Shown here piece after piece: positions 1-64,000 of a stretch of 64,000 nucleotides of DNA (positions are counted from its first letter, which is position 1; the number at the start of each line of letters is the position of its first letter). Source of the DNA: Clostridia bacterium. Lineage in GTDB: Bacteria > Bacillota > Clostridia > UBA1381 > UMGS1253. The notes under the pieces were generated by a model. It searched no databases. It had not been told where the DNA came from and saw only the letters and a list, made by a program, of their open reading frames with translations. The translations under genes were made by a program, and so were the position numbers. The stretch is taken from the NCBI GenBank assembly GCA_045652745.1, contig JAZRUW010000015.1:3120-67119 (forward strand), read 5' to 3'.

Positions 1-650
1 TGAATATCAATATCGGGACGCTGAATCAAAGCAGTATTGAAGCCATGTTTATTGCAGGCACAAAATCAAAGCAACTCGGACATGTGGTTTTGCTTGACCC
101 GGTGGGTGCAGGCGCAAGCAAACTAAGAACAGAAACGGCACTTAAAATTATGAAGGAAATCAAGCCCAATGTGATTAGAGGAAATATATCGGAGATTAAA
201 ACGCTTGCTCTTGGAAGCGGAACAACCAAGGGTGTAGATGCAGATGCCGCAGATATTGTATCAGAAGAAAATCTTGACGCAATGGTAGAGTTTGCAAAAG
301 CATTTTCAGAAAAGACGGACGCAGTTATTGCAATAACCGGAGCGATAGATTTGGTGGCTGATTGCAAAAAGTGCTATGTAATTCGAAACGGATCACCTAT
401 GATGAGCCGTATTACAGGAACCGGTTGTATGCTTTCGGGCCTGGCTACTGCCTACGCAGTTGCAAATCCTGATCATATAACCGAAGCAGTTGCGGCATCC
501 GTATGCGTGATGGGTCTTGCCGGCGAGATAGGTGTATCTAATATGAAAGACGGGGAAGGAAATTCAAGTCTTCGTAATCACATTATAGATGCGATATACA
601 ACATGGATGCAGAAATTCTCAACAAAGGAGCAAAATATGAACTGCAATAA
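1..650 (+). CDS. thiM: hydroxyethylthiazole kinase (5' end cut by window edge)
   Basis: Reading frame is open back to position 3 (..NINIGTLNQSSIEAMFIAG..). ThiM-like motifs are present (ITGTGCMLSG). thiE and thiD follow directly. Confidence 0.85.
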   Translation, partial: NINIGTLNQSSIEAMFIAGTKSKQLGHVVLLDPVGAGASKLRTETALKIMKEIKPNVIRGNISEIKTLALGSGTTKGVDADAADIVSEENLDAMVEFAKAFSEKTDAVIAITGAIDLVADCKKCYVIRNGSPMMSRITGTGCMLSGLATAYAVANPDHITEAVAASVCVMGLAGEIGVSNMKDGEGNSSLRNHIIDAIYNMDAEILNKGAKYELQ

Positions 651-1278
651 AAAATCATTGCTTTTATATGCGGTAACCGACCGCACGTGGCTAGACGGCG
701 AAACTTTATATGAACAGGTTGAAAAGGCAATACAAGGCGGTGTTACATTTGTTCAGCTTCGTGAAAAAAACCTTGATGAAGAAAGTTTTCTGAATGAAGC
801 ATTAGAAATACAGAAACTTTGCAGGAAGCATAACATCCCTTTTGTTATCAATGACCATGTTGAAATTGCAAGAAAGATAGATGCTGATGGTGTTCATGTG
901 GGACAAAGCGACATGAAAGCCGGAAATGTGCGAGCAATTCTCGGTGAAGGTAAGATACTTGGTGTGTCGGCGCAAACGGTAGAACAAGCTCTGCTTGCTG
1001 AAAAAGAAGGCGCAGATTATCTTGGCGTGGGCGCCGTATTTCCGACAGGTTCAAAAGCAGATGCAGAAGATGTAAGCCTTGACACCTTAAAAGAAATATG
1101 CCGTGCGGTGAGCATTCCTGTGGTTGCCATTGGTGGAATTGGTGCGGGAAATGTATCCAAACTTGAAAACAGCGGTATATCGGGAATAGCAGTAATCAGT
1201 GCAATTTTTGCAGCAGAGGATATTGAATCTGCTACAAAAAACTTAAAAGAGTTAACCCAAAAGGTGGTGGCTGAATGA
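637..1278 (+). CDS. thiE: thiamine-phosphate synthase
   Basis: ATG at 637 is preceded by AAAGGAG; the track start at 589 would overlap thiM. Motifs LYAVTDR, VQLREK, GVHVGQSD, GVGAVFPT and VAIGGI are present. Confidence 0.9.
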   Translation: MNCNKKSLLLYAVTDRTWLDGETLYEQVEKAIQGGVTFVQLREKNLDEESFLNEALEIQKLCRKHNIPFVINDHVEIARKIDADGVHVGQSDMKAGNVRAILGEGKILGVSAQTVEQALLAEKEGADYLGVGAVFPTGSKADAEDVSLDTLKEICRAVSIPVVAIGGIGAGNVSKLENSGISGIAVISAIFAAEDIESATKNLKELTQKVVAE

Positions 1279-2708
1279 TAAAGGGCGCAATTTTTGATTT
1301 AGACGGAACTTTAATTGACTCTATGTTTATTTGGGATACTATTGGAGAAGATTATTTGAAATCTTTCGGTATAGAACCAAAAGAAAACCTTGCGGAAATT
1401 TTTAAAACATTTACGCTTGAACAAGCCGCAGAGTATTATCGAAAGCAGTATGGGGTTACACTTTCTGTTGAGGAAATCGTAGATGGCATAAATAATATGG
1501 TGGCAGAAATATATCGGACAAAAGTAATGCTTAAACCGGGTGCAAGTGATTTTTTGAAAAGATTGCAGAGGTCGGATGTGAAAATGTGTATTGCAACCGT
1601 AACAGACAGACCTATTGCAGAAGATGTTTTGAAACGGTTGAATGTTCGTGAATACTTTTCTGCAATATTCACTTGTGCTGAGGTTGGATATAACAAAGAA
1701 ACACCCGAAATTTACAGAGAAGCGCTAAATCATCTTGGAACTCCCAAAACGGAAACCGTCGTTTTTGAAGACGTGCTTCACGCCATAAAAACGGCTAAGG
1801 AAGATGGGTTTAAGGTGGCGGCAGTTTATGATGCACACGAACCCAAACAAGAGGAAATAAAAGAAGTTTCAGATTATTACATAATGGATTTTGGTAGTTT
1901 TTGTTTTAAGACGAAAATGAAAACGGCGCTTACGATTGCAGGCAGTGATTCCAGTGGCGGCGCAGGTGTTCAAGCCGATATTAAAACCATGACAATGCAT
2001 GGGGTTTATGCAATGAGTGCAATTACGGCACTGACGGCACAAAACACGCTTGGAGTAAGAGCGATTTTAGAGGTGGCACCTGACTTTTTAAAACAACAAC
2101 TTGATGCGGTGTTTGAAGACATATTCCCGGATAGCGTGAAAATCGGAATGGTGTCATCAAGTGCATTGATAGAAGTAATCGCAGAACGGCTAAAACATTA
2201 TAATGCAAAAAACATTGTAGTAGATCCCGTAATGGTAGCAACAAGCGGCTCTGCGCTCATAAAGACAGAGGCAATAAACACATTGGCTGAAAAGTTATTG
2301 CCCATTGCAACCCTTGTAACTCCAAACATTCCCGAAGCAGAAATCTTATCAGATATGAAAATCAAGAGTAAGGACGATATGATCAAAGCTGCAGAATTCA
2401 TTGACAAAAGCTATGGATGTAGTGTTCTGTTAAAAGGTGGTCATAGCATAAACGATGCAAATGACCTTCTGTGTGAAAACGGCCGATTTGTATGGGTTGA
2501 TGGTAAAAGGATTGATAATCCTAACACACATGGAACGGGATGCACTTTGTCAAGTGCCATTGCATCCAATCTTGCTAAAGGATTTCGCCTCGTGGATGCG
2601 GTGAGAAAAGCGAAAGATTACATATCTGATGCACTTTCAGCAGGCCTTGATTTAGGGGATGGTTCGGGGCCAATAAAACATAATTTTAAAATAAATAGTG
2701 GTATCTAA
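1275..2708 (+). CDS. thiD: fusion protein: N-terminal HAD-IA phosphatase domain + hydroxymethylpyrimidine/phosphomethylpyrimidine kinase
   Basis: ATGA overlap with the thiE stop. The N-terminus has the HAD motif FDLDGTLIDS and a later EDVLHAIKTAKEDG segment. From about residue 215 it reads as typical ThiD (LTIAGSDSSGGAGVQADIKT ... GTGCTLSSAIA). There is no stop codon between the two halves. Confidence 0.85.
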   Translation: MIKGAIFDLDGTLIDSMFIWDTIGEDYLKSFGIEPKENLAEIFKTFTLEQAAEYYRKQYGVTLSVEEIVDGINNMVAEIYRTKVMLKPGASDFLKRLQRSDVKMCIATVTDRPIAEDVLKRLNVREYFSAIFTCAEVGYNKETPEIYREALNHLGTPKTETVVFEDVLHAIKTAKEDGFKVAAVYDAHEPKQEEIKEVSDYYIMDFGSFCFKTKMKTALTIAGSDSSGGAGVQADIKTMTMHGVYAMSAITALTAQNTLGVRAILEVAPDFLKQQLDAVFEDIFPDSVKIGMVSSSALIEVIAERLKHYNAKNIVVDPVMVATSGSALIKTEAINTLAEKLLPIATLVTPNIPEAEILSDMKIKSKDDMIKAAEFIDKSYGCSVLLKGGHSINDANDLLCENGRFVWVDGKRIDNPNTHGTGCTLSSAIASNLAKGFRLVDAVRKAKDYISDALSAGLDLGDGSGPIKHNFKINSGI

Positions 2709-2783
2709 ACCATTCGGCCTACCAACCAAAGAAGCACCCATGCGGGTGCTTTTTTGTTGGTATATGAAACTCAAAATGCTTTA

Positions 2784-3866
2784 TTATTTCAGCATTTGAC
2801 GGAGCTTTCTTCTCGTTCGGTTTATATGCCGTTCAAAATCGCCCTTTGCGATAAATTCTGCAAGCACATATTGCTCAAAGACAGGTACGGTACAGGAGTA
2901 AAATCCCATTTTGTTATAAAACGGCTGGACAAGGTCTTTCGGCAATACCATGTAACCGATTCTCATGGAGGGCGCAATGGTTTTTGTGAAGGTATTTACA
3001 TAGATTACACTGCGCGTGGGCTCAAGCGAAAAAACGGTGTCTTCATTTTTGGTGGATATTGTAAATTCCGAATTGAAGTCATCTTCAATAATTACGCCAC
3101 CCCGGTCCTTTGCCCATTGTATATACTCATTTCGCTTTGAGGCGCTTGCAGTGATGCCGCTCGGAAAGCTTCTGAAAGGGGTTATATGCAGGACGGATGC
3201 ACCGGTTTTTGCAAGTTGTGATGTTAAAATGCCGTCCTTGCCCAATTTGAGCAAATCACACCGGGCACCGTTGGCTCTGTATACGGAGTGAATCTTTTCG
3301 TAGGACGGATTTTCCAGGGCATATATTTTATCACGGCCCAAAAACTGCACGATCAGGCCGTAGAGATATTCTGCGCCTGAGCCGATTACAATCTGGTTAT
3401 ATCCAACATGAATGCCTTTGCTTCTGGCAAGATAATCCGCAATTGCTTTTCGAAGCTCGGTGCATCCGGCGTTCGGAGATTTTATCAAAATGTTTTCTCC
3501 GTGTTTTGATATTACATTGCGCATTGTCTTGGCAAGTACGGAAAACGGGAAATCGTTTGTTTGCTCATGCGGGAGTTTTGCGGGCATATCGGGCACATCA
3601 TTTTCTGCAATCGGCACAAAATCGTTTTTTCGGTAGGCAACAAAGTAGCCTCTGCGTTCTTGCGCTTCGATGTAGCCTTCATCACATAAAATTCCGTAAG
3701 CGTGCTCAACGGTAATTACACTTGTTCGTGTTTCCTCTGCAAGAATACGCTTGGAAGGCAGTTTGTCTGCGTATTTATACAGGGAATTTATGATGTCGCT
3801 TCGGAGTTGTTCGTACAGCTGCATATATGCTTTTTTTGGGGATTTTGCATCAATGGAATATTTCAT
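2784..3866 (-). CDS. MocR/PdxR-type regulator (GntR wHTH + fold-type I aminotransferase-like domain), short form
   Basis: N-terminal GntR-type wHTH (LPSKRILAEETRTSVITVEHAYGILCDEGYI). The aminotransferase-like body carries a PLP-lysine-type motif (NTFTKTIAPSMRIGY). At 360 aa it is shorter than I expect for this family. Confidence 0.75.
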   Translation of the reverse strand: MKYSIDAKSPKKAYMQLYEQLRSDIINSLYKYADKLPSKRILAEETRTSVITVEHAYGILCDEGYIEAQERRGYFVAYRKNDFVPIAENDVPDMPAKLPHEQTNDFPFSVLAKTMRNVISKHGENILIKSPNAGCTELRKAIADYLARSKGIHVGYNQIVIGSGAEYLYGLIVQFLGRDKIYALENPSYEKIHSVYRANGARCDLLKLGKDGILTSQLAKTGASVLHITPFRSFPSGITASASKRNEYIQWAKDRGGVIIEDDFNSEFTISTKNEDTVFSLEPTRSVIYVNTFTKTIAPSMRIGYMVLPKDLVQPFYNKMGFYSCTVPVFEQYVLAEFIAKGDFERHINRTRRKLRQMLK

Positions 3867-3957
3867 CTGGCTATATTAAATTCTCCTCAATTGGTAATTG
3901 CGATATGTTCAGAATTATTATATAATAAACAAAAATTTTTGTAAAGGGGTTTTCGAA

Positions 3958-4455
3958 ATGAAAACAAACACACAAAAAATTGTAACGGCGTCCATGCTTG
4001 CAGCGCTTTGCTGTGTAGCGACAATGATTATCAAAATACCGTCGCCGCTTAAAGGATATCTGAATTTAGGTGACTGCGTTGTGCTTCTTTCCGGTTGGCT
4101 TTTGACCCCGGCATATGGACTTGCGGCTGCGGGCATCGGTTCTGCACTTGCAGATTTGTTCTCCGGTTATGCGGTATATGCGCCTGCAACTTTCATCATC
4201 AAGGGTCTTATGGCACTAATTGCGCATTTTTGTTTTAAAGGTATACATAATAAGATTGGCAATACGCCTGCAAGAGTGATTGGCGGTGCGCTTGCTGAAA
4301 TTGCAATGATCCTCGGTTATTTTGTTTTTGAAGGATTTATGTATGGCTTTGCACCGTCCGCGGTAAATATACCCGCAAACGGCGTGCAAGGCATTGCAGG
4401 GTTCATTATTGGACTGGTACTTGTGAAAATATTTGAGAAATCAAAGATGTTTTGA
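3958..4455 (+). CDS. ECF-transporter S component (substrate-capture subunit), substrate unknown
   Basis: ATG at 3958 follows AAAGGGG; the track start at 3898 is less likely. About 165 aa, multi-pass and hydrophobic, with an ECF-S-like core (LNLGDCVVLLSGWLLTPAYG..GSALADLFSGYAVYAPATFIIKG). Divergent from the MocR-type regulator. Confidence 0.65.
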   Translation: MKTNTQKIVTASMLAALCCVATMIIKIPSPLKGYLNLGDCVVLLSGWLLTPAYGLAAAGIGSALADLFSGYAVYAPATFIIKGLMALIAHFCFKGIHNKIGNTPARVIGGALAEIAMILGYFVFEGFMYGFAPSAVNIPANGVQGIAGFIIGLVLVKIFEKSKMF

Positions 4456-4490
4456 GTCCGGATGGCGGTATTTTCATTATATTACTCTAT

Positions 4491-4518
4491 AAAAGAGCAC
4501 TTACAGAGTGCTCTTTTG
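4491..4518 (+). terminator. intrinsic terminator after the ECF S-component gene
   Basis: Hairpin AGAGCACT/AGTGCTCT followed by TTTT. Confidence 0.7.
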
Positions 4519-4520
4519 GT

Positions 4521-4598
4521 ATTTAGAAAAAAATCTAAATAGCTATTGACAAAACAATTAAGCCATGATATATTGTATTTAGATAATTATCTAAATAC
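4521..4598 (+). promoter_or_regulatory. promoter flanked by two palindromic operators for the ArsR/SdpR-type repressor
   Basis: ATTTAGAAAAAAATCTAAAT lies at 4521-4540. A perfect 24-bp palindrome GTATTTAGATAATTATCTAAATAC lies at 4575-4598. Together they bracket TTGACA(4547-4552)-17-TATATT. Confidence 0.6.
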
Positions 4599-4618
4599 CG
4601 GCAGAAGGGGGTATGTAT

Positions 4619-4888
4619 ATGGGCATGAATGAAACATTAAAAGCAATTTCCGATCCGATACGCAGAGATATTTTACAAATGCTGAAGGGCGGAAGGAAAT
4701 CCGCAGGTGAAATTGCGGAGAAATTTGATTTGACGGGGGCGACGGTGTCGTATCATTTGTCCAAACTCAAAAGCGCGGATTTGATTGCCGAACAAAAGTA
4801 CAAAAACTTTATTTATTACGAACTCAACACATCGGTTTTCGAAGAGGTTTTAAGTTGGATTTATACTTTGGGAGGGAAGCAAAAATGA
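4619..4888 (+). CDS. ArsR/SdpR-family transcriptional repressor
   Basis: Winged-HTH motifs are present (ISDPIRRDILQML...AGEIAEKFDLTGATVSYHLSKLKSADLI). The start could be 4613, 4619 or 4625. The 3' end overlaps the next gene by 4 nt. Confidence 0.8.
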   Translation: MGMNETLKAISDPIRRDILQMLKGGRKSAGEIAEKFDLTGATVSYHLSKLKSADLIAEQKYKNFIYYELNTSVFEEVLSWIYTLGGKQK

Positions 4889-5499
4889 AAAAGATAAAAT
4901 GGAAATATCTCTTGCTGACTTGTGCGGTTTGTCTTTTGCCGATTGCGTTCGGCGTAGTTTTATGGGAAAAATTGCCGCAGACCATCGCTACACATTTTAA
5001 TATACACAACGAGCCGGACGGGTTTTCTTCCAAAGCCTTTGCGGTGTTCGGTTTGCCGGTGCTGATGGCGGTTTTGCAGGCGATTTGCTGTTTGATTAAC
5101 GATTTCAATGCGGCAAAGCACGGTGAACGCAAGAAATTTGAACATGCGACGAAATGGATTATTCCGGTAATGAGTATCCTGTTGCAGGGCGCAATATTTG
5201 CGTATGCCCTGGGTTTGGCGATAGATATTCACAAGGTGGCGTGTGTGATTGTCGGCGCGGTATTTTTGGTTGTCGGCAACTATCTGCCGAAATTCGATTA
5301 TGTGAAAAACTATGATTTAGATACGCAGAAAGCGAGAAAAATCAATCGTTTTATCGGTTATGAAAGTTTTGTGATGGGACTGTTGTTTCTGATCAGCATC
5401 TTTATGCCGCCGGCGTTTAGTATTGCCTGTCTCATTTTGTTAATCCCGTATGCAGTTCTCAGTATTGTTTACAGTATTTGGGTTATAAAAAGAGGATAA
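4885..5499 (+). CDS. SdpI-family / DUF1648-type integral membrane protein
   Basis: ATG at 4885 (MKKIKWKYLLL..). Multi-pass membrane protein with an N-terminal segment WEKLPQTIATHFNIHNEPDGF. Paired with an ArsR/SdpR-type gene, as in sdpR-sdpI modules. Confidence 0.65.
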   Translation: MKKIKWKYLLLTCAVCLLPIAFGVVLWEKLPQTIATHFNIHNEPDGFSSKAFAVFGLPVLMAVLQAICCLINDFNAAKHGERKKFEHATKWIIPVMSILLQGAIFAYALGLAIDIHKVACVIVGAVFLVVGNYLPKFDYVKNYDLDTQKARKINRFIGYESFVMGLLFLISIFMPPAFSIACLILLIPYAVLSIVYSIWVIKRG

Positions 5500-5560
5500 C
5501 TTGCATAATTACATCCGAAGCTACACATACTTATCGTATCAAAACAAAGGATGTGAAAGT

Positions 5561-5995
5561 ATGGTAGAACAGGATACAATTAAGCTTTTGCGTGAATGTG
5601 ATGCAGGCGTGAAGATGGGGATTGACTCCATTGACGATGTGCTCGATTCGGTTCAGAGCGATTCGCTCAAGCAAATCCTGACAAAATGCAAAGACGAGCA
5701 CGACAAGCTCGATGCGCAGATTCAGTCGCTTCTGGATTCTTACCAAGATGAGGGCAAGGAGCCGGCGGCGATTGCACAGGGAATGTCGTGGATGAAAACG
5801 AATTTCAAGCTTGCGATGGACAACTCGGATGCTACGGTGGCGGATTTGATGACGGACGGTTGCAATATGGGCGTAAAATCGCTTTCCAAATATTTAAACC
5901 AGTATGCGGCGGCGGACGAAAAAAGCAAGGATATTACAAAATCCCTCATTCATTTGGAAGAACGGTTGGCTGTGTCGCTTCGGGATTATTTGTAA
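5561..5995 (+). CDS. hypothetical helical protein
   Basis: ATG at 5561 follows AAAGGATGTGA. The 144-aa sequence is rich in charged helices and has no motif I can name. A terminator lies at 6007-6040. Confidence 0.5.
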   Translation: MVEQDTIKLLRECDAGVKMGIDSIDDVLDSVQSDSLKQILTKCKDEHDKLDAQIQSLLDSYQDEGKEPAAIAQGMSWMKTNFKLAMDNSDATVADLMTDGCNMGVKSLSKYLNQYAAADEKSKDITKSLIHLEERLAVSLRDYL

Positions 5996-6006
5996 AAAAC
6001 AATTTC

Positions 6007-6040
6007 AAAACGCACCTGATTGTTGCAGGTGCGTTTTTTT
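6007..6040 (+). terminator. intrinsic terminator
   Basis: AACGCACCTG/CAGGTGCGTT hairpin followed by a T7 run. Confidence 0.8.
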
Positions 6041-6155
6041 ATACCCGTGAGGCTGAATTGACAATCTGGGCATACTGTGATAACATAGTACATAGATATT
6101 GAAATAATAAGCGGGGTTCAATTGCGCTTTTGCATTTAAGAAGGAGGACAACGGT

Positions 6156-6734
6156 ATGAATATTTGTGTATACGGAGCATCGAGTAACAGCATCGATAAA
6201 ATATATTTGGATACGGCTTATGCGTTGGCTTGTGAGATGGCCAAACGCGGACACACCTTGATTTATGGTGGCGGCGGCAATGGCGTGATGGGTGCCTGCG
6301 CACGCGGCGCAAACGATAACGGCGGCAAAATCGTCGGTGTTTCGCCGAAGTTTTTTACGGTGGACGGTGTGCTTTATGACCACTGCACCGAGTTTATCTT
6401 CACCGAAACCATGCGCGAGCGAAAAAAGATTTTGGAAGACCGTTCCGATGCGTTTATTATTGCGCCGGGCGGCATTGGCACGTTTGACGAGTTTTTTGAA
6501 ATTTTAACACTCAAGCAACTTGAGCGTCACAATAAGCCGATTGCGATTTTCAATGTAAACGGCTATTACGATGCCATGCTTGAAATGCTCAAAAAGACGG
6601 CTGACGGCAAGTTTATGACGCAAAAAAGTTTAGAGCTTTTTGAAGTTTTTGACGAGGCTGGTGCAATGCTGGATTATATCGAAAACTATGATGATGCACC
6701 GATGGATATTCGCGAGTTAAAGGATATTGGTTGA
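6156..6734 (+). CDS. LOG-family nucleotide phosphoribohydrolase (TIGR00730-type)
   Basis: Motifs GGGGNGVMG and PGGIGTFDEFFE are present. Length is 192 aa. Confidence 0.8.
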   Translation: MNICVYGASSNSIDKIYLDTAYALACEMAKRGHTLIYGGGGNGVMGACARGANDNGGKIVGVSPKFFTVDGVLYDHCTEFIFTETMRERKKILEDRSDAFIIAPGGIGTFDEFFEILTLKQLERHNKPIAIFNVNGYYDAMLEMLKKTADGKFMTQKSLELFEVFDEAGAMLDYIENYDDAPMDIRELKDIG

Positions 6735-6846
6735 AAATTGGAGGCGCGTTTGCGTTGACCGCTGTCTTATTCGGCAGTGGACTTGCGGAAACCGCGTATG
6801 CGGCATCCGAACGGGACGGTATATTAAACGTTTGAGGTGACAAAAC

Positions 6847-7899
6847 ATGTGTAATATAGCAGGTTACATCGGTAAAAAACAGGCGGCTCCCATCCTGTGT
6901 AAAATGATGAAAAAGCAGGAGGGCTTCGGCGCCGGGTACTATACGGGCATCACCACGCATGACGGCATGAGCATGCACACGGTCAAGGTGCTCGGCAATA
7001 TGAAAAACCTGCTCGAAGAAACGAAAGCCGTTACATTTCCCGGCACAATCGGCTTTTTGCACAGCCGTTCCAAATCGGGCGGCGGTGTAGAGTGGGGACA
7101 TCCGTTTACCGCAAAAGGCGGTGACTTATCCTATATTGCCAATGGTGCTGCCGGCAGATTTTTGACGGAAGAGCATAAACAAAAACGTTGCGCATTGGCA
7201 CTCGAACTTGAAAAGAAAGGGTACGAATTTTTGTCCAGATGCGAGGGTGTCATTGGAGATTATCCTGCGCTTTCGGACGGTACGGCAATTCACATGAGTG
7301 ATTTGATGTGTCAGTATATTGCGTGCCTGATCGATGAAGGCTATTCGCCTACGGCGGCGATGAGCAAGGCAAATTCTGATTTGCCGAGTGAGGTTGTCGG
7401 ACTTGTGATGCGTAAGGAAAATCCGAGAAGCATTTTTATTACACGCATAAATTATCCGATGATGATCGGTACGGCATGTGACGGGGATATTTATCTTGCG
7501 ACAACAGCCTTGGCCTTTCCGGAAGATGTGCAATTTCGCAGTATTGAACTTTTGCCGCCGTGTACAACCTTTGAGGTGTCGGACGGCGGTTACCGCACAG
7601 CGACCGAGCCGGTGCTCATTGATAATATTGCGTCGCTTACGCCGGATATTTATATGAAAGCGTATCCGAAAGTGGTGGACTATTTGCAGGGCAAGCAGGA
7701 CAATCCGCCTTCGTTTTGGGATGTGGTTGAAAACTGCGCCAATGTGTGGCCGGAGGGCAAAATCGGTCAAGAGGAACCGCTGATTTATGAAATCTTGCGC
7801 GCTCTTCATACCGAGGGCAGACTCGGCATTGTCTATGCCGAGGAAGACGGCGCATTTGAAGGTTACAAGATGGACAAATTCAGAGTCTATTTAAAGTAA
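6847..7899 (+). CDS. class-II (Ntn-type) glutamine amidotransferase-like protein
   Basis: The N-terminus is MCNIAGYIG, i.e. Cys directly after the initiator Met, as in GlmS/PurF-type amidotransferase domains. No recognisable synthase domain follows. Confidence 0.6.
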   Translation: MCNIAGYIGKKQAAPILCKMMKKQEGFGAGYYTGITTHDGMSMHTVKVLGNMKNLLEETKAVTFPGTIGFLHSRSKSGGGVEWGHPFTAKGGDLSYIANGAAGRFLTEEHKQKRCALALELEKKGYEFLSRCEGVIGDYPALSDGTAIHMSDLMCQYIACLIDEGYSPTAAMSKANSDLPSEVVGLVMRKENPRSIFITRINYPMMIGTACDGDIYLATTALAFPEDVQFRSIELLPPCTTFEVSDGGYRTATEPVLIDNIASLTPDIYMKAYPKVVDYLQGKQDNPPSFWDVVENCANVWPEGKIGQEEPLIYEILRALHTEGRLGIVYAEEDGAFEGYKMDKFRVYLK

Positions 7900-7902
7900 T
7901 TT

Positions 7903-7929
7903 AAAGGAGAGCCTGCGCTCTCCTTTTTC
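7903..7929 (+). terminator. intrinsic terminator
   Basis: AAAGGAGAGC/GCTCTCCTTT hairpin followed by TTT. Confidence 0.8.
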
Positions 7930-8021
7930 GTGCCCTAAAAAGTGATAAACTGTTGACAATAGGGGAAAAATATGATATATAAATAAGATAGGTTTGTATA
8001 TTAAAAATGAGGTGCACGGAT

Positions 8022-9395
8022 ATGTATATTAGTGAACTTTTCCAGAAAAAAGATGAGTTTCTCGGTAAGGAAGTCACCATAAGCGGCTGGGTGAGAAATC
8101 ACCGTAAGCAAAAGAACATGGGCTTTATCGATTTTTATGATGGTACTGCATTTAACCTCTTGCAGCTTGTATATGATACCTCCAATACGGCGGTGCAGGC
8201 AGTTGCAAGCACATTAAAGGTAGGCTGTAGCGCAAAGGTTACAGGTAAGGTGGTTGTAAACGAAGGCAACGGCTCGATTGAAATTGAACTTTCCGCCGCT
8301 GAAATTTTGGGCACTTGTGATGAAGATTATCCGATTCAGCCGAAAAAGCACTCTTTGGAATTTCTCAGAGAAAATGCGTATCTGCGCCCGAGAACAAGAT
8401 TATTCCAGGCGGTATTTAAAATCCGCAGCGTGGCATCCATGGCGATTCATGAGTATTTTCAAAATAACGGCTATGTTTATGTGCATACGCCGCTGTTTAC
8501 CGCAAACGATGCCGAGGGTGCAGGCAGCACCTTTACCGTAACGACCTTAGACCCCATCAGCACCGAAAAGCAGGATTATGCAGACGATTTCTTCGGTCAG
8601 CATACCTCCTTGGCCGTAACCGGTCAGCTCGAGGGTGAAACATTTGCGCTGGCATTTTCCAAGATTTACACCTTTGGTCCGACCTTCAGAGCGGAAAATT
8701 CCAACACCCGTACCCATGCATCCGAATTCTGGATGATTGAGCCGGAAATCGCTTTTGCCGACCTCTCCGATTTGATGGATGTCGAGGAGGATTTCTTAAA
8801 GAGCATCCTTAAAACCATCATGGAGCGTTGCCCGCTCGAGCTCGAATTCCTTGAAAAATACAACGGCGTTGCGCTCCGTGAGCGAATGACCGCTTTGATA
8901 AATTCCGATATCGTGCGTCTGCGCTTTGAAGATGCCATCACCATCTTAAAAGAAGCCGATGCAACCGAAAACTTTGAATTCAAGCCGGACTACAACGAAG
9001 ACCTTGCACGTGAGCATGAAAAGTACCTCACCGAAAAGCACTTCAATGCACCTGTCTTTGTCTATGACTGGCCGAAGGAATTCAAAGCCTTCTACATGTA
9101 TCAAAACGACGACGGCAAAACCGTTGCCGCCGTTGACCTTCTCGTTCCTGCTGCCGGCGAACTCATGGGCGGCAGTCAGCGTGAAACCCGTTACGACCGT
9201 CTTACCGGCCGCATGAACGAACTCGGCATCGCCCCCGACTCCCTCTGGTGGTACTGCAACCTCCGCAAATACGGCGGCTGTACCCACTCCGGCTTCGGTA
9301 TGGGCTTCGAGCGACTCTTAATTTATGTAACCGGTATGGAAAACATCCGTGATGTAATACCTTACCACAGAACCCCGCGCAGCTGCGATTTCTAA
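8022..9395 (+). CDS. asnS: asparagine--tRNA ligase
   Basis: ATG at 8022 (MYISELF). N-terminal OB-fold region, class II motif 2 (FRAENSNTRTHASEFWMIEPE) and motif 3 (GFGMGFERL) are present. Confidence 0.9.
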   Translation: MYISELFQKKDEFLGKEVTISGWVRNHRKQKNMGFIDFYDGTAFNLLQLVYDTSNTAVQAVASTLKVGCSAKVTGKVVVNEGNGSIEIELSAAEILGTCDEDYPIQPKKHSLEFLRENAYLRPRTRLFQAVFKIRSVASMAIHEYFQNNGYVYVHTPLFTANDAEGAGSTFTVTTLDPISTEKQDYADDFFGQHTSLAVTGQLEGETFALAFSKIYTFGPTFRAENSNTRTHASEFWMIEPEIAFADLSDLMDVEEDFLKSILKTIMERCPLELEFLEKYNGVALRERMTALINSDIVRLRFEDAITILKEADATENFEFKPDYNEDLAREHEKYLTEKHFNAPVFVYDWPKEFKAFYMYQNDDGKTVAAVDLLVPAAGELMGGSQRETRYDRLTGRMNELGIAPDSLWWYCNLRKYGGCTHSGFGMGFERLLIYVTGMENIRDVIPYHRTPRSCDF

Positions 9396-9608
9396 TCTGA
9401 AAGGTAAATTTTGCACAATACTTCGTTGGCATCCTCGCGCATATAAGAATATAGCGCTGTGGTGCGCCTCGTCTTGCATCAAAATTTCCTCTTTCAGCAG
9501 ATGCAAGATGGTTTGCCGCCGTTTGCGCCTGGTACTGCATCCAAATTTCATAAGGCAAGTTTGAGACTGAGGGATTGTAATATTAAACAAAGAAAGGGAG
9601 GTTTTCGT

Positions 9609-10616
9609 ATGAAAAGATCGTTTATTCCGGACGGCTATGTACCGCCGCTGGACGATTATGATATGCAAAGAGCGATTGAAAGCGTTAAGTCGGTATTCCA
9701 GAAGGAGTTTGCCGAGGCGCTGAATTTAAAGCGCGTTTCTGCGCCGCTGTTTGTAACGGAAAGCTCCGGCTTAAATGATAACTTAACCGGTTCCGAGCGT
9801 CCGGTATCCTTTGATATTCCGGCGGTAGGCAAGGATGCGCAGATTGTGCAATCGCTTGCCAAGTGGAAGAGATTGGCATTAAAACGCTATAACTTCACCG
9901 TGGGCAAGGGTCTTTACACCGATATGAATGCGATTCGCCGTGATGAAGACTTAGATAATATCCATTCCATCTATGTAGACCAATGGGATTGGGAAAAGAT
10001 TATTCCGCGCGAAAAGCGCACGCTTGACTATTTAAAGAAAGTGGTAACTGCGATTGTAGAGGCGATTTGCGAAACCTGTGACCAGCTGCACGCAAAGTAT
10101 CCGCAACTGAAGACCTCGCTTTCCCGTGATGTGAAATTTATCACCTCGCAGGAGCTTGAGGATATGTATCCGCACATGACCGGACACGAAAGAGAAAATG
10201 CATATACCAAGGAGCACAAGACCGTATTTATCATGCAAATCGGCGAAAAACTGCGTTCGGGCAAGCCGCACGATAACAGAGCGCCGGACTATGACGACTG
10301 GCAGTTAAACGGCGATTTGCTGTTCTGGAATGAACCGCTCGATGCGGCGCTGGAGATTTCGTCGATGGGTATTCGCGTAGATGCGCAGTCGCTCGATTAC
10401 CAGCTCAATGCGGCAAATTGCAATGACCGTCGTGAATTGGAATTCCACCGTATGCTTTTAAATGATGAGCTTCCGCTCACCATCGGCGGCGGCATCGGAC
10501 AGTCGCGTCTTTGTATGCTGATGATTGGCTGTGCGCACATCGGTGAGGTGCAGTCGAGTATCTGGGATGCGCATACCGTGCAGCTTTGCCAAAGATGTGG
10601 CGTAAAGTTATTATAA
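9609..10616 (+). CDS. asnA: aspartate--ammonia ligase (asparagine synthetase A)
   Basis: ATG at 9609 follows AAGGGAGG. AsnA-type sequence (RVSAPLFV..SGLNDNL ... GGGIGQSRLCM), 335 aa. The upstream in-frame extension from 9459 was rejected. Confidence 0.9.
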   Translation: MKRSFIPDGYVPPLDDYDMQRAIESVKSVFQKEFAEALNLKRVSAPLFVTESSGLNDNLTGSERPVSFDIPAVGKDAQIVQSLAKWKRLALKRYNFTVGKGLYTDMNAIRRDEDLDNIHSIYVDQWDWEKIIPREKRTLDYLKKVVTAIVEAICETCDQLHAKYPQLKTSLSRDVKFITSQELEDMYPHMTGHERENAYTKEHKTVFIMQIGEKLRSGKPHDNRAPDYDDWQLNGDLLFWNEPLDAALEISSMGIRVDAQSLDYQLNAANCNDRRELEFHRMLLNDELPLTIGGGIGQSRLCMLMIGCAHIGEVQSSIWDAHTVQLCQRCGVKLL

Positions 10617-10632
10617 ACGATACAGTGACTTG

Positions 10633-10676
10633 AAGACGTATCAAAACAAACACCTTTTGTTTTGATACGTCTTTTC
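10633..10676 (+). terminator. intrinsic terminator after asnA
   Basis: An 18-bp stem AAGACGTATCAAAACAAA/TTTGTTTTGATACGTCTT followed by TTC. Confidence 0.85.
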
Positions 10677-10695
10677 ATAAAAAGGAGATGGATTT

Positions 10696-11487
10696 ATGAG
10701 CACACTCAAAGAGAAAAAACTGTTTTTGCTGGATATGGACGGCACAATTTATTTAGACAACGATTTGTTTGACGGCACACTTGAATTTCTGGAGTATGTA
10801 AAGTCCATCGGCGGCAGATATATTTTTTTGACGAACAATTCATCCAAAGGTACGGATAAGTACGTAGAAAAACTTGCAAAGCTCGGTATCACGGCAACCG
10901 ATGCGGATTTTCTGACTTCGGTGCACGCGACGGTGGTGCATTTGCAGGCGAAAAACTACAAAAAGATTTATGCCTTCGGTACAAAATCTTTTGTCGGTCA
11001 GCTTGCGGCGGCAGGTCTGCCTGTAACGGACAGCCTGCAAGACGATATTGATTGTCTTTGTATGGGGTATGATACGGAAATGACGTATCAGAAACTCGAA
11101 GATGCGTGTATTCTTTTGGGCAGGGGTGTGGATTATATCGCAACCAATCCGGATTGGGTGTGCCCGACGTGGTACGGCTTTGTGCCGGATTGCGGATCGG
11201 TGAGCGAGATGCTTTTTAATGCAACGAAGCGCCGTCCGATTTTCATAGGAAAGCCGCAGCCTGCGATGGTGGAGCTGGCGCTTGCCAAAACCGGATATAA
11301 AAAAGAAGAGGCGGTCGTTATCGGTGACCGACTCTATACAGATATTGCCTGCGGCGTGAATGCCGGCATCAGCAGTATTTTTGTGCTTTCCGGCGAAGGT
11401 ACGATGGAAGATTTGGAAAGAAGCGAGGAAAAGCCGGAGTTTGTTTATGACAACATCCGTGCAATTCTTGAGGATTTGAAAAATTAA
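10696..11487 (+). CDS. HAD-IIA family sugar-phosphate phosphatase (NagD-like)
   Basis: Motifs LLDMDGTIY, FLTNNS, IGKP and GDRLYTDI are present. Confidence 0.8.
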   Translation: MSTLKEKKLFLLDMDGTIYLDNDLFDGTLEFLEYVKSIGGRYIFLTNNSSKGTDKYVEKLAKLGITATDADFLTSVHATVVHLQAKNYKKIYAFGTKSFVGQLAAAGLPVTDSLQDDIDCLCMGYDTEMTYQKLEDACILLGRGVDYIATNPDWVCPTWYGFVPDCGSVSEMLFNATKRRPIFIGKPQPAMVELALAKTGYKKEEAVVIGDRLYTDIACGVNAGISSIFVLSGEGTMEDLERSEEKPEFVYDNIRAILEDLKN

Positions 11488-11547
11488 AACGTTTGGGAGA
11501 AATCCGGACGCTGCGCACGTGCTTTTAATAAAAATTTTAAAAAAGTA

Positions 11548-11576
11548 TTGACAAATGCTTTTTGAGGGCATATAAT
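11548..11576 (+). promoter_or_regulatory. sigma-A promoter of the T-box leader
   Basis: TTGACA (11548-11553), 17-nt spacer, TATAAT (11571-11576). Confidence 0.75.
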
Positions 11577-11599
11577 CATTATAAATTTGAATATCACAA

Positions 11600-11866
11600 A
11601 AAGACTGTGACGAGGACGGTCGGATTGCGAAACCTTGAGAGAGTTGCCGGACGGTGCGAGGCAATGGCGGAGCTTTCCAATGACCTATCACCTCTGAGTC
11701 GAAGGACCGAAAACGAAAGTGAGTAGACTCCTTCCGTATTGCTGCGTAAAGGCAAAGGGCTTGTTGGAGCTCGGTGAGTGACGGAATAAATTTTTATTTC
11801 CGTAATTTGAGTGGTACCGCGGGTGATTATAACTCGTCTCAAAGTTTTCTTTGAGACGGGTTTTTT
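11600..11866 (+). promoter_or_regulatory. T-box leader RNA (tRNA-sensing transcription attenuator), probable AUC (Ile) specifier
   Basis: The conserved T-box sequence AATTTGAGTGGTACCGCGGG lies at 11804-11823. Stem I has a GA/K-turn (GUGACGA..CUGA), an AGAGAG bulge and a GGUGCGA distal loop. A terminator CGTCTCAAAG/CTTTGAGACG plus T6 lies at 11835-11866. The specifier loop 3' side reads U-AUC-A (AUC at 11687-11689). Confidence 0.85.
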
Positions 11867-11925
11867 GTTTTATTCAGATTTGTAACCACATATTAGATTT
11901 GTCAGAATGGAAAGGGGACAAAACC

Positions 11926-14226
11926 ATGGATTACAGTTTGAAAGAGGTAGCGGGCAGAATCGTGGAATTGCGCGAGGCAAAAGGCTACACGCAGGAAGAA
12001 CTTGCAAAACTTACCGGCGTAACGGTAGAGGATTACAAGGTTTTGGAGCAGGGCGAAACAGACTTTAGTTTTACTTTTATCTACAAATGCGCCAAGGCCT
12101 GCGGCGTAGAAGTTGTAGATTTGCTCGAAGGCACAAGTACAACGCTTAAATCGTTTGCGATTACGAGAAAAGGCGAAGGTCTTAAAATCTTAAAGAAGCA
12201 CGGCGTGGAGTATGACAACCTTGCACCGAAGTTTAAAAATAAACTTGCAGAGCCGTTCCTTGTTAAGTTTCCGTATCTGGAAGAAGAGCAGAATGCACCG
12301 ATTAAGCTGAGCTCGCATAAGGGTCAGGAATTTGACGTCATTGTCAAGGGTGCGCTCAAGGTGCAGGTAGGCAGCCACGTTGATGTTTTGCGTGAGGGTG
12401 ACTCCATTTTCTATGACAGCACCATTCCGCACGGTATGATTGCGGCAAGCGAGGGCGGCTGTGAATTTCACGCGGTTGTTTTGAATCCGCAGGACGGTCA
12501 GGTCAGCGAGGAGTATCCGGAAACGCCGTACACCGCAGTTAAAGTAGCAGATAAAAAGGCAAAGTACGAAACGGTTGCAGATAAATATGTCGAGTCTTCC
12601 TATGATGAAAACGGCGTGTTTAACGGCATCACGTTTAAAAACGAAGACAAATTTAACTTCGCGTTCGACTGTGTGGATGCGATTGCGAAAAAGAACCCCG
12701 ACAAGCTGGCGATGATGTGGGTGGCAAATGACAAGACGGACAGAAAATTCACCTTCAGCGACATGAAAAAGTATTCTGCAAAAACCGCGAACTACTTTGA
12801 ATCGCTCGGTATCAAAAAAGGCGATACGGTTATGCTTGTCTTAAAAAGACATTATCAGTTCTGGTTTAGTATGCTTGCGCTTCATAAAATCGGCGCGATT
12901 GCAATTCCGGCAACCAATCAGCTTGTAGAGCATGACTTTGATTACAGATATAAGGCGGCCAAGGTAAAAGCCATCGTTTGTACCGCAGACGGTGAGGTTT
13001 CGGATGAGGCGGAAAAGGCGGCTGCAAATTATCCGGGCATGGTGAAAGTTTTGGTTGGGGGGAAAAAAGACGGTTGGCACGATTTCAATGTGGAAATGGA
13101 GCGCTTCAGTACGCACTATTACCGCACGGAAAACACACCTTGCGGCGATGCGCCGATGCTGATGCTCTTTACATCGGGCACAACGGGATATCCGAGAATT
13201 GCAACGCATTCGTACAAATATGCACTCGGCCACTATCCGACCGCAAAGCACTGGCACAACGTAAATCCGGACGGACTCCACTTTACAATCTCCGATACCG
13301 GCTGGGGTAAGGCACTCTGGGGTAAACTTTACGGACAGTGGCTTTGCGAGGCAGGCATATTTACCTACGATTTTGACAGATTCCATTCGGAAGATATTTT
13401 GCCGATGTTTGCAAAATACAATATCACCACCTTCTGCGCTCCGCCGACGATGTACCGATTCTTTATCAAAGAAGATTTGTCCAAGTATGACCTTTCTTCG
13501 ATCGAGTATGCGACAACAGCGGGTGAAGCATTGAATCCGGAAGTGTTCAATCAGTTTAAAAAAGCAACAGGCCTTACCATTATGGAAGGCTTCGGCCAGA
13601 CGGAAACAACGCTCTCCATCGCAAACTTTGTCGGCTCCAAACCGAAAATCGGCTCCATGGGCAGACCGAGTCCGTTGTATGACGTTGTTGTTTTAGATCC
13701 GGACGGCAATGAATGCAAAACGGGCGACGCAGGTGAAATCTGCATCCGCGTCAAAGACGAAGTACCTTGCGGTCTTTTTATCGGCTACTACTTGGATGAA
13801 GAAAAAACCAAAGAAGTATGGCATGACGGTTATTACCATACCGGCGACCAGGCGACGATGGATGAAGACGGCTATTTGTGGTATGTCGGCAGAATTGATG
13901 ATGTTATCAAATCCTCCGGTTACCGCATCGGACCTTTTGAAATCGAAAGCGTTATCATGGAGCTTCCGTATGTTTTAGAGTGCGCAATCACACCGGTGCC
14001 GGATGAAGTGCGTGGTCAGATTGTAAAAGCGACTATCGTGCTTGTGAAAGGTACAGAGGGAACGGACGCACTGAAGAAGGAAATTCAGGAATATGTAAAA
14101 ACGCATACTGCGCCGTACAAATATCCGAGAATTGTCGAGTTTGTGGAAGAACTTCCGAAAACCATCAGCGGTAAAGTAAGACGTGTTGAAATCCGTAAAA
14201 ACGACTTGGAAAAATTGAATAAATAA
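11926..14226 (+). CDS. fusion protein: XRE-type HTH + cupin domain + AMP-forming medium-chain acyl-CoA synthetase
   Basis: ATG at 11926 follows GGAAAGGGG. HTH segment (GYTQEELAKLTGVTVEDYKVLEQGE), cupin segment (GDSIFYDSTIPHGM), then adenylate-forming motifs (LFTSGTTGYPR, SDTGWGKALWG, GYYHTGD, PKTISGKVRR). Confidence 0.85.
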   Translation: MDYSLKEVAGRIVELREAKGYTQEELAKLTGVTVEDYKVLEQGETDFSFTFIYKCAKACGVEVVDLLEGTSTTLKSFAITRKGEGLKILKKHGVEYDNLAPKFKNKLAEPFLVKFPYLEEEQNAPIKLSSHKGQEFDVIVKGALKVQVGSHVDVLREGDSIFYDSTIPHGMIAASEGGCEFHAVVLNPQDGQVSEEYPETPYTAVKVADKKAKYETVADKYVESSYDENGVFNGITFKNEDKFNFAFDCVDAIAKKNPDKLAMMWVANDKTDRKFTFSDMKKYSAKTANYFESLGIKKGDTVMLVLKRHYQFWFSMLALHKIGAIAIPATNQLVEHDFDYRYKAAKVKAIVCTADGEVSDEAEKAAANYPGMVKVLVGGKKDGWHDFNVEMERFSTHYYRTENTPCGDAPMLMLFTSGTTGYPRIATHSYKYALGHYPTAKHWHNVNPDGLHFTISDTGWGKALWGKLYGQWLCEAGIFTYDFDRFHSEDILPMFAKYNITTFCAPPTMYRFFIKEDLSKYDLSSIEYATTAGEALNPEVFNQFKKATGLTIMEGFGQTETTLSIANFVGSKPKIGSMGRPSPLYDVVVLDPDGNECKTGDAGEICIRVKDEVPCGLFIGYYLDEEKTKEVWHDGYYHTGDQATMDEDGYLWYVGRIDDVIKSSGYRIGPFEIESVIMELPYVLECAITPVPDEVRGQIVKATIVLVKGTEGTDALKKEIQEYVKTHTAPYKYPRIVEFVEELPKTISGKVRRVEIRKNDLEKLNK

Positions 14227-14344
14227 TATGAAAAGACGGGCGTTTTTAAAACGTTCGTCTTTTTTGTGCATATTTTGTATTGAAATGAATATCGTTTTGT
14301 GATATAGTATACGCTGTAGATTTTTGGGAATTGAGGTAAAACGT

Positions 14345-15721
14345 ATGTTAAAAAAATTATTTGGCCCACAGGATATGCTGACGGGCGCACCGTGGAAAGG
14401 CATCGTGTCTTTTACACTGCCGATGCTCCTCGGTAACATTGCGCAACAACTTTACAGCACAGTAGACAGCATCGTGGTCGGCAAGTATGTCGGCGATAAC
14501 GCCTTGGCAGCCGTTGGCTCGGCGATGCCGATTTTAAATTTGCTTTTGGTGCTCTTTATCGGTATTTCCGCGGGTGCGAGCATCATGGTATCGCAGTATT
14601 TCGGGGCAAAAAACCGCGAAAGCTTATCAAAAACCATCGGTAACTGTATCACCGTAACGCTGATTGCCTGTGTGGGGCTGGTTGTGATTGCTCTGCCGTT
14701 TATCTGGCCGCTTCTGCGTATGTTAAACACGCCGGAGAGTATCATCGCCGATTGCGCAGGTTACCTGACGATTTCTTTGGTGGGTATTGCAGGTCTTGCG
14801 TATTACAATATTTTGTCGGGTATCATCCGTGGTATGGGTGACTCGGTATCTGTGTTGATTTATCTTTTGGTAGCAACCGTAATTAACATTGTACTCGATA
14901 TTTATTTTGTGGCATCCCTCGGCATGGGTGTGCCGGGTGTGGCATTGGCGACGGTAATTGCGCAGGCGATTTCCTCCGTACTCTGTTTAATCAAACTGTC
15001 GAGAATGCGTGAGCATTTTGACTTTAAGTTCAAATATTTAAAACCGGCCGGCGAATATGTAAAAACACTCGTTAGGCTCGGTCTTCCGTCCGGTGCGACG
15101 CAGGCAATTATGTCTTCTGCCATGATTATCGTGCAGTCGCTGACCAACCAGTTCGGTGAGCAGTTTATTGCCGCAAACATCATCATTATGCGTGTCGACG
15201 GCTTTGCCATGATGCCGAACTTTTCCTTCGGCATGGCATTGACGACCTATGCAGGCCAGAATGTCGGTGCAGGTCTTTATGACCGCGTTACGCAAGGCGC
15301 AAAGCAGGGCACATGGATTGCGGTGGCTTGTTCCGCAGTGATTACGGGTATTATTTTGCTGTTCGGTAAAGGCTTGATGGGACTGTTTACGGACACGAAA
15401 GAATTGGTGGATTTAAGTTATAATCTCATGAAAATTCTGGCGGTCGGCTATATTGCCATGGCGGTGACGCAGAGCTTGTCGGGCATCATGCGCGGCGCAG
15501 GCGACACCGTAACGCCGATGTGGATTTCTTTAATCACAACTGTATTTTTGCGTATCCCGTTTGCTTACGGTATTTCTTGGGCGACCAGAACGCCGGAATT
15601 GCCGCATGGTCAGAGCGTATGTATTCAGATTTCGCTTTTGATTACCTGGGTACTCGGTGCAGTCATCACGGCAATCTTTTATGCCCGTGGTAAGTGGAAG
15701 GATAAAGCAATTGCAAAATAA
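14345..15721 (+). CDS. MATE-family efflux transporter
   Basis: ATG at 14345 follows GAGGTAA. Twelve-TM-like profile with a MATE N-terminus (FTLPMLLGNIAQQLYSTVDSIVVGKYVG). Confidence 0.8.
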   Translation: MLKKLFGPQDMLTGAPWKGIVSFTLPMLLGNIAQQLYSTVDSIVVGKYVGDNALAAVGSAMPILNLLLVLFIGISAGASIMVSQYFGAKNRESLSKTIGNCITVTLIACVGLVVIALPFIWPLLRMLNTPESIIADCAGYLTISLVGIAGLAYYNILSGIIRGMGDSVSVLIYLLVATVINIVLDIYFVASLGMGVPGVALATVIAQAISSVLCLIKLSRMREHFDFKFKYLKPAGEYVKTLVRLGLPSGATQAIMSSAMIIVQSLTNQFGEQFIAANIIIMRVDGFAMMPNFSFGMALTTYAGQNVGAGLYDRVTQGAKQGTWIAVACSAVITGIILLFGKGLMGLFTDTKELVDLSYNLMKILAVGYIAMAVTQSLSGIMRGAGDTVTPMWISLITTVFLRIPFAYGISWATRTPELPHGQSVCIQISLLITWVLGAVITAIFYARGKWKDKAIAK

Positions 15722-15723
15722 TA

Positions 15724-15761
15724 AAAAAGTTTGTTCCCGGAGAGCGGGAACAAACTTTTTT
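15724..15761. terminator. bidirectional intrinsic terminator between convergent genes
   Basis: AAAAAGTTTGTTCCCG/CGGGAACAAACTTTTTT, with A/T runs on both sides. Confidence 0.85.
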
Positions 15762-15779
15762 CGTTTTGCCTCTTTTGGA

Positions 15780-16631
15780 TTAAAATAATAATGCAATAAA
15801 TATGCCAGCAAGCACAATGGCGGTGCAAAACAGTTTGTAGACAATGTGTTTTTCTTTGAAAATCAGCCAGCCGGACAGTACCGTAACCACAACGGAGGAT
15901 TGCTTGATGATGGTCATTAACGTGACCTGACTGTTGGGGTCGGCATTGGCCTCAAACAAAAGACGATCGCCGAACACCAGCGACAGGCTCATAATCGGAA
16001 TCCAGTAGTTTGTTTTGATGCTTTTTACCGAAATTTTCTCTTTGCGCACAAGCAAAATGCAGCCGTAGATGAGCGCAGAAAAAAGCATAAACCAAAACTG
16101 CAACTGTGCGGAGGTCATATACTGCATCAAAATTTTATCCATTGTGCCGGAAACGGCATTGAAAAAGCAGTTTAAAAGTGCCGCCGTCAGTGTAACTGCG
16201 GTTACACCCTTGGCCGAGGTGCTCTTTTTTAAATTCACTAAGAGCAAACCGACAATAACAAGCGAAAGACCGATGTATTTTGCGGTAGTCATCTGCTCGC
16301 CGAGCACGAACACGCCGAGCAACGTTGAAAATACCACACGTGACAAATCCATAATACCGTACAGGCTGACGGTCATGGCCTTGAGTGCCCAGAGCGCAAA
16401 CAGCCAGGCGGCGGAAACGGCGCAGGCTTTTACAAAAGACCAGAAAATAAAAGCCGGTGCAACCGAGAATGCGCCTTGGGAAAACGGCAAGGTTAAAATA
16501 AAACCGATCAGCGTGTAGAAAAACAGAATTTCATTTGAACTGCTCTTTTTGAGCGCCGCCTTTTTCATGCCGTCGCGTGAGCCCTTTAATAAACTGTATA
16601 TCACAATATAAAGAATCCATAAATATTGCAT
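15780..16631 (-). CDS. EamA/DMT-family transporter
   Basis: ATG at 16631 follows GGGGTGA; the track start at 16646 is a TTG. Ten-TM-like duplicated EamA profile. Confidence 0.7.
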   Translation of the reverse strand: MQYLWILYIVIYSLLKGSRDGMKKAALKKSSSNEILFFYTLIGFILTLPFSQGAFSVAPAFIFWSFVKACAVSAAWLFALWALKAMTVSLYGIMDLSRVVFSTLLGVFVLGEQMTTAKYIGLSLVIVGLLLVNLKKSTSAKGVTAVTLTAALLNCFFNAVSGTMDKILMQYMTSAQLQFWFMLFSALIYGCILLVRKEKISVKSIKTNYWIPIMSLSLVFGDRLLFEANADPNSQVTLMTIIKQSSVVVTVLSGWLIFKEKHIVYKLFCTAIVLAGIFIALLF

Positions 16632-16734
16632 AATTTCACCCCACAAAGAGGTATTGTACTACGCATGAAAGAAAAAATCAAGATTTGTTTACTTTTTCAT
16701 TCAGATGTGCTATAATGGTTCACGGTGATAAAAA

Positions 16735-16923
16735 ATGGCGGACAAAAAGAAAATTACACAGTGTGAAAGCTGTGCGTATTACGATTATGATGACGAGATG
16801 GATGCGTATATTTGTCTTGTCAATTTCGATGAAGACGAAATGGTGAGTATGTTCGGTGCACATCGTTGTTGTCCGTACTATCGGTTCTATGACGAATATA
16901 AAATGGTTCAAAAACAGAATTGA
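16735..16923 (+). CDS. small Cys-rich protein (62 aa), function unknown
   Basis: Contains CESC ... C ... CC spacing plus an acidic/aromatic composition. Sits directly upstream of the M20 peptidase gene. Confidence 0.5.
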   Translation: MADKKKITQCESCAYYDYDDEMDAYICLVNFDEDEMVSMFGAHRCCPYYRFYDEYKMVQKQN

Positions 16924-16935
16924 GGAGAAAAAGAA

Positions 16936-18072
16936 ATGGAAAAATTATTTGCAGCAGTAGATGCACTCAATGAAGAATATATAAAAATATGGGAAGATGT
17001 ATGTAACATTGAAAGCCCGACAAAATACAAGGCGGGCGTAGATGCGGTGTGCAAATATTTTTGTGACCTTGCCCGTAAGCGTGGCTGGAAGGTGGAAGAA
17101 TATACGCAGGAGACATTGGGTAACTATGCGTGTATCACCTTAAATCCGGATGCAACGGGGCAAGCATTTTCTTTGAGCGGACATATGGATACCGTGCAGG
17201 AGGTCGGCTCCTGCGGCACGCCGGCGGTGCGCATTGAGGGCGGAAAAATTTTCGGCCCCGGCGTAGTAGACTGCAAAGGCGGTATTGTGGCAGGCCTTCT
17301 GGCGATGGACGCGCTTGACAAGTGTGGTTTTCGTGCACGTCCCGTGCATATGATTTTGCAAAGTGACGAGGAGACAAGCAGTCAAGGAAAGGGGATTTCT
17401 TTGATGCTTGAAAAAGGAAAAGAGTCGGTTGCGTTTATCAATCTGGAAGGGCATACCGAGGGCAAAGTTTGTTTGCAAAGAAAAGGCATCCGTACGTTTA
17501 CATTCACGGTACACGGCGTAGAAGGGCATGCCGCTCAATGCGCAAAAATCGGTGCCAATGCGATTGCGGAGGCGGCGTCTAAAATTCTGGAGATTGAAAA
17601 AATCAAGGACCATGACGGTATTACTTGCTGTACAAGCCTTATCAGCGGCGGCACAACTGCCAACACCATACCGGGACAGTGCGAGTTTAAAGTAAATGTC
17701 CGTTTTGCAACGGCCGAGCAGGAAAAATGGATTTGTACGCGTATGCAGGAAATTGCGGATATGGTTACAATCCCGGGTTGCAAGACGACATTGAGTCATC
17801 CTGCGGGCAGACCGGCTATGGAACTGGTGGATAGAAATCTTGTGTTTTTTGAAACTTTAAATACAATTTGGGAAACTTGCGGTCTTTCACGCATGGAGTA
17901 CAATATGCGCCAAGGCGGTTCGGATGCGGCGCAGATTACGGCGGCCGGCATTCCGTGCATCGACAATCTGGGGGCAGCGGGCGGTAAAATTCACACGATT
18001 TACGAGTACGGCGAATTAGACAGTCTGGCGGCAATGGCCAAACGTATGGCGGCGGCAATCTGGAATATTTGA
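16936..18072 (+). CDS. M20-family metallopeptidase (carboxypeptidase G2 / ArgE-DapE-like)
   Basis: RBS GAGGAG. Motifs SGHMDTV, GVVDCKGG and SDEETSS are present. Confidence 0.8.
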   Translation: MEKLFAAVDALNEEYIKIWEDVCNIESPTKYKAGVDAVCKYFCDLARKRGWKVEEYTQETLGNYACITLNPDATGQAFSLSGHMDTVQEVGSCGTPAVRIEGGKIFGPGVVDCKGGIVAGLLAMDALDKCGFRARPVHMILQSDEETSSQGKGISLMLEKGKESVAFINLEGHTEGKVCLQRKGIRTFTFTVHGVEGHAAQCAKIGANAIAEAASKILEIEKIKDHDGITCCTSLISGGTTANTIPGQCEFKVNVRFATAEQEKWICTRMQEIADMVTIPGCKTTLSHPAGRPAMELVDRNLVFFETLNTIWETCGLSRMEYNMRQGGSDAAQITAAGIPCIDNLGAAGGKIHTIYEYGELDSLAAMAKRMAAAIWNI

Positions 18073-18244
18073 AGAAAACATATACAAAAAACCTTGCAAA
18101 AAGCAAAGAGAAAAAGCAATGAAATTTCATTGCTTTTTCTTTGCCGAAAATTAGTTGACTTTTACAAAAATGGTGGTATAATAAGCCTTGTGCGTTTATT
18201 TGCATATATTATGATAGGTACATTTTTTCTTTGGGGGAATATAC

Positions 18245-19546
18245 ATGAGTACATTATTATCTGTATCCATCGCGCTTTTGGGCGGCCTTTTGATGACAAG
18301 ACTGTTCAAACCGCTGAAGTTGCCGAGTGTAACGGCATACTTGATTGCCGGTATTTTAATCGGTCCGTACTGCTTAGGGCAGCTCGGTATTGCCGGTCTC
18401 GGTTTTGAAAATGCGCAGGCAGTGCATGCTTTGGAGTTGGTTTCCAGCGTAGCGCTCGGCTTCATTGCTTTTTCCATCGGTAGTGAATTCCGTATGGAAG
18501 ATTTAAAGAAAATCGGTAAGCAGGCCTTTGTAATCGGTATTTTGCAAGCTTTGGTAGCAACCTTGTTTGTAGATATCGCCCTCTTTGTTGTACATATGAT
18601 TATGCCGGATAAGCTCAGCGTGCCGCAGGCAATTACCCTTGGCGCAATCGCAACGGCAACCGCACCGGCGGCAACACTTATGGTTGTACGTCAGTACAAA
18701 GCAAAGGGGCCGCTCACAGATTTGCTTTTGCCGATTGTAGCGCTCGACGACGCTGTAGGTTTGATTGTATTTGCGGTATGCTTCGGTATTGCAAAAACAC
18801 TCACCAGCGGTCAGGTGGATATGATTTCCATCCTGGTAAATCCGCTTGTGGAAATCGTGGCTTCTTTGGCGCTCGGCGCAATCATGGGTTGGGTACTTAC
18901 ACAGATTGAAAAACTGTTTAACTCCAATACCAACAGACTCAATATGTCTATCGCATTTGTATTTGTTACCGTAGCGCTTTCGATGGTGAAATTTAACATC
19001 GGTCCGGTGCATGTCGGCTTCTCTTCGTTGCTTGTATGCATGATGCTCGGTACGGTATTTTGCAACATCTGTCCGTTGTCGGAGGATGTTATGGAAAGAA
19101 CGGAAAAGTGGACTTCTCCGCTTTTGGCACTCTTCTTTGTAATCAGTGGTGCAGAACTTGAATTAAATGTATTTGCTGATTGGGCAATTGTGGTTATCGG
19201 TATGGTATACATCATCTTCCGTTCGATTGGTAAATATTCCGGTACATTTGTAAGTGCTAAGATGACAAAGTGCAGCCCGGAAATTTGCAAATATCTCGGC
19301 ATCACACTTTTGCCGCAGGCAGGTGTGGCACTCGGCATGTGTACAATTGCCGCAAGTGCTTGGCCGGCAGAGGGTTCGCTTATTCGAAACATCACGTTGT
19401 TTGCCGTGCTGATTTATGAACTGTTTGGCCCGCTCTTTACACGTATGGCGTTGCAGGCTGCGGGTGACATTCAGCCGATGAGCGACGAAGTGAAGATGCG
19501 CCGTCAGACAAAATTGGCAGAAGCAGAAAGCAAGAAGAATCAATAA
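18245..19546 (+). CDS. cation:proton antiporter (CPA2 family)
   Basis: Promoter TTGACT-17-TGgTATAAT lies at about 18154-18183. N-terminus LPSVTAYLIAGILIGPYCLG is typical of Kef/NapA-type exchangers. No C-terminal RCK/TrkA domain. Confidence 0.75.
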   Translation: MSTLLSVSIALLGGLLMTRLFKPLKLPSVTAYLIAGILIGPYCLGQLGIAGLGFENAQAVHALELVSSVALGFIAFSIGSEFRMEDLKKIGKQAFVIGILQALVATLFVDIALFVVHMIMPDKLSVPQAITLGAIATATAPAATLMVVRQYKAKGPLTDLLLPIVALDDAVGLIVFAVCFGIAKTLTSGQVDMISILVNPLVEIVASLALGAIMGWVLTQIEKLFNSNTNRLNMSIAFVFVTVALSMVKFNIGPVHVGFSSLLVCMMLGTVFCNICPLSEDVMERTEKWTSPLLALFFVISGAELELNVFADWAIVVIGMVYIIFRSIGKYSGTFVSAKMTKCSPEICKYLGITLLPQAGVALGMCTIAASAWPAEGSLIRNITLFAVLIYELFGPLFTRMALQAAGDIQPMSDEVKMRRQTKLAEAESKKNQ

Positions 19547-19601
19547 TTTGAAGCCGAACATCCTCCGATGTTCGGCTTTTCATTGAAAGAAGGGTGTATT
19601 T

Positions 19602-20858
19602 ATGGGAAATATAAAAAATAATCTGAAGTTCTCCTGGGACTATCTGAAAACCTTTTTAAAATGGATTTTGGTTGCGGTATTGGTTGGCGGTATCGGTGGC
19701 TGTATCGGCAGTGTGTTTCACCTTACGATTGATTATGTGACCGAGCTTCGCGCACAGTATACATGGATTTTATTTTTCCTGCCGGTTGGCGGTTTGGTGA
19801 TTGCAGGTATTTATGACATTTTCAAAAAGAAAGGCAAGCTGGATACCAACCGTGTGCTTTTGGCGGTAACGAGTGAGGAAAAGGTGCCCCTTGTCATGGC
19901 ACCGCTGATTTTTGTCAGCACCGTGCTTACACATTTGCTCGGCGGTTCGGCAGGCCGCGAGGGTGCGGCGCTGCAGCTGGGCGGCAGTATTGGTTACAAC
20001 ATCGGCCGAGCGGTACGCTTAAATCAAAGGGATATGCATATTGTGGTGATGGCGGGCATGAGTGCTGTGTTTGCCGCGCTCTTCGGTACACCGCTGACAG
20101 CGGCGATTTTTGCCATTGAGGTCGTTTGCGTCGGCGTGATGCATTATGCGGCGCTTTTGCCGTGTGTGCTTTCCGCGATGGTGGGCGCAGGACTTGCAAA
20201 GGCGTTTGGTCTGCACCCGGTACATTTTGAGGGCGTTGCGCTTTTAAATGTGGGCGCTTTGGATGTGGTCCGTGTAATTGCGGTGGCGGCGGCTTGTGCG
20301 TTGGTGAGTATTTTGTTTTGTAATTCCATTCACTACTGCGAACATTTCATGGAAAAAATCTTGAAAAATAAATATTTGCGCGCATTTGTCGGCGCAATTG
20401 TGATTGTGGGATTGACACTTTTGCTCGGCACACGCGATTACAACGGTGCAGGGATGGATGTGATTACACGCGCCATCGGAGGGCAGGCAAACTGGGAAGC
20501 CTTTGCACTTAAAATCATTTTCACGGCAATCACCATTGCCGCAGGATTTAAAGGCGGCGAAATCGTACCGGCCTTCTTTATTGGTTCGACCTTCGGTTGT
20601 GTACTTGGCTCGCTTTTGGGACTGGATGCCGGTTTCGCGGCGGCGGTTGGTTTTGTCGGCGTATTCTGCGGCGTAGTCAACTGTCCGATTGCATCGACGA
20701 TGCTTGCTCTGGAGGTGTTCGGCAGCGAAAATATTTTGCTGTTTGCACTTGTATGTGCAATTAGCTATATGCTTTCCGGCTGCTTCGGACTTTATAAAAG
20801 TCAGAAAATTGTGTATTCCAAATTGGATGCACACTATATTGACATAGATGCAAGATGA
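19602..20858 (+). CDS. ClC-family anion channel/antiporter (possibly fluoride-type CLC-F)
   Basis: Has GGSAGREGAALQLGG and GGEIVPAFFIG in place of the canonical GREGP and GxFxP. No GSGIP motif is seen. Confidence 0.75.
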   Translation: MGNIKNNLKFSWDYLKTFLKWILVAVLVGGIGGCIGSVFHLTIDYVTELRAQYTWILFFLPVGGLVIAGIYDIFKKKGKLDTNRVLLAVTSEEKVPLVMAPLIFVSTVLTHLLGGSAGREGAALQLGGSIGYNIGRAVRLNQRDMHIVVMAGMSAVFAALFGTPLTAAIFAIEVVCVGVMHYAALLPCVLSAMVGAGLAKAFGLHPVHFEGVALLNVGALDVVRVIAVAAACALVSILFCNSIHYCEHFMEKILKNKYLRAFVGAIVIVGLTLLLGTRDYNGAGMDVITRAIGGQANWEAFALKIIFTAITIAAGFKGGEIVPAFFIGSTFGCVLGSLLGLDAGFAAAVGFVGVFCGVVNCPIASTMLALEVFGSENILLFALVCAISYMLSGCFGLYKSQKIVYSKLDAHYIDIDAR

Positions 20859-20945
20859 AACGCAAAAGCCTATAAAAGGTTGAAAAAGAAAACGGCGTGT
20901 GATACAATGGGGCAAAATCAGGACAATCATGGGAGGAACATCTGT

Positions 20946-22316
20946 ATGCGCGGAAAATATGAGCTGGATATGTGTAACGGTCCGGTGCTGAAAAATGTGC
21001 TTTTGTTTGCAATTCCTTTGGTATTGGCAAGTGTTTTGCAGCTTTTATATAATGCGGCAGACTTGATTGTTGTCAGCCGTTTTGCTGGCTCTGCGGCTAT
21101 GGCGGCCGTGGGAGCGACGAGCTCGGTTTCAGGATTGATTACCAATGTGTTCATCGGCTTTTCACTCGGCGCAAGTGTCGCGGTTTCGCGTGCGTTCGGC
21201 GCAAGAGATGTAAAAGGAATTCATGAAGCGGTACATACGGCGATGCTGCTTTCTGTCATTGTCGGTTTGTTTGCCGGTGTTGTAGGCTTTGTATTTGCCC
21301 GTCCGCTTCTGGAGCTAATGGGTACGCCGGAGGGCGGCGTTTTAGACGGTGCGATTTTATATATGCGCATCATTTTCCTTGGTGTGCCGGCATCGCTTGT
21401 GTATAACTTCGGCGCGGCCATACTGCGCGCCATCGGCGACACGAAAAGACCGCTGTATATTTTGGCGGCAACCGGTGTAGTTAATGTAATTTTAAATTTG
21501 GTTTTGGTTATCGGTTTTCACATGGACGTAGCCGGCGTTGCGATTGCAACCATCGTAGCAAACTATTTGTCTGCGGCGGCAGTTTTAATGACGCTGATGC
21601 GTTCGGAGGGCGCGTATCGTTTGGATATCCGTTTACTGAAAATCCATAAACAATCCCTCAAAGAAATTTTGCGTGTAGGTTTGCCGGCAGGTATACAGTC
21701 CTCCTTTTTTGCGCTGTCTAATACAGTGGTGCAGGCAGGTGTAAATTCCTTTGGTGAGATTACAATTGCAGGCGCGACAGCGGGGAGCAATATCGAGGGC
21801 TTTGTCTATGTGTCTATGAATGCGTTTTATCAGGCAACTCTGACCGGCGTAAGCCAGAATTACGGTGCAAAAAATGAGAAAAATATAAAAAAGTATATGT
21901 ATATTCCGATGATTTGTGCGGTGTTTGCAGGGGTTGTGCTTGGCGGTTTGTGCATCGTGTTTTCCCGTCCGCTTTTGGGTATTTACATTACGGACTCTGC
22001 GGAGGCAATTGAAATTGGAGTTGTCCGTTTGTGGATGACAACGGCACCGTATTTTTTGGTCGGTATTATGGAATGTTTGGTGGGTGCAATTCGCGGACTC
22101 GGTTCTTCCACCATTCCGGCAATTACGAGCTTCTTGGGCACCTGCGGTGTGCGCATGATGTGGGTGTTTTTAGTGATGACGTTGCCGGCATGGCACACGC
22201 ATGAGCTTTTGTTTGTCGCATGGCCGGTTTCGTGGATGTTCGTTATTGCTTGTCATGCGATAACGCTGGCGATTATCAAACCGCGTGCGCTTCGCAAAAT
22301 GCGGGAACAGCAATAA
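20946..22316 (+). CDS. MATE-family efflux transporter
   Basis: ATG at 20946 follows GGGAGG. MATE N-terminus (LLFAIPLVLASVLQLLYNAADLIVVSRF). Confidence 0.8.
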   Translation: MRGKYELDMCNGPVLKNVLLFAIPLVLASVLQLLYNAADLIVVSRFAGSAAMAAVGATSSVSGLITNVFIGFSLGASVAVSRAFGARDVKGIHEAVHTAMLLSVIVGLFAGVVGFVFARPLLELMGTPEGGVLDGAILYMRIIFLGVPASLVYNFGAAILRAIGDTKRPLYILAATGVVNVILNLVLVIGFHMDVAGVAIATIVANYLSAAAVLMTLMRSEGAYRLDIRLLKIHKQSLKEILRVGLPAGIQSSFFALSNTVVQAGVNSFGEITIAGATAGSNIEGFVYVSMNAFYQATLTGVSQNYGAKNEKNIKKYMYIPMICAVFAGVVLGGLCIVFSRPLLGIYITDSAEAIEIGVVRLWMTTAPYFLVGIMECLVGAIRGLGSSTIPAITSFLGTCGVRMMWVFLVMTLPAWHTHELLFVAWPVSWMFVIACHAITLAIIKPRALRKMREQQ

Positions 22317-22412
22317 TTTTACAAGGCGCGTCGGCGCCTTTTTTATTGCTTTTTTTCAAATTTTCCTTTATAATAGAAAGGAATGGATATACTGTTAACG
22401 GAGGCGAAAAAC

Positions 22413-23855
22413 ATGGGAAATTTATCTGCGCTTGAACCGAAGCGCGTATTTGAATATTTTGAAGAAATATGCTCGATTCCGCACGGCTCGGGCGACATGG
22501 AAAAAATCAGCACGTACTGCCTGGATTTTGCAAGATTGCATGGGCTGAAGGCGGTGCGCGACAGCGCAAACAATGTCATTATTTATAAAAATGCTACGCC
22601 CGGATATGAGGCGGCCGCGCCGGTGATTTTGCAGGGGCATTTGGATATGGTATGCCAAAAAACACCGGAGAGCAATGTGGATTTTGAACAAGACGGAATT
22701 TGCCCGTATATCGATGGTGATTTTGTAAAGGCGAAGGGTACGACGCTCGGCGCAGACAACGGCATTGCCGTAGCCATGGCGCTGGCGATTTTAGCAAGTG
22801 ATGATATTGCGCACCCTGCGATTGAGGCGCTGTTTACCACGGACGAGGAAACCGGCATGTACGGTGCAATGGCGCTGGATGCCAAACTTTTAAAGGGGAA
22901 GAAGATGCTCAACATTGATGCCGAAGAGCCGGGCACGGTGACGGTATCTTGCGCCGGAGGCAGTAATTTTCATATGACGATGCCGTTTGTGCGTGAGCGC
23001 GTACGCGGTACACACATAACGGTGCGTATTGCGGGATTACTCGGTGGTCATTCCGGTATTGAAATCCATAAAGGGAGAGTCAATGCGGATATTTTGATGG
23101 GCAGACTCTTAAGTGAGGCCAAATCCGTTGCTGATTACAGACTCATTTGCGTAGACGGCGGTGATAAGGGCAATGCGATTCCGCTTTCGTGTACGGCTCA
23201 GCTTGTGGTGGAAAATCCGCAGGTGTTTGCGCCGAAGCTGCAGTATTGTATGGATATGATTTGCAGGGAAATTGCTGACCGCGAGCCGCAGGCCGAGCTT
23301 TCGGTCCAAATCGGACAAATCGGTGAATTTGACATTTTGCCGTTGCAGACGAGCGATGCGCTGACAGCGCTTCTGTTATGCGCGCCGAATGGTGTACAGA
23401 CGATGAGTGCAAGCATTGACGGCCTGGTGGAAACCTCGTTAAATCTCGGTGTTTTAAAGACACAGGATGCGGCTTTGGAACTTTTGTTTACCCTGCGCTC
23501 CAACAAGCAATCCGCGCTTGACTTTTTGGAAAAGAGATTGTTTGCACTTGCAAAACTGTTCGGTTGCAAAACAAAAACGGATGGGCACTATCCGCCGTGG
23601 GAGTATAAGGCTGATTCTGAATTGCGCGAACTTTATAAGACCTGCTACCGCGAGATGTGCGGCGAGGAAGCGAAGGTGGAGGCTATTCATGCAGGGCTGG
23701 AATGTGGTGTGTTTGCTTCTAAGATTGCAGATTTGGATTGTATTGCCATCGGACCGGCACTCTTTGATGTGCATACCGTAAACGAGCGCCTCAGTATTTC
23801 GTCTACGGCGCAGACTTATGAACTTGTAAAGCAAATTTTGGCGGCTTGCAAATAA
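22413..23855 (+). CDS. pepD: aminoacyl-histidine (Xaa-His) dipeptidase
   Basis: ATG at 22413 follows ACGGAGG. Motifs IPHGSG, LQGHLDMV, GADNGIA and TTDEETGM are present. Confidence 0.85.
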   Translation: MGNLSALEPKRVFEYFEEICSIPHGSGDMEKISTYCLDFARLHGLKAVRDSANNVIIYKNATPGYEAAAPVILQGHLDMVCQKTPESNVDFEQDGICPYIDGDFVKAKGTTLGADNGIAVAMALAILASDDIAHPAIEALFTTDEETGMYGAMALDAKLLKGKKMLNIDAEEPGTVTVSCAGGSNFHMTMPFVRERVRGTHITVRIAGLLGGHSGIEIHKGRVNADILMGRLLSEAKSVADYRLICVDGGDKGNAIPLSCTAQLVVENPQVFAPKLQYCMDMICREIADREPQAELSVQIGQIGEFDILPLQTSDALTALLLCAPNGVQTMSASIDGLVETSLNLGVLKTQDAALELLFTLRSNKQSALDFLEKRLFALAKLFGCKTKTDGHYPPWEYKADSELRELYKTCYREMCGEEAKVEAIHAGLECGVFASKIADLDCIAIGPALFDVHTVNERLSISSTAQTYELVKQILAACK

Positions 23856-23932
23856 AGGTTTACAACTGCCGCGATTTATGGTACAATAAGTCGAATCAAA
23901 TAGCCGCACTTTGCGGCGGAACGGAGTAAAAT

Positions 23933-25837
23933 ATGAACAACAATCAAAACTTCAAGCCGTATATTCCGGCGGAGAAGGTAACACCGGAAATTACGGTGAC
24001 CTCCATTATTATGGGTATTCTCCTTTCGGTCATTTTCGGCGCGGCCAATGCATATCTTGGCCTCAGAGTCGGTATGACGGTTTCGGCCTCCATTCCGGCT
24101 GCCGTAATCGCGATGGGTGTTATCCGCGTGATTATGCGCAAAAACTCGATTCTGGAAAGCAACATTGTACAGACCGTAGGCTCTGCGGGTGAGTCCCTGG
24201 CGGCAGGTGCAATCTTCACCTTGCCGGCGTTGTTTTTGTGGGCAGCGGAAGGCACAATGGACAAACCGGATATCATCAGCATTACGCTGATTGCGCTTTT
24301 GGGCGGTCTTTTGGGCGTATTCTTTATGGTGCCGCTTCGTAATGCGCTGATTGTAAAAGAGCACGGCATTTTGCCGTATCCGGAAGGCACGGCATGTGCA
24401 GAAGTGCTTTTGGCGGGTGAAGAAGGCGGCGCAAAGGCTTCTACCGTATTTGCAGGTATGGGCTTTGCCGCAGTATTTAAATTTATCATCGACGGCTTAA
24501 AACTTGTTGCAGGTGAGATTTCCTATACGTTTAAGGGTTTTGCAGGAACAATCGGTACACAGATTTATCCGGCAGTTATGAGCGTAGGTTACATCTGCGG
24601 TGCAAGAATTTCTTCGTATATGTTTGCCGGCGGTCTGCTTAGCTGGATGGTTATCATTCCGCTGATGATGCTCTTTGGTGCAGATGCGACATTGGCTCCG
24701 GGTACGGCACCGATTGGTGCTTTGTTTGCAGAGGGCGGTGCCGGCGCACTTTGGGGCACTTACGTACGTTACATTGGTGCAGGTGCACTTGCGGCCGGCG
24801 GTATTATCAGCCTCATCAAATCGCTTCCGCTGATTGTAAAGACATTTGCGGGCGCAATGAAGAGCGTAGCCGGCACAAAGGGCGGCTCGAACTTGCGTAC
24901 CGAGCAGGATATGAGCTTGAAGGTTGTGCTGATTGCTATCGCAATTCTGACCTTGCTTGTATGGCTCGTTCCGGCAATTCCGGTAACACTTATTGGTGCG
25001 GTAATTGTTGTTATTTTCGGTTTCTTCTTCGCAACCGTATCTTCCAGAATGGTTGGTCTGGTCGGCAGCAGTAACAATCCGGTTTCCGGTATGGCGATTG
25101 CTACGCTGCTTATTACAACACTTATTTTGAAGTTTACGGGTATGGCAGGCGCAACCGGTATGCAAAGTGCAATTGCCATCGGTTCGATTATCTGTATCGT
25201 ATCTGCTATCGCAGGTGATACCTCGCAGGACTTAAAGACAGGCTTCCTGCTTGGTGCAACGCCGAGAAAGCAGCAAATCGGTGAAATTATCGGTGTTGTT
25301 GCGGCGGCATTTGCCATTGGCGGTACGCTTTATCTGCTCGACTCCGCTTGGGGCTTCGGTAGTGACGAACTTGCGGCACCGCAGGCAACACTTATGAAAC
25401 TGATTATCGAAGGCGTTATGGAAGGCAATCTGCCGTGGTCTTTGGTATTCGTGGGTGTATGTATTGCTATTGTGGTAGAGGTTATCGGTATTCCGGTGCT
25501 TCCGTTTGCCATCGGTGTATATCTGCCGGTACAGCTCAACGCTTGCATTATGGTCGGCGGCTTGTTGCGTTTGGCAATGGATAAGATGAGAAAGCCGGAA
25601 GAAGAAAAGAAAACCATCACAAATGATGGCGTGCTCTTCTGCTCGGGTATGATTGCAGGTGAAGGCCTTGTGGGTATTTTGCTTGCTGTACTTGCCGTAT
25701 TCGGTGTAGGCGAAGCCATTGACCTTTCTGCAAAACTTTCGCTCTCCCCGGCATTTATGAACATTGGCGGCCTCGTGGTATTTGCGCTCGTGATTTTGTC
25801 GGTGCTCAAATTCTCCCTGTGGAAGAAGCGTAAGTAA
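23933..25837 (+). CDS. OPT-family oligopeptide transporter
   Basis: 634-aa polytopic protein with an OPT-type N-terminus (ITVTSIIMGILLSVIFGAANAYLGLRVGMTVSASIPAAV). Confidence 0.8.
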   Translation: MNNNQNFKPYIPAEKVTPEITVTSIIMGILLSVIFGAANAYLGLRVGMTVSASIPAAVIAMGVIRVIMRKNSILESNIVQTVGSAGESLAAGAIFTLPALFLWAAEGTMDKPDIISITLIALLGGLLGVFFMVPLRNALIVKEHGILPYPEGTACAEVLLAGEEGGAKASTVFAGMGFAAVFKFIIDGLKLVAGEISYTFKGFAGTIGTQIYPAVMSVGYICGARISSYMFAGGLLSWMVIIPLMMLFGADATLAPGTAPIGALFAEGGAGALWGTYVRYIGAGALAAGGIISLIKSLPLIVKTFAGAMKSVAGTKGGSNLRTEQDMSLKVVLIAIAILTLLVWLVPAIPVTLIGAVIVVIFGFFFATVSSRMVGLVGSSNNPVSGMAIATLLITTLILKFTGMAGATGMQSAIAIGSIICIVSAIAGDTSQDLKTGFLLGATPRKQQIGEIIGVVAAAFAIGGTLYLLDSAWGFGSDELAAPQATLMKLIIEGVMEGNLPWSLVFVGVCIAIVVEVIGIPVLPFAIGVYLPVQLNACIMVGGLLRLAMDKMRKPEEEKKTITNDGVLFCSGMIAGEGLVGILLAVLAVFGVGEAIDLSAKLSLSPAFMNIGGLVVFALVILSVLKFSLWKKRK

Positions 25838-25840
25838 GTT

Positions 25841-26191
25841 ATGAAAAAAAAGAAAAACATCATCACACAAAATTATCTGGAAAAAATCCCGATGCGCCCG
25901 CCGCAGCTTGCATGGAATGCAGATGCGGAAGGTAAAGTGACATTGGAGATTGAAAATAAAGGTGCATTTAACCGCATAGCGCAAAAACTTTTTAAAAAGC
26001 CGCGCGTAAGTTATGTGCATTTAGATGAAACCGGCAGTTTTGTCTGGCCGCTTTTGGACGGTGAAAAAGACATCATTGCCATCGGTAAGCTCGTTGAAGA
26101 AGAGTTCGGCGAAAAGGCAAATCCGCTGTATGAACGTCTTGCAAAATATTTTCAGATTTTAGATAGTTACGGATTTATCTTTTGGAAGTAA
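25841..26191 (+). CDS. PqqD-family (RRE-like) protein
   Basis: Starts 3 nt after the OPT stop. C-terminal half LDETGSFVWPLLDGEKDIIAIGKLVEEEFGEKANPLYERLAKYFQILDSYGFI matches the PqqD pattern. Confidence 0.65.
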   Translation: MKKKKNIITQNYLEKIPMRPPQLAWNADAEGKVTLEIENKGAFNRIAQKLFKKPRVSYVHLDETGSFVWPLLDGEKDIIAIGKLVEEEFGEKANPLYERLAKYFQILDSYGFIFWK

Positions 26192-26330
26192 ACAGTCAAA
26201 AGCGACTCGGTTCAGGCGAAGGCCTTTTCGAGTCGCTTTTGTTATTTTTGCTTAATGATTTAACCGCAGACATTTATCCGTGGGGGAAAAAGGTGCTTCG
26301 GATTTATAGAGTGTAGGAGATTCAATTAAC

Positions 26331-26374
26331 AAAAAATCCTTTGGGTTGAAACTGAAAACCCAAAGGATTTTTTT
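26331..26374. terminator. bidirectional terminator (mnmE 3' end)
   Basis: AAAAATCCTTTGGGTT/AACCCAAAGGATTTTT with flanking A/T runs. Confidence 0.8.
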
Positions 26375-27755
26375 ATTTGCCAACGCAGAAATTTGCGAAG
26401 ATTTCATTTACAATGTCGGCGGAAACGCTTAGGCCTGTAATTAACCCCAAATGCTCCAGTGCGGCATTTACGTCAATAACGCACATATCGGCCGGCATAC
26501 CGTCTGCAAGCGTCTGTGCGGCCGCGCAAAGCGCCGTACGTGCATCGCGCAGTGCACGGATGTGGCGCAGGTTGGAAAGCACGTTGTCCGCGGCGCGAAT
26601 TTGCTTTGTGCGACAGATTTCACAGATGGTATTACGAAGTACATCCAGCCCCTCGCCCGAGTGCGTGCTGATTTGCACCAAAGGTGCATCTGTCCGCAGG
26701 GTAGAAGCAGCATCTGCATCTGTCTTGGTTTCTAAATCGGATTTGTTTAACACGATAATGCACGGCTTGTCCGCAATGGCCTCGGCACATTCTCTGTCCT
26801 CGTCCGACAAAGCGCTGTTGCTGTCTAAAAGCAATAAAACAAGGTCGGCAGCCTGAATATAGTCAAGCGTTTTTTGTACGCCGATTTGTTCTACTGCGTC
26901 GGCCGTTTCGCGAATGCCGGCAGTGTCAAACAAACGCAGAGCAATACCGTCTATGGTAACAGTCTGCTCTATGACATCGCGCGTTGTACCCTGAATGTCG
27001 GTAACAATCGCACGGTCAGAATGGGTTAGCGCGTTTAAAAGCGAACTTTTACCCGTATTCGGCTTGCCGGCAATTACACAGGTGATGCCGTTTTTCGCCA
27101 TACAGCCGTCCTGTGCGGTGGCAAGCAGACTGTCGCAATCCGCAATAGCCTTTTCTAAAATTTCAGAAAGCTTTTCCTCGGTCAGCTCCGCAATGTCATC
27201 ATCGGGATAATCTACAGCAGCGGCAAACTGTGCACAGCAGTATAACAGTGGTTCACGGATTTTGTTAATTCTGCGCGCCAAACCACCGTCGAGTTGCGCA
27301 ATGGCACTCTTGAGTGATGCATCGGAATCGGCATGAATCACATCCAGCACGGCTTCGGCACGCGTTAAGTCAATTCTGCCGTTTAAAAAGGCACGTTTGG
27401 TAAATTCACCGGCCTCGGCCATGCGCACGCCGCTACCGAGCAATACATCCATCACTTTGGACAGTACCGTCGGCGAGCCGTGCGTGGAAATTTCAACGAC
27501 ATCCTCTGCGGTAAAGGTACGTGGTGCACGCATCAGCGTGACAAGGACCTCGTCAATTTTTTCTTTTGTTTCCGGATTGTGTACAAAACCGTAATGCACG
27601 GTGTGTGTTTCCCTTTCGGCAAGGCTCCTTTTATCTGCGGCCCGGAAGATGCGGTCGGCCGCAGAAACGGCATCCGGTCCGCTGATGCGGATGGTACCAA
27701 TACCGCCTACGCCCTGTGGTGTGGCAATTGCCGCAATTGTATCTGTAGTGTTCAT
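26373..27755 (-). CDS. mnmE: tRNA modification GTPase MnmE
   Basis: G1 motif GKPNTGKSSLLN, DTAGIRE, NKSD and the C-terminal CVGK are present. Confidence 0.95.
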   Translation of the reverse strand: MNTTDTIAAIATPQGVGGIGTIRISGPDAVSAADRIFRAADKRSLAERETHTVHYGFVHNPETKEKIDEVLVTLMRAPRTFTAEDVVEISTHGSPTVLSKVMDVLLGSGVRMAEAGEFTKRAFLNGRIDLTRAEAVLDVIHADSDASLKSAIAQLDGGLARRINKIREPLLYCCAQFAAAVDYPDDDIAELTEEKLSEILEKAIADCDSLLATAQDGCMAKNGITCVIAGKPNTGKSSLLNALTHSDRAIVTDIQGTTRDVIEQTVTIDGIALRLFDTAGIRETADAVEQIGVQKTLDYIQAADLVLLLLDSNSALSDEDRECAEAIADKPCIIVLNKSDLETKTDADAASTLRTDAPLVQISTHSGEGLDVLRNTICEICRTKQIRAADNVLSNLRHIRALRDARTALCAAAQTLADGMPADMCVIDVNAALEHLGLITGLSVSADIVNEIFANFCVGK

Positions 27756-27827
27756 ATTCCCACCTTCGTTTCTATAGCCATGTTGATAATAAAGGGATGT
27801 AAACTTGTTTACATCCCTTTGGTTTTC

Positions 27828-28481
27828 TTATTTTTCTTTGTCCTTTAATACAACCACGAGCTTGCGGTTTGGGTCTTCACCGATGGAGTAGGTGGTTACA
27901 TTTTCGTAAGACTGTAGCTTCGAGTGGATGATGCGTCTTTCGTACGGATTCATCGGCTCAAAGGTGTGGCGTCTGCCGGTTCTTTCTACCTTGTTTGCAA
28001 TGCGAACTGCAAGCGCTTCCAATGCTTCTTTGCGCTTTTCTCTGTAGTTTTCGGTATCAATCGTTACCTTGATGTAACTGCCTTTGCCGCTGTTGACAAC
28101 GAGGCTGGTTAAGTATTGAATAGAGTCAAGTGTATCGCCGCGCTTACCGATGATAATGCCCATGTCGTTGCCGCTCAAGTTGATATTCAGCGCATCGCCG
28201 TCAAAATCCGCATCGATTTGTACACGGATACCCATGCTCAAGAACAAATCGCTCAAAAAAGCGGTTGCCTTGTCTGCCGGAGAATCTTTTTTGGTTACGA
28301 TAACACGCGCCTGTGTACCGCCGAGGATACCGAACAGACCCTTACTGCCTTCGTCCAATACTTCGATTTCTACTTGACTTCTGGTTGCGCCGAGTTCTGC
28401 AAGCGCCAGTTCTATTGCGTCGTCCACTGTTTTAGCGGTTTTTTCTGTTCTTTTTAATTGTGTCGATAACAACGATCTCAT
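27828..28481 (-). CDS. jag: Jag/KhpB RNA-binding protein (Jag_N + KH + R3H)
   Basis: N-terminus TVDDAIELALAELG. C-terminal R3H-like segment (EPMNPYERRIIHSKL). The true start is uncertain: the only ATG overlaps yidC by 50 nt, and a downstream GTG is possible. Confidence 0.8.
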   Translation of the reverse strand: MRSLLSTQLKRTEKTAKTVDDAIELALAELGATRSQVEIEVLDEGSKGLFGILGGTQARVIVTKKDSPADKATAFLSDLFLSMGIRVQIDADFDGDALNINLSGNDMGIIIGKRGDTLDSIQYLTSLVVNSGKGSYIKVTIDTENYREKRKEALEALAVRIANKVERTGRRHTFEPMNPYERRIIHSKLQSYENVTTYSIGEDPNRKLVVVLKDKEK

Positions 28482-29430
28482 CCTCCCTTTTATTAAACAT
28501 CACTGCCGTTACATACTGCTGAATCATCTGGACTACGTTGGAAACGATCCAGTAAAGACCAATACCCGACGGAAGGGTATACGAGAAGAATAAACTCATC
28601 AGCGGCATCATAATGGTCATGGATTTATTCATTTGTGCAGAGGTATCCTCCGCCTGCGCAGTTGCAGTCTGTGTTTTTTGTTTATTTTGGGTCATCTTTG
28701 CCAAAATCCAACTGGTCACGCCGGCCAAAACCGGAATAGCCAGAAGCGGTAAGGTCGTCCATACGGTTTCCATCGGAATCGGGGCCCCGCCGAAGAGAAA
28801 GCTCCAAATCGGGAATTCGCTCGGATATCTCGACAAATCAAGACCGAGGAAATTAAAGTTGACTTTCCAATCAGCAAACTGTGTGTAACCCATCTCGGCC
28901 AGCTTCGCCGCGAAACTACTCATTTCAATCTGGAAATTGTTTGCAAGCGTTTCCATGGTGGAGCCGAGGAACGTATTGCCTGCTTTTTCTGCCAGTTCCG
29001 GAATACCCTTTACAATGCGCTGTAAGTCAAGCACTTTGTTGATGTTTTCCGGTGCATTAAAGTTTACGCCGCGCATGAATGAAAGCGGCATACGCAATAC
29101 CTGGTAAAGACCGATAATGAGCGGGAACTGAATGAGCATCGGCAGACAACCCGCAGTCGGGGAAGCGCCGTTTTCTTTGTAGAGCTTCATGAGTTCCTGG
29201 CTCTGCTTTTCCTTGTCATGCGCATACTTTTTTTGAATCTCCTGCATCAACGGCTGGAGCTTCTGCTGTTTGAGCATTGCCTTTTGCGATTTGATGTTCA
29301 AAGGCAAAATCAAAAGTTTAATAAGTACGGTAAAAGCAATGAGTGCAAGACCGTAGTTTTGAATGAAGGTATACAGCACCTGCAAAATCCAACCCATTGG
29401 GCGGAAAATTAAAATCGAAAACAAATTCAT
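28432..29430 (-). CDS. yidC: membrane protein insertase YidC
   Basis: Motifs LLILPLNIKSQKAM, GCLPMLIQFPLIIGLYQ and LYWIVSN are present. RBS GAGGT. Confidence 0.9.
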   Translation of the reverse strand: MNLFSILIFRPMGWILQVLYTFIQNYGLALIAFTVLIKLLILPLNIKSQKAMLKQQKLQPLMQEIQKKYAHDKEKQSQELMKLYKENGASPTAGCLPMLIQFPLIIGLYQVLRMPLSFMRGVNFNAPENINKVLDLQRIVKGIPELAEKAGNTFLGSTMETLANNFQIEMSSFAAKLAEMGYTQFADWKVNFNFLGLDLSRYPSEFPIWSFLFGGAPIPMETVWTTLPLLAIPVLAGVTSWILAKMTQNKQKTQTATAQAEDTSAQMNKSMTIMMPLMSLFFSYTLPSGIGLYWIVSNVVQMIQQYVTAVMFNKREDEIVVIDTIKKNRKNR

Positions 29431-29460
29431 AGTCGTACCTCACACATAGATTGTAATAGG

Positions 29461-29685
29461 TCATTTCTTTTTCGGCGGCACAGGGTCATATCCGCCTCGG
29501 CTGAAAGGGTTACAGCGCAAAATGCGCCGGATTGCCAGCAAAAGTCCGCAGAAAACGCCGTGCGTTTCTATGGCTTCGTAGGCATAAGCCGAGCAGGTCG
29601 GAATATATTTACATGTAGCTTGTCCCTTGTTCGGGGAGATATACTTTCGGTACATGCGAATGCACCAAAGAAAAGTCCTTTTCAT
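29461..29685 (-). CDS. yidD: membrane protein insertion efficiency factor YidD
   Basis: ATG at 29685 follows GAAAGG. Motifs YRKYISP..C.Y.PTCS.YA..A and [12 protein letters not shown] are present. Confidence 0.85.
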
Positions 29686-29722
29686 ATAAGTACCTTTCAA
29701 GCAAAATAAGGGGACTGATAAA

Positions 29723-30061
29723 TCATTCCCCGATAATGCCGCTTTTTTTCAGCAAATAACTTAAGTCGCGCCCGATTTTTTCGAAATCCGCATCCGCGGC
29801 ACGGTTGCGCGCAACCAAAACCATATTGTAGCCGATGTGCATCTCATTTTCGCGCAAACGATAGCATTCGCGGATGAGCCGTCGCACGCGGTTGCGGACA
29901 ACCGCCTTGCCGAGTTTTTTGGTTACGGTAATGCCGAGAACATTTTTTTCGAGCTTATTCTTTTGATAATACAGGACCAAATACCCTGCCGCGATGGATT
30001 TACCGCGGCTGTATAGCCGCTTGAAATCGCGGTTGTATTTCATCGAAATCGTATAGTTCAT
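29723..30061 (-). CDS. rnpA: ribonuclease P protein component
   Basis: Basic 112-aa protein with the [17 protein letters not shown] motif, located between rpmH and yidD. Confidence 0.9.
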
Positions 30062-30113
30062 CGTTTCACCGCCAAAAACATCTAACTACAAGAAAAGACC
30101 ACAAAGTGGCCTT

Positions 30114-30248
30114 TTACGCTGACAATCTTTTTCTACCTTTGAGTCTTCTTCTAGCCAGAACCTTTCTGCCGTTAGCAGTGCTCATTCTTTTTCTGAAGCC
30201 GTGTACCTTGCTTCTCTGTCTCTTTTTAGGTTGGTATGTTCTAAGCAT
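30114..30248 (-). CDS. rpmH: 50S ribosomal protein L34
   Basis: [55 protein letters not shown]. The track ORF is N-terminally over-extended. Confidence 0.95.
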
Positions 30249-30346
30249 GTTTGCACCTCCTGCCGAATCTTTCGTTTCTATGGAAAGCGCGTGTGCGCAC
30301 TCCGTCTTTGGTAAAACGTTCAAATTTGAACGCGAATACGTTTAAT

Positions 30347-30375
30347 ATTATACCGCCATGCGGAGAAAATGTCAA
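30347..30375 (-). promoter_or_regulatory. sigma-A promoter of rpmH operon
   Basis: On the minus strand: TTGACA (30375-30370), 17-nt spacer, TATAAT (30352-30347). Confidence 0.7.
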
Positions 30376-30506
30376 GTATTTTTTGCATAGAATGAGGAAA
30401 AAATTTCTTTGCGCAATTTCTTGTGGTCGCGCACTTTAAAAGCGCAAGATTTAGTCTTTAAGTTTATTCCACAGGCCGATAAATAACTTTGCGCACACGG
30501 AAATGA

Positions 30507-31238
30507 TTACAATGCCGGCTTAAAACTCGGCATCAGTTCGAGCTTAAACAAATTCATCTTATGCTTGCGGTCGATGATTGCTTTTTTATCGGCATCGGCG
30601 ATTTCGCCCGTGCGGATGTATATGTCCAATTCGGCATAGGTAAAGCCGAGATTTTCTTCGTCCGTCTTACCGCAAAGGCCGTCAATCGGTGTTTTTTCTA
30701 CGAGCACGTCCGGCAAGCCTAAGAGGTGGCCGATTTGCTTGATTTCCGTTACGGTCAGGTGCGAGAGCGGTGAAAAGTCGCCCGCGGCATCGCCGTAGCG
30801 TGTAGAGTAGCCTACCCAGTCCTCCGAGAGGTTGCAGGTATTGCACACGCGGCCGTTGTTGGACTGGCCTACGGCATAGAGCGTTGCCATACGGATGCGT
30901 GGCGGAATGTTTTGCTTCGTCTGCGCCGTAATTTCAAAATCCGACGGCATTGCAGAAAGCAGCCCGTCAACTGCCGCCCTGATGTTGATTTTGTAGTGGC
31001 GGATGCCGAGGTGGTTTACTAAAAGCTCGGCCATATCAATATCGTGCTGTACGCCGCACGGCATCAAAACGCCGATGACGCGGTCGCGTCCGAGCGCTTC
31101 TACGCACAGTGCCGCGGCAATAGAGGAGTCTTTGCCGCCGGAAATGCCGACGATGGCATTACAGCCCTTGCCGTTTTCTTCAAAGAAATTTCGAATCCAT
31201 TCTACACATTCGTTTTTTACTTTTTCTGCATTAAACAT
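30507..31238 (-). CDS. nadE: ammonia-dependent NAD+ synthetase
   Basis: PP-loop motif GISGGKDSS. Length 243 aa. RBS GGGAGG. Confidence 0.9.
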   Translation of the reverse strand: MFNAEKVKNECVEWIRNFFEENGKGCNAIVGISGGKDSSIAAALCVEALGRDRVIGVLMPCGVQHDIDMAELLVNHLGIRHYKINIRAAVDGLLSAMPSDFEITAQTKQNIPPRIRMATLYAVGQSNNGRVCNTCNLSEDWVGYSTRYGDAAGDFSPLSHLTVTEIKQIGHLLGLPDVLVEKTPIDGLCGKTDEENLGFTYAELDIYIRTGEIADADKKAIIDRKHKMNLFKLELMPSFKPAL

Positions 31239-31385
31239 AGTTTAGCCTCCCGAAAAGCATATCAAAAGTTTAGGCTTTAAATCAATTTCTGCAAATAGTA
31301 TAACACAGTCTTTGAAAAAAGAAAAGAGGAGATTGCTTTTTGTAAAACAGAAAAAGCAACCATCATACGATGATTGCTTTTTTCT

Positions 31386-31463
<78 letters not shown>

Positions 31464-31541
31464 ATATTGTTCGCTCTTGCGACTATGACAGTATAGCACA
31501 CATTTTTTCATTTGTAAAGCCTTTTTTGAAAATTTGATGAT

Positions 31542-31823
31542 TTATATGTTTTCAGTATGTTCGTTTAATGCATTTTTATACCGTAAATATTTTTCACGTG
31601 TGGCCATGCCGCCGCGGATGTGGCGCTCTTCTTTGTTGTTTTCCAGCACGGCCGCTACTGCTCTGTGCAGTGTGGAATTTATATGCATCAGTCGCTCGGT
31701 AACATCTTTATGTACGGTTGATTTAGAAACGCCGAAGCGCGCGGCGGTTTCACGCACAGTGGCCTTGTTTTCGACGATGTATTCGGCGAGAATTTTCACG
31801 CGTCGGCAAATATATGCATTCAT
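31542..31823 (-). CDS. spoIIID: sporulation transcriptional regulator SpoIIID
   Basis: 93 aa with the HTH segment ATVRETAARFGVSKSTVHKDV and the C-terminal basic segment GGMATREKY. Confidence 0.9.
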   Translation of the reverse strand: MNAYICRRVKILAEYIVENKATVRETAARFGVSKSTVHKDVTERLMHINSTLHRAVAAVLENNKEERHIRGGMATREKYLRYKNALNEHTENI

Positions 31824-31891
31824 TTTTGTCCCCCGAAATCCTAGTTGTTACATCTATATGCAATGTAAGCGGGGAATAGAAGAAGAGTTAC

Positions 31892-31927
31892 AAAAAAGGT
31901 ATCTTCACGGATGGAAGATACCTTTTT
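31892..31927. terminator. bidirectional terminator (3' of pfp)
   Basis: AAAAAGGTATCTTC/GAAGATACCTTTTT. Confidence 0.8.
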
Positions 31928-31937
31928 AAGTTTCAAA

Positions 31938-33602
31938 TTATTCTTTTTCGAGTGCCAGCGTTTTGGTGGTGATGTCGCAAACCTCAGCCGGACCGTAGTA
32001 CTGAATTGCACCCGGATACAGGTAAGCGGTTTCTACAGCCCAAGTCTCTCTGTTGGCTTCGAAGAACTTGAACGGCTTACCGTCGAGCTCAACGAGCGCC
32101 TTTTTGATAACCGGTTTGTCTTCGCCGTGTCTTCTTTCAATGTTCATCATCTTGGTAATCGGCATACCGCCTGCAACCCACTCGTCTGCCGGCTTGGACA
32201 GGTTGGAAATCTTGGAAAGATAACCGTTGTAGCCGTACTGGATGAGCATGAATGCATTGTAGCCCAAGGAGTAGCAGTAGTCCGCATCAAAATTGGACGG
32301 GAATGCGCATCTGCCTTCGTAACCGAAGAAGTGATGCTGTGCGGAGAACTTGCCTTTGTATGTGCCTGCAGCCTTTCTCGCGGCAAGATTGTCTGCAACG
32401 AGTGCGGAGAAGAGCTTTTCGGAGTCGATTAAGGATACCTGAACATTACCGTGCGGGTCTCTTTCGAGGAAGAGCTGCTGTTGGATGCTCTGCGGCAGGA
32501 TAGCAAATACTTCCCAAGAGGCTGCGGAGAGACCTTCCTTAATAAATGCGCTCTTTTCATCCCAAGTCGGGAGTGCGTTGAAGGCTTCAGCCTTCTTGCC
32601 TGCGAGCAATTCGTTGATTTCTGCAATCAATGCGGAGAATTCCGGAACAAATTCCACAACACCTTCCGGAATGATAGCCACACCGAAGTTCATGCCGTTT
32701 GCGGCTCTCTTTTCAACGGAGTCTGCGATATAGTCGGCAATCTGGGAAAGGGACATCTTCTTTTCGGCAACTTCCTCGGAAACAAGGCAGATGTTCGGCT
32801 GTGTCCTGAGTGCACACTCAAGGGCAACGTGGGAAGCGGAACGACCCATTACCTTAATGAAGTGCCAGTATTTTTTCGCAGAGTTTGCGTCTCTTTGAAT
32901 ATTACCGATGAGTTCGCTGTATGTCTTTGTAGCGGTATCAAAACCGAAGGAGCATTCAATGTCTTCGTTTTTGAGGTCGCCGTCGATGGTCTTCGGGCAA
33001 CCGATTACCTGTACGCCGGTGTTGTGTGCGGCAAAGTATTCAGCCAGCACTGCGGCGTTGGTGTTGGAGTCGTCACCGCCGATGATAACGACTGCAGTGA
33101 TTCCATGCTTTTTGCAAACCTCGGCAACAACGGCAAACTGCTCGTTGGTTTCGAGCTTTGTTCTGCCGGAACCGATGATATCAAAACCGCCGGTGTTTCT
33201 GTATGCATCAATGTATGCATCGTCAAAAATAATATAGTTGTCTTCCAAAAGACCGCTCGGGCCGCCCTTGAAGCCGTAGAGCTCGTTTGCCGGGTTGGTG
33301 GACTTTAATGCGTCGTAGAGACCGCAAACAACATTGTGTCCGCCCGGAGCCTGACCGCCGGAGAGGATGACACCGACCTTCTGTACTTTTGCTGCAGAAG
33401 TGTTTTCGCCTTTTTGGAAAATGATTTCCTTTTTACCGTAGGTGTTCGGGAACAGCGCCGCGATTTTTTCGCAGTCTGCTGCGCTTGTGGTAGCTGCACC
33501 TTCCGAAACTGCGATTTCCGCGATGCCGTTTCTCAGCATTTTCGGCAGTTTTGGTTCATATGCATATCTCGCCTTCTGTAACGGTGAATATTCCATGTTC
33601 AT
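31938..33602 (-). CDS. pfp: diphosphate--fructose-6-phosphate 1-phosphotransferase (PPi-PFK, long type)
   Basis: 554 aa. GGDDSNTNA (Asp where ATP-dependent PFKs have Gly) and PKTIDGDLK are present. Confidence 0.9.
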
Positions 33603-33681
33603 TACTCCTTACTGTTGTTTTCTGTTTTTCAACATCTCTCGTAGTATACCACAATCGTTTGTAAATGTAAAGCGGAATTGT

Positions 33682-34860
33682 TTAAAATTTCACAAACCAT
33701 TTTGCAAATTTGCGCACAATTTTAAACGGTGTACGTTCGAGTTCTTTTTGTGCATCCGCTAATTTTTCGCGGATGGGGATGCCCTGCGGACAGTGCTGTT
33801 CGCATTTGCCGCACCCGATGCAGTTGCAGGCTGCGGTGGAGGTTTTTCGCAGGGTGGTGCACATAATGTATTCCTTTGTGCCGGCAAACCAACCCTCGCT
33901 GTGGAGGCGGTTGTACGCCGCGAAGGTGCCGGGAATATCGACGTTTTTCGGGCAGGGGACACAGTAGCCGCAACCCGTACAGCCGACCTTCATTTTTGCA
34001 TTGATGGTGGCGCTGACCGAGTGCAGCATCGCCTCATCCTCTGCGGTCAGTTCTCCGACCTTGGCGTCGGAGGCGGTCGCTAAATTATCTTCAACCATTT
34101 CGAGCGAATTCATACCCGACAGCACACAGGTAACCTCCGGCTGATTAAACAGCCAGCGAAACGCCCATTGGGCAGGCGTATGCTTAACGGTGTGTGTTTC
34201 AAAGATGCGCTTTGCTTCTTCGGGCAGGCGGCTGACGAGCTTGCCGCCGCGCAACGGCTCCATAATCATCACGGGGATGCCCTTGGCGTTTGCGTATTTA
34301 AGGCCGCGCTTGCCGGCCTGCGAATGTTCGTCCATATAGTTGTATTGAATCATACAGAAATCCCAGTCATAGGCATCGACTAAGCGGCAAAACATTTCGG
34401 TGTTGCCGTGGTAGGAAAAGCCGATTTGGCGGATTTGTCCTGCGGCCTTCTTTTCTTCGAGCCACTTATCTACGCCGAGCGATTTCATGCGTTCCCAAGC
34501 ATCAATGTCCGTGAGCATATGCATCAGATAGTAGTCCACATAATCCGTGCGCAGGCGGCGCAGTTCTTCATTAAACAGTTTTTCCGCGGCCTCGCGGCTT
34601 TTGATTAAATAGTGCGGCAATTTGGTCGCAATATTTAAATTTTTGCGGATGCCGTTTTTTTCAAAAATTTCACCGATGAGCGCTTCGCTGCCCGGATAGA
34701 TATAGGCGGTATCAAAATAATTTACACCACCATTGTAAGCGGCTAAAATCTCCCGCTCCGCTTTGTCGAAATCGGTCTTGCCGAGTTTGGTCGTAAATCG
34801 CATACAGCCAAAGCCGAGCACGGATAAGTCATTTCCGTATTTGTCCTTGCGGTATTGCAT
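33682..34860 (-). CDS. aldo/keto reductase with C-terminal 4Fe-4S ferredoxin-type domain
   Basis: AKR N-terminus (LGFGCMRF..YFDTAYIY). Two Cys clusters: CTGCGYCVPCP and CIGCGKCEQHCP. Confidence 0.8.
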   Translation of the reverse strand: MQYRKDKYGNDLSVLGFGCMRFTTKLGKTDFDKAEREILAAYNGGVNYFDTAYIYPGSEALIGEIFEKNGIRKNLNIATKLPHYLIKSREAAEKLFNEELRRLRTDYVDYYLMHMLTDIDAWERMKSLGVDKWLEEKKAAGQIRQIGFSYHGNTEMFCRLVDAYDWDFCMIQYNYMDEHSQAGKRGLKYANAKGIPVMIMEPLRGGKLVSRLPEEAKRIFETHTVKHTPAQWAFRWLFNQPEVTCVLSGMNSLEMVEDNLATASDAKVGELTAEDEAMLHSVSATINAKMKVGCTGCGYCVPCPKNVDIPGTFAAYNRLHSEGWFAGTKEYIMCTTLRKTSTAACNCIGCGKCEQHCPQGIPIREKLADAQKELERTPFKIVRKFAKWFVKF

Positions 34861-35032
34861 AAAATCACCTCATTATTATTGTAGCATAATAAAAGAGAAA
34901 AATAAATATAAGCGTGTCAATTTTTGTTCAATATGACAAAATCCGCAAACGGAATAATTTTTCATTGATTTTTTTGTAAAAAAGTGGTATGCTATTTAGG
35001 TAGAAATTTTGAGTTAAAAGGAGTTTTGTTGT

Positions 35033-35716
35033 ATGAAAAAGTTATACGAAGGTAAAACCAAAGACGTTTACGAGTTGGAAAACGGTAACGTGATGCTCAA
35101 GTTCAAGGATGACTGCACCGGTAAAGACGGCGTATTCGATCCGGGTGAAAACAGCGTCGGCTTGAAAATCGAGGGTATCGGCAAGGCAAATCTCCGTACA
35201 TCCGTATATTATTTCGACCTTTTAAAGAAGGCCGGCATCAAGACACACTACGTAAATGCAAACGTAGAAGAGGCTGAAATGGAAGTGCTTCCGGCAACCG
35301 TATTCGGTCACGGTCTGGAAGTCATCTGCCGTTTGGTTGCGACCGGCAGCTTTATCCGCAGATACGGTGAATATATTGAAGACGGCACCGTGCTCGAAGG
35401 TGGCTATGTAGAATGCACATTTAAAAATGATGCAAAGGGCGACCCGCTCGTAACAAGCGAAGGTCTTGCAGCGCTCGGCGTAATGACCGAGGAAATGTTT
35501 GCAAGCATGAAAGAGCAGACACTCAAAATCACCAAGATTGTAGCGGACGATTTAAAGACCATCGGTCTGGATTTGTGGGACATCAAGTTCGAGTTTGGTT
35601 ACAACAACGGCGAGGTTATCTTGATTGACGAAATCGCTTCGGGCAATATGCGCGTATACAAGGGCGACAAGATTGTAGAGCCGGTTGAACTTACAAAGCT
35701 GATTTTGAACAGATAA
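35033..35716 (+). CDS. purC: phosphoribosylaminoimidazole-succinocarboxamide synthase
   Basis: N-terminus [11 protein letters not shown]. Motifs DFKFEFG and LIDEI are present. Confidence 0.9.
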
Positions 35717-35780
35717 ATAAGGGATTGTGAAAAGGGAGCAGAGATCTGCTCCTTTTTTGTGCACACATTTACACCAACAC

Positions 35781-35851
35781 TGTAGGGCAGGGGCTTGCTC
35801 CTGCCGTGCGTTTGTGCGATATTCGCGGGCGATTCGTGAATCGCCCCTACG
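35781..35851. repeat. REP-like GC-rich nested-hairpin intergenic element
   Basis: Outer stem GTAGGG...CCCTAC encloses the hairpins GGCAGG/CCTGCC and GGGCGATTC-GT-GAATCGCCC. It lies between convergent purC and the S24 peptidase gene. Confidence 0.55.
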
Positions 35852-35878
35852 AACACAAATTAAAAAAACCTTTGGTCA

Positions 35879-36301
35879 TTAAGAACAAAGGATTTTTTTT
35901 ACATACAGTTTTAATTTTTTTATCCACAAATCTTTGTATTGGCTTTTTCTTCTGGCAAATGGTTTTGGGTTGCCGTTTGCATCTTTGGCATCGACGATTT
36001 TGGCGAGCATAGCCTCCGGATAAATCGGGTACTCGATCATGTTTTCATTGTCGCCGCACAGCATATAACCACCGCGCAGTTTGCCGACGATACGGTGCAG
36101 GGTATATTTACCGCTCGGGCGCTTGTAGAAAACAACGTCGCCGATTTTTGGCTTTTTGCATGGCGCAAGCGTTATGGTATCTTTTCCGTTTTCAAAGGTC
36201 GGGAGCATACTGTCACCGAACGGGGTAAAAGAAAAAGTCTTGCCGAGGGCGAATGCGTCTTGCATACACTCGACAAGAACTTCGATATCGATGTAATCCA
36301 T
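35879..36301 (-). CDS. S24/S26-family serine peptidase (soluble, Ser/His SipW-like variant)
   Basis: ATG at 36301 lies 4 nt after the PqqD stop. Motifs FGDSMLPTF, LHRIVG (His where bacterial SPase I has Lys) and CGDNE are present. No N-terminal TM segment. Confidence 0.7.
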   Translation of the reverse strand: MDYIDIEVLVECMQDAFALGKTFSFTPFGDSMLPTFENGKDTITLAPCKKPKIGDVVFYKRPSGKYTLHRIVGKLRGGYMLCGDNENMIEYPIYPEAMLAKIVDAKDANGNPKPFARRKSQYKDLWIKKLKLYVKKILCS

Positions 36302-36305
36302 AGGC

Positions 36306-36575
36306 TTATTCTTCCTCGAGCATATTGGCATCGCGCAGCTTGGTAATAAAACGCTTCAAGTCTGCCGCCGCATAGTCACGCTCTACATTATACTCCGCCA
36401 AAAGGGCATCTAACAGTTCTGCTTCGGTAGCGCCTGCCTGCAGTTTTTCCCAAAGATATGCCGCACTGCCGGAGAGCGTAATGACACCGTTAAAGGAAAC
36501 GGTTGCATCCCCGATGGGCACAACAATCTTACTGCCGGCTACGGTTTTAAGCAGAAATCCATCTTTTAATTTCAT
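36306..36575 (-). CDS. PqqD-family (RRE-like) protein
   Basis: RBS AAGGAGGG. Sequence LSGSAAYLWEKLQAGATEAELLDALLAEYNVERDYAAADLKRFITKLRDANML fits the PqqD pattern. Confidence 0.7.
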   Translation of the reverse strand: MKLKDGFLLKTVAGSKIVVPIGDATVSFNGVITLSGSAAYLWEKLQAGATEAELLDALLAEYNVERDYAAADLKRFITKLRDANMLEEE

Positions 36576-36749
36576 ACAACATACCCTCCTTATATCAACA
36601 TGGGTACTAATTCTATATCAGTATAACAAACGGAGATTTAACTGTCAATGAATGGTAAAAGAATGTAAGGAGAATGTAAAAAACGGCTTGCTTTTCAAAG
36701 AAAAAAAGCGTACAATACAAGTATAATATACGAAGCAGGAGGTATATAT

Positions 36750-36974
36750 ATGTTTGGTTTCGGGAAAAAAGAGACAAAAACATTTTTAGTAGAGGGTATG
36801 GCCTGTCCGCGTTGCAGTGCGGCGGTGAAAACGGCGTTGGAAAAGAACAAGGGCGTAAAAGCGGAAATTGATTTGGAAAAAGGCACGGTTGCTGTAACGG
36901 CAAAGCAGGTGTCGGAAGCAACAGTCAAAGCGGTTGTGGAAGCGTGTGGTTTTACATTTAAGGGCGAAGCATAA
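36750..36974 (+). CDS. heavy-metal-associated (HMA) domain metallochaperone, CopZ-like
   Basis: GMACPRC metal-binding motif. 74 aa. RBS AGGAGG. Confidence 0.8.
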   Translation: MFGFGKKETKTFLVEGMACPRCSAAVKTALEKNKGVKAEIDLEKGTVAVTAKQVSEATVKAVVEACGFTFKGEA

Positions 36975-37010
36975 AAAATGGCTTGGGAAAATTCTCCCAA
37001 GCCATTTTTT
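36974..37010. terminator. bidirectional terminator
   Basis: AAAAAATGGCTTGGGA/TCCCAAGCCATTTTTT. Confidence 0.85.
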
Positions 37011-38193
37011 ATCTGCCTAAGCAGGTATATATTACGTTTTTGAGTCGTGGCAGATACCATTCTTCACGAGGGTTTAAGCAATGCTGTGCAAAGAATACGG
37101 CGAGATTGATTTCGCTGTCGATGATGCAGGCCGAACCTGCCGCACCGCACCACCCGAATTCGCCGAGGTTGCAGGCATGTCCGGCTTCGGTCTTTTCGAT
37201 GCATGTACGAACGCCTAGCCCGTAACCATAGCCGGTGAGCTGTTTCCAGTTCATGTATTTTCTCTGCGCTTCGGTTAAGCGGTTGGTTTTCATGAGGTCC
37301 ACGGTGTTTGGCGACAAAATGCGTTCACCGGATAAGCCCATACCTTTGTTGGCGAGCGCCGCAAGGACTTTTACGTAGTCGGAAATCGTTGTGGTAATGC
37401 CGGCACCGCCGCTGTCGTACTCACTGCCGAATACGAAGCCGGGAACTTTGCTGACTTTAATGAAATGTCCTTCTTTTGCATTGCCGTGCTTTTGTGCCTC
37501 TACGGCATTAAAATTGCTGTCGCCACCAGTTGGAACGAATCTGTACACGGATGCCATGTTGTCTGCAATGGCAGGTGTGTGATGGTACACCGTTCGGTTC
37601 ATACCGAGCGGCTCGAAGATGTTTGCATCTACGTAGTCGCGGAATTTTTTTCCGCTGACCACTTCTACCAGACAAGCGAGTACGTCGTGGCAAAAACTGT
37701 ATTGCCAGCGTGCGCCGGGTTCGAAATCGAGCGGATCTTCCGCCAACGTGCGAATGACTGTACGGGTATCCATTTTGCCGTCTGTCCGTGCGTGTGCCTT
37801 TTCGATAAACGGTGCTGTGGAGTTATAGTTAAAACCGGCAGTCATGGAAAACAAATCTCCGACCGTAATGGGGTTTTGGGCTTCCGTTAAAGTGCCGTCC
37901 GCTTGCTTAACGGACATGTGGCGAAATTCCGGCATATATTCATACACAGGGTCGTTTAGCATAAACTTGCCCTGCTCTAACAGCTGTGCACCTGCGGCGC
38001 AGGTGGTAACTTTGGAGCAGGAATAAACATTAAAATGCTCTGTGCCGCGCAGAACTTCTTTGGTTTCTAAATCGGAATAGCCTGCTTCGTAGCGGAATAC
38101 ACGTTCACCGCCGAGATATACCTGAATCGCACAACCCGGTGTGCGTTCGCGTGCCATCAGATCCATAAACTCTTTCAAATAAGTAAAATCCAT
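37009..38193 (-). CDS. beta-lactamase-fold serine hydrolase (class C / esterase family)
   Basis: SxxK motif (YSCSKVTT). ATG at 38193 follows GGAGGT; the track start at 38211 is also possible. Confidence 0.75.
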   Translation of the reverse strand: MDFTYLKEFMDLMARERTPGCAIQVYLGGERVFRYEAGYSDLETKEVLRGTEHFNVYSCSKVTTCAAGAQLLEQGKFMLNDPVYEYMPEFRHMSVKQADGTLTEAQNPITVGDLFSMTAGFNYNSTAPFIEKAHARTDGKMDTRTVIRTLAEDPLDFEPGARWQYSFCHDVLACLVEVVSGKKFRDYVDANIFEPLGMNRTVYHHTPAIADNMASVYRFVPTGGDSNFNAVEAQKHGNAKEGHFIKVSKVPGFVFGSEYDSGGAGITTTISDYVKVLAALANKGMGLSGERILSPNTVDLMKTNRLTEAQRKYMNWKQLTGYGYGLGVRTCIEKTEAGHACNLGEFGWCGAAGSACIIDSEINLAVFFAQHCLNPREEWYLPRLKNVIYTCLGR

Positions 38194-38308
38194 ATTGCTG
38201 TCAACCTCCATATATTACTTAGGTTAGTTTATCATACGGAAAAGACCTTGTCAAAGGGAATATTTTTTGGTACAATACGCTTAGAAACGTCAAAGGAGAA
38301 TTTGACTT

Positions 38309-39682
38309 ATGGAGCTGAAAACTGAAATCAAGAAAAATGATATATACGAAACAGAAATCGTGGACCAGGCTTCCAGCGGTGACGGCGTTTGTCGCATCGG
38401 CGGATTTGCCGTGTTTGTGCCGCGTACTGTCAAGGGGGATATTGCACGCATCCGTATCGTAAAAATGAACAAGACCTACGGGTTCGGCAGACTCGAAGCG
38501 CTTTTGCAGCCGTCGCCGGCAAGAGTGCAGCCGCCTTGCGCCGTGTTTGACAAATGCGGCGGCTGTGATTTCATGCATATTGATTACAAAACGCAGCTTA
38601 CGCTCAAGCAAAAGCAGGTGCAGGATGCCATTTCCCGCTTGGGCGGATTTAAAGATGTAACCGTGGAACCGACGCGCGGCATGGCGGAGCCGTATGCGTA
38701 CAGAAACAAGACGCAGATGCCGGTCGGTATGGATAAAGATGGTAAAACCATTTGCGGTTTTTACCGCCGACACAGTCATGATTTGGTGGAAACGTCGCAT
38801 TGCTCGGTATGCGCACCTGCGGCGATGCGGGCGGCAGAATGCGTTAAAGAATATATGCGTATTGCCAAGGTAAAGCCATACGATGAAAAGTCACATTCGG
38901 GCGTAATTCGCAATGTGTTTGTACGTACGGCAAAGGACGGCGCGGTGATGGTGGTTGTTGTAGCCAATGCTTTGTTTTTGCCCAAGCCTGAATTGCTCGT
39001 TTCGCTTTTGCGCGAGGGCGTAGAGGGATTGGTAAGTGTGCAGCACAATATCCATACGGAGAAAACCAATCTGGTGCTCGGAAAAAATAACGATGTACTT
39101 TGGGGCGAGCCGACACTTTGCGATAGTATCGGCGATTTGGAATTTGAAATTTCGCCACACAGTTTCTTTCAGGTCAATCCGATACAGACACAGGTACTTT
39201 ATGAAACGGCGGTAACGATGGCGAATATCCAAAAGACAGATACCGTCTTTGACCTTTATTGCGGTATCGGTACGATTTCTTTGTTTGCGGCAAAGCGCGC
39301 AGGTAAAGTTATCGGCGTGGAAATCGTAGAAGATGCGGTGCGCGATGCAAAGAAAAATGCCGTGCGCAACGGGATTGCAAACGCCGCTTTTTACTGCGGT
39401 GATGTGCAAAAAAGCATACAGGATTTGTATGGGCAGGGCGAGCGAGCTGACGTGGTGATTTTAGATCCGCCGCGCAAAGGCTCGGACGAAACAACGCTTG
39501 AAATTATTTTAAATATGCAGCCGGAGCGCATCGTATATGTTTCCTGCAATCCGGCCACACTTGCACGCGATTTGAAATATTTGTGCGCAAGCGGGGAGTA
39601 TAAGATTGACACAGTCGTTCCCGTAGACATGTTTCCGCATACGGTGCATGTGGAGTGCTGTGTGCTACTATGTCGCACATAG
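38309..39682 (+). CDS. 23S rRNA (uracil-C5)-methyltransferase, RlmD/RumA family
   Basis: TRAM N-terminus, Fe-S Cys cluster (CAVFDKCGGCDFMH ... C), SAM motifs (DLYCGIGTISL, ILDPPRKG) and a catalytic C-terminus (YVSCNPATLARD). Confidence 0.85.
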   Translation: MELKTEIKKNDIYETEIVDQASSGDGVCRIGGFAVFVPRTVKGDIARIRIVKMNKTYGFGRLEALLQPSPARVQPPCAVFDKCGGCDFMHIDYKTQLTLKQKQVQDAISRLGGFKDVTVEPTRGMAEPYAYRNKTQMPVGMDKDGKTICGFYRRHSHDLVETSHCSVCAPAAMRAAECVKEYMRIAKVKPYDEKSHSGVIRNVFVRTAKDGAVMVVVVANALFLPKPELLVSLLREGVEGLVSVQHNIHTEKTNLVLGKNNDVLWGEPTLCDSIGDLEFEISPHSFFQVNPIQTQVLYETAVTMANIQKTDTVFDLYCGIGTISLFAAKRAGKVIGVEIVEDAVRDAKKNAVRNGIANAAFYCGDVQKSIQDLYGQGERADVVILDPPRKGSDETTLEIILNMQPERIVYVSCNPATLARDLKYLCASGEYKIDTVVPVDMFPHTVHVECCVLLCRT

Positions 39683-39688
39683 CACTCA

Positions 39689-39864
39689 TCGATATAAATC
39701 TCTTGCGAGATTTTCGATATATCCTAACGGATTCGATATGTGCTAACGCACTCGATATGTTTCCTTTGGAAACGAGATTTATATCATATCGAAACCGAGT
39801 AAAGCGAGGTTATATCGAATTTTGCGAAGCAAAATATATCGAACACGCAAAGCGTGTATATCGA
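39689..39864 (+). repeat. array of 7 short variable hairpins separated by 8 copies of a 7-mer (4x TCGATAT, then 4x its complement ATATCGA)
   Basis: TCGATAT occurs at 39689, 39714, 39733 and 39752. ATATCGA occurs at 39786, 39812, 39836 and 39858. The intervening palindromes are AAATCTC-TTGC-GAGATTT, ATCC-TAAC-GGAT, GTGC-TAAC-GCAC, GTTTCC-TTT-GGAAAC, AACC..GGTT, ATTTTGC-GAA-GCAAAAT and ACACGC-AAA-GCGTGT. Confidence 0.8.
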
Positions 39865-39882
39865 TAAAGGAGATTATACTAT

Positions 39883-40233
39883 ATGGAAACCAACAAAAAC
39901 ACATTACGAGAAGAAACCATCAATTTTGCAATAGAAATATCTGATATTTGTGATAACATCAAAGGTTGTTCAGTATATATTAACCAGCTATTGAGATGTT
40001 CTTCATCTATCGGGGCTAATCTTCACGAGGCAAAATATGCACAAAGCAAAGCCGACTTTATAAATAAATTAGAAGTTGCATTAAAAGAAAGTTTTGAAAC
40101 GGAATATTGGTTAGAATTGTTATTTCGTAAGAATAGGATTGACGAAACTACATATAAAGGTTTAATTAACAAATGCGGAACGATAAGAAGAAAATTAATT
40201 GCATCTGTCACTACTGCGAAGAACAAACAATAA
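39883..40233 (+). CDS. four-helix-bundle protein (23S rRNA intervening-sequence protein family)
   Basis: RBS AAAGGAG. Motifs QLLRCSSSIGANLHEA and FETEYWLELL are typical of this family. The gene is strongly AT-rich compared with its neighbours. Confidence 0.7.
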   Translation: METNKNTLREETINFAIEISDICDNIKGCSVYINQLLRCSSSIGANLHEAKYAQSKADFINKLEVALKESFETEYWLELLFRKNRIDETTYKGLINKCGTIRRKLIASVTTAKNKQ

Positions 40234-40252
40234 AATATGGGAGATGATAAAT

Positions 40253-40615
40253 ATGTATATGCCTATATGGATATTATATTGGTTTCCATTCTTTTTGCCT
40301 ATAAACTATGGTATCAAATTTGCTGTTATTAATATTGTTTTATGGATTTGCAAAAAAGTGATGAATATTAATGATATATATAGTATATCTACTGCAATAA
40401 AAAGTTTCTGTTTAACTATCGTGGCAGAACTGGTAGGGATAGCAATGTTCTATATCATTGAAATGAATACTGAAACTGATTTTTACTATGGAAATTATTT
40501 GGCATTTTGTCTATTAGTATTTTTTAGTGTCTCCATATTAAATTTCATACTAAACTATATATTTGTTTTTAGGAAAATAAATGTTTCAACAAAACAAAGT
40601 TTCATCCTTGCATAA
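40253..40615 (+). CDS. small hydrophobic membrane protein, unknown function
   Basis: ATG at 40253 follows GGGAGATGA. It has 3-4 predicted TM segments and is AT-rich. Confidence 0.45.
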   Translation: MYMPIWILYWFPFFLPINYGIKFAVINIVLWICKKVMNINDIYSISTAIKSFCLTIVAELVGIAMFYIIEMNTETDFYYGNYLAFCLLVFFSVSILNFILNYIFVFRKINVSTKQSFILA

Positions 40616-40667
40616 GGTATATCAATAAAAACAATCAGAAAAATTTAGGCTATAGAGGGAAATCTGA

Positions 40668-40742
40668 AACACATTTGTTGAATTGCATGTTAACTACATT
40701 ATTCCTTGGTCAAAGGGCGGTGAAACAAAAATAGATAATTGA
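40668..40742 (+). pseudogene. remnant of an HNH-endonuclease gene (C-terminal ~24 codons)
   Basis: Translates as NTFVELHVNYIIPWSKGGETKIDN*, which resembles the HNH core (..DHIIPxSKGGxxxxxN). It is bounded upstream by an in-frame TGA and has no start codon. Confidence 0.4.
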
Positions 40743-40781
40743 CATTACCAATAAGCATATACATAATTTGAGGTGACGAAA

Positions 40782-41309
40782 ATGAATGCAATTGTCATTT
40801 ACAAATCAAAATACGGCTCGACCAAAGCGTACGCCGAGTGGATTGCCGAGGAAATCAGTTGCAGTGCTGTGGATGCAAAGACCGTCAAGGCGGCGGAATT
40901 GCAAAACTACGATACGATTATTTATGGTGGCGGGCTGTACGCGGAAATGATTGCGGGCGTAAGTCTGATTACAAAAAATTTTGATGCGCTCCAAGACAAA
41001 AAACTAGTTGTATATACTACGGGGCTGACGCCGCTTGACTGCCGCGACTATTATGATAAAATGGTTTTGGAAAAAAACTTTAAGCCGCATATGACAGAAA
41101 AAATCAAAGTGTTTAATTTTATGGGCAAGATGATAATAGAGGAATTGAGCCTGCCGCACAAGGCGGCGATTGTAGCCTTAAAGAAAATCATGTCCGGCAA
41201 GGAAAATCCGAACGAAATGGAGAAATTGCTTATCAAACTTTGCGATGAGAGCGGCGATTTTACCGACAGAGCGGCGATTGCTGACTTGGTCCGTTATGTA
41301 AAAGAATAA
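40782..41309 (+). CDS. flavodoxin-domain protein
   Basis: ATG at 40782 follows GAGGTGA. N-terminus IVIYKSKYGSTKAYAEWIAEE, with YDTIIYGGGLY further on. Confidence 0.7.
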   Translation: MNAIVIYKSKYGSTKAYAEWIAEEISCSAVDAKTVKAAELQNYDTIIYGGGLYAEMIAGVSLITKNFDALQDKKLVVYTTGLTPLDCRDYYDKMVLEKNFKPHMTEKIKVFNFMGKMIIEELSLPHKAAIVALKKIMSGKENPNEMEKLLIKLCDESGDFTDRAAIADLVRYVKE

Positions 41310-41310
41310 G

Positions 41311-41350
41311 AAAACCAAAAGCGATACCCGACGGGTATCGCTTTTGGTTT
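41311..41350. terminator. bidirectional terminator shared by the flavodoxin gene and the NTPase operon
   Basis: AACCAAAAGCGATACCCG/CGGGTATCGCTTTTGGTT. Confidence 0.85.
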
Positions 41351-41353
41351 ATC

Positions 41354-42175
41354 CTAATTGTTGAAAAAATCCTTTATGATTGCCAAAGTTAACTGCGCCG
41401 GCTCGAACGAGTTGACGTTGGGGACGGTGTCCATATATATGTATCGGTTGCGAATGGCATTTTTCCACTCGTCGTTTCCCATAGCCTCGCCGGCCCTCTG
41501 TTTTGCTGGTTTTTGGGAGGGATGGGTGTTTTGGTCGTCGAGAAGATTGTAGTATTGGATAAAGCCTTCGCGCAGGTAATTTCGGCACATATCATCCGAG
41601 CTAAACCAAGCGCCGTATAATTTTTTCCAGTTGTCAAATGCTTTTTGAGTATTTGAAATACGGTTTGACAGACAATTTTCAACAAGCTCCAGCCACGTTT
41701 TCGTGTGGTCATAAAGTCGTTCGAGCGCCGTTTGCCAATCTTCTTCTTCCATACGGAATTGCCAGCCATTTTTCACATCCGGATCTACGCCAAAATAGGT
41801 CCTGAAGCCTTTGTCAATCCAATCCTGCCGTTCGCGATTTACAGACAAATCATCATTGACCATGTGGCAATAATACAAACGCATATTGCGCAGAAAACAG
41901 ATAAACCTATCAAAGCGCGTGCAATCTCGTTCGGTAAAGCCGATATCTTGCAAAAAGTCGTTTTTGTCATCGTTGTTCCACATGCCGGGCATACACTCGC
42001 GAAACAGGATGTGTATGTTAATGCATTCGCGCCAGAACATACTTTCCGTTGTGTTTGTTTCGCTATAGAGCGGATTCCAGTCCAAAAAGATGTAACATCT
42101 TTTTTTAGCATCCAGATCTGCCGCAAGGTCGTTTATGCGCGCTACGGTATCCCTAAACAAATCGGAGCTGTTCAT
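41354..42175 (-). CDS. hypothetical protein with R-x4-H dyad (candidate HEPN-like effector), second gene of NTPase operon
   Basis: ATG at 42175 overlaps the upstream stop in ATGA. 273 aa, helix-rich and Trp/Asp-rich. FLRNMRLYYCHM lies at 41864-41881. I recognise no other motif. Confidence 0.55.
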   Translation of the reverse strand: MNSSDLFRDTVARINDLAADLDAKKRCYIFLDWNPLYSETNTTESMFWRECINIHILFRECMPGMWNNDDKNDFLQDIGFTERDCTRFDRFICFLRNMRLYYCHMVNDDLSVNRERQDWIDKGFRTYFGVDPDVKNGWQFRMEEEDWQTALERLYDHTKTWLELVENCLSNRISNTQKAFDNWKKLYGAWFSSDDMCRNYLREGFIQYYNLLDDQNTHPSQKPAKQRAGEAMGNDEWKNAIRNRYIYMDTVPNVNSFEPAQLTLAIIKDFFNN

Positions 42176-45100
42176 TCGTGTGACACCTTCTCTCTTGTAG
42201 CGGAGACGCCCACGAAGCTCACGCCGATGCAAAGGTCTTCAATAATTTTATCGGTTTTCTTGTACTGTTCCAAATCCACTCTTTCGCTTCCAAAGATATT
42301 GTTGCGGTTAAAGAACACGTTGGATGCAATGTGGCGGCGATCCGGACCATAGATATCCATTCGGCCTTTGGTGGCGTTGGAATCTTCAAATTTGTGGATT
42401 TTTCCGGAGAATAATTTCGGCGTACCGTCCGCGTGGCAAAGCAAATATCTGGGAATATTGCGCATGGTCTGGTTGACATCTTCGCTTTCACCGCGCAGAG
42501 CGGAAAACTCACTGTTGCAAGCGGCTATATCGCCGAGCTGTGCATAGGCCAACGCGAGCACATAACGTAAATAAAATGTATTTTCGGTTGCCGGCAAATT
42601 CTTTGCCTGCTCACAGATGGAGAGCAGCTTACACCACTGTTCATCGGTAAAATAGGTTCTTTGACGTTCGCCGGAAACGAGAAGCGGTGTTTTGTTGTGC
42701 ATCAGCCAGAACAAACGCATCTGCAGATTCAGACAACGTGCATCCGGCGTGTAGTTTTTCAGATATTCTTCGCCGAAGAAACGGTCGTAAATCGCGCGCA
42801 CTGCCTCGGTATCGTCGACGGATTTCCATTCGATACAAGGCTCCGTGCGGATAAATCCGGCTCTGCGGCATGCCTGAAAAGCGCAGCAGTACAGCATCGC
42901 CGCCGTCGGTTTTTCGACGCGCATTTTCTCGGCAAGGGCATCGACGTCTAAAACGGAATCCATCATATTAAACAATTCGTTACATGCCTGCACAAACTGG
43001 GAATGGTTTGCAATGTCCTTGGTTTGTTGCAGAGCCGTAAAGATTTTTTCAAGGGTATCGGAAATGTACTCTTGTTTTTCGGTTTCCTCCAGCGTGGTTT
43101 TGAGCAGATGCGCCCGTGTCCATACCAAAGTGGAAATTGCGTGCTTCTGGGAAGCACCGGAAACTCTCAAAACCTTATCGCACAGTCTGCCGGCGGCTAC
43201 AAGCTGGTCGGCATTCGGATGCTCTTTGTTGCGCATCGCCATGGCGAGTCTGCCGTTGGCCATTTCGACGCGCAGTTGGTCGAAATAACTGCGAAGAGAC
43301 ATGTCCATGCCCTCTTCTGCCTGTAGGAATTTCTCGCCCTTTGTCGACTTATCTGCGAGATCGGGGATGTAGCTTTGTGCATGGTATGCCCTAAAGAAAT
43401 CATCGTCGATGCCTTCCTCCCAGTCACGCGCTTCGCGCATAATGCTTACAAAGGTTTCGTAATCGCAACATTCTGCCAGGGCTTCCGGCTTGCTTGTCAA
43501 CTCACGCGTGAGCGTCAATTCCTGTACGAGAATGCGCGGGTCACGGGTTTGTTCGCCCGCTGCGGACAGGGCATTAATCAGGCATGGTGCATATTTGTAA
43601 AAGTCGTTTGCCGCCCAACGCAGGCTCTCGTTTTCGCGGTTGTTCGGGCCTACGGCAGAAATAATGCGCGTTACCTTTTCGATGGCTTCATCTGCTGCCT
43701 CGGAGGCAAACTGTCCCGTTTCAATCATATATAAAAGTCTGCAAAGGTATACGGTGTAGAGATCTTTGTTGTGTCCGTGCGGACTCATCTGATGTGCACG
43801 CAGAAGCATTTCTGCCTCCAGACGGGAACGGACCTTATAGTGCCATACGCCGGCTTGCTCTGTGGCGATAAATATCGGCGCATTGAGCGCTTTGATTAAA
43901 CTGTCCTGATTTGCAGAGAACAGGCCGAAAATCATATCGAGCGACATCGACATATTAAAGTAGGTCAGAATTGCCGAGTAGATGGCAAATTCTTTGAGTT
44001 TGCTTTTCTGGTTGTCTTCTGTGTTCAGACTGGCAAGAAAACTGTTGAATTTTTCCTGATTGGCACGCATAACAAACTGGCCGAACATGCCCTCCTGTAC
44101 GGTGCAGGCTTCCTGTAAAACATCTTTGACGGTTTCGCGAAATTCTGCGTAAATTCCGCGGGAAATGTCGCTTCGGATATCGTAGAAAATATGATAAAGG
44201 ATCGCCAGGAAATTGTCTTCCTTGCTGTAGCGTAAAATGGCATCAATATCAGTGATGTCCAGATTGGTCTTGTTTTTCAAAATGGAGCGGAACTGCGTTC
44301 TTTCGTCCGGATCGAGCCGGATGTCAGCACAGATATCATAAAACTCCTGTTTGAGCGAGGCGTTTTTGTTGAGTTGGTAATTTGTGCCGACCAAGGTAAC
44401 GTTTAAGCCGCTGTTACGCAAGTGGGTATAGAGTCTGTGGTAATTTGTGCGCTCAAATTCGAAACCCGAACAATCCCAAATCAGCAGTACGGATTTGGCG
44501 TCGTATTTGTCTTGCAACATTTTGATTAAATTAAACAAAGCATTGTAGCGGACGGAAGCATCTGTGTTATCGCGGGAAAAACTGAAGGTCACATTCGGAT
44601 TTGTAATATAGATGACCGGAAATTTCTTTTCGTGAAAAATTTCATAGGCAAGCTGACCCACAGCTACACTTTTGCCGGCGCCGGACTGTCCGTGCAGTAA
44701 AATCGGGCGGTGCTCAAAATTGGCCGGATTTTCCAAAGATGCGCGTACGACATCGGTCAATTCCTTTTGGAAGCTGCGCTCTAAGGCGTATTTTTCTGCA
44801 TAACCGAACCACTTGGGGTAATTGGTGTTGTTTTTTAAGAACGAGGCAAAATACGACGGATGTAAATATTTCGGCTTTGGCGGCGGATTCATTTCATCGT
44901 AATCCAACAATCTTGCAAAAGACGAGATGTCTCTGAGGTCTTTTTTCTCGATGGAAGCGCTCTTTTTGCCGACGAAGAATAAGCACTGGTCGCTGTCAAC
45001 GGGTTCGTCAAAAAAGTCGTCCTCCCAAGCATCGGACGTATGTGTACTTGTGTTCAAAGGTGCCCATTGCTCTGCTAAAGATTCGTTTAAGAATTTAAAG

Positions 45101-45666
45101 CAGGTGCATCGGCCGTTTTCATCGGCAATCATTTCACGTAAATCCGCAAAATCCGCGTCGCTGCAACGGTCGATAAGGATACAGTCTTCGCGCTCGAAAA
45201 CGGCGTGCATGGCATCTAACAGATTTTCGGCTTTAAACCAACTGTCCTCGGTGAAGCCTACAAAATATGCGCATCCGAAACGAGCGATTGCCTGTGCACA
45301 GAATTTGTCAATCGTGTCTTTTGCAATGCGGCGGTTTGTGTTTAACGACTTGCCGGTTTCCTCATTTTCCGCCAGATACCAAAGCGCAATTACGTTCAGG
45401 TTGCGCGGGTCGAACTGTTGCGGAATTTTCTGGGCATCCTCCAGGTTGTTTTTTAATACATTTATACATCTGGTTTCGGTGTCCATCGCAAATTGCAGTT
45501 TGTCTACGTCTTCTCTTTTTTGCAGAAAGGTAAACACGGTATTCCATTTTAAATTCAGTACGGCCTTGTCTTTTTCAAAATCAAAATTATCGCCTATGAA
45601 CAGTATGTTGCGCGCCATCGGCTCGTCAAAATACGCATAGGCTTTTGCAAAATCAAAATCACTCAT
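42172..45666 (-). CDS. large NACHT/STAND-like P-loop NTPase with N-terminal Rossmann-like domain, long helical-repeat region and C-terminal beta-rich domain
   Basis: ATG at 45666 follows AAAGGCGGG; the track start at 45744 falls inside the promoter. Walker A GQSGAGKS lies at 44668-44691. Walker B SVLLIWDCSG is followed by NVTLVGTN. About 600 aa of helical repeats follow. Confidence 0.7.
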   Translation of the reverse strand: MSDFDFAKAYAYFDEPMARNILFIGDNFDFEKDKAVLNLKWNTVFTFLQKREDVDKLQFAMDTETRCINVLKNNLEDAQKIPQQFDPRNLNVIALWYLAENEETGKSLNTNRRIAKDTIDKFCAQAIARFGCAYFVGFTEDSWFKAENLLDAMHAVFEREDCILIDRCSDADFADLREMIADENGRCTCFKFLNESLAEQWAPLNTSTHTSDAWEDDFFDEPVDSDQCLFFVGKKSASIEKKDLRDISSFARLLDYDEMNPPPKPKYLHPSYFASFLKNNTNYPKWFGYAEKYALERSFQKELTDVVRASLENPANFEHRPILLHGQSGAGKSVAVGQLAYEIFHEKKFPVIYITNPNVTFSFSRDNTDASVRYNALFNLIKMLQDKYDAKSVLLIWDCSGFEFERTNYHRLYTHLRNSGLNVTLVGTNYQLNKNASLKQEFYDICADIRLDPDERTQFRSILKNKTNLDITDIDAILRYSKEDNFLAILYHIFYDIRSDISRGIYAEFRETVKDVLQEACTVQEGMFGQFVMRANQEKFNSFLASLNTEDNQKSKLKEFAIYSAILTYFNMSMSLDMIFGLFSANQDSLIKALNAPIFIATEQAGVWHYKVRSRLEAEMLLRAHQMSPHGHNKDLYTVYLCRLLYMIETGQFASEAADEAIEKVTRIISAVGPNNRENESLRWAANDFYKYAPCLINALSAAGEQTRDPRILVQELTLTRELTSKPEALAECCDYETFVSIMREARDWEEGIDDDFFRAYHAQSYIPDLADKSTKGEKFLQAEEGMDMSLRSYFDQLRVEMANGRLAMAMRNKEHPNADQLVAAGRLCDKVLRVSGASQKHAISTLVWTRAHLLKTTLEETEKQEYISDTLEKIFTALQQTKDIANHSQFVQACNELFNMMDSVLDVDALAEKMRVEKPTAAMLYCCAFQACRRAGFIRTEPCIEWKSVDDTEAVRAIYDRFFGEEYLKNYTPDARCLNLQMRLFWLMHNKTPLLVSGERQRTYFTDEQWCKLLSICEQAKNLPATENTFYLRYVLALAYAQLGDIAACNSEFSALRGESEDVNQTMRNIPRYLLCHADGTPKLFSGKIHKFEDSNATKGRMDIYGPDRRHIASNVFFNRNNIFGSERVDLEQYKKTDKIIEDLCIGVSFVGVSATREKVSHE

Positions 45667-45715
45667 TTTTATCCCGCCTTTCGGTTTTGTAAAAGGATAC
45701 AATACTACTGATTTT

Positions 45716-45744
45716 ATTATAGCCTTATTGATTTTCCGTGTCAA
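45716..45744 (-). promoter_or_regulatory. consensus sigma-A promoter of the NTPase operon
   Basis: On the minus strand: TTGACA (45744-45739), 17-nt spacer, TATAAT (45721-45716). Confidence 0.7.
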
Positions 45745-45765
45745 GAAAATATGCGTTATATGTAA

Positions 45766-45799
45766 ACAAAAAACCGATATGTCATGTGCATATCGGTTT
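45766..45799 (-). terminator. intrinsic terminator of carD
   Basis: AAACCGATATG/CATATCGGTTT hairpin followed by a T-run on the minus strand. Confidence 0.8.
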
Positions 45800-45809
45800 G
45801 ATTTCCTAT

Positions 45810-46304
45810 TTAGACGGCAACGACCTGTGCAACCGCATCAACAAGTTTTTCTTCTACGTCGCTTGCCTGCGCCGTGCCGGAAAGCACGAGTTCGCTGATT
45901 AAAATTTGTTTGGCGTTGGAGAGCATCTTGCGCTCACCCGTGGACAACCCCTTGATTTTATCGCGGAGCATCAGGCTTTTGACCACATCGAGCACCTTGT
46001 AGATGTCGCCGCTGCGCAAAAGGTCCATGTTGTCGCGATAGCGTTTGTTCCAGTTCGCGTCGTCCGTCTGGAATGCATCATAAATCGCTTTAAGTACCTT
46101 TTCGCCCTCGGCCGGTGTGATAATATCGCGCACCCCGATTTCGTTTAACTTTTTGATGGGGAGCATCACTTTCATATCCCCGGCAGGCAAGCGCACCACA
46201 TAGTACGAATGCTTTTCGCCGAGAATTTCCTGCTCCTCAATGGCTTCAATCGTACCTGCACCGTGCATCGGATATAAAATTCTGTCGCCAATTTTGTAAG
46301 ACAT
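45810..46304 (-). CDS. carD: CarD/CdnL-family RNA-polymerase-binding regulator
   Basis: N-terminus YKIGDRILYPMHGAGTIEAIEE..YYVV. Confidence 0.85.
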   Translation of the reverse strand: MSYKIGDRILYPMHGAGTIEAIEEQEILGEKHSYYVVRLPAGDMKVMLPIKKLNEIGVRDIITPAEGEKVLKAIYDAFQTDDANWNKRYRDNMDLLRSGDIYKVLDVVKSLMLRDKIKGLSTGERKMLSNAKQILISELVLSGTAQASDVEEKLVDAVAQVVAV

Positions 46305-46533
46305 GCTGTCGACCCCCGCTACCCCTTATCTTTGTTTAAGTAGTTGCCTATTATCTAAATTCTACCACAGATTAAAAAATTTGTCAAAAAGATATTGTAA
46401 AAAAATATTGACAAATCTGTGTGTGGTTTTAGATTTTCTTGTGTGCAGAATTGCAAACTTTGTTGAAAATCGGCATGTTTTATGTTAAAATGCTTACAAA
46501 GATGTATTGTTTGGAGGCGAAAAGGAGAAGGTT

Positions 46534-47757
46534 ATGGAAAATAGTTCTGTTTTAAAAAAGCGTTGGCTGTATCTGGCGGTTGGTGTGTTTGCCATGCTGT
46601 TTTCAGGCGTGCTGTATGCATGGTCGATTTTAAAAGTACCTTTTAAAGAAGTCTTTGCGTGGACGGATGCGGCATTGGCGCTCAATTTCACGCTGACGAT
46701 GTGCTTTTTCTGTTTAAGTGCTTTTTTCGGCAGTCTGCTGTGCAAGCGTTTCGGGCCGAAACTTTCGCTGATTTTTGCCGGACTTTTGGTGGGCATCGGC
46801 TTTGTGCTCACGGGATTTTTGAGCGCAGACACGCTGTATCTGCTCTATATCGGTTATGCGGTTCTGTCCGGCAGCGGTATCGGCATTTCTTATAATGTAG
46901 TTGTGTCGACGGTCAATGCATGGTTTCCGGACAGAAAGGGACTTTGTTCCGGTGCGCTGATGATGGGCTTTGGCGTGAGTACGCTTCTGCTTGGGGAAGT
47001 TATCAGCAAACTGTTTGCAAACCCACAGGTCGGTTTCGGCAAAACCTATATTTATTTGGGCATTGTCATCGGTGCGGTGCTGATTTTAGCAGCTCTGATT
47101 TTAAAAAGACCGGGCACGGATGTTGTTTTGCCGCAAGTTGAGCAGGGGAAACGCACGGTAAATGAGGATTTTGAGGTGCGTGATTTTACAACGGCCGAGA
47201 TGCTGAAAAATTTCACGTTCTGGCGCGCGTTTGTGTGCATGATGTTTATGACGGCGGTGGGCAATTCCGTCATCAGTTTTGCGCGAGAATTAGTGATTTC
47301 TGTAGATGCCGCGCCGGCGTTGGCAACGACATTGGTCGGCGTGTTGTCTGTGTTCAACGGCATTGGCCGAATTGTGACCGGTGCGGTCTATGATGCGCTC
47401 GGGCGCAGAACTACAATGATTGCCGCCAATGTTTTAACGATTGCGGCGGCAGGGATAACGCTGGTTGCGGTATTTGCTGCATCGTTGCCGCTTTGCATTG
47501 TCGGACTTTGTTTGACGGGACTTTCCTATGGTTCCTGCCCGACGGTGACCTCGGCATTTTCGGCATCGTTTTATGGACAAAAATATTTTTCGACCAATTA
47601 CAGTATCACGAATTTCAACCTGATTTTCGCCGCGTTTATTGCCAATGCGAGCAATGCGTTGCTTGGTGCGACCGGCGGGTATGTCGCACCGTTTATCCTG
47701 TTGCTTTGTCTGGCGGTTGTAGCGCTTCTGCTCAATTTCAGTATTCGCAGACCGTGA
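46534..47757 (+). CDS. MFS transporter (oxalate/formate antiporter-like)
   Basis: ATG at 46534 follows GGAGAAGG. Twelve-TM profile with N-terminus RWLYLAVGVFAMLFSGVLYAWSILK. Confidence 0.7.
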   Translation: MENSSVLKKRWLYLAVGVFAMLFSGVLYAWSILKVPFKEVFAWTDAALALNFTLTMCFFCLSAFFGSLLCKRFGPKLSLIFAGLLVGIGFVLTGFLSADTLYLLYIGYAVLSGSGIGISYNVVVSTVNAWFPDRKGLCSGALMMGFGVSTLLLGEVISKLFANPQVGFGKTYIYLGIVIGAVLILAALILKRPGTDVVLPQVEQGKRTVNEDFEVRDFTTAEMLKNFTFWRAFVCMMFMTAVGNSVISFARELVISVDAAPALATTLVGVLSVFNGIGRIVTGAVYDALGRRTTMIAANVLTIAAAGITLVAVFAASLPLCIVGLCLTGLSYGSCPTVTSAFSASFYGQKYFSTNYSITNFNLIFAAFIANASNALLGATGGYVAPFILLLCLAVVALLLNFSIRRP

Positions 47758-47881
47758 TACAAATAAAACGGACACAGACGTGTCCGTTTTTATTTGTCGA
47801 AAATCAAATTTTTCCTTACATAAAAATTCCTTGTTTGCACAAAATACGATTGTACAACAAATCAAAAGGAGCAATCTTATC

Positions 47882-48424
47882 ATGAAAGCAACGGGAATTG
47901 TAAGAAGAATAGATGATTTGGGAAGAGTGGTTATCCCGAAAGAAATCCGACGTACGATGCGCATCCGCGAGGGAGACCCGTTGGAAATCTTTACCAACCG
48001 CGACGGCGAGGTGATTTTTAAAAAATATTCGCCCATCGGTGAACTTGGGGAGTTTGCCGGGCAATATGCCGAATCGCTGGCGAAAACGAGTAATCTGCCC
48101 GCCTGCATCACCGACCGTGATACCGTTATTGCTGTCAGCGGTGCGTCCAGAAAAGAGATTTTAGAAAAGCCGGTCAGCACAGAACTCGAGCGTTTGATGG
48201 GCAATAAGGCGACATATGCCAAAAAGGTGGGAGAAACGAAGCTTATTTCGCTCATTGAAGGCAATGACAAACATTATGCAAGTGTGGTTTGTCCGATTGT
48301 AGCCGACGGCGATTGTCTGGGCAGTGTGGTATTCTTTTCCGATGAAAAGGCGGTTTCAAGTGAGGCCGAGGAAAAACTGGCGCAGGTTGCGGCAAACTTT
48401 TTTGCAAGACACATGGAAAACTGA
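47882..48424 (+). CDS. spoVT: stage V sporulation protein T (AbrB-type regulator with GAF-like domain)
   Basis: MKATGIVRRIDDLGRVVIPKEIRRTMRIREGDPLEIF. Length 180 aa. Confidence 0.9.
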   Translation: MKATGIVRRIDDLGRVVIPKEIRRTMRIREGDPLEIFTNRDGEVIFKKYSPIGELGEFAGQYAESLAKTSNLPACITDRDTVIAVSGASRKEILEKPVSTELERLMGNKATYAKKVGETKLISLIEGNDKHYASVVCPIVADGDCLGSVVFFSDEKAVSSEAEEKLAQVAANFFARHMEN

Positions 48425-48499
48425 AAATATAAAAGTCAAAAGGCATCCGCAGGCCTACGGGCTGTGGATGCCTTTTTGTTTCCTTAGTTTAGTGACGCA

Positions 48500-48775
48500 T
48501 CAGTTCCGCCTGCAAAAGCATGCCCGCAAAAGCAGGAAGATGATAAGCAGGATGGCAAACAGTACTGCTGCCGCAATAATGAGCGGAAGCGATGCACTCA
48601 AAGCCTGCGCAAAAACGATACCGAAAATGAGGCCGAGTGCAACGGCAAAGAGCGCTGCCAAAAGCGCCAGCACGATGGTGTAGCCGCAACCGCAGCCGAT
48701 GAGACTTCTTGCACTGCAACCGCAGGTGCGTGTTTCTTCGCGTGCGCAGGTTGTTTCGCTGTCAGAGATATACAT
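48500..48775 (-). CDS. small Cys-rich membrane protein, unknown function
   Basis: Strong RBS GGAGGTGG. N-terminal Cys cluster (C..CGC...GCGCG) followed by two hydrophobic helices. Confidence 0.5.
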   Translation of the reverse strand: MYISDSETTCAREETRTCGCSARSLIGCGCGYTIVLALLAALFAVALGLIFGIVFAQALSASLPLIIAAAVLFAILLIIFLLLRACFCRRN

Positions 48776-48832
48776 ATTTCCACCTCCTTCGCGTTTTCTT
48801 ACTTTATATTATGAAGAAGGACGAAAAAGGGT

Positions 48833-48864
48833 GAAAAAAGACGGTACGAAACTCGTACCGTCTT
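48833..48864 (-). terminator. intrinsic terminator of secG
   Basis: AAGACGGTACGA/CGTACCGTCTT hairpin plus a T-run on the minus strand. Confidence 0.8.
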
Positions 48865-48880
48865 GGGCATTCAATTTGAA

Positions 48881-49237
48881 TTATTCTGCAACCGGAGCTT
48901 CTGCTTCCGGTTCAACTTCTGTCTGCATCATTTCCATCAATGCATCCATGTTTACGTCCGAAGCGTCATTATTGGTCTTCGGTGCGCTCGTCATGGTCAT
49001 AACGATAACGGAAAGTGCAATGCTGGTTGCAAGGAAGATTACAGCGAATGCTGCGGTCCACTTACGCAGAACTGCATCGATGGTCTTGCCCTTGTTTTTA
49101 CCGAAGAAAGTTTCGGCGCCGCCTGCAATTGTGCCGGACAAACCTGCGGATTTACCGGACTGCATCAAAACAACCACGATAAGTACCAAAGAAGCGATGA
49201 TGTGAAGTACCATAACTATATTTCTAGCGATTTCCAT
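48881..49237 (-). CDS. secG: preprotein translocase subunit SecG (with acidic C-terminal extension)
   Basis: ATG at 49237 follows GGAGG. Motif VVVLMQSGKSAGLSGTIAGGAETFFGK is present. Confidence 0.8.
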   Translation of the reverse strand: MEIARNIVMVLHIIASLVLIVVVLMQSGKSAGLSGTIAGGAETFFGKNKGKTIDAVLRKWTAAFAVIFLATSIALSVIVMTMTSAPKTNNDASDVNMDALMEMMQTEVEPEAEAPVAE

Positions 49238-49392
49238 TGAAATTAACCTCCTAAAATTAAACATACAGTTTTCAAATATAGTACCTAATAAGTATACCAC
49301 ACTTTTCACGTTTTGCAAGTCTTTTTTGAATTTTTGCCAAAAAAGTATAGGCTAGAACAGTTTTTTGTGTTATACTAACTTTAGGTGATAAT

Positions 49393-50667
49393 ATGTTTGA
49401 AAATGAAGAAAAGAAAGAGCGTGTCATTTTAGCCGGTGTGCACATCGGTAGTTTAGATGTACTCGAAGATACAACCGAAGAATCGATTGCCGAGCTTGCA
49501 GAGCTTGCTGCGACAGCCGGCGCGGAAGTGGCAGGAGTGCTCGTGCAAAACCGACCTGCGCCCGATAATGCCACCTACTTGGGCGAAGGCAAGATTGACG
49601 AATTAAAGGCGGCGGCTGCCGAACTTGGTGCGCAGACGGTGGTTTTCGATGACGAACTTTCGCCGGTGCAGGTGAGAAACATTTCCGATGCAACCGAATT
49701 GAAAGTCCTCGACCGTACGGCGCTGATTTTAGATATTTTTGCCGCAAGAGCCAAAACCAAAGAAGGTAAGATTCAGGTGGAACTGGCACAGCTTAAGTAT
49801 ATGTTGCCAAGGTTGACGGGTATGGGCAGTGCGTTGTCGCGTTTGGGCGGCGGTATTGGTACGCGCGGCCCGGGTGAAACCAAACTGGAAACAGACCGCC
49901 GTCACATCCGCCGCAGAATTGAGTATTTGTCGGATGAACTTGCCGAAATTCAGAAGCACCGCGATTTACTGCGCAGTCGAAGAAAAAAGGACGGACAGAC
50001 CGTAGCGGCTATTGTGGGATATACCAATGCAGGCAAGTCTACATTGTTAAATCTTTTGACGGATGCCGACGTTTTGGCGGAAAACAAATTGTTTGCTACG
50101 CTGGACCCGACACAGAGAAATCTGACCTTGTCGGATAACCGTGAACTTTTGATGGTGGATACGGTCGGCTTTATACGCAAACTGCCGCATCATTTGGTCA
50201 AAGCGTTTAAATCCACGCTGGAAGAAGCGGCGCTTGCCGATGTACTTGTGCATGTGATTGATGCATCCAATCCGGAGTTTCGCCGTCATATTGAAGTTGT
50301 AAATATGATTTTATCCGAGCTTAAAGCCACGGGTAAGCCGACCTTGGCGGTGCTCAATAAAACGGATTTATGCACGGAACCGGAAAGTTTGCCGGCGGCG
50401 GTAGACGGCGCGGATAAAACCGTATTTATCAGCGCAAAGACGGGCGCCGGGATGGATAAATTCAGAGAGGTTTTGGAAGATATTGTACCCGGCAAGAAGC
50501 AGAAAGCGGTATTTCTTATTCCGTATAGCGAAGGCGCACTTTTGCCGATGCTGCATACCGATCAGATGGTGCTTTCGGAGGAATATACCGAAAACGGTAC
50601 GCGTATTGAGGCGTTGGTGGATGAAATCTGCTATGCTAAACTTCGAAATTATGTATTGAGGGATTAA
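49393..50667 (+). CDS. hflX: GTPase HflX
   Basis: GGGIGTRGPGETKLE, G1 motif GYTNAGKSTLLN, DTVGF and NKTD are present. Confidence 0.9.
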   Translation: MFENEEKKERVILAGVHIGSLDVLEDTTEESIAELAELAATAGAEVAGVLVQNRPAPDNATYLGEGKIDELKAAAAELGAQTVVFDDELSPVQVRNISDATELKVLDRTALILDIFAARAKTKEGKIQVELAQLKYMLPRLTGMGSALSRLGGGIGTRGPGETKLETDRRHIRRRIEYLSDELAEIQKHRDLLRSRRKKDGQTVAAIVGYTNAGKSTLLNLLTDADVLAENKLFATLDPTQRNLTLSDNRELLMVDTVGFIRKLPHHLVKAFKSTLEEAALADVLVHVIDASNPEFRRHIEVVNMILSELKATGKPTLAVLNKTDLCTEPESLPAAVDGADKTVFISAKTGAGMDKFREVLEDIVPGKKQKAVFLIPYSEGALLPMLHTDQMVLSEEYTENGTRIEALVDEICYAKLRNYVLRD

Positions 50668-50668
50668 G

Positions 50669-51292
50669 ATGAAAACTGAGTATAAAACCATTCGCAGCCG
50701 TGCAAGCGCGGAAATGATAGAGCGGCGTTCCCGTTTTATCGCCCACGTTTTGCCGGTGCAGACGGAGCAGGAGGCGCTTGCTTTTATTAATGCGCTACGC
50801 AGCGAATACTACGATGCGACACACAATGTGTACGCCTATATTATTGATGACAATAACATTTGCCGTTACAGCGATGACGGTGAGCCGTCCGGAACGGCAG
50901 GCATACCTGTTCTGGATGTGCTTCGCAAGGAAAATCTGACGAACCTGTGCGTTGTGGTAACGCGCTATTTCGGCGGCGTTTTGCTTGGCGGCGGCGGTCT
51001 GGTGCGTGCATACGGCGCGAGTGCAAAACTTGGCGTAGATGCCGGTGGCATTATCACGCGTGTGCTTTGCGATGTAGTTGAGGTCAGTTGTGACTATACA
51101 CTTCTGGGGAAACTTCGCTACGAGGCGGAATCGCGCGGACATACCATAAAAGACATTACCTATACGGATAAAGCGCAGATGTATGTGTATACGAAAACGG
51201 AGCAAACAGATGCCTTCTTAAAGGCGATGTGTGAGGCATCCAACGGGCGCGCGGTATGCAACATCGTAGAGCGGGATTATCTGGATTTATAA
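50669..51292 (+). CDS. yigZ: YigZ/IMPACT-family protein
   Basis: Motifs RSRFIAHV, ATHNVYAY and DDGEPSGTAGIP are present. Confidence 0.85.
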   Translation: MKTEYKTIRSRASAEMIERRSRFIAHVLPVQTEQEALAFINALRSEYYDATHNVYAYIIDDNNICRYSDDGEPSGTAGIPVLDVLRKENLTNLCVVVTRYFGGVLLGGGGLVRAYGASAKLGVDAGGIITRVLCDVVEVSCDYTLLGKLRYEAESRGHTIKDITYTDKAQMYVYTKTEQTDAFLKAMCEASNGRAVCNIVERDYLDL

Positions 51293-51335
51293 AAATCGGT
51301 ATTTTTGAATATAGTAAGTATAAGGAGGGCTACGT

Positions 51336-51656
51336 ATGGCAACAATTCATTTTGACACACAGAGTTTTCAGGAGGCGCTTGCTTCCGGAAAGCCGGTTTT
51401 AGCAGACTTTTTTGCAACGTGGTGCGGACCGTGCAAGATGATGGGACCGATTGTGGATGAACTTGCGGATTTGTTTGACGGCAAGGCCATTGTGGGCAAA
51501 ATTGATGTTGACGAGTGTATGGAACTTGCAGAGGAGTATGAAATTACAACCGTGCCGACTTTTATGTTTTTTAAACACGGTGAACTCGTACATCGGTTTT
51601 CCGGTATCAGTTCGGCGGCAGATTTGGAAGCCATGTTAAATCAACTATGCGAATAA
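51336..51656 (+). CDS. trxA: thioredoxin
   Basis: WCGPCK active site. 106 aa. RBS AAGGAGGG. Confidence 0.95.
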   Translation: MATIHFDTQSFQEALASGKPVLADFFATWCGPCKMMGPIVDELADLFDGKAIVGKIDVDECMELAEEYEITTVPTFMFFKHGELVHRFSGISSAADLEAMLNQLCE

Positions 51657-51690
51657 TAAAAAATCCGAGGAAATTTCCTCGGATTTTTTA
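51657..51690. terminator. bidirectional terminator
   Basis: AAAAATCCGAGGAAA/TTTCCTCGGATTTTT. Confidence 0.85.
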
Positions 51691-52173
51691 TTACATAGAA
51701 ATGTTGATGTAGTTTGCAAGCGGTTTGCATTTTGCACGAACGAATTTTTGCTCTTCGGCCGGTACTTCCGGATTTAAGCAACGGTAGATTTTTCCGTCCT
51801 CAGCAATTTTGTCACCGAAAATTCTGTCCTGTGCACCGTCTTGGTAGGTTAAAATGATTTCAAATTCCGGCACAAAATCTTCCGACGGCAACTTGCTTAC
51901 ATTACGGCGTCTGGTGCAGTTGTCTAAGATATAATAGGCGGTATACATATCCGCTTTGCCCGGAAAGGAAACCGATTGGCTCAAATCCGGGGCGCCCAGT
52001 TCCAGTTCTTCGGCAGAAGGTTTGCCTGCCGGATTTTTCGTAATGGTTACATCGACTACATTTTCCATAGGTTGGGAAAGCATCGGGTCTGCCTCGAAAA
52101 TCAGACAGAGGGCGACAATCAAAACAATAACAGCCAGCGCAACACCTGCGCCGATTAAAATTTTCTTTTTCAT
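51691..52173 (-). CDS. membrane-anchored hypothetical protein
   Basis: RBS AGGAGAG. N-terminal TM anchor (KKKILIGAGVALAVIVLIVALCLIF) followed by a soluble domain with no motif I can name. Confidence 0.5.
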   Translation of the reverse strand: MKKKILIGAGVALAVIVLIVALCLIFEADPMLSQPMENVVDVTITKNPAGKPSAEELELGAPDLSQSVSFPGKADMYTAYYILDNCTRRRNVSKLPSEDFVPEFEIILTYQDGAQDRIFGDKIAEDGKIYRCLNPEVPAEEQKFVRAKCKPLANYINISM

Positions 52174-52243
52174 ATGTATCTCTCCTAAAATGTACTGATT
52201 TAACTATACAGGAATTCTACGAAAAAGTCAAGGACACTGTTTT

Positions 52244-53101
52244 TTATTTTTGATTAAATTCATTTCTGCGTTCTGTCGAAATACGCATCATACTGCGCAT
52301 TTCCTCGCGGTCGTTGTTTTTAACGCAGTTGTAGAGTTTATCGAAAGTGTTTCTGTATTTTTCCATCTCTTTTAAGAGTGCGTCGCGGTTGGACAGGAAA
52401 AGCTCGCTCCACATTTCGTCGTTGATACGTGCAATTCTCGTTAAGTCGCGGAACGAGTCGCCCGTATAGAGCACAAGGCCGGGGTTATCGTTTGCGCACA
52501 TTAAAGATACAGCGATACAGTGCGTAAGCTGGGACAGAAAGGCAATCATTTCATCATGCTTTTCCGGATTCAAAACCGAAATACGTGCAAAGCCTAAAAT
52601 TTCACCGAGCTGTTTGCACAGTTCAATCGCACCGAATGTGTTCTTTTCGGTAGGTACAACAATGTAGTTTGCGCCTTGGAAAATCTTGTCATCGCTGTTT
52701 TGCACACCGCTGACCTCGCGCCCTGCCATCGGGTGCGCCGAGATAAATTCCACACCCGGTTTGAGCAGATTTTGGATTTCGTGAACGATACAACCTTTCA
52801 CACCGGTGACATCGGTAATCACAGTACCTTCTTTAATCAAATCACCATAGGTCTTTATCCAATCGGCAAAGGTGTGCGGATACAGCGCAAATACAATGAT
52901 GTCAGCCGTCTGTATGAGGCTTTTATCTGCAGAAGTACTGCCTTGGTCAATTAAGTTGTTTTCGAGTGCATAATCAATGTCTTCTTGGTTTTTGGTGATT
53001 GCGGTTACGAAAAACCCTTTCTTCTTCAGTGCCATCGCATAGCAACCGCCCAAAAGACCTAAACCGACAATTAAAAATTTTTTAGATGCATCTATTTTCA
53101 T
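52244..53101 (-). CDS. tyrA: prephenate dehydrogenase
   Basis: Rossmann motif IVGLGLLGG and the HPMAG motif, in aro operon context. Confidence 0.85.
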   Translation of the reverse strand: MKIDASKKFLIVGLGLLGGCYAMALKKKGFFVTAITKNQEDIDYALENNLIDQGSTSADKSLIQTADIIVFALYPHTFADWIKTYGDLIKEGTVITDVTGVKGCIVHEIQNLLKPGVEFISAHPMAGREVSGVQNSDDKIFQGANYIVVPTEKNTFGAIELCKQLGEILGFARISVLNPEKHDEMIAFLSQLTHCIAVSLMCANDNPGLVLYTGDSFRDLTRIARINDEMWSELFLSNRDALLKEMEKYRNTFDKLYNCVKNNDREEMRSMMRISTERRNEFNQK

Positions 53102-53105
53102 GGTG

Positions 53106-54311
53106 TCACTCCTGTTTTTGCATTTTTATACCCAGTTTTTCGATTGTTTCAAAAAAGTCGGGATAGCTTTTTGCTACGGCTTGGGCGCCTTCGATTTCGC
53201 CGCCGGTGACGGTGCACAAAAGTGCGAGTGCCATAACAATACGATGGTCGTTGTGTCCGTTCAAGGTTGTCTGCGGTGTTTGCAGTTTACCGTGATGAAT
53301 GGTTACGGCATTGTCTTCAACGGTGGTCTTTATGCCGAATTTTAAAAGTTCCTCCGCCATCGCCGTTGCACGATCGCTTTCCTTGATTTTCAGCCGTGCC
53401 GTACCCGTAAATTTCGCGCCGCCGCAATAGGCGGCCATAGCAAACAATACCGGTGCAAGGTCGGGACAATCGGAAAGGTCAAAACTTTTTTTGCCGTCTG
53501 CAAGAGCATGGAATATATCAGCATAAACACGGTCGCCCTGCAGGCTGTCTTTGTTTAGACCGCGCACCTTTACCGTACCGCCAAGAAGGTTAAAGCCTTC
53601 TAAGAATGCGGCGTTGGAGCAATCGCCTTCGACGCATGCTGCAGCATTTTTGTAGGCTTGCTTGCCGCGGACGTAAAACACGTTGTCTTTGCGCTGTATG
53701 TCTATGCCAAAGGTGTTTAAGGCGGACAGCGTCAGGTCAATATAGGATGCGCTTTCAAATTTGCCCGTTACGGTCAGCGTGCTGTCACCGGAAAGCAACG
53801 GCAGGACAAACAGAAGACCCGTAATAAACTGACTTGAAATGTTGCCGGGAACGGTGTAATTGCCCGGTTTTAATTTGCCGCAAACCGTAACGCCGGTTTC
53901 GCTTTTTTCAAACAATATCCCTTGGTCTTTGCAGATTTGCTTATAGACCGACAGCGGTCTTTCGAAAAGCCTTGCGCTGCCTGTCAGTGTTATTTTTTTG
54001 ACTGCAAACAGACAGAGGGGGAGTAAAAATCTTAAAGTTGAGCCGCTTTCATCGCAAAATAAAGTTGTATTTGCAGGGATGTTTTCCGGCTGCAAACCGC
54101 CGATTTTTGCGGTTGCCCCGTCAAAGCAAGCTGTTGCGCCCAGAGCCTGCAAGCAGGCAATGGTCGCCGAAATATCTTTGGATGCGGCCAAGTTTTCAAT
54201 GCGGCTTTCACCGCTCAGTGCACCGCAGATGAGCATGCGGTGCGCTATGCTTTTGGACGGTGGCGCATCAGCGTATCCTTTGGCTATTGATTTATGGATA
54301 ATGACTTTCAT
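53106..54311 (-). CDS. aroA: 3-phosphoshikimate 1-carboxyvinyltransferase (EPSP synthase)
   Basis: PPSKSIAHR, ESGSTLRF and DHRIVMALA motifs are present. Confidence 0.9.
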   Translation of the reverse strand: MKVIIHKSIAKGYADAPPSKSIAHRMLICGALSGESRIENLAASKDISATIACLQALGATACFDGATAKIGGLQPENIPANTTLFCDESGSTLRFLLPLCLFAVKKITLTGSARLFERPLSVYKQICKDQGILFEKSETGVTVCGKLKPGNYTVPGNISSQFITGLLFVLPLLSGDSTLTVTGKFESASYIDLTLSALNTFGIDIQRKDNVFYVRGKQAYKNAAACVEGDCSNAAFLEGFNLLGGTVKVRGLNKDSLQGDRVYADIFHALADGKKSFDLSDCPDLAPVLFAMAAYCGGAKFTGTARLKIKESDRATAMAEELLKFGIKTTVEDNAVTIHHGKLQTPQTTLNGHNDHRIVMALALLCTVTGGEIEGAQAVAKSYPDFFETIEKLGIKMQKQE

Positions 54312-54326
54312 TTGGTTTCACCGCAC

Positions 54327-55415
54327 TTAAATATGTATTTCTTTTTCAAAAGTGCCGACCACTTTCAAGTGGGCACAGCAGGTTTTCAATTCCTCAAGCA
54401 TGGCTTTGCCGTACGGGCTGTTAATGCTGCCTTCGCCCTCAACAAAGAAAAAGTAGTCCCAGACAAGTTCTTTTGTAGGGCGGCTTTTAAGTGCACGCAG
54501 GTTAAAGCCGTGACGGCCGATGACGGAAATCGCATTGCCAAGTGCACCGGCCGAATTTTTTACGGTAAAGAGCATAATAAATCTTTCGTCCGTCGGCATA
54601 CTTGCGCGGCTTGACCGTGAAAATACCGCAAATCTTGTTGTATTGGTATTGCTGTCGTTGATGTGCGAGGCCAATACGGTCAGGCCGAATTTTTGTGCAG
54701 CTTCTTCGCTTGCAATCGCTGCTATGCTTTTATCTGCAGTCTTTGCCACTGTTTTAGCGGCACCTGCCGTATTGACTGCATCCTCCGTGTCAAAGCCGTG
54801 TTGGCGGATGTAGGCGGCACATTGGCCGAGCGCCTGCGGATGGCTGACCACCTTTTTCACATCTTCGAGCGTAGCACCCGGCACACCTAAAAGGTTTTGC
54901 ACAATTTGGGCTTCGTAAACGCCGTTTATGTAAAGCGAACCGAAAAAGGCCAGGTCAAGCACATTGCCCACGTCGCCGTTGTGGCTGTTTTCTATCGGTA
55001 AAACCACACAATCGCAGTCTCCGTTTTCGCAGGCTTTGTAGGCGGCTTTGAAGTCGGCATAGGGCAGACAAATGGCATCCGGGAAAATCCTTTGCGCTAC
55101 GATGCCTGCAAATGCGCCTTCCACGCCGGCAAAGCCGACGCGCATGCCCTCTAAAAGCTTGTGCTGCATATCTTTAGACAACTTGATATTATTTTTCAGG
55201 AAGTTCACGTAGTAACTTTTATATTCTTCATTTTCGATAAGTTCGGCATTTTTTTGCAGAATTTCGGTTTCTCTGCCGAAATCATCTATCGGAATGCCGT
55301 TTGCCTTTTTGTAGGCCGTAACCAGCTTGACTGCATCCATTCGTTTTTCAAATAACGCTGCCATCTCGCGGTCAACTTCATTTATAGTTTTTCTTGCTTG
55401 TTCAAGTTCGTTCAT
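54327..55415 (-). CDS. pheA: bifunctional chorismate mutase / prephenate dehydratase
   Basis: N-terminal CM helix segment (INEVDREMAALFEKRM). PDT domain (ENSHNGDV, TRFAVF). C-terminal ACT domain (GALGNAISVIGRHGFNL). Confidence 0.85.
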   Translation of the reverse strand: MNELEQARKTINEVDREMAALFEKRMDAVKLVTAYKKANGIPIDDFGRETEILQKNAELIENEEYKSYYVNFLKNNIKLSKDMQHKLLEGMRVGFAGVEGAFAGIVAQRIFPDAICLPYADFKAAYKACENGDCDCVVLPIENSHNGDVGNVLDLAFFGSLYINGVYEAQIVQNLLGVPGATLEDVKKVVSHPQALGQCAAYIRQHGFDTEDAVNTAGAAKTVAKTADKSIAAIASEEAAQKFGLTVLASHINDSNTNTTRFAVFSRSSRASMPTDERFIMLFTVKNSAGALGNAISVIGRHGFNLRALKSRPTKELVWDYFFFVEGEGSINSPYGKAMLEELKTCCAHLKVVGTFEKEIHI

Positions 55416-55433
55416 GTTTCTGCTCCTCTCGGG

Positions 55434-56462
55434 TTACAGTTTTTCTGCGATTTCGTAAATGAGATTTTCGGTCTTTTCCCAGCCGAGACATGGATCGGTG
55501 ATGGATTTGCCGAATACGTGTTCACCGACACTTTGTGCGCCGTCTTCCAGATAACTTTCAATCATCAGTCCTTTAACAAGTCGTTTGATATCGCCGTTCT
55601 GGTTACGGCTGTGGACGATATCTTTTGCTATACGAATTTGTTCTAGATATTTTTTGCCGGAGTTATTGTGGTTTGTGTCTACAATAACGGACGGATTTGT
55701 AAGCTTGGATTGTTCGTAAAGTTCTTTGACGCGCAGAAGGTCTTCGTAGTGATAGTTCGAGCAGTTGCGTCCCGCGTAGTCGATATAGCCGCGCAAAATA
55801 GCATGCGCATAAGGATTGCCGTCGCTGGTGACCTCCCAGCCGCGATAGAGGAAGGTATGGCTGCTTTGAGCGGCAACGATGGAATTCATCATCACGCTTA
55901 AATCGCCGCTTGTAGGATTTTTCATACCGACCGGAGCTTCGATACCGCTGGCAGTGAGGCGATGCTGTTGATTTTCCACGGAGCGCGCACCGATGGCTAC
56001 ATAGGACAAAAGGTCGGAAAGATAGCGATAGTTTTCCGGATAAAGCATTTCATCGGCACAGGTGAAACTGTAATCGCGCAGTGCCGTAAGATGCAGGTCG
56101 CGGATGGCAACGATACCTTTGTACATGTCCGGCTTTGCATCCGGATCGGGCTGGTGAAGCATACCTTTATAGCCCTGACCGGTTGTGCGCGGTTTATTGG
56201 TGTAAATTCTGGGAATCATGATGATTTTATCCGATACACGGTCTGCCACCTTGCGCAAGCGGGAAAGGTATTCCAAAACAGGCTCTCGGTGGTCAGCCGA
56301 GCATGGGCCGATGATTAAAATGAATTTATCATCGGTGCCGTCAAAGATGGCCTTGATTTTTGCATCGCGCTCAGTTTTCGTATTGACCATGCACTCTGTA
56401 AGCGAATATTCTTTTTTTACCTCCTGCGGAATGGGGAGTTTTCTGTGGAATGTCATTGCCAT
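55434..56462 (-). CDS. aroG: 3-deoxy-7-phosphoheptulonate (DAHP) synthase
   Basis: 342 aa. IIGPCS, KPRT and DTNHNNSGK-type motifs are present. First gene of the aro operon. Confidence 0.85.
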   Translation of the reverse strand: MAMTFHRKLPIPQEVKKEYSLTECMVNTKTERDAKIKAIFDGTDDKFILIIGPCSADHREPVLEYLSRLRKVADRVSDKIIMIPRIYTNKPRTTGQGYKGMLHQPDPDAKPDMYKGIVAIRDLHLTALRDYSFTCADEMLYPENYRYLSDLLSYVAIGARSVENQQHRLTASGIEAPVGMKNPTSGDLSVMMNSIVAAQSSHTFLYRGWEVTSDGNPYAHAILRGYIDYAGRNCSNYHYEDLLRVKELYEQSKLTNPSVIVDTNHNNSGKKYLEQIRIAKDIVHSRNQNGDIKRLVKGLMIESYLEDGAQSVGEHVFGKSITDPCLGWEKTENLIYEIAEKL

Positions 56463-56483
56463 TTAGATTACCTCTGCTTTCTA

Positions 56484-56546
56484 AAATAAAAAATCCGCAT
56501 TATTTATGCCAAAAGCATAACGAATGCGGACTGTCCGTTGCGGAAC
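56484..56546 (-). terminator. leader attenuator: intrinsic terminator with overlapping alternative pairings
   Basis: In the minus-strand RNA, GUUCCG-CAA-CGGAC-A-GUCCGCAUU..(inner hairpin)..AAUGCGGA is followed by UUUUUUAUUUU. CGGAC can pair with either the upstream UCCG or the downstream GUCCG, which is the 5' arm of the terminator. Confidence 0.7.
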
Positions 56547-56564
56547 ATGGTGTATATACACCGT

Positions 56565-56630
56565 TTAATTCGCGAGAGACGGGCAGCCCTGGACAAAGTA
56601 ATAAAAGAAATAAAAATACTTTTTCAACAT
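56565..56630 (-). CDS. aromatic-rich leader peptide MLKKYFYFFYYFVQGCPSLAN (21 aa)
   Basis: ATG at 56630 lies 10 nt after GGGAGG. Codons 5-12 are eight consecutive Tyr/Phe codons. It sits between the promoter and the leader terminator of the aromatic amino-acid operon. Confidence 0.6.
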   Translation of the reverse strand: MLKKYFYFFYYFVQGCPSLAN

Positions 56631-56665
56631 TATGACTGCGCCTCCCATTTGATTTATTACTGCAT

Positions 56666-56694
56666 ATTTTACGCCTGTTTTTGGTATTTGTCAA
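56666..56694 (-). promoter_or_regulatory. sigma-A promoter of aro operon leader
   Basis: On the minus strand: TTGACA (56694-56689), 17-nt spacer, TAAAAT (56671-56666). Confidence 0.7.
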
Positions 56695-56699
56695 TACTT

Positions 56700-56951
56700 T
56701 TAAATAAATTTATTTCAACATATCGATTTCCTGCAGACCTGCGACTGCTGAGCAGTTTGACCGTTGCTGTTGTACCAGCCACATAGGAAGTTTCGGTGAT
56801 TTTTCGCACAAAACTGTCTGCTGCATTTGCTGCACATATCCACGCCTGTTTTAAATTCGGTCGGGCTTTCGCAGTTGACAACCTGTCGCCAGAATTGCAG
56901 ATATTCGTCTTTCATACTGTCAATTATTTTTATGCGTTTACCCAAATCCAT
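56700..56951 (-). pseudogene. truncated/frameshifted remnant of an M20 peptidase paralog
   Basis: MDLGKRIKIIDSMKDEYLQFWRQVVNCESPTEFKTGVD parallels the N-terminus of the intact M20 gene at 16936 (..VDALNEEYIKIWEDVCNIESPTKYKAGVD). Similarity is lost after GVD and the ORF ends within about 40 codons. Confidence 0.5.
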
Positions 56952-57000
56952 TTTATCACCCCAAGGGAAAAAGGGCAGAAAAAATCTGCCCTTGGTTTCA

Positions 57001-60000
57001 TTAGTATTCAATTACGCCCTCGTATACGAGTTCTGCGTTACCCGTCAGGTATACAGCTTTATCTGTATAGCGAACGATGAGCTCGCCACCCTTGACGCGA
57101 ACAACGATGTCCTCGTCTTTTAAGCAGTAGCCGTTTTCAACAGCTGCAACTACGGCCGCACACGCGCCTGTACCGCAGGCCGGTGTTTCGCCGTTGCCGC
57201 GCTCCCATACGCGCATACGGATGGTTTTGTTGTCAACCACGCGTACGAATTCTGTATTGATACGTTCCGGGAAGAGTTCGCTGTTTTCAAATTGCGGTCC
57301 GATTTCGGCAACGTCAATATTGTCTACACGGTCGCAGAATACGACGCAGTGCGGATTGCCCATGGAAACACAGGAAATATTGTATGTCTTGCCGCCGATG
57401 GTGACAGGCTCGTTGATAATTTTTTCTTTATCAAAGTTTGCCGGCAGTTTTTCCGGTGCAAATTCTGCCTTGCCCATGTTCACACAAGCACTGCGCACCA
57501 GACCGTTGTAGAGGTATACTTTTACCTCTTTAATACCGCTGGCGGTTTCGATGGTCATCTTTTCTTTCTTGACAAAATCATTGTCGTAGAGATATTTAGC
57601 AACACAACGGATGGAGTTGCCGGCCATCTGACCTTCGCTGCCGTCTACGTTGAACATGCGCATCTTCATATCGGCAATGTGTGATTTTTCAATCAAAACC
57701 ATACCGTCGCCGCCGATGCCGTAATGACGGTCGGTAAAGTTGATAGCGAGCGGTTCCGGACAAGTGATTTTGCCCTTATAGTTGTCGAAGAAGATATAGT
57801 CATCGCCCGTGCCCTGCATTTTGAGGAACTTGAGTTTTTGTTTGTTTGTTCTGAGCGCGGTGATGTTTACAAGTTCGGTATTTTGTTGGTTAAAGCGACT
57901 TAAGATGATATCTGCGAGGGCATTTGCGGTATCCGGGCTGGTAAGACAGGCTACGGACAGACGAAGTGCCTGCATATGCAGTTTGATGTACGCTTCAATT
58001 TCCTCCGGCTTGCCGCCGTTGGTGTAAACGATGTAATCAAATGCCTTGTTTTCCAGCATTTCGCTGACGTTTTCATCGGCAACGGCAACGACATCAATGC
58101 CGAGCGCTTCGATTAATTCTGCGCATGCCGGAGCAGCATAGATTTTGATTTTTGCATCGTCGAATTTCTTTGCAAGCTGCAGAAGCTCGTAGCGGTCTTT
58201 CATGTGCATGTTGATATACACGCCGTTTCTGCCCTGCAGATTAAAGCCTGCGGAAACCAGACCCTTAAAGAGTGCTTCGTTTAAGGTTCTGCCGATACCG
58301 AGCACTTCACCGGTGGACTTCATTTCCGGACCGAGAATCGAGTTGATGCCCGAAAGCTTTTCAAACGAGAACACCGGTACCTTTACGGTAAAGTACGGGG
58401 AGGATTTATACAATCCCGTGCCGTAACCGAGCGATTTTAAAGGCTCGCCCTGCATTACGCGTGTCGCCAAATCGACCATCGGAACACCCGTTACCTTACT
58501 GATGTACGGTACGGTTCTCGATGCACGCGGATTTACCTCGATAACGTAAAGCTCATTTTGGTAAATGAGGTACTGAATGTTGATTAAGCCCTGTGTCTTT
58601 AAAGAAAGCGCAAGTTTTTCGGAGCAGGAGATAATCTTTTCGAGCATGATGTCGCTTACGCTAAACGGCGGATATACGGCAATCGAGTCACCGCTGTGTA
58701 CGCCGGCACGTTCTACGTGTTCCATGATACCCGGAATGAGGACATCTTCACCGTCGGAGATAACGTCCACCTCGAGTTCCTTACCCATCATATATTTGTC
58801 GATGAGCACCGGATTTTCTATTCTTTGCGCCAAAATCATGTTCATGTAGCGTTCTACGTCTTCGTTGGTATGTGCGATGGTCATGTTCTGACCGCCGATA
58901 ACATAGGACGGACGAAGCAGTACCGGGAAGCCTAAAGTGTTTGCCGCTTCAAGCGCACCTGCCATATCCATAGCGGTGAGCGCCTGCGGACGCTTGATGG
59001 AAAAACGCTCCAAAAGTGCGTCAAACTGTTCGCGGTCTTCGGCCATATCAATGCTCTCCGCGCTGGTACCTAAAATCTTGATACCGCTTTCGGATAAGAA
59101 TTTAACCAGCTTGATTGCAGTCTGGCCACCGAAGGCAACTACGACACCGCTCGGCTTTTCCACCTCAATGACGTTCATAACGTCTTCCGGTGTCAGCGGT
59201 TCGAAATACAAACGGTCTGCTGTATCGAAGTCTGTGGAAACGGTTTCCGGATTGTTATTGATAATGACAACCTCGTAGCCCATTTTCTTGAGTGTCCATA
59301 CACAGTGTACGGAAGAGTAGTCAAACTCAATACCCTGGCCGATACGAATCGGGCCGGAGCCGAGCACGATGATTTTTTCGCCGGTAGTTTCCAGTTCGCG
59401 CGCTTCACAATGGTTGTCGTAACTGGAGTAGAAATACGGGGTTTGCGCCTTAAACTCGCCGCCGCAGGTATCTACCATCTTGTAGACACAACTTTTGTGC
59501 ATCGGCACTTTGCAGCCCGAAAGTCTTTCCAATGCTGCATCCGGATAGCCGAGTTTTTTACCTTCCAGATATTTTGCTTCATCTAAATTGCCCGGAAGCG
59601 AATTCTCGAATGCAACCAGATTTAAAAGTTTAGACAAAAACCACTTGTCAATTCTGGTGATTTCGTGAATTCTGTCCAGACTTACGCCGCGGCGAAGCGC
59701 TTCGTAAACTGCAAAAATTCTCTGGTCGTCCATGCGCGCCATTGCGGCTTCGATGTCCTCTTCTTCCTGCATCTTCTTCAGTTGCAGGGTGTCGAGGCCG
59801 ATTTCTGCACCGCGTACCGCTTTCATAATCGCCATTTCAAAAGTCGGACCGATGGACATAACCTCACCGGTGGCTTTCATGGCTGTGCCGAGCTTGCGCT
59901 GTGCGTAAACGAACTTATCAAACGGCCATTTCGGGAATTTTACAACAATATAGTCAACAGCCGGCTCGAAGCACGCCCATGTGCTGCCGGTTACGTCGTT

Positions 60001-61014
60001 TCTGATTTCGTCTAAGGTATAGCCAAGCGCAATTTTGGTGGTTACCTTTGCAATCGGATAGCCTGTTGCCTTACTTGCAAGCGCACTTGAACGCGATACG
60101 CGCGGGTTTACCTCGATAACCGCATAGTCAAAGCTGTTCGGGTCAAGGGCAAACTGTACGTTACAGCCGCCTTCGATTTTCAGCGCGGTGATGATGTCGA
60201 GCGCCGCCTGGCTGAGCATAGTGTATTCTTTTTTGGAGAGTGTTACGGCCGGAGCCACAACGATGGAGTCACCGGTATGAATACCTACCGGGTCAAAGTT
60301 TTCCATCGAGCAGATGGTGATGGCGTTGCCGGCGGCATCGCGCATAACCTCAAACTCTACTTCTTTCCAGCCGTAGATGTATTTTTCTACAAGAATCTGT
60401 GTAATCGGGGAGAGCAAAAGACCATTTGCGGCGATTTTGCGGAATTCATCCTCATTATAGGCCACACCGCCGCCTGCACCGCCTAAGGTAAAGGCCGGAC
60501 GGATGATGACCGGATAGCCGATGCGCGTTGCAATTTCGGTTGCAGCCTCCAAATCCGTTGCAATATCTGACGGGATACACGGCTGACCGAGTTCGAGCAT
60601 CGTCTGCTTAAACAAATCGCGGTCTTCGGCTTTGATGATGGCTTCTTCATTTGTACCGATGAGTTTTACACCCATGCGGGACAAAAAGCCTTCCTCGGAA
60701 AGTTGCATTGCAATTGTCAGACCGGTCTGCCCGCCGAGAGAAGCGAGCAAACTGTCCGGACGCTCTTTTTCAATAATACGCTTAATGGTTTCCGGCGTAA
60801 GCGGCTCTAAATAGATTTCGTCCGCCATGGCCTTATCGGTCATGATGGTTGCCGGATTGGAATTCACAAGCACGATGTCGAGGCCCGCGTCTTTTAATAC
60901 GCGGCAAGCCTGCGTGCCTGCATAGTCAAATTCTGCGGCCTGGCCGATTACAATCGGGCCGGAGCCGATGACGAGTACTTTTTTAATATTCGGATTTAAC
61001 GGCATATCATTCAC
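57001..61014 (-). CDS. carB: carbamoyl-phosphate synthase large subunit fused in-frame to diaminopimelate epimerase
   Basis: Residues 1 to about 1055 read as a full CarB (two ATP-grasp halves plus an MGS-like domain). Then, with no stop, comes KLKFLKMQGTGDDYIFFD ... GNSIRC ... VSMGNPH ... ERGNGETPACGTGACA, which is a complete DapF. 1337 aa in total. Confidence 0.8.
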   Translation of the reverse strand: MNDMPLNPNIKKVLVIGSGPIVIGQAAEFDYAGTQACRVLKDAGLDIVLVNSNPATIMTDKAMADEIYLEPLTPETIKRIIEKERPDSLLASLGGQTGLTIAMQLSEEGFLSRMGVKLIGTNEEAIIKAEDRDLFKQTMLELGQPCIPSDIATDLEAATEIATRIGYPVIIRPAFTLGGAGGGVAYNEDEFRKIAANGLLLSPITQILVEKYIYGWKEVEFEVMRDAAGNAITICSMENFDPVGIHTGDSIVVAPAVTLSKKEYTMLSQAALDIITALKIEGGCNVQFALDPNSFDYAVIEVNPRVSRSSALASKATGYPIAKVTTKIALGYTLDEIRNDVTGSTWACFEPAVDYIVVKFPKWPFDKFVYAQRKLGTAMKATGEVMSIGPTFEMAIMKAVRGAEIGLDTLQLKKMQEEEDIEAAMARMDDQRIFAVYEALRRGVSLDRIHEITRIDKWFLSKLLNLVAFENSLPGNLDEAKYLEGKKLGYPDAALERLSGCKVPMHKSCVYKMVDTCGGEFKAQTPYFYSSYDNHCEARELETTGEKIIVLGSGPIRIGQGIEFDYSSVHCVWTLKKMGYEVVIINNNPETVSTDFDTADRLYFEPLTPEDVMNVIEVEKPSGVVVAFGGQTAIKLVKFLSESGIKILGTSAESIDMAEDREQFDALLERFSIKRPQALTAMDMAGALEAANTLGFPVLLRPSYVIGGQNMTIAHTNEDVERYMNMILAQRIENPVLIDKYMMGKELEVDVISDGEDVLIPGIMEHVERAGVHSGDSIAVYPPFSVSDIMLEKIISCSEKLALSLKTQGLINIQYLIYQNELYVIEVNPRASRTVPYISKVTGVPMVDLATRVMQGEPLKSLGYGTGLYKSSPYFTVKVPVFSFEKLSGINSILGPEMKSTGEVLGIGRTLNEALFKGLVSAGFNLQGRNGVYINMHMKDRYELLQLAKKFDDAKIKIYAAPACAELIEALGIDVVAVADENVSEMLENKAFDYIVYTNGGKPEEIEAYIKLHMQALRLSVACLTSPDTANALADIILSRFNQQNTELVNITALRTNKQKLKFLKMQGTGDDYIFFDNYKGKITCPEPLAINFTDRHYGIGGDGMVLIEKSHIADMKMRMFNVDGSEGQMAGNSIRCVAKYLYDNDFVKKEKMTIETASGIKEVKVYLYNGLVRSACVNMGKAEFAPEKLPANFDKEKIINEPVTIGGKTYNISCVSMGNPHCVVFCDRVDNIDVAEIGPQFENSELFPERINTEFVRVVDNKTIRMRVWERGNGETPACGTGACAAVVAAVENGYCLKDEDIVVRVKGGELIVRYTDKAVYLTGNAELVYEGVIEY

Positions 61015-62035
61015 CTACCATTTCCATAAATTTATCAAACAGGAATGCGGCGCGCTGCGGCTCAAACTGCAGACCCATCGCCTTTTTGCTTTCGTAGAGT
61101 ACACCTTCGCAGGTTTCGTCGTTTGCATTGACGAAGCGAACGGTTGCATCTTCCGGAAGCGTGTCGGCTACAACGGCATAGCCGTGATTTTGCGCCGTGA
61201 TGTAAACTCTGCCGGTTTCTAAATCGCGCACCGGTACGTTGGCACCGCGGTGACCGACCTTTAATTTTTCGGTTTTTGCACCTGCGGCCAATGCTAAAAT
61301 TTGATGACCGAGGCCCATGCCCAAAATCGGCTTTTTGCCGAGGATAGAGCGCACGGTTTCGATGACATCCGTGTTTTCGGCCGGATTGCCCGGACCTGCA
61401 GACAGGACAATTGCGTCGTAGGTCAAAAGTTTGTCCGCTTCTATGTTATACGGAAGTTCAGTTACATGACAGCCGCGGGCATTAAACGTTTCTGCAAGCC
61501 CCTGCGTTGCACCGAGGTTTAACACGGCGATGCTGTATTTCGGATTTTCTGCCATGTGTACGTTCATTTTGCCGTCGGATACGGCTTGAACTGCATCGTG
61601 AATGGCAAAGTATTCTATCTTGCCATCCTCCGGAAGTTCGGAAACGATTTTAGCCGTCATGGAACCCTCTTCACGAAGAATACGTGTGAGTTCACGAGTG
61701 TCCACACCGTAGATACCTACGATGCCGCGCTCTTTTAAGAATGTATCCAGATCGCCTTCGCAACGGAAGTTGGACGGTGCGGTGCACAAATCGCGGATAA
61801 CATAACCTGCTGCGTATACCTTGTCGCTTTGGATATCTTCCGTGACTATGCCGTAGTTACCGATGAGCGGAAAGGTTTGCAGTACAATCTGACCGTAATA
61901 GCAGGCATCTGTCAGGGTTTCCATATAACTGCCCATCGTAGTGGTGAACACTAACTCGCCGAGTGCATCGCCCTCAGCGCCGAAGCGTGTACCTTCAAAA
62001 ACTTGTCCGTTTTTTAATACAATATATGCTTTCAT
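61007..62035 (-). CDS. carA: carbamoyl-phosphate synthase small (glutaminase) subunit
   Basis: ATG at 62035 follows GGGAGAA. The GLGHQILALA (catalytic Cys replaced? it reads G-L-G-H-Q) and GHRGANVPV motifs are present. Overlaps carB by 8 nt. Confidence 0.85.
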   Translation of the reverse strand: MKAYIVLKNGQVFEGTRFGAEGDALGELVFTTTMGSYMETLTDACYYGQIVLQTFPLIGNYGIVTEDIQSDKVYAAGYVIRDLCTAPSNFRCEGDLDTFLKERGIVGIYGVDTRELTRILREEGSMTAKIVSELPEDGKIEYFAIHDAVQAVSDGKMNVHMAENPKYSIAVLNLGATQGLAETFNARGCHVTELPYNIEADKLLTYDAIVLSAGPGNPAENTDVIETVRSILGKKPILGMGLGHQILALAAGAKTEKLKVGHRGANVPVRDLETGRVYITAQNHGYAVVADTLPEDATVRFVNANDETCEGVLYESKKAMGLQFEPQRAAFLFDKFMEMVGE

Positions 62036-62037
62036 AC

Positions 62038-62943
62038 TCATTCTCCCATGCATTTTACCAACACGGCTTTTTGCGCGTGCAGTCTGTTTTCTGCCTCGTC
62101 GAAAATTTCGTTTGCGTGTGCTTCAAATACCTCAGCAGTGATTTCCTCGCCGCGGTGTGCCGGCAGACAGTGCAGAACCATCGCATCCGGCTTTGCAACA
62201 GCCATTACGCTGTCATTGATTTGATAATCTTTAAAGATTTTCTTTCGCTCGGCTGCTTCGGCTTCCTGCCCCATGGAGGCCCATACGTCGGTGTAGAGCA
62301 CATCGGCATCCTTGGCCGCTTCCAATATGGAGTCGGTGCAGGTAAATTTCCCATTTTCACTTGCCCATTTCATTAAATCGGCATCCGGCTTGTAGTCCCC
62401 CGGGCAGGCAATTGCAACTTCCATGCCCATTTTGATGCCGCCGACAATTAAGGAGTTTGCCATGTTGTTACCGTCGCCGATGAAGCAAAGTTTTAAACCC
62501 TCCAGGCGTGTTTTGTGTTCGCGGATGGTCATTAAGTCAGCAAGTACCTGACACGGATGTGCGTAATCGGTAAGGCCGTTGATGACCGGAATGGAGCCGT
62601 ATTTTGCTAAATCCTCTACCTCTTTTTGGGTGTAGGTGCGAATCATAATGCCGTCAATAAATCTCGAAAGAACTCTTGCAGTATCCTCTACGGGTTCGCC
62701 ACGGCCGATTTGCAGGTCGTTGGAACTTAAAAACAACGGATATCCGCCGAGTTCGTACATACCGACCTCGAAGGAAACGCGCGTTCTGGTGGATGATTTT
62801 TCGAAAATCAGACCGAGTGTTTTGCCTTCGAGATGCTTGTGTGCAATCCCGTTCTTTTTTTCGTATTTGAGCTGATCTGCCAGATTGAGTGTATCCACAA
62901 TGTCTTTTGCGGACCAGTCAGAAAGCTTTAACAGATGCTTCAT
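62038..62943 (-). CDS. argF: ornithine carbamoyltransferase
   Basis: Motifs SSTRTRVSFE, SDLQIGRGE and HCLPAHRGEE are present. Confidence 0.9.
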   Translation of the reverse strand: MKHLLKLSDWSAKDIVDTLNLADQLKYEKKNGIAHKHLEGKTLGLIFEKSSTRTRVSFEVGMYELGGYPLFLSSNDLQIGRGEPVEDTARVLSRFIDGIMIRTYTQKEVEDLAKYGSIPVINGLTDYAHPCQVLADLMTIREHKTRLEGLKLCFIGDGNNMANSLIVGGIKMGMEVAIACPGDYKPDADLMKWASENGKFTCTDSILEAAKDADVLYTDVWASMGQEAEAAERKKIFKDYQINDSVMAVAKPDAMVLHCLPAHRGEEITAEVFEAHANEIFDEAENRLHAQKAVLVKCMGE

Positions 62944-64000
62944 GCTTCAATCACTCCTTTTAATATTTCAAGACCGTAGTCTAATTCTGCATAGGATATA
63001 TTCAGTGCCGGAAGCAGTCTGACTTTTGTCTTTGCTGTCAGCACGAGTAAGCCTTTTTCCATGCAAGCCTTTACAATGTCACCTGCGGGCTTGTCCGTTT
63101 CAATGCCGAGCATCAAGCCTTTGCCTGATACGGACTTGACACCGCGGATTTCGGAAAGCTTTTTGCAGATGTAGGCGCTTTTTTCGCGCACCTGCGCAAG
63201 CAGGGCATCGTCGATACGCTCTAAAATGCTCAGCGCGCCTGCGCAGCATACGGGGTTTCCGCCAAACGTGGAGCCGTGTGTGCTCGGTGGGAGAATATCT
63301 TTTAATTTTTCGTTAAACATGGTTGCGCCGAGCGGCAGACCGCCGGCAAGACCTTTTGCGGTGGATACAATGTCTGGTGTGAGGCAGGTGTCCATATAAG
63401 AATACAGATTGCCCGTTCTGCCGTTACCGGTCTGTACCTCATCTATAATAAGAAGTATATCTTTTTCTGTGGTGATTTTTTCAATACATGCCATAAATTC
63501 TTCGGTCAGCGGCATTACACCGCCCTCGCCCTGCACGGTTTCTACCATGATGGCTGCCGTACGTTCGCTTATTTTTTCCAAAAGTGCCGCGCAGTCGTTG
63601 GCCGGCGTATAAACAAACCCTTCGGTAAACGGCGTAAAGTTTTTGTGAAATACGTCCTGGCCGGTTGCAGAAAGCGTCGTCACCGTTCTGCCGTGGAAAC
63701 TGTTCACCAGCGTGATAATCTCATTTTTGTTTTCATCCGTGTCCGTACCGAATTTGCGCGCCGCCTTAATGGCACATTCATTTGCCTCTGCGCCCGAGTT
63801 GGAGAAAAACACCTTTGACATCCCTGTTTTTTCGCACAGCATCGCAGCCAAATCCGCGCACGGCTGTGTGTAGTAGAGATTGGAGGTGTGTGCCAACTTT
63901 GTAAGCTGCTCGGTTACGGCCTTTGTCCACGCCGCATCGCACAAACCGAATGTGTTTACCGCAATACCCGTTCCGAAATCGACATAGGTTTTGCCGTCCT
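62940..64000 (-). CDS. argD: acetylornithine aminotransferase (5' end beyond window)
   Basis: Class III aminotransferase motifs (FSNSGAEANE, IDEVQTGNGRTG, STAKGLAGG). The frame stays open to the window edge. ATGA-type overlap with argF. Confidence 0.85.
   Translation of the reverse strand, partial: DGKTYVDFGTGIAVNTFGLCDAAWTKAVTEQLTKLAHTSNLYYTQPCADLAAMLCEKTGMSKVFFSNSGAEANECAIKAARKFGTDTDENKNEIITLVNSFHGRTVTTLSATGQDVFHKNFTPFTEGFVYTPANDCAALLEKISERTAAIMVETVQGEGGVMPLTEEFMACIEKITTEKDILLIIDEVQTGNGRTGNLYSYMDTCLTPDIVSTAKGLAGGLPLGATMFNEKLKDILPPSTHGSTFGGNPVCCAGALSILERIDDALLAQVREKSAYICKKLSEIRGVKSVSGKGLMLGIETDKPAGDIVKACMEKGLLVLTAKTKVRLLPALNISYAELDYGLEILKGVIEA

What the first reader, a model, noticed from the sequence alone, without database searches (positions are those of the whole stretch)
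11548..14226. T-box leader (probable Ile specifier) controlling an HTH-cupin::medium-chain acyl-CoA synthetase fusion
The T-box is clear: it has the conserved AATTTGAGTGGTACCGCGGG, a K-turn, an AG bulge, a distal loop and a terminator. In my hand-fold, the specifier loop 3' side is only U-AUC-A and sits directly above the GAGG/CCUC helix. That makes AUC (Ile, 11687-11689) followed by the conserved purine the best reading. The loop is atypically small, so this assignment is tentative.
The regulated gene is not an aaRS, a biosynthetic enzyme or a transporter. It is a 766-aa fusion of an XRE HTH, a cupin and an ACSM/MACS-type adenylating enzyme (SDTGWGKALWG). An archaeal enzyme of this family is, as I recall, reported to prefer 2-methylbutyrate.
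Inference: uncharged tRNA-Ile may induce activation of 2-methylbutyrate to its CoA ester for reductive carboxylation to the isoleucine keto-acid. This route is known physiologically in rumen and gut anaerobes. A DNA-binding domain fused to the enzyme is also unusual, in the manner of BirA or PutA.
Basis: partly seen in the sequence, partly recalled or inferred. Interest (0 to 1): 0.65.

Follow-up and report, generated by a model that had tools for sequence, protein, structure and literature searches.

The report
Isoleucine T-box controlling branched-acid CoA ligase
A tRNA-sensing RNA switch that reads isoleucine starvation turns on an enzyme that most likely activates 2-methylbutyrate so the cell can rebuild isoleucine from this fermentation acid, which points to genes and a control logic for a rumen nutritional requirement known since the 1960s.

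Summary
Window 11598-11844 is a full-length T-box leader (RF00230, 90.6 bits, E=1.4e-20, 2.4 bits below the gathering score). It has a perfect promoter and a terminator, and it precedes a 766-aa HTH_3 + Cupin_2 + AMP-binding fusion.

The specifier is AUC (11687-11689). The Rfam alignment places it there. It is invariant in 77 orthologous leaders. It lies in an unusually small specifier loop with no S-turn, and the flanking helices show strong covariation (17 of 22 pairs compensatory).

- A monophyletic paralogue clade of the same fusion sits behind T-boxes with Val codons (GUA/GUC).
- That clade carries a perfectly correlated G461A change on the acyl-pocket segment.
- In 20 related loci the T-box-controlled fusion lies upstream, on the same strand, of a VorB-type 2-oxoacid:ferredoxin oxidoreductase cluster; in 11 of them the gap to the next gene is only -4 to +18 nt.
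- The closest characterised enzymes, MacsMa and MbcS, prefer 2-methylbutyrate and isobutyrate.
- PaaK-like ligases in the same genomes sit behind Phe T-boxes.

The role of the HTH-cupin module is unresolved. It is as conserved as the enzyme and keeps an invariant His/Glu/His set. It is a separate upstream gene in other taxa. Biochemistry is untested.

The parts
11548..11576 (+). Sigma-70-type promoter: TTGACA, 17 nt, TATAAT
   Evidence: 12 of 12 consensus matches. TTGACA and a -10 box recur at the same distance in orthologous leaders.
11583..11597 (+). Near-invariant element AAATTTGAATATCAC between the -10 box and Stem I. Function unknown: candidate operator or conserved 5' end of the transcript.
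   Evidence: Conserved in 72 main-family leaders while the surrounding promoter spacer varies. Divergent leaders carry only a loose A(A/T)T(T/C)GAATA.
11598..11844 (+). T-box leader RNA (RF00230): Stem I, Stem II, IIA/B, Stem III, antiterminator
   Evidence: cmscan 90.6 bits, E=1.4e-20, model 1-219 of 219
11603..11700 (+). Stem I: K-turn, small specifier loop without S-turn, AG bulge (11638-11642), distal loop (11649-11659)
   Evidence: Structure counted on 77 sequences: 97.5% of cells paired, 17 of 22 pairs with compensatory change, 0 of 500 shuffles as good, slid controls 26-52% paired
11687..11689 (+). Specifier codon AUC (Ile), followed by A 11690
   Evidence: Rfam alignment. Invariant in 77 orthologous leaders. 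Replaced by GUC/GUA in the paralogue clade.
11804..11823 (+). T-box sequence AAUUUGAGUGGUACCGCGGG. UGGU (11812-11815) would pair with the tRNA 3' NCCA end.
   Evidence: Rfam alignment. Exact GTGGTACCGCG found in 74 of 80 loci.
11831..11872 (+). Intrinsic terminator (14-bp stem, U-run). Its 5' arm overlaps the 3' arm of the antiterminator.
   Evidence: and the Rfam alignment of the antiterminator helix
11926..14226 (+). CDS, 766 aa: HTH_3 (nt 11965-12120), Cupin_2 (12304-12477), AMP-binding (12679-13788), AMP-binding_C (13939-14175). RBS AAAGGGG at 11911-11917.
   Evidence: Pfam. PDB 3etc_A E=1.3e-197. NCBIfam best hit is MbcS at 453 bits.
13306..13308 (+). Codon for Gly461 in DTGW-G-K, the residue that perfectly separates Ile-type (G) from Val-type (A) enzymes
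   Evidence: 44 of 44 Ile-type have G and 19 of 19 Val-type have A. It lies 4 residues before W465, which corresponds to MacsMa Trp259, the critical acyl-pocket residue (PMC10455477; numbering).
14233..14265 (+). Terminator-like hairpin plus T-run after the stop codon, so the gene looks monocistronic here
   Evidence: Read from the sequence. The scanner missed it because the loop is 9 nt. A separate promoter-like site precedes MatE at 14280-14308.

Best explanation
This is a transcription-attenuating T-box riboswitch specific for tRNA-Ile (specifier AUC). It controls a single gene for a branched short-chain acyl-CoA synthetase fused to an HTH-cupin module.

Proposed mechanism:
1. When tRNA-Ile is uncharged, its anticodon pairs with AUC in Stem I.
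2. Its free 3' end pairs with UGGU in the T-box bulge.
3. This stabilises the antiterminator over the terminator at 11831-11862, so the gene is transcribed.
4. The enzyme most likely converts 2-methylbutyrate, abundant in gut and rumen fluid, to 2-methylbutyryl-CoA.
5. A VOR-type 2-oxoacid:ferredoxin oxidoreductase, encoded elsewhere in this genome, reductively carboxylates that to 3-methyl-2-oxovalerate.
6. Transamination then gives isoleucine.

Shown here:
- The T-box, its specifier and its structure.
- The domain architecture.
- Conservation of T-box control across orthologues.
- The Ile/Val paralogue-specifier correlation.
- Same-strand linkage with VOR genes in relatives.

Inferred:
- The substrate.
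- The direction of flux.
- Antitermination by tRNA-Ile.

Unresolved: the role of the HTH-cupin module. Options are a ligand or metal sensor, a DNA-binding regulator, or both.
For: T-box and specifier:
-.
- All main-family orthologue loci with enough upstream DNA carry the leader with AUC.

Paralogue test:
- Model R1 found 70 leaders of the same S-turn-less type in divergent loci.
- All specifiers are branched-chain codons: AUC about 40, GUA 13, GUC about 11, CUC/CUG 4-5.
- AUC, GUA and GUC precede full-length fusions. CUC and CUG precede LeuA-like genes.
- The general Rfam model independently places GUA-G or GUC-G at the specifier position.
- The 19 Val-type proteins form one clade nested within the Ile-type.
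- Only four residues separate the types perfectly. One is G461A, next to the pocket Trp (PMC10455477). The Val-type has the bulkier residue, as expected if it uses the smaller acid, isobutyrate. MacsMa, which prefers 2-methylbutyrate, has Gly there.

Pathway partner:
- In 20 loci the fusion lies upstream, on the same strand, of a ParA-like gene and the VOR alpha, beta and gamma subunits. In 11 loci the fusion-to-ParA gap is -4 to +18 nt; in others it is 90 nt to 2 kb.
- The alpha subunit exceeds the NCBIfam cut-off for VorB (548 against 399).
- In L087 an aminotransferase follows the fusion genes.

Enzyme relatives:
- MacsMa prefers 2-methylbutyrate (PMC10455477).
- S. aureus MbcS is selective for 2-methylbutyrate and isobutyrate (PMC10026030). 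MbcS is the best NCBIfam hit.

Physiology: branched-chain volatile acids are used for Ile and Leu synthesis by rumen organisms (PMC10658910, PMC7356843).

Selection: about 90.6% amino-acid identity against about 37% identity at fourfold-degenerate sites. This indicates intense purifying selection rather than recent transfer.
Against: - No enzyme assay and no tRNA-binding assay has been done.
- No VOR, ilv or branched-chain aminotransferase gene was found among the roughly 27 window genes examined. The main-family gene has no conserved neighbours, so the pathway partner in this genome is assumed.
- The window T-box is 2.4 bits below Rfam's curated threshold.
- The specifier loop lacks the S-turn that normally presents the codon (PMC11404447), so function of this variant is inferred from conservation only.
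- The equivalog cut-off for MbcS is not reached (453 against 850).
- The assignment of G461 to the pocket rests on sequence proximity to Trp259, not on a measured distance.
- Several of the 20 VOR-linked loci have fusion-to-ParA gaps of 0.4-2 kb, so co-transcription is not supported for all of them.
Confidence: 0.75

Rival explanations
1. The enzyme supplies branched acyl-CoA primers for anteiso and iso membrane fatty acids, as MbcS does in S. aureus, rather than isoleucine. Isoleucine starvation removes the normal Ile-derived primer, so the T-box induces scavenging of 2-methylbutyrate for lipids.
For: MbcS is the closest curated family and has exactly this role (PMC10026030, PMC11167679). 2-Methylbutyryl-CoA could serve both fates.
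Against: In relatives the fusion lies upstream of VOR on the same strand, tightly linked in 11 loci, and once next to an aminotransferase. ACS followed by reductive VOR forms a linear route to the keto acid. An oxidative VOR would be redundant with the ligase and would consume the Ile precursor during Ile starvation. T-box regulons are dominated by charging, synthesis and uptake of the cognate amino acid (PMC3766115).
Confidence: 0.12
2. The Ile-type enzyme activates propionate. Propionyl-CoA is reductively carboxylated to 2-oxobutyrate, which enters the ordinary ilv pathway to isoleucine.
For: MacsMa adenylates C3 to C8 acids (PMC10455477). Ile-specific control would fit this route equally well.
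Against: MacsMa completes the CoA step efficiently only with 2-methylbutyrate (PMC10455477). The Val-type sister enzyme, whose logical substrate is isobutyrate (C4), has the bulkier residue at position 461 (Ala against Gly). This implies the Ile-type pocket takes a larger acid, not a smaller one. MbcS is also selective for 2-methylbutyrate and isobutyrate (PMC10026030).
Confidence: 0.08
3. The protein's main role is transcriptional. The XRE HTH-cupin part is a DNA-binding regulator, as in BirA or PutA. The T-box sets the dose of a regulator that controls other branched-chain genes or its own promoter, with the ligase domain generating or sensing the effector.
For: - HTH_3 and Cupin_2 domains are present.
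- The module is as conserved as the enzyme: 92-93% column identity.
- Three of the four type-discriminating residues lie in it.
- A near-invariant 15-nt element lies at the transcription start region.
- The architecture matches an XRE-cupin regulator structure, 1y9q.
Against: - The conserved element is not an obvious palindrome and is only loosely kept in divergent leaders.
- H131, E135 and H169 are invariant in all 55 homologues. The best full-length structural matches are HppE- and HEPD-type metal enzymes whose helical domain is not known to bind DNA.
- This reading is compatible with the best explanation rather than exclusive of it.
Confidence: 0.05

Closest known systems
Class I transcriptional T-box riboswitches (RF00230), for example Bacillus subtilis ileS, tyrS and the ilv-leu leader
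   Same: Stem I with K-turn, specifier codon plus 3' purine, AG bulge and distal loop. Also Stem II, IIA/B and III, a T-box bulge with UGGN, and competing antiterminator and terminator.
   Different: The specifier loop is reduced to 2 + 5 nt and lacks the S-turn (GAA/AGUA); a covarying 4-bp helix takes its place. The regulated gene is an acyl-CoA synthetase, with VOR downstream in relatives. It is not an aaRS, a de novo biosynthetic gene or a transporter. I found no such target in two T-box surveys (PMC2494555; PMC3766115 with supplements).
MacsMa, medium-chain acyl-CoA synthetase of Methanosarcina acetivorans (PDB 3ETC)
   Same: Residues 240-760 align end to end at E=1.3e-197 (roughly half of positions identical by eye). 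Gly replaces the Acs pocket Trp (FGQTET). The alternate pocket Trp (MacsMa W259, here W465), the DxGWGK motif and YHTGD are conserved (PMC10455477).
   Different: MacsMa has no HTH-cupin module and no T-box, being archaeal. Its physiological role is not established in the text I could read.
MbcS, methylbutyryl-CoA synthetase of Staphylococcus aureus
   Same: Best NCBIfam hit. A characterised enzyme selective for 2-methylbutyrate and isobutyrate (PMC10026030), the two substrates inferred here for the Ile- and Val-type paralogues.
   Different: The score of 453 bits is far below the equivalog cut-off of 850. MbcS feeds fatty-acid primer synthesis. It is not reported there to be T-box-controlled or fused to an HTH-cupin module.
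Reductive carboxylation of branched-chain volatile fatty acids to amino acids in rumen and gut anaerobes, via VOR-type 2-oxoacid:ferredoxin oxidoreductase
   Same: Relatives encode the ligase upstream of VorB-type alpha (548 bits against a cut-off of 399), beta and gamma subunits on the same strand. The physiology is documented (PMC10658910, PMC7356843).
   Different: The regulatory logic (tRNA charging sensed by T-boxes) and the identity of the activating enzyme were not found in the literature searched.
XRE-HTH + cupin proteins: regulator-like 1y9q, and HppE/HEPD non-heme-iron enzymes
   Same: Five-helix N-terminal domain followed by a cupin barrel. H131, E135 and H169 are invariant, at positions that fit part of the canonical cupin metal-binding motifs (my reading of the sequence).
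   Different: TM-scores are only 0.37-0.50, so the similarity is in architecture and not in detail. This module is fused to, or encoded immediately upstream of, a MACS enzyme. No function is known.
BirA and PutA, enzymes that are also repressors
   Same: A putative DNA-binding domain and an adenylating or catalytic domain in one polypeptide.
   Different: No evidence of DNA binding or of an operator. The primary control here is the RNA switch, not the protein.

Membership tests
T-box leader (RF00230) | Significant full-length match to the covariance model | tested here: met
   90.6 bits, E=1.4e-20, model 1-219 of 219
T-box leader (RF00230) | Reaches Rfam's curated gathering score (93 bits) | tested here: not met
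   90.6 bits in the window. Orthologous leaders range from 84 to 96 bits, and some exceed 93. The shortfall coincides with the deleted S-turn positions in the alignment.
T-box leader (RF00230) | Stem I with K-turn, AG bulge and distal loop, supported by covariation | tested here: met
   97.5% paired, 17 of 22 pairs compensatory, 0 of 500 shuffles as good
T-box leader (RF00230) | [quoted passage not shown] | tested here: met
   AUC-A-CCUC at 11687-11694. The following base is A in 67 of the main-family leaders, G in 4 and C in 6.
T-box leader (RF00230) | S-turn (loop E) motif in the specifier loop | tested here: not met
   The 5' AGUA positions are deleted in the Rfam alignment. GGUC/GACC forms a covarying helix instead. 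Absence of this motif has been noted in some streptococcal glyQ T-boxes (PMC11404447).
T-box leader (RF00230) | T-box sequence with UGGN bulge, and mutually exclusive antiterminator and terminator | tested here: met
   AAUUUGAGUGGUACCGCGGG at 11804-11823. The terminator at 11831-11862 shares CUCGUCUCAAAG with the antiterminator.
T-box leader (RF00230) | Antitermination dependent on uncharged cognate tRNA | not testable with these tools
   Needs in vitro transcription with tRNA-Ile
[quoted passage not shown] | AMP-binding and AMP-binding_C domains with core motifs | tested here: met
   PF00501 at 193 bits and PF13193 at 77 bits. YHTGD and GQTET are conserved.
[quoted passage not shown] | Gly in place of the Acs acetate-pocket Trp, and the alternate pocket Trp (MacsMa W259) | tested here: met
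   FGQTET and W465 in the alignment to 3etc_A, with residue roles from PMC10455477
MbcS (NF047394 equivalog) | Score at or above the curated equivalog cut-off (850 bits) | tested here: not met
   453.5 bits. It works like MbcS, but should not be filed as MbcS.
MbcS / MacsMa-like function | Preference for 2-methylbutyrate (and isobutyrate) | not testable with these tools
   Inferred from relatives and from the G461A correlation with Val specifiers
XRE-family HTH-cupin transcription regulators | HTH_3 and Cupin_2 domains | tested here: met
   PF01381 at 40 bits and PF07883 at 37.9 bits. The model shows five helices plus a barrel, mean pLDDT 80.7.
XRE-family HTH-cupin transcription regulators | Sequence-specific DNA binding to an operator | tested here: inconclusive
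   A conserved 15-nt element lies at 11583-11597, but it is not palindromic and is weakly kept in divergent leaders. The best structural matches include non-DNA-binding HppE.
VOR-dependent reductive carboxylation pathway | A 2-oxoacid:ferredoxin oxidoreductase genetically linked to, or present with, the ligase | tested here: inconclusive
   Not found in the window, and the rest of the genome was not available. In relatives it is met: 20 loci with same-strand ParA-like and VOR alpha, beta and gamma genes downstream, with VorB at 548 bits against a cut-off of 399.

The most novel reading that the evidence does not exclude
Gut and rumen Oscillospirales run a modular, tRNA-sensed salvage regulon for volatile fatty acids. 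Separate T-boxes (Ile, Val, Leu, Phe) each switch on a cognate acid-CoA ligase:
- HTH-cupin::MACS with Gly461 for 2-methylbutyrate.
- The Ala461 paralogue for isobutyrate.
- A TIM-barrel::AMP-binding fusion for isovalerate.
- A PaaK-like ligase for phenylacetate.

In many lineages a VOR gene cluster follows on the same strand. Specificity of switch and enzyme co-evolved: a codon change AUC to GUC/GUA together with a one-methyl change in the pocket. The fused HTH-cupin module, with its invariant His/Glu/His set, would be a second, metabolite-level sensor (keto acid, amino acid or acyl-CoA). It would tune either the enzyme or transcription, giving two-tier control.
Probability: 0.4. Interest if true: 0.8.

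Novelty: new variant of a known kind. Interest (0 to 1): 0.7.

Why it matters
Many cellulolytic and other gut anaerobes have been known for decades to need or benefit from branched-chain volatile fatty acids. These acids are added to ruminant diets. The activating enzymes and their regulation in Firmicutes are poorly defined.

This locus offers three things:
- **A candidate gene family.** It is present in more than 550 species-level genomes in the collection scanned and is under very strong purifying selection.
- **A control logic.** Induction depends on tRNA charging.
- **A natural specificity experiment.** Ile and Val paralogues differ at one pocket residue and one codon in the riboswitch.

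It also extends the known T-box regulon to a salvage route of carboxylic acid activation and reductive carboxylation. And it documents a conserved Stem I variant without the S-turn, which bears on how the specifier codon is presented to tRNA.

Tried and rejected
- **Single-sequence folding.** MFE folding of Stem I did not recover the T-box fold and was no better than shuffles (z=0.58). It was uninformative, so I used comparative analysis instead.
- **MacsMa sequence from memory.** This is not authoritative and was replaced by the PDB alignment.
- **Synteny search.** I looked for the window's neighbours in 80 orthologue loci and found none. Context in the main family is uninformative.
- **Heuristic specifier caller.** It worked for this clade but failed on canonical T-boxes. 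I replaced it with covariance model R1 and Rfam alignments.
- **Wrong-frame ORFs.** Three apparent 'other' genes behind T-boxes were wrong-frame ORFs in GC-rich DNA.
- **Antisense ORFs.** The second-largest neighbour cluster (74 loci) was an antisense ORF inside the fusion gene. I ignored it.
- **Window scan for VOR or ilv genes.** None found among the genes tested.
- **Recent horizontal transfer** as the reason for 90% identity without synteny. Rejected, because fourfold-degenerate sites are near saturation.
- **Primary papers.** The MacsMa papers and Vitreschak 2008 are not in the held library.
- **Prior reports.** Searches for T-box control of acyl-CoA ligases or VOR found nothing. The library is incomplete, so this is absence of evidence only.


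Full report
**1. What is at the coordinates**

- A perfect sigma-70-type promoter, TTGACA-17-TATAAT, lies at 11548-11576.
- It is followed by a full-length match to the Rfam T-box model at 11598-11844: 90.6 bits, E=1.4e-20, model positions 1-219 of 219.
- The match is 2.4 bits below Rfam's gathering score of 93. That is why a default scan of the whole window reported only a tRNA.
- A 14-bp terminator hairpin with a U-run lies at 11831-11862. Its 5' arm is the 3' arm of the antiterminator helix in the Rfam alignment.
- The ORF starts at ATG 11926, with an RBS AAAGGGG 8 nt upstream, and ends at 14226.
- Its 766-aa product has HTH_3 (residues 14-65), Cupin_2 (127-184), AMP-binding (252-621) and AMP-binding_C (672-750).
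- A hairpin plus T-run follows the stop codon (14233-14265). A separate promoter-like site precedes the next gene, MatE. The gene therefore looks monocistronic here.

**2. The specifier**

The Rfam alignment puts AUC (11687-11689) followed by A, directly before the CCUC strand of the basal helix. It deletes the 5' AGUA positions of the specifier-loop S-turn. Single-sequence folding was uninformative (z=0.58), so I used comparison.

A scan of one genome per species found more than 550 relatives. The best 80 are 88-93% identical over the full length and come from ruminant-gut Clostridia MAGs labelled Oscillospiraceae, Acutalibacteraceae, Ruminococcus and similar. Every locus with enough upstream DNA has the same leader about 110 nt before the gene.

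In an alignment of 77 Stem I sequences, ATC is invariant except in one paralogue leader, which has GTC.
- 97.5% of cells are paired.
- 17 of 22 pairs carry compensatory changes.
- None of 500 shuffles reaches any observed measure.
- Sliding the 3' partners by 1 to 3 columns drops pairing to 26-52%.
- All four pairs of the helix directly above the codon (GGUC/GACC) covary.

The specifier loop is therefore only 2 nt on the 5' side and Y-AUC-R on the 3' side, with no S-turn. The S-turn is described as generally conserved and as helping to present the codon, but its absence has been noted in some streptococcal glyQ T-boxes (PMC11404447).

**3. The enzyme**

Residues 240-760 align end to end with PDB 3ETC (E=1.3e-197). 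This is the Methanosarcina acetivorans medium-chain acyl-CoA synthetase. Its preferred substrate, and the only one for which it efficiently completes the CoA step, is 2-methylbutyrate (PMC10455477).

The closest NCBIfam model is MbcS at 453 bits, below the equivalog cut-off of 850. MbcS is the S. aureus enzyme selective for 2-methylbutyrate and isobutyrate (PMC10026030). Two features match the MACS type (PMC10455477):
- Gly replaces the acetate-pocket Trp of Acs.
- The alternate pocket Trp is conserved (MacsMa W259, here W465).

**4. Evolutionary behaviour**

The protein is about 90.6% identical between species, while fourfold-degenerate sites are only about 37% identical. This is long divergence under intense purifying selection, not recent transfer. 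The HTH (92%), cupin (93%) and enzyme (95%) parts are all constrained.

None of the window's neighbours is syntenic in any of the 80 loci. The conserved unit is therefore promoter, T-box and gene.

**5. The decisive comparative evidence**

A search of representatives at 50% identity showed more divergent full-length fusions, P0121 at 54% and P0125 at 42%. Their contigs carry two tandem fusion paralogues. Rfam placed AUC in the leader of one and GUC in the leader of the other.

I fetched 80 metagenomic relatives and searched them with a Stem I covariance model built from the tested structure (R1). This gave 70 hits of the same S-turn-less type. Their specifiers are all branched-chain codons:

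| Specifier | Amino acid | Count | Downstream gene |
|---|---|---|---|
| AUC | Ile | about 40 | full-length fusion |
| GUA | Val | 13 | full-length fusion |
| GUC | Val | about 11 | full-length fusion |
| CUC/CUG | Leu | 4-5 | LeuA-like gene |

Further points:
- The general Rfam model independently aligned GUA-G or GUC-G at the specifier position in six tandem loci.
- In a neighbour-joining tree, the 19 distinct Val-type proteins form one clade nested within the 44 Ile-type proteins.
- Only four alignment positions separate the types perfectly: T50A, position 91 to A, F/Y111L, and G461A in DTGW-G-K.
- Using the YHTGD motif to convert numbering (PMC10455477), G461 is MacsMa Gly255. It lies four residues before the pocket residue Trp259, and MacsMa has Gly there.
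- The bulkier Ala in the Val-type is the direction expected if that enzyme uses isobutyrate, which is one carbon smaller than 2-methylbutyrate. This also argues against propionate as the Ile-type substrate.

**6. The pathway partner**

Clustering the flanking ORFs of the divergent loci gave recurrent downstream genes. Pfam and NCBIfam identify them as follows:
- A ParA/CbiA-like P-loop NTPase.
- The alpha subunit (POR_N/PFOR_II), which scores 548 bits against a cut-off of 399 for '3-methyl-2-oxobutanoate dehydrogenase subunit VorB'.
- The beta subunit (TPP_enzyme_C).
- The gamma subunit (POR) of a 2-oxoacid:ferredoxin oxidoreductase.

In 20 loci the order on one strand is:

T-box[Ile]-fusion, then optionally T-box[Val]-fusion, then ParA-like, then VOR alpha, beta and gamma.

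In 11 of these loci the fusion-to-ParA gap is -4 to +18 nt, so co-transcription is very likely there. In the others the gap is 90 nt to 2 kb. The ParA-to-alpha gap of about 200 nt fits the small ferredoxin-like delta subunit seen in L168.

In L087 an aminotransferase follows the two paralogues. Ligase, VOR and transaminase together make up the reductive-carboxylation route from a branched acid to its amino acid. This route is physiologically documented in rumen organisms (PMC10658910, PMC7356843). It is met in relatives, but could not be made for this genome. The window genes examined include none of these.

**7. A wider pattern in the same genomes**

Other T-boxes in the orthologue loci control other acid-activating genes:
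- UUC (Phe) precedes a PaaK-like phenylacetate-CoA-ligase-type gene in four loci. It scores 533 bits on TIGR02155, below the cut-off of 646.
- CUC (Leu) precedes a TIM-barrel::AMP-binding fusion in L036.
- UAC (Tyr) precedes an SSF symporter in L075.

These are few cases, but they fit the same logic.

**8. The HTH-cupin module**
- It is not an accident of one lineage. In Raoultibacter phocaeensis and in a Ruminiclostridium MAG, a stand-alone HTH-cupin gene of 193-194 aa (about 50% identical) is immediately followed by a MACS gene.
- The Ruminiclostridium pair sits behind an AUC T-box of the same type. In Raoultibacter a VOR cluster lies about 3 kb away.
- H131, E135 and H169 are invariant in 55 homologues.
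- An AlphaFold model (mean pLDDT 80.7) has five helices plus a barrel. Its best full-length matches are HppE/HEPD-type non-heme-iron enzymes and an uncharacterised Vibrio HTH_3 regulator (TM-scores 0.37-0.50).
- A near-invariant element, AAATTTGAATATCAC (11583-11597), lies between the -10 box and Stem I. It is not palindromic and is only loosely kept in divergent leaders.

I cannot tell whether the module binds DNA, a metal-bound ligand, or both. Three of the four type-discriminating residues fall in it. This suggests it recognises something that differs between the Ile and Val systems.

**9. Comparison with what is known, and novelty**

The RNA is a T-box. All defining features tested are met except the S-turn and, by 2.4 bits, the Rfam gathering score. 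The enzyme is a MACS-type ANL enzyme that works like MacsMa and MbcS, but does not reach the MbcS equivalog threshold.

T-box control of an acyl-CoA synthetase or of VOR was absent from everything I could search:
- Two T-box regulon surveys (PMC2494555; PMC3766115 with supplements).
- Four full-text searches.

The library is incomplete, and Vitreschak 2008 was not readable. I rate this as a new variant of a known kind: a known switch type with a variant Stem I, controlling a new class of target that points to genes for an old physiological observation.

**10. Confidence**

| Claim | Confidence |
|---|---|
| T-box with Ile specifier | about 0.95 |
| Branched short-chain acid activation serving isoleucine supply through reductive carboxylation | about 0.75 |
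| 2-Methylbutyrate as the specific substrate | about 0.65 |
| Any specific role for the HTH-cupin module | low |

Noticed in passing
window 57001-61014 (-): A single 1337-aa ORF combines the carbamoyl-phosphate synthase large subunit (residues 4-1038) with a complete diaminopimelate epimerase DapF (residues 1062-1335). This is either an unusual fusion or a missed stop or frameshift.
   Followed up: no
L014 9572-9823, L025 9517-9765, L028 6515-6764, L072 1476-1724(-): T-boxes with a UUC (Phe) specifier precede a PaaK-like phenylacetate-CoA-ligase-type gene (TIGR02155, 533 bits against a cut-off of 646). This suggests tRNA-Phe-controlled phenylacetate salvage, parallel to the Ile case.
   Followed up: partly
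L036 2776-3028 and 3111-5645; L001 80-3623: A CUC (Leu) T-box precedes an 844-aa xylose-isomerase-like TIM barrel::AMP-binding fusion. In L001 and about 10-16 other loci, the same fusion follows a LeuA-like gene just upstream of the Ile T-box.
   Followed up: partly
L075 7953-8200 (-): A UAC (Tyr) T-box at 115.5 bits precedes a 511-aa sodium:solute symporter (SSF). The same symporter family recurs downstream of the fusion in 9 loci.
   Followed up: no
window 11583-11597: The near-invariant AAATTTGAATATCAC lies between the -10 box and Stem I in 72 leaders, while the flanking spacer varies. It is a candidate operator or a conserved transcript 5' end.
   Followed up: partly
L115 6483-7157 and 19 other loci; L168 2291-3091: A ParA/CbiA-like P-loop NTPase is consistently inserted between the fusion gene and the VOR subunits. 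It is also adjacent to VOR in Raoultibacter. It may be an Fe-S maturation or carrier factor for VOR.
   Followed up: no
window 8007-10616 (+): A class II aaRS of the Asp/Lys/Asn type is directly followed by aspartate-ammonia ligase AsnA. No T-box or other Rfam element lies upstream at E<=1e-3.
   Followed up: no
L110 1078-1179(-), L125 2532-2631(-), L095 6374-6475: LeuA-like genes next to the fusion operons carry Leu (CUC/CUG) T-boxes of the same S-turn-less Stem I type. The variant therefore marks a branched-chain T-box clade rather than one gene.
   Followed up: partly
window 11598-11844: The T-box scores 2.4 bits below Rfam's gathering threshold, as do many orthologous leaders (84-92 bits). 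Standard annotation will systematically miss this clade.
   Followed up: yes

Follow-up and report, generated by a model that had tools for sequence, protein, structure and literature searches.

Gut-1 (Rfam RF01706) is known from human gut metagenomes, was found in no sequenced organism and was classed as a non-cis-regulatory RNA (Weinberg et al. 2010, PMC2864571). That description assigned the motif no function and makes no mention of a heptamer grammar, of host taxa or of PF05635 (PMC2864571). A Gut-1 module consists of four conserved heptamers with three covarying hairpins between them, and we found this same plan in an array lying just downstream of rlmD in the 64-kb stretch of Clostridia DNA that was analysed here as a whole (the window). 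The two also share an origin in gut metagenomes. Gut-1 was the sole Rfam match of the array, with 21.3 bits at 39,807–39,866 on the minus strand (the A module described below, read on that strand), which lies below the 50-bit gathering threshold. The heptamer of the window, UCGAUAU, falls outside the Gut-1 consensus (G/A)UGA(A/U)AU and has GAUAU in common with the GUGAUAU members of the seed. A related array of ATGAAAT type, located upstream of a homolog of the gene that follows the window array (locus L281), scored 53.9 bits on its T module and 43.3 bits on its A module, read on the other strand. The published motif differs from the window array in comprising one module in one orientation, without the second module, the hairpin H0 or the centre; an inverted AUAUCAC module is nevertheless visible in the flanks of Gut-1 seed sequences, outside the Rfam model. 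These comparisons identify the window array as a two-module, TCGATAT-type member of a Gut-1-like heptamer–hairpin family, and by its module plan it is an unannotated relative of Gut-1 within the same superfamily. A sequence-only reading of this DNA had known of no described element with such an architecture; that view must be revised, given that Gut-1 represents one module of a sister heptamer type.

REP/BIME and REPIN–RAYT systems resemble the array in being short extragenic palindromic units that form inverted doublets at gene 3′ ends, with a small protein gene beside one copy and several repeat–protein pairs per genome (PMC3116915, PMC3337134). The arrays reported here likewise recur as scattered palindromes outside genes, often paired as inverted doublets, and are placed at gene 3′ ends; in contrast to RAYT systems, their recurrent neighbour is a PF05635 gene, and no Y1/HUH transposase recurred among 851 flanking open reading frames (ORFs). 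The partner here is a four-helix-bundle protein without known catalytic activity, the constant part is a 7-nt linker rather than a hairpin, and the window has its array on a single side of the gene. The 23S rRNA IVS elements, as in Coxiella, involve the same protein family and are, like the window element, small selfish insertions beside highly structured RNA (PMC4990558). Inverted repeats can enclose the ORF, as in an IVS, in one of our loci (L264) and in plasmid loci. The window element, however, lies outside any rRNA gene, 3′ of rlmD, with both modules upstream of the ORF; the PF05635 ORF of an IVS is present in the window, whereas an insertion in helix 25 or 45 with a flanking stem is not. 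To our knowledge, the heptamer–hairpin grammar has not been described for 23S rRNA IVSs.

What appears to be the nearest published analogue in architecture comes from Geobacter metallireducens, where sites built of four octa- or heptanucleotide repeats in tandem were reported to occur in pairs (Aklujkar 2009, PMC2700814). These sites are multicopy and intergenic, form opposite-strand pairs at variable distance and have been postulated to bind some protein, but they have no hairpin spacers, belong to another phylum and carry no reported link to PF05635 (PMC2700814). Our literature searches found no report linking heptamer repeats to PF05635/TIGR02436 and no description of an element with the heptamer TCGATAT/UCGAUAU or with such tandem hairpins. 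The omega repressor of inc18 plasmids and iteron-type parC/ParR systems use arrays of 7-bp repeats, direct and inverted, upstream of the binder's own gene. Omega-repressor heptads are contiguous in double-stranded DNA and are bound by a ribbon-helix-helix protein, one protein unit per heptad, whereas the heptamers described here are set apart by palindromic spacers and adjoin the gene of a protein with another fold; we treat the resemblance as a lead only.

A direct read of the window placed TCGATAT at 39,689, 39,714, 39,733 and 39,752 and the inverted heptamer ATATCGA at 39,786, 39,812, 39,836 and 39,858, exactly where the sequence-only reading had located them. On both strands of the 64-kb window the heptamer occurs 18 times, against 7.4 ± 2.9 expected (18 was reached in 0 of 100 shuffles), and 8 of the 18 fall inside 176 nt (39,689–39,864). 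The upstream gene is rlmD (TIGR00479, 453 bits); its TAG stop codon occupies 39,680–39,682 and the first heptamer starts 6 nt later. The last heptamer ends 18 nt before the ATG (39,883) of the downstream gene. GC content falls at the array from about 0.50 to 0.33, and the array does mark, as had been proposed, the left edge of AT-rich accessory DNA.

The left half, or T module (39,689–39,773, plus strand), comprises four copies of TCGATAT with a hairpin after each: H1 (39,696–39,713; 18 nt), H2 (39,721–39,732; 12 nt), H3 (39,740–39,751; 12 nt) and H4 (39,759–39,773; 15 nt), all of them end-anchored palindromes. H4 is followed by a 12-nt centre, GAGATTTATATC (39,774–39,785, plus strand), which is made up of a copy of the H1 3′ arm and ATATC. 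The A module (39,786–39,864, plus strand) contains the four copies of ATATCGA together with H5 (39,793–39,811; 19 nt, of the GA-motif type with a weak 4-bp stem), H6 (39,819–39,835; 17 nt) and H7 (39,843–39,857; 15 nt). The earlier description of the intervals as palindromic hairpins of 12–19 nt was accurate; H5 is the weakest of them. Compared with shuffled sequences, the array folds with z = −4.5 on the plus strand and −5.4 on the minus strand.

Two features had been absent from the sequence-only reading. One is that GATAT plus AAATCTC, at 39,691–39,702, forms the exact reverse complement of the centre. The other is a hairpin, H0 (39,653–39,687, plus strand), which overlaps the end of rlmD: its 13-bp stem (GAGTGCTGTGTGC / GCACATAGCACTC) includes one G·T pair, and the hairpin spans the final nine rlmD codons plus the stop codon and ends 1 nt short of heptamer 1. 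A hairpin with a ..GCA end directly 5′ of heptamer 1 recurs in most family members. On the right, the linker (39,865–39,882, plus strand) holds the ribosome-binding site AAAGGAG (39,866–39,872) of the downstream gene. The junction heptamer-(C/T)AAA(A)GGAG is also present in four further loci (L245, L249, L265 and L266), and solo arrays, those standing without the gene, retain ATATCGA-CAAA.

Several known classes of element could be set aside, largely as had been argued before. The array differs from CRISPR in its 7-nt repeats, which occur in both orientations, and in its palindromic spacers, and no cas genes were found among its neighbours. The R″/R′ cores of integron attC sites (RYYYAAC/GTTRRRY) are absent, and no tyrosine recombinase recurred. 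A coding function was rejected: the heptamer spacings are not multiples of three, which makes the 70-aa ORF at 39,655–39,867 a by-product. The exclusion of a terminator series held in part, as no T-run follows the other hairpins, but H4 together with the centre has a weak terminator-like score (AGATTTATAT tail). No sigma-70-like promoter was predicted within the window's own array, and a promoter-like site at the centre (TTGCCT-17-TATCAT) was scored in relatives only. No match is known with Spo0A, DnaA or chi sites, with methylation sites or with other short motifs. The array misleads gene callers, which either extend the downstream gene into it or call the 70-aa ORF across it.

Scanning species-representative genomes for three spaced copies of TCGATAT matched at least 120 loci. 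After simple tandem repeats of unrelated phyla had been removed, at least 81 hairpin arrays were kept, all with the layout of the window array. Nearly all were from gut or rumen Clostridia metagenome-assembled genomes (MAGs), labelled Oscillospiraceae, Acutalibacteraceae, Christensenellaceae or 'Eubacteriales'. The common layout runs from H0 through four heptamers with H1–H4 and the centre to four inverted heptamers with H5–H7, and the hairpins show positional homology across 30 full, orientable elements. In these 30, H1 follows AAATCYC-loop-GRGATTT, while GTGC-loop-GCAC is frequent at H3 and GTTGCC-loop-GGCAAC at H4. The centre combines the H1 3′ arm with ATATC, and H5 reads stem-GAGC-GNA-GCGA-stem; the flanks read ..GCA before heptamer 1 and CAAA after heptamer 8. 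Other forms include half elements with four heptamers only, permuted elements (ATATCGA ×4, then TCGATAT ×4) and hybrid elements with two heptamer types, and the centre reaches up to about 130 nt in some elements. BLASTN of the window array against plasmid and phage collections returned no match, and only 3 of 119 pattern matches in viral contigs were true arrays, so the array is not a phage feature. This repeat, dispersed among uncultivated gut Clostridia, appears to be of a new kind.

Covariation showed that the hairpins are real and selected. Over 24 cleanly parsed homologous elements, Watson–Crick pairs make up 90–99% at the four outermost stem positions of every hairpin, compared with 58–90% after the 3′ arms were swapped among elements, and several pair types occur at each stem position. 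Compensatory changes separate rlmD-linked orthologues in H6 (attttgc/gcaaaat to attttac/gtaaaat) and in H2 (atcc/ggat to gttc/gaac), and H4 and H5 carry compensated differences between two near-identical strains. Heptamer 1 with the H1 5′ arm is complementary to the centre over 12–14 nt in 24/24 elements, with 9–14 of 14 positions matching (at least 11 in 23 of the 24), and the H1/centre variants covary (AAATCTC, AAATCCC, GAATTC, AAATTCC, TGCTCC and GAGAT/ATCTC). The sequence-only reading had pointed to the two copies of GAGATTT (39,707 and 39,774) as alternative partners for AAATCTC; since the H1 stem and the H1/centre pairing are both kept by covariation, AAATCTC does have two selected partners. 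By this evidence, selection acts on structure both in the hairpins and in the H1/centre pairing, and what is conserved in the hairpins is the fold and not the sequence. The data gave no support to a switch in which DNA inverts between the centre and the H1 5′ arm; the '+ - - - - - - -' arrangement that it predicts was never observed.

The heptamers might themselves pair. In RNA or single-stranded DNA, four TCGATAT with four ATATCGA could form a ladder of stacked four-way junctions, as had been suggested from the window alone; one conceivable role for it is that of an IVS-like stem processed by RNase III. Such rungs are present in the minimum-free-energy folds, the T- and A-type heptamers are reverse complementary in every type observed, and inverted arrays flank the downstream gene in L264 and several plasmid loci, where pairing would enclose the ORF as in a 23S rRNA IVS. 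Reverse complementarity, however, is equally expected of inverted protein sites. Among 28 deviant heptamer positions, none was compensated in the presumed rung partner (3 gave a wobble pair and 25 were broken), and a variant of the first T heptamer was compensated in the centre rather than in the fourth A heptamer. Half elements, permuted orders, an array without an A module (L243) and neighbours of hybrid type also exist. We consider a ladder very improbable as the functional fold; the heptamers are kept for their sequence, and the uncompensated deviations lend the ladder no specific support.

The hairpins also carry a strand signature. Loops on the ATATCGA-reading strand are of GNA and GNNA type, with GAA (33), GCAA (11), GTCA (10), GCA (10), AAA, GTAA and GTTA, and the first stem mismatches there are G·T rather than A·C (24 versus 6). 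C-GNA-G triloops, such as that of d(GCGAAGC), are unusually stable in DNA. This signature tracks heptamer orientation and not element orientation, and the T module carries on the opposite strand the same signature as the A module, which indicates that the two modules are equivalent units, inverted. The favoured single strand is the plus strand for the right (A) module and the minus strand for the left (T) module. For the module proximal to the downstream gene, the ATATCGA-reading strand is the mRNA sense strand.

The downstream gene (39,883–40,233, plus strand) encodes a 116-aa four-helix bundle of PF05635 (23S_rRNA_IVP)/TIGR02436, hereafter IVP, for which the nearest solved structure is 2RLD (5 chains). 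PADLOC gave it no annotation, neither PADLOC nor Pfam gave it a nucleic-acid-binding annotation, and a consensus scan found no promoter-like site belonging to it. Homologs of the window IVP number more than 3,250, the best 120 of these being 82–97% identical, and many of the homolog gene calls run into an upstream array. Nearly all homologs of at least 51% identity that have upstream sequence carry an array there. For three IVP homologs, all loci obtained have an rlmD-type gene, the array and IVP in this order. IVP is 66–92% identical where the neighbouring RlmD is just 36–47% identical, and between distant genera the DNA is 82% similar from the rlmD tail across the array and through IVP, as far as the IVP stop codon and no further. 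In L073, which is not an rlmD context, similarity starts exactly at heptamer 1.

Arrays adjoin IVP genes or their remnants in independent contexts, namely downstream of rlmD, of carB and of a PGI gene, and in L069, L119, L049 and L109. IVP homologs begin 15–25 nt past the last heptamer in four loci (L059, L067, L073 and L078) and lie one gene away from the array in L069 and L119; a decayed IVP pseudogene follows the solo array of L049, and at the array of L109 the four initial codons are all that is left of IVP. Most arrays of the scan (about 65 of 75 Clostridial loci) lack an IVP gene inside the 8-kb locus. Where IVP is linked, an A-type module adjoins its start in nearly every array, the exceptions being L243, in which the A module is deleted and the T module remains, and L287, which has GTGAAAT copies only. 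Taken together, these comparisons show the window array to be physically and evolutionarily coupled to the PF05635 gene.

Heptamer type followed the protein. Upstream of metagenome relatives of IVP, we observed TCGATAT/ATATCGA at 64–80% identity, GCGATAT/ATATCGC at 60–70%, ATGAAAT/ATTTCAT at 51–63%, and plain tandem heptamers without hairpins at 40–47%; single metagenome loci had GTGAAAT and GWGATGT/ACATCAC. GCTAAAT/ATTTAGC lies directly upstream of the L069 IVP (54% identity). UPGMA clusters of IVP matched the heptamer types exactly (16 loci with TCGATAT, 8 with GCGATAT and 4 with ATGAAAT, besides single loci with GTGAAAT, GWGATGT and GCTAAAT), and within any one array the heptamer variant was common to all copies. 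IVP positions 8, 9, 16, 20, 29 and 83 hold residues that are fixed within clades yet differ from one clade to another. Further types occur in Clostridial loci (GTGAAGT/ACTTCAC, ATGAATT/AATTCAT and GTGATAT), and some single loci hold several types, each IVP with its own, which implies that several type-specific systems share one genome. A concerted switch of eight dispersed 7-mers amid unrelated hairpins argues for a type-specific trans factor, with IVP the obvious candidate, and would be hard to explain by gene conversion. The association of IVP with heptamer type could also reflect linkage alone.

Arrays with ORFs of at least 100 aa on both sides lay between convergent genes in 20 cases, co-directional genes in 15 and divergent genes in 2. 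An initial orientation bias, in which 24 of 30 upstream genes lay on the same strand, was discarded as an artefact because convergent pairs always score as same-strand upstream; co-directional contexts give 8:4. In L037, the array sits 31 nt past tktB, between its stop codon and a conserved terminator, and relatives with TktB 95–96% and 87–91% identical have ordinary terminators at the site, without an array. No target-site duplication was definable at this insertion. Several MAGs each contributed two array loci. Across such loci, solo arrays were seen at gene 3′ ends, present or absent among close relatives, with IVP remnants in some. We also observed that arrays mark variable, defence-gene-rich spots, and that arrays of differing heptamer types cluster together in some loci.

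Cassette-like behaviour was confined to three loci (L078, L264 and L001). In L078 the array is duplicated around an inserted HD-domain gene. Nucleotides 39,647–39,675 of the window, a 29-nt stretch in the H0 region, recur at the border of a cassette in L001/L002, and this 29-nt repeat is also the joining point of a large serine recombinase element. Between carB and pyrK, L265 and L266 have T module, centre, A module and IVP, and L264 has A module, IVP and T module; the occurrence of both orders at a single site indicates that modules are rearranged around IVP as units.

Much of this would be expected of REPIN- or MITE-like non-autonomous mobile DNA, in which the modules are ends or a recombination site, some recombinase or transposase reads the heptamers, and IVP, like the other small genes, is mere cargo or a neighbour. 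The arrays are dispersed and multicopy within MAGs, they lie by preference at gene 3′ ends, one follows tktB where relatives with TktB 95–96% identical have none, and the L078 duplication, the permuted order at carB–pyrK, the H0 repeats at cassette borders, the joining of the serine recombinase element at the same 29 nt and the clustering of array types all point in the same direction. Yet clustering of the 851 flanking ORFs recovered only IVP and rlmD and no recurrent transposase or recombinase, and no target-site duplication could be defined. Mobile DNA of this sort would also leave the tracking of IVP clade by heptamer type unexplained, unless IVP were itself the mobility factor, in which case the explanation merges with the one that we prefer, a cis element of an IVP cassette. 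We regard mobility with IVP as mere cargo as unlikely.

A structured RNA independent of IVP, whether free-standing or in a 3′ untranslated region, could stabilise mRNA 3′ ends, terminate or insulate transcription in both directions, or serve as a small regulatory RNA. Consistent with this, Gut-1 was classed as RNA by covariation (Rfam; Weinberg et al. 2010, PMC2864571), arrays lie between stop codons and terminators and between convergent genes, the fold is strong, and H4 with the centre is terminator-like. Such an RNA, however, would not explain why all eight heptamers are strictly conserved as identical copies, nor why they switch in concert with IVP clade. The strand signature tracks the module and not the orientation of the element or gene, the ratio in co-directional contexts is just 8:4, and most hairpins are without a U-tract. 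A terminator in the window would, moreover, cut off IVP, which lacks a promoter-like site of its own. We judge this explanation to be improbable.

Beyond Clostridia, we inspected six TIGR02436 genes on PLSDB plasmids of Dolichospermum, Nostoc, Planktothrix, Treponema, Bernardetia and Chlorohelix (Cyanobacteria, Spirochaetes, Bacteroidota and Chloroflexota). In all six, period-7 tandem repeats of 4 to 41 copies lie directly upstream of the IVP gene, and period-7 repeats also lie directly downstream, clearly as the reverse complement of the upstream repeat in at least four. Upstream/downstream heptamer pairs include ATTAGTG/TCACTAA, AATTCAA/TTTTGAA and GTAATTC/TTACGAA. With six of six genes flanked on both sides, the general architecture is heptamer array, IVP and inverted heptamer array. 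The spread of 4–41 copies outside Clostridia is more like slippage-prone repeats than a fixed operator.

We consider the chances about even that the window array belongs with IVP to a small selfish cassette, as its cognate binding site or cis element. In this model, the heptamers would be sequence-specific recognition sites for the adjacent IVP, an Avd-like oligomer, and the hairpins would fold in single-stranded nucleic acid and serve as spacers between which the heptamers are displayed. The likeliest bound form would be the mRNA leader running into the IVP ribosome-binding site, with single-stranded DNA as the alternative. This cassette of array and IVP would sit at the 3′-terminal hairpin of rlmD, and the related solo arrays would be copies that reached the 3′ ends of other genes or decayed there. 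Binding of IVP to the heptamers, RNA as the bound form and the mode of movement are all inferred. Some observations fit the leader poorly: the loop and wobble signature of the T module lies on the antisense strand, which is a misfit with one sense-strand RNA for both modules, and the annotation of Gut-1 as a free-standing small RNA, in the opposite orientation (PMC2864571), counts against it. The many arrays with no IVP in their 8-kb locus, the variable copy number outside Clostridia and the lack of a nucleic-acid-binding annotation from PADLOC and Pfam likewise weigh against the model. The case for assaying binding by the adjacent four-helix-bundle protein, which the sequence-only reading had raised, is strongly reinforced by the agreement of protein clade and heptamer type.

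A more general reading extends beyond the window, and we hold it tentatively, with somewhat more doubt than confidence. PF05635/TIGR02436 proteins may be sequence-specific binders of heptamer arrays that have coevolved with them clade by clade, forming a new class of small selfish cassette that is REPIN/RAYT-like without a transposase; the hairpin spacers, that is, the Gut-1 motif, would have been gained in gut Clostridia, followed by solo spread. The link supplies a concrete hypothesis both for Gut-1, an orphan as to host, context and function since 2010, and for PF05635/TIGR02436, a very widespread family that includes the ORFs of 23S rRNA IVSs and is related to Avd of diversity-generating retroelements. 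Cognate binding is what the exact correspondence of heptamer types with protein clades predicts, which makes both orphans testable, with the natural variants TCGATAT, GCGATAT, ATGAAAT and GCTAAAT as built-in specificity controls.

In L001, a strain near-identical to the window, a large serine recombinase gene of 557 aa (1127-2800; Resolvase/Recombinase/Zn_ribbon_recom domains) reads into the final ~30 nt of rlmD. Since this gene runs into the rlmD tail, the rlmD 3′ hairpin of this strain (H0, which covers the stop codon and abuts the first heptamer of the array) evidently harbours an integrated mobile element. A 29-nt stretch of the rlmD tail (L001 2765-2793, equivalent to window 39647-39675) behaves as an attachment site. 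A second exact copy of this stretch occurs at L001 3818-3846 and, in the related locus L002, at 953-981. In both, this copy and an Acyl_transf_3 gene (1084 nt) separate the small membrane ORF from the flavodoxin gene, whereas the window at 40599-40612 has neither the second copy nor the Acyl_transf_3 gene. With this extra copy beyond the membrane ORF, the array, the gene for the adjacent four-helix-bundle protein (IVP, PF05635/TIGR02436) and the membrane ORF are bracketed by direct repeats in the L001 and L002 strains.

H0-like sequence also precedes an array of another type. In locus L067, the ~60 nt upstream (minus-strand reading) of an array of the GTGAAGT/ACTTCAC type (1066-1220) contain a hairpin. 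It shares ~80% identity with the H0 found at the rlmD tail of that locus, from which we infer that arrays bring H0-like sequence along with them. Locus L078 (3086-7729) has the order rlmD, array, HD_5-domain gene, second near-identical array, IVP and Mrr_cat restriction endonuclease. The inserted HD_5-domain gene is flanked by the two copies of the array, and the duplicated unit starts ~10 nt ahead of the first heptamer and stops exactly with the final one. Elsewhere, different heptamer types abut, as modules or whole arrays (L020 5989-6166, L041 1753-1953, L113 2717-3112), pairing ATGAAAT x4 with TCGATAT x4, TCGATAT with AATTCAT, and TCGATAT with GCTAAAT. The juxtaposition suggests array insertion beside existing arrays or recombination between modules. 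While Clostridia modules are fixed at four heptamers each, copy number is very different in Treponema saccharophilum pTS1 (L299 38-380), where a 280-nt run of ~41 tandem AGGAAAG-like heptamers precedes a TIGR02436 gene, with inverted CTCTCCG repeats on both sides.

A 70-aa ORF with a GTG start (window 39655-39867, plus strand) spans the entire array, and a public assembly (L001 2773-2985) annotates it as a gene. In databases, IVP is often listed with a length of 157-188 aa, the start call having been pushed into the array. Both the ORF and the lengthened entries look like annotation artefacts.

Between the flavodoxin gene and a converging 292-aa ORF, a strong 18-bp hairpin flanked by A- and T-runs (window 41312-41350) looks like an ordinary bidirectional terminator. 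Just past the flavodoxin gene, a 1190-aa protein (window 42172-45744, minus strand) matches nSTAND/AAA NTPases weakly (PF25199, 24 bits, under cut-off); it is possibly a STAND NTPase of the defence type, lying in the variable region. Across other loci, IVP neighbours are often restriction- or defence-like (L243 2854-3288; L298, L301, L302 and L303); adjoining genes encode an HNH endonuclease, Mrr, a helicase-related protein with an N-6 DNA methylase, and a cytosine methyltransferase. PF05635 genes seem to be located within or next to R-M operons.

What the first reader, a model, noticed from the sequence alone, without database searches (positions are those of the whole stretch)
41354..45744. 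Two-gene operon: NACHT/STAND-like NTPase translationally coupled to an R-x4-H protein (candidate uncharacterised defence or conflict system)
Operon structure seen in the sequence: the stop of the ~1164-aa ORF and the start of the ~273-aa ORF overlap in ATGA (42172-42175). A perfect TTGACA-17-TATAAT promoter (45716-45744) sits right after the carD terminator. A bidirectional terminator (41311-41350) closes the unit.
Large protein, as seen: Walker A GQSGAGKS lies at 44668-44691. About 65 aa later comes SVLLIWDCSG (Walker B), then NVTLVGTN. This spacing and pattern match NACHT/STAND ATPases (LLILDGLDE ... LVTSR). Roughly 600 aa of helical repeats follow, ending in a ~100-aa beta-rich tail.
N-terminal domain (inference): the first ~200 aa carry ILFIGDNFD / WNTVFTF / AYFVGFTEDSW. 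These appear in the same order as the SIR2_2-type Rossmann motifs (GAGxS / TTNYD / GYSxxD), but with the usual catalytic positions substituted. This suggests a divergent or inactivated effector or nucleotide-binding module.
Small protein (inference): it has RLYYCH (R-x4-H, 41864-41881), the minimal HEPN RNase signature.
Overall interpretation (inference): a STAND sensor plus a separate putative nuclease, located in a variable island, is the architecture of Avs/bNACHT-type antiphage systems. I do not recognise this particular pairing as a named system.
Basis: partly seen in the sequence, partly recalled or inferred. Interest (0 to 1): 0.85.

Follow-up and report, generated by a model that had tools for sequence, protein, structure and literature searches.

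The report
SAMD9-like sensor with detachable RNase-like partner
This is a two-gene bacterial operon in which a large ATP-binding sensor, built like the core of the human antiviral protein SAMD9, is always followed by a small uncharacterised protein with an invariant Arg/His pair; it is most likely an undescribed antiphage system and a simple bacterial model of SAMD9-type immunity.

Summary
A 1164-aa ORF (42172-45666, minus strand) and a 273-aa ORF (41354-42175) overlap in ATGA. A perfect TTGACA-17-TATAAT promoter lies upstream and a strong terminator downstream.

The large protein is a STAND NTPase. Its AlphaFold model matches human SAMD9 cryo-EM structures over essentially its whole length (Foldseek E 1e-18; next is Avs5 at 9e-8). 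The predicted domains are SIR2-like, a small beta module, NOD, helical repeats and a C-terminal beta-barrel. SAMD9's fused SAM and AlbA_2 tRNase are absent. The SIR2-like domain lacks the catalytic Asn and His.

The small protein belongs to an unannotated family of about 315 clusters. R99 and H104 are the only invariant columns among 135 members, and E60 is nearly invariant. Most members, but not the window clade, end in a module like the tail of CCA-adding enzymes. A HEPN fold could not be confirmed.

The small gene follows the large one in 23 of 23 readable loci across at least four phyla, often beside CRISPR-Cas, toxin-antitoxin, restriction-modification or integrase genes. The pair diverges much faster than its neighbours.

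Best reading: an Avs/SAMD9-like defence system whose RNase-type effector is encoded in trans. It is a new variant of a known kind; no function was tested.

The parts
45716..45744 (-). Sigma-70-type promoter TTGACA-17-TATAAT of the operon
   Evidence: 12 of 12 match. Three perfect sites in the window against 0.01 expected. Sequence read.
45673..45680 (-). Ribosome-binding site AAGGCGGG, 6 nt upstream of the ATG at 45666
   Evidence: Read directly from the sequence.
42172..45666 (-). Large gene: 1164-aa STAND NTPase with SAMD9-core architecture
   Evidence: ORF. All 17 homologs hit Pfam nSTAND_NTPase5, sub-threshold in the window protein. AF2 model pLDDT 78. Foldseek top hits are human SAMD9 at E 1.4e-18, then Avs5 at 9e-8.
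45052..45666 (-). Residues 1-205: SIR2-like Rossmann domain, predicted catalytically inactive
   Evidence: Alternating beta/alpha elements in the AF2 model. The full-length alignment is to SAMD9 chains that start at the SIR2-like domain. N to S/F and H to F/Y/W/L substitutions in all 17 homologs. No Pfam SIR2 hit.
44872..44988 (-). Residues 227-265: small beta module between the SIR2-like domain and the NOD, in the position of the SAMD9 Delta domain
   Evidence: Strands 227-232, 235-240 and 251-253 in the AF2 model. SAMD9 domain order from PMC13600222. The equivalence is inferred.
43792..44712 (-). Residues 319-625: NOD module (P-loop NBD, helical domain, winged helix)
   Evidence: AF2 secondary structure. 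Foldseek hits to NLRP9, Avs3, NOD2 and Apaf-1. It is the most conserved part, 0.69 identity among close homologs.
44668..44691 (-). Walker A GQSGAGKS (residues 326-333)
   Evidence: G326, G329 and K332 are invariant in 17 homologs.
44473..44487 (-). Walker B LLIWD (residues 394-398); the next residue is C/A/S/T, never acidic
   Evidence: D398 is invariant.
42487..43791 (-). Residues 626-1060: alpha-helical repeat region (TPR-like), the presumed sensor
   Evidence: All-helical in the AF2 model. Foldseek hits include IFIT5 and TPR proteins. 0.46 identity among close homologs.
42175..42486 (-). Residues 1061-1164: C-terminal beta-barrel, OB-like by its position in the SAMD9 alignment
   Evidence: Strands 1086-1157. 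SAMD9 ends in an OB domain. It is the least conserved domain, 0.36 identity.
42172..42175 (-). ATGA stop/start overlap (translational coupling)
   Evidence: Junctions are similarly tight in the gene and ORF calls listed for the other loci: mostly +8 to -8 nt, with a 44-nt overlap called in L006.
41354..42175 (-). Small gene: 273-aa all-alpha protein of an unannotated family (about 315 clusters at 50% identity); candidate RNase-type effector
   Evidence: AF2 model pLDDT 81, pTM 0.80. No hit in Pfam, NCBIfam, PADLOC or PHROGs.
41864..41881 (-). RLYYCH (R99-H104): the invariant Arg/His dyad
   Evidence: The only invariant columns among 135 members; family consensus LRTxxQHNL.
41996..41998 (-). 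E60: near-invariant acidic residue (131 E and 4 D of 135)
   Evidence: It is lost together with R99 and H104 in the LuxR-fused member P0164.
41312..41350 (-). Intrinsic terminator (18-bp stem) closing the operon, shared with the convergent flavodoxin_5 gene

Best explanation
The operon most likely encodes a two-component, Avs/SAMD9-like antiphage (abortive-infection) system.

**Shown here**
- The large protein is a STAND NTPase whose predicted structure has the SAMD9 core: a SIR2-like domain, a small beta module, a NOD, helical repeats and a C-terminal beta-barrel.
- It has no fused effector, and its SIR2-like domain lacks the NADase residues.
- The small protein is its obligate, translationally coupled partner. 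It carries an invariant Arg/His dyad and a near-invariant Glu.

**Inferred**
- The helical-repeat and OB-like region senses an infection cue.
- The ATP-bound NOD opens and oligomerises. By analogy with SAMD9, the SIR2-like and OB-like domains would act as assembly surfaces.
- The assembly recruits or brings together copies of the small protein.
- The Glu/Arg/His site then acts as a metal-independent, HEPN-like endoribonuclease and arrests translation.
- In most of the family, a C-terminal module resembling the tRNA-binding tail of CCA-adding enzymes suggests that the substrate is tRNA. The small protein would then stand in for SAMD9's fused tRNase. This tail is not detectable in the window's own clade.
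For: - **SAMD9-like fold.** The Foldseek match to SAMD9 spans about 1300 alignment columns at E 1.4e-18. The next best hits are Avs5 (9e-8), then NLRP9, Avs3, NOD2 and Apaf-1.
- **What is known of SAMD9.** The SAMD9 structures begin at the SIR2-like domain. That domain is non-catalytic and is needed, together with the OB domain, for activating contacts; the tRNase is flexibly linked to it.
- **Bacterial precedents.** SAMD9-like Avs5, Avs6 and Avs9 are known or predicted defence proteins that carry fused effectors.
- **Strict pairing.** The small gene follows the large one in 23 of 23 readable loci. These span Firmicutes, Pseudomonas, Paraburkholderia, Enterobacterales, Acidobacteriota and Spirochaetia.
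- **Conserved site.** R99 and H104 are the only invariant columns of 135 members, and E60 is acidic in all 135.
- **Joint loss.** E60, R99 and H104 are all lost in the one member fused to a LuxR HTH.
- **CCA-enzyme tail.** 60 of 135 members hit Pfam tRNA_NucTran2_2. The family profile hits the C-terminus of human TRNT1 at E 3e-5.
- **Neighbourhoods.** Type II-A CRISPR-Cas, Phd/ParE, an SNF2 helicase with an Eco57I-type methylase, integrases, and an AlbA_2 protein.
- **Fast divergence.** Large 51-57% and small 38% identity, against 70-89% for flanking genes. The NBD is the most conserved domain and the sensor and OB regions the least.
Against: - No function was tested.
- The small protein has no significant structural neighbour in PDB or BFVD. 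No HEPN profile matches it, so RNase activity rests on a motif.
- In the model, the dyad lies at the C-terminal end of a helix. From my recollection of canonical HEPN domains, the motif usually sits at the start of one.
- The residue after the Arg is Thr in the family and Leu in the window clade.
- The CCA-tail module is not detectable in the window protein. A profile built without its own clade aligns only residues 8-192.
- One member is fused to a PNP_UDP_1 effector and others to AAA-lid or HTH modules. That would also fit an adaptor role.
- In this lineage the pair sits at a conserved chromosomal position with host-like GC content.
- Sequence profiles do not retrieve SAMD9 or Avs5 from the PDB, so the relationship is structural only.
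- TM-scores are low (0.26) because the domain arrangement differs from the cryo-EM structures or is poorly predicted (pTM 0.56).
Confidence: 0.55

Rival explanations
1. It is the same defence system, but the small protein is an adaptor or regulator rather than the killing enzyme. It would dock on the STAND protein and couple it to other effectors or to a ligand. The Arg/His/Glu site would bind a phosphate-bearing ligand or form the interface. In this clade the toxic output would come from something else, such as the oligomerised STAND itself or an unlinked factor.
For: - Family members are fused to unrelated output modules: PNP_UDP_1 (P0050), a LuxR HTH (P0164), and an AAA lid (P0116 and the L011 partner).
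- No nuclease fold or profile was detected.
- The small protein diverges faster than the large one, as an interface or specificity subunit might.
Against: - Two invariant residues and one near-invariant charged or polar residue, in a family that otherwise shares about 24% identity, are typical of a catalytic site.
- All three are lost together exactly in the HTH-fused member.
- Most members carry no other effector domain, and the large protein has none either.
Confidence: 0.2
2. It is a non-immune signalling or housekeeping module of this Clostridia-like lineage. For example, it could be a stress-responsive regulator of translation or RNA turnover, inherited vertically at a fixed locus.
For: - The pair holds the same carD-to-flavodoxin_5 slot in three species.
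- Its GC content equals that of its surroundings.
- Many STAND clades are not defence-associated (PMC12803255).
- Mekhedov et al. suggested signal-transduction roles for bacterial SAMD9 homologs.
Against: - The family is patchily spread across at least four phyla and lies next to integrases, CRISPR-Cas, toxin-antitoxin and restriction-modification genes elsewhere.
- It evolves far faster than its neighbours.
- It is rare: only 11 homologs of the large protein were found among 5.8 billion clusters with the word-indexed search.
- No match was found in 5,426 complete E. coli genomes or 72,556 plasmids.
Confidence: 0.12
3. It is a toxin-antitoxin-like addiction module. The small protein would be a constitutive RNase toxin and the large protein its neutralising partner, stabilising the genomic region rather than sensing phage.
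For: - Tight translational coupling and strict co-occurrence.
- Frequent adjacency to Phd/ParE modules and mobile-element genes.
Against: - A 1164-aa NLR-like protein with a NOD, a repeat sensor and an OB-like domain is far more elaborate than an antitoxin.
- Its closest structural relatives are immune sensors.
- The gene order, with the large gene first and the small one second, matches sensor-effector operons.
Confidence: 0.08

Closest known systems
Human SAMD9/SAMD9L and bacterial Avs9 (AlbA_2-SIR2-NTPase-TPR-OB; Mekhedov 2017 PMC5445408; Legrand 2025 PMC12680541; Mou 2026 PMC13600222)
   Same: - The domain order matches from the SIR2-like domain to the C-terminal beta-barrel, and SAMD9 is by far the best structural match (E 1e-18).
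- The SIR2-like domain is non-catalytic.
- The Walker B motif has no second acidic residue. This fits an ATP-bound switch, as reported for SAMD9/9L.
- SAMD9 and Avs9 act through an RNase-type effector, and SAMD9 cleaves tRNA-Phe.
   Different: - The protein has no SAM domain and no fused AlbA_2 tRNase.
- The candidate effector is a separate gene from an unrelated, unannotated all-alpha family.
- No sequence-level similarity to SAMD9 is detectable with HMMER profiles.
- Pfam places the NTPase in nSTAND_NTPase5.
Avs5 (AVAST type 5, SIR2-STAND; PDB 9nc9; PMC12931631)
   Same: - It is a bacterial STAND protein with an N-terminal SIR2-fold domain and helical-repeat sensor, and is itself SAMD9-like.
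- It is the second-best structural match (E 9e-8).
- The Avs5 NTPase family, nSTAND3, gives weak hits in 10 of 17 homologs.
   Different: - Avs5 is a single gene whose SIR2 domain is an active NADase effector, matching Pfam SIR2_2.
- Here the catalytic Asn and His are absent, no SIR2 profile matches, an OB-like tail is present, and a second gene always follows.
HEPN-domain RNase effectors (Cas13, Csm6/Csx1, RnlA/LsoA, Abi families, RNase L)
   Same: - The R-x4-H dyad is strictly conserved in an all-alpha protein.
- The protein is associated with a conflict-system sensor.
- There is a single motif per chain, so activation by induced dimerisation would be a natural mechanism (inference).
   Different: - No HEPN profile or fold match was found.
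- In the model the dyad is at the C-terminal end of a helix.
- The residue after Arg is Thr or Leu rather than the usual Asn/His/Asp.
- The domain is larger, about 190 to 230 aa.
- Most members carry a tail like that of CCA-adding enzymes.
Multi-gene STAND/NLR systems with effectors encoded in trans (some bNACHT and Avs operons; EAD-coupled systems of Kaur et al. 2021, PMC8195603)
   Same: A sensor NTPase and a separately encoded effector sit in one operon.
   Different: No shared effector-associating (Death-like/EAD) adaptor domain is evident in either protein, so the mode of coupling is unknown.

Membership tests
STAND NTPase superfamily | P-loop NTPase with Walker A GxxxxGK[ST] and Walker B hhhhD | tested here: met
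   GQSGAGKS and LLIWD are present. G326, G329, K332 and D398 are invariant in 17 homologs.
STAND NTPase superfamily | NOD module (NBD plus helical and winged-helix domains) followed by a repeat-type sensor | tested here: met
   The AF2 model shows an NBD, helices, a winged helix (H576-594, E599-612) and then helical repeats. Foldseek hits NLRP9, Avs3, NOD2 and Apaf-1 at E 1e-5 to 1e-6.
Pfam nSTAND_NTPase5 (PF25199) | Score above Pfam's gathering threshold (34 bits) | tested here: inconclusive
   The window protein scores 24.3 bits, E 3e-5, which is below the cut-off. All 17 homologs hit the family, best E 2e-13, and it is the precomputed domain for most homologs.
   No NACHT hit for the window protein at E <= 1. 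In 11 of 17 homologs only weak hits appear, best E 0.0014, all weaker than nSTAND_NTPase5.
SAMD9 / Avs9 family | Core order SIR2-like, NTPase, TPR, OB | tested here: met
   The AF2 domain order and a near full-length Foldseek alignment to SAMD9 chains that run from SIR2 to OB, E 1.4e-18.
SAMD9 / Avs9 family | N-terminal AlbA_2 (Schlafen-type) tRNase effector fused to the core | tested here: not met
   The protein starts directly with the SIR2-like domain. None of the 17 homologs hits SLFN_AlbA_2.
SAMD9 / Avs9 family | Detectable sequence homology to SAMD9 | tested here: not met
   HMM profiles of 11 and 17 homologs do not retrieve SAMD9 chains from PDB sequences at E <= 1. HHpred-type profile-profile comparison was not available.
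Avs5 (AVAST type 5) | Catalytically competent SIR2 NADase domain (Pfam SIR2_2; catalytic Asn and His) | tested here: not met
   No SIR2 profile hit at E <= 0.1 in 17 homologs. The TTNYD-like motif reads TSSxD or FTFLQK, and the LHG-like motif reads LFG, LYG or ALW.
Avs5 (AVAST type 5) | Single-gene system | tested here: not met
   A second conserved gene follows in 23 of 23 loci.
HEPN superfamily (small protein) | Conserved R-x4-6-H motif | tested here: met
   R99 and H104 are invariant in 135 members and present in nearly all of 150 listed hits.
HEPN superfamily (small protein) | HEPN four-helix-bundle fold, or a match to a HEPN profile | tested here: inconclusive
HEPN superfamily (small protein) | Metal-independent endoribonuclease activity | not testable with these tools
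   Needs biochemistry.
Known defence systems in PADLOC-DB 2.0.0 | Match of either protein to a system model | tested here: not met
   The small family has no recurrent hit among 135 members. The large family gives only a P-loop-local hit to mad8, and one member to Avs2.

The most novel reading that the evidence does not exclude
The small protein founds a previously unrecognised family of tRNA-directed endoribonucleases. It would combine a new all-alpha fold, a Glu/Arg/His site and a tRNA-docking tail borrowed from CCA-adding enzymes. A SAMD9-core STAND sensor would switch it on in trans. Bacteria would then have paired the 'SAMD9 chassis' with a tRNase at least twice independently: fused AlbA_2 in Avs9, and this detachable partner here. 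That would make control of tRNA cleavage the ancestral job of the chassis.
Probability: 0.3. Interest if true: 0.85.

Novelty: new variant of a known kind. Interest (0 to 1): 0.72.

Why it matters
**Link to human disease.** SAMD9 and SAMD9L are human antiviral and disease genes (MIRAGE syndrome, bone-marrow failure), and how they are activated is still being worked out. This operon would be a compact bacterial system with the same sensor chassis but a separable effector. It would let activation, oligomerisation and effector licensing be dissected genetically, with each part on its own gene.

**New families.**
- It adds an unannotated protein family of about 315 clusters, present in gut commensals such as Roseburia intestinalis, to the list of candidate immune effectors.
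- It adds a new operon type to the SAMD9-like Avs group (Avs5, Avs6, Avs9).
- It would close a gap in defence-system annotation, because no match was found in PADLOC-DB 2.0.0, Pfam-A or NCBIfam.

Tried and rejected
**Searches that found nothing**
- Pfam, NCBIfam, PADLOC and PHROGs on the small protein gave no hits. PADLOC on 135 family members gave no recurrent family.
- Foldseek of the small-protein model against PDB and BFVD found nothing significant.
- tblastn and blastn against plasmids and complete E. coli genomes found no match.
- Literature searches for nSTAND5, nSTAND, SAMD9 with HEPN, Avs9, and CCA-adding enzyme with HEPN found no description of this pair.

- The metagenome scan with the flavodoxin_5 neighbour, meant to test presence or absence of the pair in relatives, returned only short or distant contigs and was uninformative.
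It returned only 5 distant loci, though these proved useful.

**Hypotheses considered and rejected**
- Active SIR2 NADase effector, as in Avs5: the catalytic Asn and His are absent family-wide.
- NACHT membership: only weak hits.
- MADS mad8 membership: the hit is local to the P-loop.
- Recent horizontal acquisition in this genome: GC content equals the surroundings and the locus is syntenic in three species.

**Not determined**
- The organism could not be named. Cluster look-ups returned no names for the window's proteins. The gene content (carD, spoVT/abrB) suggests Clostridia.

Full report
**1. What is in the sequence**

The minus strand of 41312-45744 holds one compact transcription unit.
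- A perfect TTGACA-17-TATAAT promoter lies at 45744..45716. It is one of three perfect sites in the window, against 0.01 expected from shuffles.
- It sits just downstream of the carD terminator at 45771-45799.
- An AAGGCGGG ribosome-binding site precedes the ATG at 45666.
- The large ORF of 1164 aa ends at 42172. Its TGA overlaps the ATG of the 273-aa ORF as ATGA.
- The small ORF ends at 41354. An 18-bp-stem terminator follows at 41350..41312, shared with the convergent flavodoxin_5 gene.

One R-x4-H in a protein of this composition is expected 0.30 times by chance. The motif means something only because of its conservation, described in section 4.

**2. The large protein**

Profile libraries give little. 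The window protein has a sub-threshold hit to Pfam nSTAND_NTPase5 (24 bits against a cut-off of 34), weaker hits to nSTAND3 and AAA families, and nothing convincing in NCBIfam or PADLOC. The family is rare: the word-indexed search of 5.8 billion clusters found 11 homologs, with 100% to about 18% identity.

An AlphaFold2 model built on those homologs has pLDDT 78 and pTM 0.56. It shows these parts:
- a Rossmann-type alpha/beta domain (residues 1-205);
- a small beta module (227-265);
- a P-loop NBD with helical and winged-helix domains (about 319-625);
- about 430 residues of helical repeats;
- a C-terminal beta-barrel (1086-1157).

Foldseek against the PDB puts six human SAMD9 cryo-EM chains first, at E 1.4e-18 to 6e-16. 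The alignments span about 1300 columns against chains of about 1120 residues. The next hits are the Avs5 filament (9e-8), then NLRP9, Avs3, NOD2 and Apaf-1 (1e-5 to 1e-6). TM-scores are low (0.26), as expected when domain arrangements differ.

The SAMD9 paper states that the resolved chain begins at the SIR2-like domain. The order is then a Delta domain, the NOD, TPR1, TPR2 and OB. It also reports that:
- the SIR2-like domain lacks the NAD lid and is unlikely to bind NAD;
- SIR2/SIR2 and OB/SIR2 contacts are required for activation;
- the N-terminal tRNase is flexibly attached (PMC13600222).

The window protein therefore has the SAMD9 core without the SAM and AlbA_2 tRNase domains.

Alignment of 17 homologs supports this:
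- The four SIR2-like motifs are recognisable: xLGQ/D, PWxxVFTSSxD, LFG and DGYxxxxDW.
- The catalytic Asn and His are replaced in every sequence, and no Pfam SIR2 model matches.
- The Walker A residues G326, G329 and K332 and the Walker B aspartate are invariant.
- The residue after the Walker B aspartate is never acidic. This fits a nucleotide-bound switch, as described for SAMD9/9L; that link is an inference.

**3. The partner is obligatory**

The gene calls for the first homolog loci already show a gene of about 240-300 aa directly 3' of the large gene on the same strand. In the gene and ORF calls listed, the junctions are mostly tight (from +8 to -8 nt), apart from a 44-nt overlap called in L006.

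HMMs of the two families were then run on the six-frame ORFs of all 24 held sequences. In 23 of 23 cases where the downstream DNA exists, the small-family gene follows the large one; in L012 the contig ends too soon to tell.

These loci include:
- Roseburia-type gut Firmicutes;
- Pseudomonas simiae;
- Paraburkholderia tropica;
- an Enterobacterales genome;
- an Acidobacteriota MAG;
- a Spirochaetia MAG.

The identities of the two proteins to the window versions fall together. This fits inheritance as a unit.

**4. The small protein**

It has no hit in any profile library. The exhaustive HMMER search of 1.84 billion representatives found 315 clusters at E <= 1e-3, typically about 300 aa.

In an alignment of 135 members with a mean column identity of 24%:
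- the only invariant columns are R99 and H104, with family consensus LRTxxQHNL;
- E60 is Glu in 131 members and Asp in 4;
- F30, F47, T100, W147 and W183 are nearly invariant.

Fusions are informative:
- P0164 is fused to a LuxR-type HTH and has lost E60, R99 and H104 together. This argues that the three act as one functional, probably catalytic, site.
- P0050 keeps the site and is fused to a PNP_UDP_1 phosphorylase domain. Legrand et al. predict the PNP domain of Avs6 to degrade ATP.

Sixty of the 135 members hit Pfam tRNA_NucTran2_2 at their C-terminus. The family profile hits the last ~60 residues of human mitochondrial CCA-adding enzyme at E 3e-5, and yeast Cca1 at 0.009. From general knowledge of class II CCA-adding enzymes, the tail helps hold the tRNA. 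This suggests a tRNA substrate for the family.

The window's own clade (RLYYCH, 273-288 aa) is divergent. A profile built without that clade aligns only residues 8-192, at E 3e-13. The tail homology therefore cannot be claimed for this protein.

The AF2 model is confident (pLDDT 81, pTM 0.80) and all-alpha with one beta hairpin. Foldseek finds no significant neighbour in PDB (best E 0.097; the HEPN protein Csx1 at E 2) or in BFVD. 'HEPN' is thus a motif-level resemblance and not a demonstrated membership. In the model, the dyad lies at the C-terminal end of helix 82-106.

**5. Genomic context and evolution**

In the window and in two related species (L001, L002), the pair sits between carD and a flavodoxin_5 gene, near a TRAM-domain RNA methyltransferase.
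- Flanking proteins are 70-89% identical between these genomes. The large protein is only 51-57% identical and the small one 38%.
- Within the large protein, the NBD is the most conserved part (0.69). The repeats (0.46), the SIR2-like domain (0.46) and the OB-like domain (0.36) are the least. This is an NLR-like pattern.
- The GC content of the pair equals its surroundings.
- The slots on either side vary. L001 and L002 have AraC and ABC-transporter genes there. The window has a low-GC segment. A 99%-identical strain (L003) has a serine-recombinase island.

In other lineages the pair lies next to:
- a type II-A CRISPR-Cas9 locus (L019);
- Phd/ParE modules (L018, L020-L022);
- an SNF2 helicase with an Eco57I-type methylase (L016);
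- a P4-type integrase (L015);
- a tyrosine recombinase (L014);
- an AlbA_2-HATPase_c_4 protein (L017).

The 'variable island' description is therefore only partly right for this genome. The defence-island association holds for the family as a whole.

**6. Mechanism**

*Shown:* the architecture, the strict pairing, the conserved site, the contexts and the fast divergence.

*Inferred, by analogy with SAMD9, Avs5/Avs9 and other STAND sensors:*
- the repeat and OB-like region detects an infection cue;
- the ATP-bound NOD opens and oligomerises, with the inactive SIR2-like domain and the OB-like domain serving as assembly surfaces;
- this recruits or juxtaposes small-protein molecules;
- their Glu/Arg/His site cleaves RNA, likely tRNA in tail-bearing members;
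- translation stops and the infection aborts.

I give this full statement about 0.55. The weaker claim that the operon is a STAND-based conflict system rates about 0.8.

The main rival is that the small protein is an adaptor or regulator rather than the nuclease (0.2). This is supported by its fusions to other output domains and by the lack of a recognisable nuclease fold. Non-immune signalling (0.12) and a toxin-antitoxin-like role (0.08) are less likely.

**7. Comparison with what is known, and novelty**

SAMD9-like bacterial STANDs are already known:
- Mekhedov et al. 2017 reported bacterial SAMD9 homologs, some without AlbA_2 or SIR2.
- Legrand et al. 2025 named Avs6 (with a PNP domain) and Avs9 (AlbA_2-SIR2-NTPase-TPR-OB), and showed AlbA_2-dependent toxicity.
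- Avs5 is a SIR2-NADase STAND whose NTPase is nSTAND3.
- The 2026 Avs survey reserves the names Avs6 and Avs9 for the SAMD9-like families.

None of the papers found describes a SAMD9-core STAND with a NADase-dead SIR2-like domain paired with this small family. PADLOC-DB 2.0.0 has no model for either protein. One family member in Roseburia intestinalis is annotated only as 'hypothetical protein'.

I therefore class the finding as a new variant of a known kind: an Avs/SAMD9-like system with an effector encoded in trans. It includes a probably new effector family.

**8. Limits**
- There are no experiments.
- The SAMD9 relationship is structural only; sequence profiles do not reach it.
- No complex prediction was possible.
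- Presence or absence of the pair among close relatives could not be sampled.

Noticed in passing
window 39500-41000 (ORFs 39655-39867, 39883-40233, 40199-40615): A low-GC segment (32-34% against about 45-50% around it) lies next to the operon. It carries a 23S_rRNA_IVP-type four-helix-bundle gene, a 70-aa ORF and a 138-aa membrane-like ORF. It looks like a remnant or cargo of a mobile element.
   Followed up: partly
window ~39647 (3' end of the TRAM methyltransferase gene 38309-39682); L003 17117-23495: In a 99%-identical strain (L003), the sequence diverges at this point into an island. The island carries a large serine recombinase, a D12-class adenine methyltransferase, an HTH protein, a YpsA-like protein and a resolvase. 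The methyltransferase gene product there is 549 aa instead of 457 aa.
   Followed up: partly
window 40599-40611 and 47810-47982; L003 15069-16152 and 6308-7684: Two strain-specific indels lie close to the operon. Each corresponds to an Acyl_transf_3 gene that is present in L003 and absent from the window.
   Followed up: no
window 11548-11576 (+) and 30347-30375 (-): Two further perfect TTGACA-17-TATAAT promoters are present in the window. The total is 3 against 0.01 expected, so this organism uses the canonical sigma-70 consensus.
   Followed up: no
P0164 and P0050 (small-protein family members): P0164 is fused to a LuxR/GerE HTH and has lost E60, R99 and H104 together. P0050 keeps the site and is fused to a PNP_UDP_1 phosphorylase domain. 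Legrand et al. predict the PNP domain of Avs6 to degrade ATP.
   Followed up: partly
L011 4199-5797 and P0116: Some partners are about 530-550 aa long, with an extra N-terminal region that hits Pfam AAA_lid_14 ahead of the small-family domain. In L011 the pair is followed by DUF2130 and a 1345-aa Upf1-like helicase.
   Followed up: no
many small-family members, about residues 180 and 238 (e.g. P0065, P0066, P0072, P0119): Many proteobacterial-type members have additional recurrent R-x4-H strings: RxxR[YF]H or RxxPPH near residue 180, and R[KR]LIEH near 238. These are absent from the window clade and their significance is unknown.
   Followed up: no
L010 1314-2531 and 3177-3548: In this metagenomic contig, the pair lies downstream of an Ltp-like lipoprotein gene and a small RNA_pol_A_CTD-like gene. 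From memory, Ltp is a prophage superinfection-exclusion type. One small-family member (P0093) carries an RNA_pol_A_CTD-like N-terminal extension.
   Followed up: no
window 47780-48424 (+) and 46507-47757 (+): A SpoVT/AbrB-type regulator and an MFS transporter flank carD. Together with carD, this gene content points to a Clostridia-like host, but no source names the organism.
   Followed up: no
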